This document shows, in pieces, positions 1 through 15,141 of a stretch of 15,141 nucleotides of DNA; the stretch's first letter is position 1, and each line of letters starts with the position of its first letter. Under the pieces are notes generated by a model. That model searched no databases and was not told the DNA's origin. It saw nothing but the letters and a program-made list of their open reading frames with translations. Source of the stretch: Candidatus Micrarchaeota archaeon (GTDB lineage Archaea > Micrarchaeota > Micrarchaeia > Norongarragalinales > SBBD01); assembly GCA_043813365.1 (NCBI GenBank), contig JBDRLB010000073.1:1-15141 (forward strand). Direction: 5' to 3'. The position numbers and the translations under genes were made by a program.

Positions 1-2
1 AT

Positions 3-797
3 CTGTCCCCGGAAAAAAAACTGGAAAGAAGCCTCCTCGCACAGACCCTGAGGATGTGGAGGAAGGATTTTCCTGCAGAGGAAAGGCAGGAGTTCAGCGC
101 GTGGCCAGGCTCTTTCAGCCAAAACCGGAGGGGGCAGGATGCTGCAGACTACCACTTCATTGCTGCATACAAAGGCACACAAAAAAAACCCGAAATGGTT
201 GGTTATGCGACACTCCACGCATCAATCCCCAGAAAGGATCTGCCGACACCAGTTGCCCTTGCGGAATATTCCGCAATAAGGAAGGATTACAGGAGAAAGG
301 GGATCTATGATTTGCTCTTCCAAAAGAGGCGCGAACTTGCCAGATCTAGCGGCTCCAAGTACATTATTGCCGAAGTGGAGCCTTTCAATAATGCAGCAAG
401 GAGGAGATGGCAATCCCTAAGATCGATGGCTAATATGACTCCTAAACAGAAAGAGGAATTGCGGGAACTTGCTTCCCGAAGGAAGCGGCTGTCAATATTC
501 AGCAAATACTATATGCATGCGGACATGCCATATCTTGACCCGAGCGAGCATGTTACCTTCCCGGCGAAAGGGCGGGGGATACTTAATCGCAAAGGGAAAT
601 TGAACCCATTATGGCTGCTCGTTCACGACTTGGGGAGCTCCGCAAAAAGCACTATTTCAAGGGAGGAAGGCCTGGACTTGTTAAGATCCGTTTATAGGGG
701 CCCGCAGGATTTGAGGAGATCGGATGCGGATTGGATGCTTTCCCAGGTCGCACAAAAAGTGCCTTCTGTTGTAAAATTGAGGCCGCCGAATAAATAA
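3..797 (+). CDS. Divergent GNAT-family N-acetyltransferase, probably 5'-truncated by the window
   Basis: The frame of the 54..797 ORF stays open to base 3 (LSPEKKLERSLLAQTLR-M). It shows GNAT hallmarks: N-terminal FPxEER, MVGYA strand, motif A-like EYSAIRKDYRRKGIY, IIAEVE strand and RRKRLSIF...YLDP. Confidence 0.7.
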   Translation: MSPEKKLERSLLAQTLRMWRKDFPAEERQEFSAWPGSFSQNRRGQDAADYHFIAAYKGTQKKPEMVGYATLHASIPRKDLPTPVALAEYSAIRKDYRRKGIYDLLFQKRRELARSSGSKYIIAEVEPFNNAARRRWQSLRSMANMTPKQKEELRELASRRKRLSIFSKYYMHADMPYLDPSEHVTFPAKGRGILNRKGKLNPLWLLVHDLGSSAKSTISREEGLDLLRSVYRGPQDLRRSDADWMLSQVAQKVPSVVKLRPPNK

Positions 798-820
798 GCT
801 GAAGGAAAATGAGGCACTGG

Positions 821-833
821 GCAACCTTTTTAA
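821..833 (+). promoter_or_regulatory. Putative archaeal TATA box for the 865 gene pair
   Basis: TTTTTAA at 827-833 lies about 32-38 nt upstream of ATG 865, which fits a short-leader archaeal transcript. Confidence 0.45.
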
Positions 834-864
834 CCTCCAGCAAATTAAGGGATAAGAGCGGATT

Positions 865-1356
865 ATGGCACTGGAACAGCTTTTATTTGGGGCGCTTCCC
901 CTTCTTGGCATTTTCGACAGCTTGGCGCAGATGATCTCCGATTTGGGCTTCACCTTCCAGATCATGATTTTCTCGTACATGACCTTCTGGCTTTACATGA
1001 ACCTTAGGGAATCACAGGTGCTTTTCGGGCTGGGAGTGATAATCGCCGCGTTCTTCGTGTTCATACAGCCCATACTCACAAACATATTCGTTGTATTGTT
1101 CTTCGTATTCATTGCAATGGGCAACCACCTCCAGTTCCTCATACAATTCGGGCTGTTCCCGCTCATGAGGTTCTTCGGGGTTGAGCTGGAGCATCCGGAG
1201 ATGGCCGAGCAGCAGAAAATGCATGGAATAGAGCAGAAGATGCGGCAGGGCTTGGACCTCCAGAAGGAGGAGGAGGAATACCTTGAGAAGGTGCAAAAGC
1301 GCGAGCAGCAGTACCAAAGGAAGATGCAGGACAGGATGACGAGACAGTTTACTTGA
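865..1356 (+). CDS. Hypothetical polytopic membrane protein with a charged, Q/E/K-rich helical C-terminal tail
   Basis: 163-aa ORF with 3-4 hydrophobic segments in residues ~1-105, then EMAEQQKMHGIEQKMRQG...EEEEYLEKVQKREQQYQRKMQ. Confidence 0.85.
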   Translation: MALEQLLFGALPLLGIFDSLAQMISDLGFTFQIMIFSYMTFWLYMNLRESQVLFGLGVIIAAFFVFIQPILTNIFVVLFFVFIAMGNHLQFLIQFGLFPLMRFFGVELEHPEMAEQQKMHGIEQKMRQGLDLQKEEEEYLEKVQKREQQYQRKMQDRMTRQFT

Positions 1357-1365
1357 GTGGTAAGT

Positions 1366-1656
1366 ATGGAGTTCATTTTGCTGGGATTGATTGAAGACAT
1401 AGTGTTCTGGGCAACTGCGATGTGGTGGCTTTGGCTGCTTATACTAGCGATATTCTTCTACAGCTGGGCAAGGGACCATCTCGCATTTTCACCGCTTTTG
1501 ACAATGGCGGTTGCGGGGATACTCATCTATTACCTCGTGTTCCAGTACCCTATTTTCGGCTCGGCGGGTTTCCTTCTGTACATGCTCATTTACGGAGGCG
1601 CGCTTTACCTGATACCGCTTGTGCTGCCGATGTTCAGGCAAAGGCCTAAAATGTGA
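1366..1656 (+). CDS. Small hypothetical membrane protein (about 3 TM), likely paralog of the upstream gene
   Basis: Almost entirely hydrophobic, with a basic C-terminus (RQRPKM). ATG 1366 follows SD-like GAGTGGT at 1355-1361; an alternative GTG start lies at 1357, directly after the upstream TGA. Confidence 0.82.
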   Translation: MEFILLGLIEDIVFWATAMWWLWLLILAIFFYSWARDHLAFSPLLTMAVAGILIYYLVFQYPIFGSAGFLLYMLIYGGALYLIPLVLPMFRQRPKM

Positions 1657-1703
1657 TATGATTGAAAGGATGATGTAAAAACAATATGAGGAAAACGCTG
1701 GTT

Positions 1704-1735
1704 CGAAGGCGATTGGTTCAGCCGGCAATCGTTCG
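1704..1735. other. Intergenic imperfect inverted repeat (hairpin)
   Basis: CGAA-gg-CGATTG (1704-1715) can pair with CAATCG-TTCG (1726-1735); an A-run follows. Confidence 0.4.
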
Positions 1736-1749
1736 TTAAAAAAAACACA

Positions 1750-1783
1750 TATTTAAAGGAGGTCAAATTAATTGATTGGTGAT
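1750..1783 (+). promoter_or_regulatory. Putative TATA box and Shine-Dalgarno site for the 1788 gene
   Basis: An A-rich BRE-like stretch precedes TATTTAAA (1750-1757). GGTGAT (1778-1783) sits 4 nt before ATG 1788. Confidence 0.5.
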
Positions 1784-1787
1784 CGTT

Positions 1788-2162
1788 ATGGGCGAAATAC
1801 GGGATCTGATGAGGGCGTACAAGGTTGCGCACACCTACAGGGAGGAGTGGTTCAACATCAAATGGAGGCTTGTTGTGGTTGCGCTCTCGATGCTGTTCAT
1901 AGGGTTCGTATACTGGTACCTGAATTTCTACGACAACGGGAGGTACTTCTTTGTTGTGCCGGAATACCAGTTCCTGCTTTCGGAGCAGCTGTTCAAATGG
2001 TTCATGATAGGCGCAATGTTCGGGATCATCTCAATAGGGCTTATTTTCGAGGGGGAATTCCTTATCGGGCTTAGGAACATCTCAAAGGAGCTTTCCCAGG
2101 CAGAGAAGGCGATGGGCCTGAAAAAGGAGGAGAAGAGGAAACCCGCAAAAAGAAGGAAATAA
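1788..2162 (+). CDS. Hypothetical 2-TM membrane protein with a lysine/arginine-rich C-terminus
   Basis: Two hydrophobic helices (LVVVALSMLFIGFVYWYL and WFMIGAMFGIISIGLIF) and the tail KKEEKRKPAKRRK. ATG 1788 is preferred over TTG 1776 because of the GGTGAT SD. Confidence 0.82.
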   Translation: MGEIRDLMRAYKVAHTYREEWFNIKWRLVVVALSMLFIGFVYWYLNFYDNGRYFFVVPEYQFLLSEQLFKWFMIGAMFGIISIGLIFEGEFLIGLRNISKELSQAEKAMGLKKEEKRKPAKRRK

Positions 2163-2252
2163 AACGTTAACTGGCCATAGCTTACGTTCAGAATAGACTT
2201 CAAATGGGCATTCATCCCTTTTATTTGCGGATGAGCCTAGAGGAGATTTCAG

Positions 2253-3419
2253 ATGGCTGTGCAGTTCGAGTTGGAGCAGGATGGAAGGCTGATTGTGAAG
2301 GATTTAATTTCCGTGCAGGCACTGGACCGGGGTTTTTTCGGGAAAGAGCCAGAGCATACGAAGGCGCAGCTTGTTCTGATGCCGGAAGAAGCGCTTTACC
2401 TCATGGATGTAAGGAATGCGGAAGCAGTTTTTAAGGGAAAAACCGTAACTTTCAACCGTGTTGCAAAGGAATTCATCAAGAACAAGAAATTCCTCGCACG
2501 CTACTTTTGCTACAGGGATTGGAGGGATCGTGGAATCATTGCCAGGCCCATGAGCGAAGCTTCCGGCAATTATGGAAGGAGCCCGGTTGTCCGCTATCCC
2601 TCGAAAGATTTCACTTCCCCCCAAGTGAAAAGCAAGGCGCTGTTCTTTTCGGACGATTTGATCTCCATCATTGATGACGATGAGGAGGGCAGGCAGCTTT
2701 ACGAGAGCGCGTGGTTCGGCCAGCATGGGACTTACAAGGCGAAGAAGCATGGGCGCTATTTGAAGCTGGATGCTTATGAGACGCTTTTCCTGATGAAGCA
2801 CGGAGGAATGACTGCGAACATTGGCGACAAGAAGATCATTAAGGAGTGCATGAAAAGAAGGGGCGATTTCCTCGCGCTTTACGAGGTATATGAGGATTGG
2901 AGGCTGCGCGGTTTCGTTGTTAAGAGCGGCTTCAAATTCGGCACGCATTTCCGGCTTTATTTCCCGGGCGCCTCGCCCAATTTGGCGAATGATGAATGGA
3001 TGCACTCAAAGCACGTGATACATGTTTTCCCGAGGAGCGCAAAGATGCTGATTTCGGAGTGGTCGCGCGCAATCAGGGTTGCGCATGGAGTGAAAAAAAC
3101 ATTTATCTTGGCAATTCCAGGTGAGAAGAAGCAGCAGCATGCGGAGCTTGATTTCCTGCTTTACCATAGGAAAAAAGGAGGCTTGATTGAGAACCCCAAG
3201 GAGGATAAGCCAAAATTCGTGATGCTCGCGCTCTCTGAAGAGGAGGAGATCGGCGGGGAAGAGCTCGCGGAATCCATTGCTAAAGCTAAGAGCATGGGCC
3301 TCGACCTGATACTTGCGATCTGCGACCGGGAGACCAGCGTAACCTATTACAGAGTCAAAAGAGTGGAGCTTCCTAAGAGCAAGTACGAGTACTACGAAAT
3401 AGAATGGAAGCAGCCCTGA
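2253..3419 (+). CDS. endA: tRNA-intron lyase (tRNA splicing endonuclease), three-unit epsilon2-like type
   Basis: 388 aa. N-terminal-domain motifs are duplicated (LMPEEALYL...YRDWRDRG and LDAYETLFL...VYEDWRLRG). Catalytic unit is VKSGFKFGTHFRLY(236)...H(251)SKH...R(275)VAHGVKK(282). C-terminal unit ends YYEIEW. GTYK loop at residues 159-162. SD GAGGAG at 2240-2245. Confidence 0.95.
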   Translation: MAVQFELEQDGRLIVKDLISVQALDRGFFGKEPEHTKAQLVLMPEEALYLMDVRNAEAVFKGKTVTFNRVAKEFIKNKKFLARYFCYRDWRDRGIIARPMSEASGNYGRSPVVRYPSKDFTSPQVKSKALFFSDDLISIIDDDEEGRQLYESAWFGQHGTYKAKKHGRYLKLDAYETLFLMKHGGMTANIGDKKIIKECMKRRGDFLALYEVYEDWRLRGFVVKSGFKFGTHFRLYFPGASPNLANDEWMHSKHVIHVFPRSAKMLISEWSRAIRVAHGVKKTFILAIPGEKKQQHAELDFLLYHRKKGGLIENPKEDKPKFVMLALSEEEEIGGEELAESIAKAKSMGLDLILAICDRETSVTYYRVKRVELPKSKYEYYEIEWKQP

Positions 3420-3501
3420 ACCGCGGGGGAAGAATCCCCCTCAGTTTGAAGGTCTTCCGGATCCCCCTCTAAGTTGATTGGCGAATCTGAACCGCGGGGG
3501 A
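3416..3501. repeat. 15-bp perfect direct repeat CTGAACCGCGGGGGA x2 with internal ATCCCCCTC x2; hairpin-rich region between convergent genes
   Basis: Copies at 3416-3430 and 3487-3501 (period 71). ATCCCCCTC at 3434-3442 and 3461-3469. GGGGGA-agaa-TCCCCC stem at 3425-3440. Confidence 0.8.
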
Positions 3502-3521
3502 GTGCCACCTAAAACGATTGG

Positions 3522-4859
3522 TTACTTTTTCTTATTCTTCATCTCATTCAAGTGGCGGATGCGCTTCTGTATCAGCTCCTTTGTGCCAATATCCTTCCGG
3601 TGGAATACGGGGCCCTTAATTTGCCTGACGGTGTGCTCCGCAACCGCCTCGGCGGCTTCGATAGTATCGCCAATCCCAACGCATGCAACAGCCCGGGAGG
3701 TTCCCATTTTCAGTTTCCAGGGGTATTCTGGGTCAACGCTTTCAACTGCACCGAGGTAATATTTGCTCGTTGAATTTGCGAGAGACTCGATGTCAATCAC
3801 TTCGCCCTTCTTGGGGTTTTCGGGGTAGCCTTCGGGGACCGCGTATTTCACAACTGTCGCTTTTTCCTCGAAATGCAGTTTCAAGTGGGAAAGCCGGCCG
3901 TGCACAACTGCTTCGCAAACCTCCACAAAGTCATTCTTCATTATGGGAAGGATGTTCATGATTTCGGGGTCGCCGAAGCGCGCGTTGTATTCTATCAATT
4001 TCACTCCGTCAGCAGTAAGCATGAAGCCGCCGTACATTATTCCGTGGAAATATTCGTTCAATTCCTCCTTAAGGGCAAACGCGATTTTGTGGGTCATGTG
4101 CTGCGCCTCCTGCAGGTGCTCTTTCGTCAGGAAAGGCAGCAGATGATTTGGAGCCGAATAGGAGCCCATGCCGCCGGTATTCGGGCCGAGGTCGCCCTCA
4201 TATGCGCGCTTGTGGTCCTGCGCTATTGGAGGGGCAAGGACCGTCCTGCCGTCGGTGAAGAACTGGACTGAAAACTCCTCGCCCTCGAGTTTTTCCTCAA
4301 TCACGACCTTTGCCTTCCCATCAAGGATGGATTTGGAGTATTCGATTGCCTCCTCAATTGTTTTCATGTGCTCGCCGAAAACCTTCACTCCCTTGCCGCC
4401 TGTTAGCCCATCGGGCTTCACGACGAATTGCTTGAGCTCGAGCATGTAGTCCTTCATCCCATCCGGGGAATCGAAAACCTGGTGTGCCGGCGAACCTTCA
4501 ATCTGGTAGCGGTCCATGAGGTTGCGCGTGAATGATTTGCTGCTCTCCAATCTGGCAAGCGATTTCTTCGGCCCGAATGAGGGTATTTCAAGTTCCTCAA
4601 GCACGTCGGCGATGCCGATTGCAATTGCATAATCGGGCGAGAGGACCGCAAATTCCGGCTTCACCTGCTTCGCATATTTCCGGACCGAATCGAAATCGTC
4701 GATTTTCCCAAGGAAGTGGCTCTTCGATTTTGCAATGACAGCAGGGTTCGGGCTCTGTATGAATGAATGAAGTTCCGAATCCGCGCTTTTCTGGATCGCT
4801 TCGGCAAGGCAGTCGGCCCGCGCAGTGCTTCCTAGCGCTACAAGGAGTATTTTTTTCAT
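3522..4859 (-). CDS. purD: Phosphoribosylamine--glycine ligase (GAR synthetase)
   Basis: 445 aa with LESSKSF, VVKPDGLTGGKGV, IEEKLEGEEFS, QDHKRAYEGDLGPNTGGMGSYS, EYNARFGDPE, YAVPEGYP and HRKDIG motifs; the motif variants are archaeal-type. Confidence 0.95.
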   Translation of the reverse strand: MKKILLVALGSTARADCLAEAIQKSADSELHSFIQSPNPAVIAKSKSHFLGKIDDFDSVRKYAKQVKPEFAVLSPDYAIAIGIADVLEELEIPSFGPKKSLARLESSKSFTRNLMDRYQIEGSPAHQVFDSPDGMKDYMLELKQFVVKPDGLTGGKGVKVFGEHMKTIEEAIEYSKSILDGKAKVVIEEKLEGEEFSVQFFTDGRTVLAPPIAQDHKRAYEGDLGPNTGGMGSYSAPNHLLPFLTKEHLQEAQHMTHKIAFALKEELNEYFHGIMYGGFMLTADGVKLIEYNARFGDPEIMNILPIMKNDFVEVCEAVVHGRLSHLKLHFEEKATVVKYAVPEGYPENPKKGEVIDIESLANSTSKYYLGAVESVDPEYPWKLKMGTSRAVACVGIGDTIEAAEAVAEHTVRQIKGPVFHRKDIGTKELIQKRIRHLNEMKNKKK

Positions 4860-4862
4860 TTG

Positions 4863-4910
4863 ATCCCCACGATAATGTTAACGCCGCAACTTTTTTTAAA
4901 GCCGTGTTTT
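4863..4910 (-). promoter_or_regulatory. Putative BRE/TATA and SD for purD
   Basis: The minus strand reads AAAACACGGC-TTTAAAAAAA (TATA at 4900-4891) and GTGGGGA shortly before ATG 4859. Confidence 0.45.
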
Positions 4911-4938
4911 GGTTTGTTGAAGGGAATGCATTGCAATA

Positions 4939-6543
4939 CTAAGCAATATCCCTTCCGTGCTCGAGTGGGCGCTTGGTGGCATCCTCCAAATCCCGAAGTT
5001 GCTTGATCCGCTGCTCCAGCTCATTCTTCAGTTCCTTCTGCTGCTGCGAATATTCCTTCTGCATGCTTCTAAAAGTCTGCTCCAAATCGTACATATGGTG
5101 CTCCAGCTTGATGAGGGACATGTCGAAGGAGATAAGCTTCTCATTGGTGTTCTTCTGGAAGCCCGTGAGATCGTTGCGCGTAAGGATGTTCGCGGAATGC
5201 GTCTTCAGCCCGTAAACCTCCTTCACTAGGTCGCGCATCACGGAGGTGTTGTCTGCTGTGTCGCTCACAACCGAATCAAGCTTCCGGCTCGCCCTGTTTA
5301 CCAGCTCCTCCCCTTTCGTTTCAACGGTGCGGATGCGCTTTTCAAATTCGGATTTCATGCTTTCAAGACCGGAAATATCCTTTTCCATCGAATCCAGCCG
5401 CTTGAAGGATTTTTCAGTGTCGGCAGAGGATTCCTCCAGCTCCTTCATGTCCTTCTGGAGGCCTTCGATGAGCTTTTCGCCCTTTTTCATCTCGGCTTCA
5501 AAATCCTCCAATTGCGAGACGCGGGATTCGAAATCCTTCTTGAACGCGGCATTCTCGGATGCTATTCCCTTGATCAGCTCCGCTTTAAGCGAATCCACCT
5601 TCTCGGCAGCATGCTCGACTGTTTCCACTTTCTTAGTTATTTCCGCTTTGGCCTCCTCCATATTCTCATCCAAATCCCTCTTGAGGTCAGCTTTCATCAT
5701 CTCCGACTTGGCAACCGCCTTGTCTACCTCGATTATCTTTGAATCGAGCTCATTGCCGTACTCCTTCAGGTCGCCTTTCAATTTGAGGAAGTCGGATTTG
5801 CTTGCCGCGCCCTCCACCTTCACCTTGAAGATGTTGAATTCCTTTGAAATGTCCTTGAATTCGTTGTCCAGCTCCTTTATCCTGTCGAAAACTTTCTGGT
5901 ACTCGAAGAAGTGCTGCTGCAAGTCCGCGTAAATCGCTTCCACCTTGTCGGCGCGCTGCTCCATCTTTGCCTGCACCTGCATCGCCGTTGAGAGCTCCCT
6001 CTGGACCTGCTCATTCAGCTTCAATATGGTGTCGGAGCCGCGTATCGCCTCCGTTTTCTGCCGGAGATCCTTCAGTTCGTCGACAAGCTTCTGCTGCATC
6101 AGCGTGACCTTTTCCTCAATGGCCTTGGTCGCATCAATCCTCATCTCGAGCTTCTTGACGTTGTTCATAAGGCGCTCGGGCTGCACCATCTGTATCAGCT
6201 CGACGGCCTTTTCCGCCTGCATCTTTATTTGCGCCCCATCCCTCTCCGAATCAAGCACCGTTGCGCGCATTTCCCCAATCTGCTCGGAAAATTTGCCGAA
6301 GCGCTCGTCGGAAACCTGCTTCGACTGCTTCAGCAGCTCAATCTGCACTTTCAGAAGCTCCACATCCTTCTCCAGCTTCAGCACGGTGCGGTCAGCTGAT
6401 TGCACCGAAGGCTGCACTTCAACTGGCTGCGAATTCGCCTGCTCCTCGTACCGCTCCTCGGACGACTTCATCATGAGATCCTCCTTGGCCTGCAGCTCCT
6501 CTTCCGTCGGCTCCTTTTTCAGCACCTTGTCGAAAACGCCCAT
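4939..6543 (-). CDS. Long coiled-coil protein of unknown function with a possible N-terminal amphipathic helix
   Basis: 534 aa, E/K/L/Q-rich heptads from about residue 55 to the end. No Cys, TM, Walker motif or SMC hinge was seen. The N-terminus is MGVFDKVLKK. Confidence 0.9.
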   Translation of the reverse strand: MGVFDKVLKKEPTEEELQAKEDLMMKSSEERYEEQANSQPVEVQPSVQSADRTVLKLEKDVELLKVQIELLKQSKQVSDERFGKFSEQIGEMRATVLDSERDGAQIKMQAEKAVELIQMVQPERLMNNVKKLEMRIDATKAIEEKVTLMQQKLVDELKDLRQKTEAIRGSDTILKLNEQVQRELSTAMQVQAKMEQRADKVEAIYADLQQHFFEYQKVFDRIKELDNEFKDISKEFNIFKVKVEGAASKSDFLKLKGDLKEYGNELDSKIIEVDKAVAKSEMMKADLKRDLDENMEEAKAEITKKVETVEHAAEKVDSLKAELIKGIASENAAFKKDFESRVSQLEDFEAEMKKGEKLIEGLQKDMKELEESSADTEKSFKRLDSMEKDISGLESMKSEFEKRIRTVETKGEELVNRASRKLDSVVSDTADNTSVMRDLVKEVYGLKTHSANILTRNDLTGFQKNTNEKLISFDMSLIKLEHHMYDLEQTFRSMQKEYSQQQKELKNELEQRIKQLRDLEDATKRPLEHGRDIA

Positions 6544-6544
6544 A

Positions 6545-6634
6545 TTAATCTACTTCGAATGGCTCAAGAAAAAATACGCCTATTTTCTTTTCCGCCAAAA
6601 CCTCAAGACGGCCGTTCAATATTAACTTTTTCAT
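6545..6634 (-). CDS. Possible 29-aa small protein MKKLILNGRLEVLAEKKIGVFFLEPFEVD
   Basis: ATG lies 4 nt after the giant gene's TGA, and TAA lies 1 nt before the coiled-coil gene's ATG, so the ORF fills the intergenic gap. Confidence 0.3.
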   Translation of the reverse strand: MKKLILNGRLEVLAEKKIGVFFLEPFEVD

Positions 6635-6638
6635 TGTT

Positions 6639-9600
6639 TCATGCATCCAGCTTTTTCTCATCAGGGGGCTTCTTTTCCCCGGAAGGCTTTTCCTCAGCTG
6701 CTTTTTCCGGCTCGGTCCCCTTTTCAGGCTCGGGCTTCTTTTCCTCCGGCTGTTTTTCCGGTTCCGGCTCCTTATCCGGCTCAACCTGTTTTTCCACCTT
6801 CTTGTAAGGCAAATCGATGCTTCCAATCCCCCAATCAAGCACATCCTGCCTTCCGGAAGGCTTCTCAAGCCGCTTCTTCTTCATGCTCAAGATTTTCTGG
6901 TCGAGCGACTCGATGTATATTTCAACTATATTGAATGCGCCCTTCTTAACTTTATCCCTCGCAAGGTTGATTTCGAGCTCGAGGTCGAGGACGTCCATTC
7001 CGGATTCGCGCAGTCTCTCCATCTCCTGCTCCAGCGACTCGACTTTGTTGTTGTATTTCTCATACTGGTCGAGTTCCGTGTCCGAAAGGCGCATCACATT
7101 GTGCAGCAATGGCCTGAAGGAAACGAAGTACGGCTGGCCGTTGTTGTATTCGGAGTTCTGCATCATGCCCGAGCCGATGCTCTCCTTCACGATGGAGCGT
7201 GCCGCATCCTCCCCGTACTTGAGCTTGAGGCGCTCGAGGTCTCCCTCGTATTTCGTCCGCATCTGTATTTCGGTGCCGATGTTCGCCTTTATCTCTCCCA
7301 CGAAATCGGAAAGCACCTGTGAGATGAGCACCATGCCGACTCCCCATTTCCTGAATTCACGCGCGCCCCTCTCGATCTGGATGAAGCCTTCGCCATGGCC
7401 GCCGAACTTCGTCAGCAGCCTGTGCACCTCATCGTAGACGCAAAGCATCTTCAATTGCGGGGATTCGGGCAAACCAGCTGCAAATACCTGTTTCACGGTG
7501 TTGGCGATGAATGTCTCATGGTCAGCAAGGGAAAGCTTGTTCATCACGAAAACGGTGATTTCGCCGGGCTTCATGAGCTTCTTGATGTCAATTGGCATGT
7601 TCGGATCCCTTACTACGTAAATGTTGCCCTTGAATGCGCGCGCCTCGTCCGTGTTCATCCCGAACTTCTTGAAGCTCATGAGCATGTCACGGTTCTTCTG
7701 AGGCCTCAGGTAGCCAGTCCATTGCGCAGTCGGGTCGAAAACCAGCACGGCAGTGTTCTTCTGGAGTGCCTCCTCCACGATTACCTGTGCGGCAACTGTT
7801 TTTCCGGAGCCGGTTGCGCCTGCAATGAGCGTGTGCGTCTGCAGCTTGTCAGCAGGGACGAATGCACGCACCTTCGTTTCTGCAATAAGGCCCAGATAGC
7901 CGGCTCGTGGCCCAGGTTCGGGCAGCTTTGTGAAATCAACTTTCGCAACGTACCTGCGTTTCTTCTTCGCGGTAGTGTATTGCCGGTAATAAGTGAACCC
8001 GGATGCGAGCAGGACGATGATGAGGGGGATGAATTGCCATACGGAAAGCATGCCAAACAGCTTCGCACTCCAGAGGGATGCCTGCACCTTCACGTAAGTG
8101 ATGGCCGAAAGCTCCTTCTTCTTCACGGATTCGCCGGAAGTGTATTCATAGATGCCGCGCACCACATACCTTCCATTGCGCACCTGGGATGGCACCTTGA
8201 TTGATTTTATGCTGTTGTAAGTGGTTTCGAAATTCACGGGCTCGGGATCCTTCCTCTCCAATACGATGTCGGCAACGGGATCGACCAGCTCCAGTACCAG
8301 GTTGCCCTTGATTTCCTTTGTCTCGCCCATGTTATAGAGGTTTACCTCGACCCGGAGCGTTTCGCCGGGATCGAGCGAATCAACAAGAGGCTGCAGCCGC
8401 ATGTCTATTGCGCGCTCCTCCCGCTGCTCAAGGATGCGGACCGTAATGGGAATGGTGACTTTCCCGACTTCGTTTATCAGCTGCAGTTCGCCGAAGTAAT
8501 TGCCCGACTTTGCCGAGTCGGGCGCGGATGCGAAAACAAGCAGGTCGGTCTCATGCAGGATGTTGAGCCGGAATTTCGTCCTTGCAACGCTGATGAACGG
8601 GGCTGCGGAGCCCGAGAGCTTCACCTCGATTTCAGAGGAGAAGTTGAGGCCGTTCTTGAGGTGGATGGAGGATTGCAGCTCCTCGCCGGGGTAAAGCTCG
8701 AAAATCAGGGACTGCACACCGGTCTCAAGCCCGGTTTCCTTTGTCTTATTATCCTGAAGGAGCTTCTTGAGCTCCTCAATTTGCGCGCTCACGTTGTCGG
8801 ATTTGGGCTCGGGAGTTGGTAGCGGTGTGGGGGCTGGGTAATAGTTGCTGCCGGAACTGCTAGAAGAACCGCCGCTCGGGGGTATGACTATTGTGGTGGG
8901 GGTTGGGGTGGGAATTGTGTACTGCACAAGAGCAAACGCGTGCGTTGTGTTGGCGAACGAGCTGAAGTTCGCGGAAATGATATTGGAGATCGTGTTCAGT
9001 GTCGCATTCGTGAGATGGGACCAGCTCTGAATGCAGGTCCGTGTTGCAAACGTGTAATTAGTGCATTGGTAAATCCGGAGGACGGATTCGTCGGTTATGC
9101 TTGCAAGCAGGGTCGCGTACTCGATGATGATGGTGCCGTTGGAAGGCATTTCAGATATGACTCCGAAGCCTGCTTTTGCCCCCAATATCTGCGAGCTGAT
9201 GTCGGAACCTGAGAAATTATCGAGCGTTATGAAACTTTGGTTGATGGTGAAGAAGTTCACATCCGATACGGTGACATTGTAGAAGAGGAATTTCATCCCT
9301 ACGGTGTAGGTTTTTGCCCTCAGGGTTTTGCTGTAATAGCCGCTTCCGTTCGTGCTGAAATTATCGTAATTGCCCTCGGTAACGTTCGTTATGGAGAAAT
9401 TGGCCGGAATGGGGGAACCTTCAAGGTTCTCTATCTGGCCGGAGAACGTGCGCAAGAGGAATATCTGGAAATTACCGGTAAGGGAGGCGTTTGCATTCCC
9501 AGTCGTGTCATTTGTGATGTAGGTTATCAGATAGTTGCCGATATCGGTGAAATTGAACGTTTCGGAAAACAATTCAGAAGTGGAGTTGTAGGGCAGGGTG

Positions 9601-12600
9601 TAATTCGCGATTGTTGTGTTGGGAAGTGTGATCTGCGCGGTCGTGTTTGCAATCTGGTAGTTGTCCGTAGCGTTCACAACGAGAGTGATGTTCGTCGCAG
9701 TATCGGTATCATTGGATATCTCATATATCATCTGCGGCGCTGTGATGTCCCTGTAGAAAACTGCGGACGCACTGGTTGTATTCTTTACCAAGTAGCTTGT
9801 GCCAGTGGAGTAGTTGGCAACAATGGTCAGGTTATAGGAACGCGCATCCGCCAGGGATGGGGCGGAGCATGAAACCAGCGTCTCATTGCCGGAGGTAGTA
9901 TTGCTAATCAAGGTGCAGGGGGTGGAGTTGACGTACATGGTCCAGGTTGTATTGGAGGTGGTATTGTCGCCGCCAAAAATGAGCAGAAGGGTTTCATTGA
10001 TCGGGTCTCCTGCGATGACCTCAGCAGGCGCGGAGATGTTCAGTACCATCAATTCAACTGTGAAGGATCTGAAGGTTATGTTTACAATTGTGCTCGTGCT
10101 CGAATTTGATTCCGAGACGTTCAGGTACCCGACATAGCGCAGGTTGTTGTCCGGAGCTGTGAAATTAATCTCGATGCCATATGCCTGCGTGGTGTTCAGT
10201 CCCTTGGAGGCGTTCAGGAGGTTGGAGAAGGAAGTCATGTTCCCCGTAAGGGAGAAGGCGAAATTGAGCAGCGCATCGCCGGTTCCTATATTCGCGATTG
10301 CAGTGGTGTTGTCAACATGGGTTTCGCCGGAAATTCCATCTATTGTGAAAAGATTGGGGGAGAGCAGCCACGTGTTATTGTACGGGATCGTAAGGTTCGC
10401 CGTGAAGTTCCTTGAAATACCGCCGGAGGTAACGTTGACCGTGAAATTGCGGAAACCGGAAATGGCGCCGTAGGCTGCGGAGATGTTCATGCTGATGTTC
10501 GCAATTTCATTGAGCAATACGCTTCCTGAAGTTTGGTTGAAAGTAACTGAAAAGTTCGAATATGCGCTAGTATAACTAACGGAATAGCTCGTGATATTGT
10601 CATTCCCGATGGGGGTGATTGTGAACCATTCAGTCTGGTTGGTGCCGTGCTGCAGTGCAAGGGACGAGTTTGAAGCGGAAAGGCTGAAATCCGGGTTGGA
10701 GAGCACGGTTATCGTTATATTGGGGCCCCACACGGCCTCTATGGAGCCGTTTGGCTGCGTGAATGTCGCATTGGGGGTGAAATAATAAATGCCAAGCGAG
10801 CGCTGGCCTATTGTGATGTTGAACGTTGAAAGGTTGCGAGTGCTGCCATTAAGGAATGCGATTGTCTGGATGGGCTGGAAGCTCCAATTTGCGAGCGTGT
10901 CCACTGCTGAGGGATCGCGGGTGAACATCCCGGAGAGGTTCAGGGAATAAGCGTTGACCAGGTCCGTATTGTTGGTTGATATGTTGAGAAGTTTGTAGGA
11001 GTCGGCATCCTTCTGCACTCCCGAAACATTGGTGGAATTGCCGGAAATATTGAGTGAAGTCGTAGGTATGACCGTGAAGCTGAAGCCGGTGAAATTTTCC
11101 TGCCCTAAGGCATCCCTTATCTGGAACGAAACGTTATATACGCCGCTCTCATTTGTCGCATTGAAAAGCGCCCAGATCATCTGTATGTCCTTGCACGAGC
11201 CGCCGCAAATCGCAGGATTGAGCGTCTGGTTTACAACCCCAAAGGTTTCGTTGACATTGCCCGGCCGGGAGATATTGAAAATTGCTGAAGACATGTTCAA
11301 CCCATAGGATTCGTCATCCGTTGCAGTGACATTGAGGACAACGGATTGGTTGAATTCGATGTAGCTTCGGAGGAGTGTGCCCCAATAAGTTGATGCATTG
11401 CGGAATTGCGGGAACGCGTTCGTGATGTTGAAGTAAAGCACCGTCGAATTGGATGAGGGCAGGGCACTCGAATTTGCCATGGTTATCTGCACGGCGTACC
11501 CATATGTTATGTTCGCGATAGTCGAGCCTTGCTGGTAAATGTAGAAAATTGTTGAGGTGTTCTTGAGTGCTGTTACTGTCGAAGGATTTCCCGGTGCGGG
11601 CCCCTGGCCTTGTGCGCAGAATGTCTCAAATGTGGGCCCTCCTCCGATGCAGCTTGCCCTTCCGCCGTAATCAGAATAGGAGATGTCAAGGGTGATGTTG
11701 CTGTTCCCGGTATTGTTGATTGTGATCATGCCCAATACGCCCGATTCCTCCAGCCCGAATTCCTTAAGCTGGTTGCCGTAGGGGAGGTAATACCAGCTCA
11801 TGTTTGTAGGGACGTGCACCGTAATGGGGATCGTCTTGTTCGCATTGTAGCCTGAAATGTTTATTGAGCCGGTGTAATTGCCCGGCGGGTGGCCCCAGGG
11901 GATGCTGATATTCATGTAAATCGGGAAATCGACTCCCTCAGTTATGTTGGCAATGGACGAGGTGCTGAGCGATACCCATTCTGCTGGAAGCGTCCCGTTG
12001 ATGAAAGTAACCGAGAGGTTGACCAGCTTGATGTTGCCAGTTGAGTTGAGGTAGAATACGCTCACATTTTTCATCCCGTGCTGGGTTGTGAAGTTCATGA
12101 AATCAACCGCGTAAAGGGATGGCGACACGTTTACGGTGACGTTCACATAGGATGTGATGCCTTCGCCGGTTGTGATTTTCAGGAGGGCGGAAAACACGCC
12201 TGCAATGTAATCAAGGACGGAAACCAGAACCTCCAGCACGCCGGTTGTGCTTTCTGTAATCAACGACCATGAATCCGTAACGGGATCCCATGCCGCATCG
12301 CCCGAATCAATCGATATCCAGCCGCTTGGGATGGTGCTGTTGATTATGGTTACGGAAACGTTGGAGATGGGCGAATTGCCCGTGCTTGAGACGTTTACTT
12401 CAACGGTCTGGTTGGTGGAGAGTGTCTGGTTGATGACAGTGATGGTCGGAATGACCTCCATCTGGGGGTTTACGAAAATGCTCAAGTTCAGGTAGGTGCT
12501 TGTTGAATTCACACCGTTCACAATGTCATCGGCGGTTAAGTTGATCAGGCCGGAATACATGCCGGTGGTGTAGGGCGCGCTTAACAGCACATCCACCTGG

Positions 12601-15140
12601 AAAAAGCCCGTAAATGTCGGGAAAATAGTGCCCAACGACATGTCGGGGGTTATGGTCACCCAGGAAGAGTTCAGGGTTCCGGAAATCAGGGTAGGAGTTA
12701 CATTCGCAAGGTTGATGTTGCCGGTGTTCGTGACAGTCACAATGGTGGAGTTGACGGTGCTCAGGGAATCGGTGATGTTGAGGCTGATGACATCTATTGA
12801 CATGGAAGGCGTAGTGTCCACATTCAGGCGGGAGGTGTTCGTCATTGTTGTATTAGTCTGGTTGTTGTTCGTCCAATTTGCGTGCCAGGTAATTGTCCAT
12901 GAACCCGCTCCCAGGTTCCCAACAGTGATGTTGAAAGTTGCATAGCACGAATCATTGTATGGGAGGGAGGAGCTGCACGTTGTCGATAGGCGTTCAATAT
13001 TGACAGCAGCGGGTTTGGCAGTATAATTCAGGAATGGGTAGAACATGGTAGCGTTCTCGCGGTTCCTGAGAGTGACATTGTGTAGCAGCCATGTGTTCGC
13101 TGGAGTGTTTTCATCGAGGGAATACACCCATCCGTATGCAAGTGCCTCCTCGAAATAATTGATGAACGATGCAGAGGTAGCTTCCAGGAATGCGGATGAA
13201 TTTCCTACGGTTATATTCACGGAATAGTTGCCGCCCTTCAGTTCAGCTGGGAAGAGGAAGCCAACTGTGCAGTTCCCATTTAGCGTCGTGCAGCTCTTGG
13301 TCAAGGTTGAGCCGGTTAGGATGTTTGTAAGGTTAATGGAGGCGTTGCCGTTGGCTCCATGCATTGCAGTCGCATTTATCTCGTTGAGGAAGGCTGTGAC
13401 GGAACCGTTTGAGGAGAAAAGGATGCGGTATTTCATATAGCGCGCGGAGTTGTTCGCAACAATGGTGCCGGTCCGATCCGAAAGATTGACGTACGGAGAA
13501 TAGGTAATGTTATCAAAGGAAACAGCTGCCTGAACGATTAGGGAGGCGTTCGTGAATGTTGCCGAATCCCAGCTTATTTTCCAGAGGGCATTGTTGAACC
13601 CTGCATCCACCACGCGTTCAAATGAGCCGGAGGGGTAATAAGTGGTGTTTGCAGGCGCATCTGAGAAATCAAGGCTCATGTTCGCTGCCCAGTATGTGAT
13701 ATTGGCGTTGTTTCCGTTCAGGAAATCTGCGGCCGAAGTGTCAAAAGTGTAATTGCTTGCGCTGAGCATCCCGAATATCGCGGTCACGTTCAACTTACCG
13801 TTCTTGTCATAGGATTGGTTGGGGGAAAAGTAGCCTGCGCTGGTGTTGGCCCAGAATTGGAGCTGGAAGGTGCCATTGGAACCCAGATTGCCCGATGTAT
13901 CGTTCACGAAAACAACGTAATTGGCAATGCCTGCTGGATGGGAGGTTACATTGTAATAGCAATTGCCGCCCTCCCTTTGCATCGTAAAGTTGGCATAAGT
14001 CCCGTTGCCCCATTGGAGAATGCAGTTGTTGGTATTGAGCTCATTGAACGTGAAGTTGATGAACGCCCAATTTACATAGGTTCGGGAGTTGTTGCCTAAG
14101 GTGGGGGAAACCAGCGTTATATTCGCTGGCGTTACCGTATCGATGAACACATTCCGCGTTTCCGTTTTGTTCGAATTGGAGGCGGAATCGTTCATGAAAA
14201 CGTAGTACGAATAGCTTCCTTCTGAAAGGGAGGTTTTGTTGACATAGCAGTTGACGGAGGTGCAAGTTAGCGATTCGTTGGCGCCATTCCAGTTGAGGAT
14301 GGTTGCGTTGCGGTTGGCTTCTGTATATGTGACGTTGATGTAGAGCCAGTTGCGGGAGATGTTGGCATTGGTGTGGAGAGTTGGGGAGGCGAATTGCAGG
14401 AGCGGGTAAGTCGTGTCTACGGTTATGAAGAATTTGGCGCTGGAGTTGTAGTTGCTTGCGGAATCGTTCGCGAAAATAGAGTAATTCCAGTTCCCATCAG
14501 GCTGGTTTGTAAGGTTGAGGTAGCAGTTGTTCCCCACTCTTGTCATCGAAACGTTCTGAAGGGACGAATTCGACCACTGCACCCAGCAATTGTAGGGGTT
14601 CGTTTCAGAGAATGTGAAATTCAGGTACACCCAGCTGACATTGGCGGAAGCAAGATTCCCGAGTGTAGGCGTAACCGGCTGGAAGTTGGTCGGAGGGTTG
14701 CCATCCATTGATATGAAGAATGTGCCGTTCGCGTTTGTCAAGCCTGCTGAATCATTGACAATTATGGTGTAATTCCAGTCCCCATCTGGTTGTGCAGTTA
14801 GGTTGAGGTAGCAGTTGGCACCTATCCTTGTCATGGAGTAATTGGATAGGGAGCCGTTGTTGTACTGCAAGATGCAATTGTTGGGGTTGGTTTCTGTGAA
14901 TGTTGCGTTCACGTAAAGCCAGTTGTTGTTCGTAAACGAGTTGTTTTGCAAGGTGGGAAGGACCATATTGAGGTCGGATGGGGCGACCGTGTCGATGCTG
15001 ATGAAGAAGGTTCCGTTGGAATTGGAATTGCCGGTGGTGTCGTTCACAATTACGGTGTAGTTCCAGTCGCCATCGGGCTGGTTGGTGAGGTTGAGGTAGC
15101 AGTTGGTGCCTATCCTTGTCATGGAGTAATTGGATAGGGA
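6639..15140 (-). CDS. Giant cell-surface glycoprotein (tandem Ig-like domains) fused through one TM helix to a C-terminal HerA/VirB4-like (DUF87-type) ATPase; 5' end lies outside the window
   Basis: Uninterrupted frame of >2830 codons, open past ATG 15122 (upstream codons read SLSNYS, part of a repeat unit). N/T/S-rich beta-domain region, then P/T/S/G linker, TM plus basic stop-transfer, Walker A GATGSGKT, Walker B CVYDE and REFRKWGVGMVLISQ. Confidence 0.93.
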   Translation of the reverse strand, partial: SLSNYSMTRIGTNCYLNLTNQPDGDWNYTVIVNDTTGNSNSNGTFFISIDTVAPSDLNMVLPTLQNNSFTNNNWLYVNATFTETNPNNCILQYNNGSLSNYSMTRIGANCYLNLTAQPDGDWNYTIIVNDSAGLTNANGTFFISMDGNPPTNFQPVTPTLGNLASANVSWVYLNFTFSETNPYNCWVQWSNSSLQNVSMTRVGNNCYLNLTNQPDGNWNYSIFANDSASNYNSSAKFFITVDTTYPLLQFASPTLHTNANISRNWLYINVTYTEANRNATILNWNGANESLTCTSVNCYVNKTSLSEGSYSYYVFMNDSASNSNKTETRNVFIDTVTPANITLVSPTLGNNSRTYVNWAFINFTFNELNTNNCILQWGNGTYANFTMQREGGNCYYNVTSHPAGIANYVVFVNDTSGNLGSNGTFQLQFWANTSAGYFSPNQSYDKNGKLNVTAIFGMLSASNYTFDTSAADFLNGNNANITYWAANMSLDFSDAPANTTYYPSGSFERVVDAGFNNALWKISWDSATFTNASLIVQAAVSFDNITYSPYVNLSDRTGTIVANNSARYMKYRILFSSNGSVTAFLNEINATAMHGANGNASINLTNILTGSTLTKSCTTLNGNCTVGFLFPAELKGGNYSVNITVGNSSAFLEATSASFINYFEEALAYGWVYSLDENTPANTWLLHNVTLRNRENATMFYPFLNYTAKPAAVNIERLSTTCSSSLPYNDSCYATFNITVGNLGAGSWTITWHANWTNNNQTNTTMTNTSRLNVDTTPSMSIDVISLNITDSLSTVNSTIVTVTNTGNINLANVTPTLISGTLNSSWVTITPDMSLGTIFPTFTGFFQVDVLLSAPYTTGMYSGLINLTADDIVNGVNSTSTYLNLSIFVNPQMEVIPTITVINQTLSTNQTVEVNVSSTGNSPISNVSVTIINSTIPSGWISIDSGDAAWDPVTDSWSLITESTTGVLEVLVSVLDYIAGVFSALLKITTGEGITSYVNVTVNVSPSLYAVDFMNFTTQHGMKNVSVFYLNSTGNIKLVNLSVTFINGTLPAEWVSLSTSSIANITEGVDFPIYMNISIPWGHPPGNYTGSINISGYNANKTIPITVHVPTNMSWYYLPYGNQLKEFGLEESGVLGMITINNTGNSNITLDISYSDYGGRASCIGGGPTFETFCAQGQGPAPGNPSTVTALKNTSTIFYIYQQGSTIANITYGYAVQITMANSSALPSSNSTVLYFNITNAFPQFRNASTYWGTLLRSYIEFNQSVVLNVTATDDESYGLNMSSAIFNISRPGNVNETFGVVNQTLNPAICGGSCKDIQMIWALFNATNESGVYNVSFQIRDALGQENFTGFSFTVIPTTSLNISGNSTNVSGVQKDADSYKLLNISTNNTDLVNAYSLNLSGMFTRDPSAVDTLANWSFQPIQTIAFLNGSTRNLSTFNITIGQRSLGIYYFTPNATFTQPNGSIEAVWGPNITITVLSNPDFSLSASNSSLALQHGTNQTEWFTITPIGNDNITSYSVSYTSAYSNFSVTFNQTSGSVLLNEIANISMNISAAYGAISGFRNFTVNVTSGGISRNFTANLTIPYNNTWLLSPNLFTIDGISGETHVDNTTAIANIGTGDALLNFAFSLTGNMTSFSNLLNASKGLNTTQAYGIEINFTAPDNNLRYVGYLNVSESNSSTSTIVNITFRSFTVELMVLNISAPAEVIAGDPINETLLLIFGGDNTTSNTTWTMYVNSTPCTLISNTTSGNETLVSCSAPSLADARSYNLTIVANYSTGTSYLVKNTTSASAVFYRDITAPQMIYEISNDTDTATNITLVVNATDNYQIANTTAQITLPNTTIANYTLPYNSTSELFSETFNFTDIGNYLITYITNDTTGNANASLTGNFQIFLLRTFSGQIENLEGSPIPANFSITNVTEGNYDNFSTNGSGYYSKTLRAKTYTVGMKFLFYNVTVSDVNFFTINQSFITLDNFSGSDISSQILGAKAGFGVISEMPSNGTIIIEYATLLASITDESVLRIYQCTNYTFATRTCIQSWSHLTNATLNTISNIISANFSSFANTTHAFALVQYTIPTPTPTTIVIPPSGGSSSSSGSNYYPAPTPLPTPEPKSDNVSAQIEELKKLLQDNKTKETGLETGVQSLIFELYPGEELQSSIHLKNGLNFSSEIEVKLSGSAAPFISVARTKFRLNILHETDLLVFASAPDSAKSGNYFGELQLINEVGKVTIPITVRILEQREERAIDMRLQPLVDSLDPGETLRVEVNLYNMGETKEIKGNLVLELVDPVADIVLERKDPEPVNFETTYNSIKSIKVPSQVRNGRYVVRGIYEYTSGESVKKKELSAITYVKVQASLWSAKLFGMLSVWQFIPLIIVLLASGFTYYRQYTTAKKKRRYVAKVDFTKLPEPGPRAGYLGLIAETKVRAFVPADKLQTHTLIAGATGSGKTVAAQVIVEEALQKNTAVLVFDPTAQWTGYLRPQKNRDMLMSFKKFGMNTDEARAFKGNIYVVRDPNMPIDIKKLMKPGEITVFVMNKLSLADHETFIANTVKQVFAAGLPESPQLKMLCVYDEVHRLLTKFGGHGEGFIQIERGAREFRKWGVGMVLISQVLSDFVGEIKANIGTEIQMRTKYEGDLERLKLKYGEDAARSIVKESIGSGMMQNSEYNNGQPYFVSFRPLLHNVMRLSDTELDQYEKYNNKVESLEQEMERLRESGMDVLDLELEINLARDKVKKGAFNIVEIYIESLDQKILSMKKKRLEKPSGRQDVLDWGIGSIDLPYKKVEKQVEPDKEPEPEKQPEEKKPEPEKGTEPEKAAEEKPSGEKKPPDEKKLDA
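6642..6790 (-). repeat. Low-complexity E/K/P-rich C-terminal tail of the giant protein
   Basis: EPDKEPEPEKQPEEKKPEPEKGTEPEKAAEEKPSGEKKPPDEKK. Confidence 0.75.
7080..7900 (-). other. FtsK/HerA-superfamily P-loop ATPase domain (HerA/VirB4-like)
   Basis: HTLIAGATGSGKT (Walker A at 7820-7797), VLVFDPT, LCVYDEVH (Walker B at 7445-7422) and AREFRKWGVGMVLISQ (RKxG arginine finger plus conserved Q). Confidence 0.9.
7986..8051 (-). other. Single transmembrane helix of the giant protein (type I topology)
   Basis: MLSVWQFIPLIIVLLASGFTYY is followed by RQYTTAKKKRRY (positive-inside rule). Confidence 0.85.
8800..8915 (-). repeat. Pro/Thr/Ser/Gly-rich flexible linker
   Basis: PTPTPTTIVIPPSGGSSSSSGSNYYPAPTPLPTPEPKS. 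Confidence 0.8.
11703..12800 (-). repeat. Tandem ~110-114-aa Ig-like domains with an (N/S)TGN motif
   Basis: TNTGN (12731-12717), SSTGN (12389-12375), NSTGN (12047-12033) and NNTGN (11717-11703) are spaced 342, 342 and 330 nt. The first three units share a later (L/I)xxxW(V/I)(T/S) and G(M/V/N)(Y/F)(S/T)(G/A) pattern. Confidence 0.75.
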
Positions 15141-15141
15141 G
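13850..15141 (-). repeat. Tandem ~96-aa (288-nt) Cys-paired Ig-like repeats, at least 4.5 units, continuing beyond the window
   Basis: Recurring W(L/V/A)(Y/F)xNxT(F/Y)xE...C...NCYxNxTxxP(D)GxxNYxxxxND motif. AGGTTGAGGTAGCAGTTG recurs at 14512, 14800 and 15088. Confidence 0.9.

Follow-up and report, generated by a model that had tools for sequence, protein, structure and literature searches.

DPANN archaea depend on host cells, and SPEARE-type proteins, whose genes can occupy several percent of a tiny genome, represent the most conspicuous candidates for the molecules of DPANN-host contact. The window analysed here, a stretch of 15,141 nucleotides that makes up an entire contig (C73) of a Micrarchaeota genome, raises the question of what a giant adhesin-like surface protein would do with a motor ATPase fused to it across the membrane. 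The original prediction took this to be an architecture with no known functional description, in which oligomerisation of the ATPase would bundle several long Ig stalks into a trans-envelope machine. We conclude that the frame very probably encodes the C-terminal part of a giant DPANN surface protein belonging to the SPEARE family, with the anatomy described below, a statement on identity and anatomy rather than on mechanism. What the window adds is a Micrarchaeota-type member, evidence for a motor that stands nearer to HerA than to VirB4/TraG, and a partner gene, conserved and encoding a coiled-coil protein, which provides a concrete second component for the study of DPANN-host contact.

The gene occupies positions 6639..15140 on the minus strand, which also carries all the features given below, as one intact frame of 2,833 codons and a stop. 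The contig goes no further than the window, and the frame is still open at its 5' end, where it reaches the contig's edge; it constitutes only the C-terminal part of a giant SPEARE-type gene, cut by the contig end within tandem Ig-like modules of ~96 aa. The genome is 1.34 Mb long, 88.6% complete and distributed over 78 contigs, and the front half of the gene probably lies on another of these, C70, which would bring the joined gene to at least 5,144 aa. The same array of ~96-aa modules is found by a module HMM at the end of the open C70 frame, and full-length homologues of 5,743 and 5,286 aa are collinear first with the C70 fragment and further on with the frame of the window, the join being inferred from these homologues and not from a spanning read or contig. 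The C70 frame, linked in this way to the window, begins with MRGEVYLLAPFGLALLAILSLFSISG, a hydrophobic, signal-like segment; a Sec-type N-terminal signal peptide is given as a feature of giant membrane-anchored DPANN proteins in the available text of Reva 2023 (PMC10266531). A second giant gene of the same genome, a paralogue of 5,034 aa on contig C52, is likewise cut by a contig end and has the same fusion, with an ATPase 51% identical to that of the window. This 1.34-Mb genome thus seems to carry two giant genes, one of at least 5,144 aa and one whose product has at least 9,225 aa.

The ectodomain, beta-rich and dense in N-glycosylation sequons, is confidently predicted to sit outside the cell. 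Its sequon-dense part (aa 1-2084, 8889..15140), made up of 13% Asn and 24% Ser+Thr, opens in the window with five copies of the ~96-aa Ig-like (Big_13-like) module, one partial plus four (13842..15140; module HMM, i-E 6e-23 to 4e-52), a further 13 being present on C70. A Pro/Thr/Ser-rich linker (aa 2085-2130, 8751..8888) leads to two membrane-proximal beta-sandwich domains (aa 2131-2352, 8085..8750; AlphaFold2, pLDDT mostly > 90), which have few sequons and much Lys and Glu. The N-x-S/T sequons number 173 in aa 1-2130, as against 62.3 +/- 6.5 in 500 shuffles (maximum 79), with two in aa 2131-2360 and none in the 448 cytoplasmic residues. Regarding the Ig repeats originally proposed, the label would apply chiefly to the modules of ~96 aa: Pfam Big_13 matches the C70 fragment at E 5.6e-18, whereas its match in the window (8.9e-4) falls below the cut-off. 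Pfam scans, run at E <= 0.1 on the window frame and at E <= 0.01 on the C70 fragment, the parts covered, returned no laminin-G domain, the middle of the gene being unassembled; PF13385 is present in many homologues. Profile scans of the 2,833 aa of the window and of the C70 fragment found no nuclease or protease family.

The frame contains only one strong hydrophobic segment, a transmembrane helix at aa 2361-2385 (7986..8060; hydrophobicity and AlphaFold2) followed by KKKRR. The preceding 15 residues hold two Lys+Arg and the following 15 hold seven, and this charge distribution, together with that of the sequons (175 before the helix and none after it), places the ATPase in the cytoplasm. The HerA-clade RecA-like core (aa 2410-2686, 7083..7913), delimited by Pfam, PDB profile search, Foldseek and VIA-align, is joined to the ectodomain by the linker, the two beta-sandwiches and the helix and, as read from the sequence, has all its catalytic motifs intact. 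These comprise Walker A (GATGSGKT, aa 2441, 7797..7820) and Walker B (VYDEVH, aa 2568, 7422..7439), both located on an alignment of relatives, FDPT, ISQ at aa 2606, and REFRKWG (aa 2594-2600, 7341..7361), a candidate arginine finger that aligns with REGRKFG of Sulfolobus HerA in the HMM alignment to 4d2i. In an alignment of 40 relatives, the motif columns show little or no variation (40/40 for Walker A, Walker B and REFRKWG). For aa 2131-2770, AlphaFold2 gives a model with a mean pLDDT of 90.7 that comprises the two beta-sandwiches, the transmembrane helix, the RecA-like core and three long helices; the ~55 aa between the end of the transmembrane helix (2385) and Walker A (2441) form two short strands and one short helix. 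The three long C-terminal helices (model residues 557-582, 588-602 and 606-629, that is, aa 2687-2759), coiled-coil-like in the model, come after the ATPase in a helical region (aa 2687-2760, 6861..7082) conserved across the family, and a charged tail rich in Pro, Glu and Lys (aa 2761-2833, 6642..6860) closes the protein. Thus, the frame, the motifs, the sequon counts and the model bear out the anatomy originally read from this DNA, namely one ORF joining a sequon-rich ectodomain, a single transmembrane helix, an intact ATPase, a coiled coil and a charged tail, while the predicted location of the ATPase inside the cell of a DPANN archaeon agrees with the charges and sequons around the helix.

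This architecture is already published, and the window adds no new one. According to the available text of Hamm 2019 (PMC6642349), the proteins named SPEARE have a giant ectodomain, a transmembrane helix close to the C terminus and a cytoplasmic domain that is conserved, one such protein was detected by proteomics, and a laminin-G domain is present in all SPEARE ectodomains. In the portions available from Reva 2023 (PMC10266531), laminin-G is not treated as defining, and the SPEARE proteins are re-read as Ig-like repeats, a transmembrane helix, a VirB4/TraG-like ATPase and a coiled coil, with the proposal that these giant proteins bind the host and serve as secretion channels. The idea of a trans-envelope machine is therefore also in print in near-identical form, and the statement that no functional description was known does not stand. 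The examples named in these two sources include NAR1_1133 of Ca. Nanohaloarchaeum antarcticus (5,998 aa), the proteins of Ca. Nanopetramus SG9, SVXNc_0300 (9,409 aa) and BNXNv_0298 (8,880 aa). The claim of novelty fails on both accounts and on RLG14629.1, a SPEARE match according to Hamm 2019 (PMC6642349), which matches window aa 2310-2760 (E 1.6e-139, 51% identity, 97% coverage); homology to the family is shown through this protein and not through the Nha. antarcticus protein itself. No experiments on SPEARE function were found in the literature available to us, so the family is named but uncharacterised, and the possibility, raised from the outset, that the architecture belongs to an already characterised family holds for the name and not for the function. 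Judged by titles and the beginnings of abstracts, searches on DUF87 or HerA-type giant proteins in DPANN archaea returned nothing relevant, and those on VirB4 in DPANN archaea only PMC10266531.

The window protein resembles the SPEARE proteins in its giant extracytoplasmic N-terminal part of adhesion-type beta domains, in the single transmembrane helix near the C terminus (residue 2361 of 2,833 onwards), and in the conserved P-loop ATPase on the cytoplasmic side, behind which comes a coiled coil, as far as these are described in the accessible text of both papers. However, the nanohaloarchaeal members come from halophiles, whereas the window gene comes from a Micrarchaeota-like organism of groundwater-type samples; the window and C70 parts have no laminin-G, beta-propeller or protease-like region by Pfam; the downstream neighbour is a coiled-coil protein instead of the second VirB4/TraG-type ATPase described for nanohaloarchaea in the text available; and a gene for the VirB4 N-terminal domain is undetected in the genome. 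The same fusion is widespread, in agreement with the expectation that homologues should exist. Among 7,987 candidates scored, 339 proteins of 1,558-4,958 aa match the transmembrane and ATPase part at E <= 0.001, the best relative being 81% identical and from Micrarchaeota, and the named sources include Micr-, Woese-, Pace-, Aenigm-, Nanohalo- and Nanoarchaeota. A search of 1.84 billion cluster representatives gave 881 matches at E <= 0.001 and 367 at <= 1e-30. From the 223 matches listed by the protein and cluster searches, 210 proteins extend by more than 70 aa in front of the core of the ATPase, and 204 of these show a transmembrane-like stretch within the 100 aa before it.

Within the FtsK-HerA superfamily, the ATPase is a member of the HerA/VirB4 branch, as the original prediction held, and its nearest relative by sequence profile and fold, on whose ranking the class was assigned, is HerA. 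The Pfam DUF87/HerA central domain matches above its cut-off (E 3.8e-11). A profile search against PDB sequences places Sulfolobus HerA 4d2i first (1.5e-9), ahead of anti-phage HerAs, YjgR and DotL (8.5e-4), and the matches at E <= 0.01 are HerA-type proteins and DotL, with VirB4 chains absent. Foldseek also ranks 4d2i at the top (3.6e-12), and VIA-align gives Z scores of 26.3 and 25.3 for HerA, 24.5 for DndH-C, 24.1 for VirB4, 20.4 for TrwB, 18.6 for FtsK and 17.7 for EssC. The RecA-like core is shared with HerA from Sulfolobus solfataricus (4d2i, Z 26.3), Thermococcus HerA-NurA (9x1m, Z 25.3) and an anti-phage HerA (8xaw, Z 24.9), with an rmsd of 2.7-2.9 over ~250 residues, and the window ATPase has Walker A, Walker B, the RE-x-RK-x-G motif and DUF87 in common with them. 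HerA, however, carries an N-terminal HAS-barrel, for which the window protein has no room, since only ~55 aa separate the transmembrane helix from Walker A; the helix stands there instead, anchoring the ATPase in the membrane and tying it to a giant ectodomain. The canonical HerA-like protein of the same genome is similar only at the level of motifs (BLASTP E 3e-6, 56 aa), and the NCBIfam HerA models score far under their cut-offs (helicase_HerA, 15.7 bits vs 970; HerA_Thermprot, 16.9 vs 800).

The other types of ATPase in the superfamily are further away. The C-terminal ATPase fold of VirB4 (4ag6_B) aligns over 235 residues with an rmsd of 2.6, but its N-terminal CagE/TrbE/VirB domain (PF03135) is not found by Pfam in the window protein at E <= 0.1 and was not detected at E <= 0.01 in the genome at its present completeness. 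Regarding VirD4/TrwB/TraG and the CedB/CedD ATPases of archaeal DNA import, the models TrwB_AAD_bind, TraD and CedD are confined to ~50 residues in the surroundings of Walker A; TrwB_AAD_bind does reach 24.3 bits against a cut-off of 20.5, but over only 47 of its 387 positions, and the TraD models of NCBIfam fall far short of their thresholds. TrwB, from the same branch, is membrane-anchored ahead of its ATPase like the window protein, although by two transmembrane helices instead of one. No genes for type IV secretion systems (T4SS) or Ced systems neighbour the giant gene in the window. FtsK/SpoIIIE and EssC/EccC, the latter from type VII secretion, are likewise membrane-anchored ring ATPases of this superfamily, but their fold scores are lower, Pfam FtsK_SpoIIIE reaches only E 0.001 (19.0 bits vs a 24-bit cut-off) over 32 residues, and the window protein has a single ATPase domain and no multi-pass membrane domain.

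Directly downstream of the giant gene, the window encodes a conserved partner (4939..6543), a 534-aa all-helical coiled-coil protein, predicted to be cytoplasmic, which was characterised by HMM, AlphaFold2 and profile scans and has neither a transmembrane helix nor a known family. The pairing is conserved: homologues of the partner lie downstream on the same strand in 11 of the 13 related loci with downstream DNA, while one of the 13 has a second DUF87 ATPase after the giant gene, as reported for nanohaloarchaea. In the whole genome, an HMM of the partner core has exactly two matches, each directly downstream of one giant gene, and the partner frame on C52, outside the training set of the HMM, scores E 3.9e-39. 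Pfam gives only scattered coiled-coil families on the partner, all below cut-offs, a PDB profile search yields only coiled-coil look-alikes (E >= 0.0046), and the ESM Atlas matches are unnamed archaeal clusters. Its AlphaFold2 model is all-helical, with a mean pLDDT of 61.6 that is too low for a fold search, and the prediction of a complex between the ATPase with its helices and the partner core scored 0.00 in two runs, which counts neither for nor against binding. Neither the partner gene nor the HerA-nearest placement was found in the accounts of Hamm 2019 and Reva 2023 in the form available.

How such a protein would work can be outlined stepwise. The ectodomain probably binds the surface of the host cell and, by analogy with solved relatives, the ATPase would, with similar probability, form a hexameric ring under the membrane, so that six stalks would be bundled. 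At the contact site, ATP hydrolysis in the ring would move or pull a polymer, which could be DNA or else a protein, for instance an effector or the partner, and the downstream coiled-coil protein could plausibly, if with less confidence, be a cytoplasmic scaffold or a substrate of the ring. That the ring drives transport across the membrane we consider rather doubtful. With one transmembrane helix per protomer, the bundle would hold six helices at the most, a narrow passage for DNA or protein, and no gene for a channel-forming membrane protein lies beside the giant gene in the window. The missing room for a HAS-barrel, the missing VirB4 N-terminal domain and the absence of laminin-G by Pfam, despite the rule in the available text of Hamm 2019, count against the reading as a whole. 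The broadest version, in which the giant adhesin-ATPase and its partner would be the core of a DPANN-wide host-contact machine that takes up or delivers DNA or protein at the expense of ATP or else pulls on the host, as a class apart from the type IV and type VII secretion systems and from Ced/Ted DNA import, is somewhat less likely still.

About as probable as this broadest version, and hence also on the unlikely side, is a device without any transport, in which the ring ATPase and the partner would anchor, cluster or generate force in the cytoplasm, controlling adhesion strength, stalk spacing or the geometry of cell-cell contact, or remodelling the partner. The single helix per protomer without an adjoining channel gene, the tight pairing of the ATPase gene with a long cytoplasmic coiled-coil protein lacking a transmembrane helix, and the conserved C-terminal helical region are consistent with it, even though the characterised relatives among the structural matches are, by their entry titles, all DNA or protein translocases. 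More improbable is the type IV secretion-like 'straw' proposed in the available text of Reva 2023 (PMC10266531), in which the Ig-like domains would bind the host and a VirB4/TraG-like ATPase would secrete effectors through the stalk. The fold similarity to VirB4, the above-threshold TrwB_AAD_bind match and the single locus with a second DUF87 ATPase are on its side. Nevertheless, HerA ranks above VirB4 by fold and in the PDB sequence matches, PF03135 is missing from protein and genome under the thresholds given, the TrwB match is confined to the surroundings of Walker A, and the window has no other T4SS-type genes. In addition, no hollow conduit made of strings of beta-sandwich domains is known.

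The HerA-nearest assignment has also to be weighed against the original reading of the SPEARE proteins, in which, as far as the available text of Hamm 2019 (PMC6642349) states it, a type III restriction enzyme would degrade imported host DNA and the ectodomain would contain a serine protease. Pfam ResIII does match aa 2432-2577 (E 1.7e-5, 25.3 bits), but this is a helicase-type P-loop model, weaker than DUF87 and HerA_C; with fold matches to HerA, VirB4 and TrwB, and no nuclease or protease family in the parts scanned, the domain and fold results contradict this very improbable reading, as Reva 2023 (PMC10266531) concluded for the named SPEARE proteins in the portions available. An assembly artefact, in which adhesin and ATPase genes from different molecules had been joined in the metagenome assembly, has a negligible probability, even though the assembly is fragmented, the gene lies at a contig end in repeats, and one contig of run X1 has a joint of the 'goes back' type, 288 bases long, within the repeats at 14821-15108. 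Chimerism at the junction, named originally as a possible refutation, is contradicted by the second copy of the fusion on C52 and by its presence in hundreds of DPANN proteins from independent assemblies; homologues are collinear over ~2,800 aa across the junction, and the AlphaFold2 model is confident through the beta-sandwich, transmembrane and ATPase parts. Short Logan contigs of low depth, from four DNA runs of three studies, match stretches of the gene with 99-100% identity, none of the runs listed with the sequence being of RNA, and one of these contigs, from run X3 (7974-8133), spans the stretch coding for the transmembrane helix with no differences.

The coding sequence at 6639-15140 on the reverse strand is a single frame of 2,833 codons plus a stop, which lacks a start and runs off the end of contig C73, the entire contig corresponding to the window in a source genome of 1.34 Mb, 78 contigs and 88.6% completeness. 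The translated frame opens with a repeated module of about 96 residues (aa 1-433), present as one incomplete and four more copies, and the long ectodomain region is rich in Asn (13%) and Ser+Thr (24%). It carries 173 N-x-S/T sequons in aa 1-2130, where 500 shuffles of these residues gave 62.3 ± 6.5 and at most 79. A linker rich in Pro, Thr and Ser (aa 2085-2130) leads to two Lys/Glu-rich beta-sandwich domains carrying only two sequons (aa 2131-2352), and then to one hydrophobic transmembrane (TM) helix (aa 2361-2385) followed by KKKRR. Beyond it come a P-loop ATPase, whose motifs are Walker A GATGSGKT (2441), FDPT, Walker B VYDEVH (2568), REFRKWG (2594) and ISQ (2606), then three long helices spanning aa 2687-2759 and a Pro/Glu/Lys-rich tail. 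AlphaFold2 modelling of aa 2131-2770 from a 40-sequence alignment reached a mean pLDDT of 90.7 and gave the elements in exactly this order. Composition, motifs and model thus confirm the original prediction of a sequon-rich ectodomain, a TM helix, an intact ATPase, a coiled coil and a charged tail. The ATPase lies inside the cell, since Lys and Arg flank the helix asymmetrically (2 in 15 residues on the N-terminal side versus 7 in 15 on the C-terminal side), all sequons are on the N-terminal side, and the ATPase needs cytosolic ATP.

The beginning of this gene probably lies at the end of another contig of the same genome, C70, where a 2,311-codon frame whose 3' end is open begins with a hydrophobic, signal-like segment, includes a right-handed beta-helix region, and finishes with 13 copies of the same module, identified by Pfam as Ig-like Big_13 (E 5.6e-18). 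The most economical reading of the sequences is a single gene, at least 5,144 aa long, whose two frames were separated by the assembler inside the repeat array: in the full-length homologues P0123 (5,743 aa) and P0124 (5,286 aa), the alignment starts at the front of the C70 frame, passes through the repeat array and then runs collinear with the window frame over about 2,800 aa at 56-58% identity. Parts of the giant gene are matched at 99-100% identity by low-depth contigs from four public DNA runs (three studies), including a contig across the TM-coding stretch (7974-8133), and these matches lend slight backing to a genuine fusion; no read or contig bridging the break between C70 and C73 was seen among them. 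A contig of one run, X1, goes back 288 bases at 14821-15108, within the array of modules of about 288 nt, which fits an ambiguity in repeat copy number that probably led to the contig break. About 130 bases upstream of the probable gene start, a divergent gene (L048:7505-7810(-), the stretch of C70 around that start, equivalent to C70:16504-16809) encodes a 101-aa, ParD-like ribbon-helix-helix protein (UPF0175, E 1.8e-11, Pfam), which could be a regulator of the giant gene. What looks like another giant gene of this kind, 9,225 aa or longer, is also present in the genome as two fragments: C46:3-12575(-), 4,191 aa and open at 3', and C52:27601-42702(-), 5,034 aa and open at 5', whose ATPase is 51% identical to that of the window.

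Homologues with the same fusion are widespread. In a protein search restricted to lengths of 1,558-4,958 aa, 339 of the 7,987 candidates scored match the TM and ATPase part at E <= 0.001; the best, which bears a Micrarchaeota label, shares 81% identity, and among the others are proteins labelled Woese-, Pace-, Aenigm-, Nanohalo- and Nanoarchaeota. When 1.84 billion cluster representatives were searched exhaustively with phmmer, 881 matched at E <= 0.001 (367 at <= 1e-30), and the 150 of these that were listed range from 356 to 6,253 aa, with the match near the C-terminal end in nearly all. The whole ATPase core is spanned by 213 of the 223 proteins returned by both searches, a set skewed to long proteins by the length band, in which 2 to 5,655 aa (median 1,589) precede the core. 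Where over 70 residues precede the core (210 proteins), a TM-like stretch lies within the 100 residues before it in 204. With this wide family and the second copy in the genome, the junction between ectodomain and ATPase is not chimeric, and an assembly artefact is a vanishingly improbable explanation for the fusion.

Such proteins already have a name. In the available text of Hamm et al. 2019 (PMC6642349), "SPEARE" proteins are described in Nanohaloarchaeota as reaching 8,553 aa, with the bulk of their length extracellular and a TM towards the C terminus; one was detected by proteomics, the conserved intracellular part was taken as a type III restriction enzyme, and similar sequences were reported in Woese-, Aenigm- and Micrarchaeota and Altiarchaeales. 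One SPEARE match listed there, RLG14629.1, is our homologue P0045, 51% identical to the window protein (E 1.6e-139). The re-analysis by Reva et al. 2023 (PMC10266531), in the portion available, describes a Sec signal, about 75 Ig-like domains, a TM, a cytosolic "VirB4/TraG-like ATPase" and a terminal coiled coil, rejects the nuclease and protease readings, and proposes that SPEARE bind the host and serve as secretion channels. The window gene therefore adds a Micrarchaeota-type member to a known family, and the original view that this architecture had no known functional description does not hold, since both the architecture and the idea of a trans-envelope machine were in print (PMC6642349, PMC10266531). 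Within the accessible parts of the literature searched, no functional experiment on SPEARE-type proteins was found.

The lasting yield of our analysis is the placement of the ATPase nearest to HerA, together with a conserved coiled-coil partner. In Pfam, the DUF87/HerA central domain (E 3.8e-11) and HerA_C (5.3e-7) both score above their cut-offs; ResIII, TrwB_AAD_bind, DEAD and FtsK show weak similarity near the P-loop. NCBIfam gives sub-threshold matches of only about 50 residues to TraD, CedD and TraC. A 40-member family profile ranked Sulfolobus HerA 4d2i first among PDB sequences (1.5e-9), followed by anti-phage HerAs, YjgR and, last, DotL (8.5e-4), and 4d2i was also the top Foldseek match (3.6e-12). 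VIA-align Z scores were highest for HerA (26.3 and 25.3), then anti-phage HerA (24.9), the DndH C-domain (24.5) and the VirB4 C-domain (24.1), with TrwB (20.4), FtsK (18.6) and EssC (17.7) lower. REFRKWG aligns with the REGRKFG motif of HerA, which holds the trans-acting arginine finger of HerA, and is invariant or nearly so in all 40 aligned family sequences, a pattern that fits a ring in which neighbours complete each other's active sites. However, HerA proper has a HAS-barrel, for which the window protein has no room, and on this ATPase the curated HerA models fall well short of their cut-offs; a separate, canonical HerA-like gene on contig C62 of the same genome resembles it at motif level only. 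The VirB4 N-terminal domain (PF03135) is absent from the window protein and undetected in the 88.6% complete genome. On these results we assign the ATPase to the HerA/VirB4 branch of the FtsK-HerA superfamily, as a clade of its own that stands closest to HerA.

The partner gene (4939-6543) lies on the same reverse strand, 95 bases downstream of the giant frame, and encodes a 534-aa protein predicted to consist of long helices, with no TM and no family in Pfam, NCBIfam or PDB searches. Among 17 related loci from reference genomes, 13 include DNA downstream of the giant gene, and a partner homologue, in the same orientation and no more than about 2.5 kb away, is found there in 11 (L009-L012, L014, L017-L021 and L023) and not in L013 and L016. 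An HMM of the partner core (about aa 55-260) matches exactly two frames in the whole genome: the window partner and C52:24744-27578, directly downstream of the C52 paralogue, which was outside the training set (E 3.9e-39). Downstream of the giant genes, the available text of Reva et al. names a second VirB4/TraG-type ATPase gene, just downstream, and a proteasome activator (PMC10266531); its account of the giant proteins does not mention the coiled-coil partner, nor does the accessible main text of Hamm et al., where neither "coiled" nor "operon" appears (PMC6642349). L020 recalls this nanohaloarchaeal arrangement, with a second DUF87/HerA-type ATPase of 471 aa (L020:7531-8943 (+)) between giant gene and partner; the window has no such ATPase. 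That position is taken in four Woesearchaeota loci by a small frame of 171-301 aa, poorly conserved and without a window counterpart (L011:8438-8950, L012:7829-8590, L019:8992-9894 and L023:8139-8960).

The established facts are the topology of the protein, its intact catalytic motifs, its family and its conserved partner, and a mechanism can be proposed around them. The glycosylated stalk would bind the host surface, the ATPase would form a hexamer like its relatives of solved structure, gathering six stalks, and ATP hydrolysis would act on a polymer threaded through the ring. By analogy with those relatives, ring formation is rather probable. Transport across the membrane is tentative and far from assured, because one TM per protomer would give a narrow bundle and there is no adjacent channel gene; about as likely is a mechanical or scaffold role without transport, in which the ATPase would anchor, cluster or pull through the coiled-coil partner. 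That the protein acts specifically as a type IV secretion-like effector "straw" seems to us improbable. A restriction enzyme is much less credible still.

Two other genes of the window deserve a comment. Within purD (3522-4859, reverse strand), one contig in each of the four public runs skips 216 bases at 3986-4203; on the shorter side of the joint these contigs match over just 20 letters, their loose ends are long, and they probably belong to another organism with a common conserved purD stretch rather than to a deletion variant. The gene at 2253-3419 (+) encodes a 388-aa tRNA-splicing endonuclease, whose catalytic and N-terminal domains each match twice in Pfam; multi-unit single-chain EndA forms have been described in ARMAN/Micrarchaeota.
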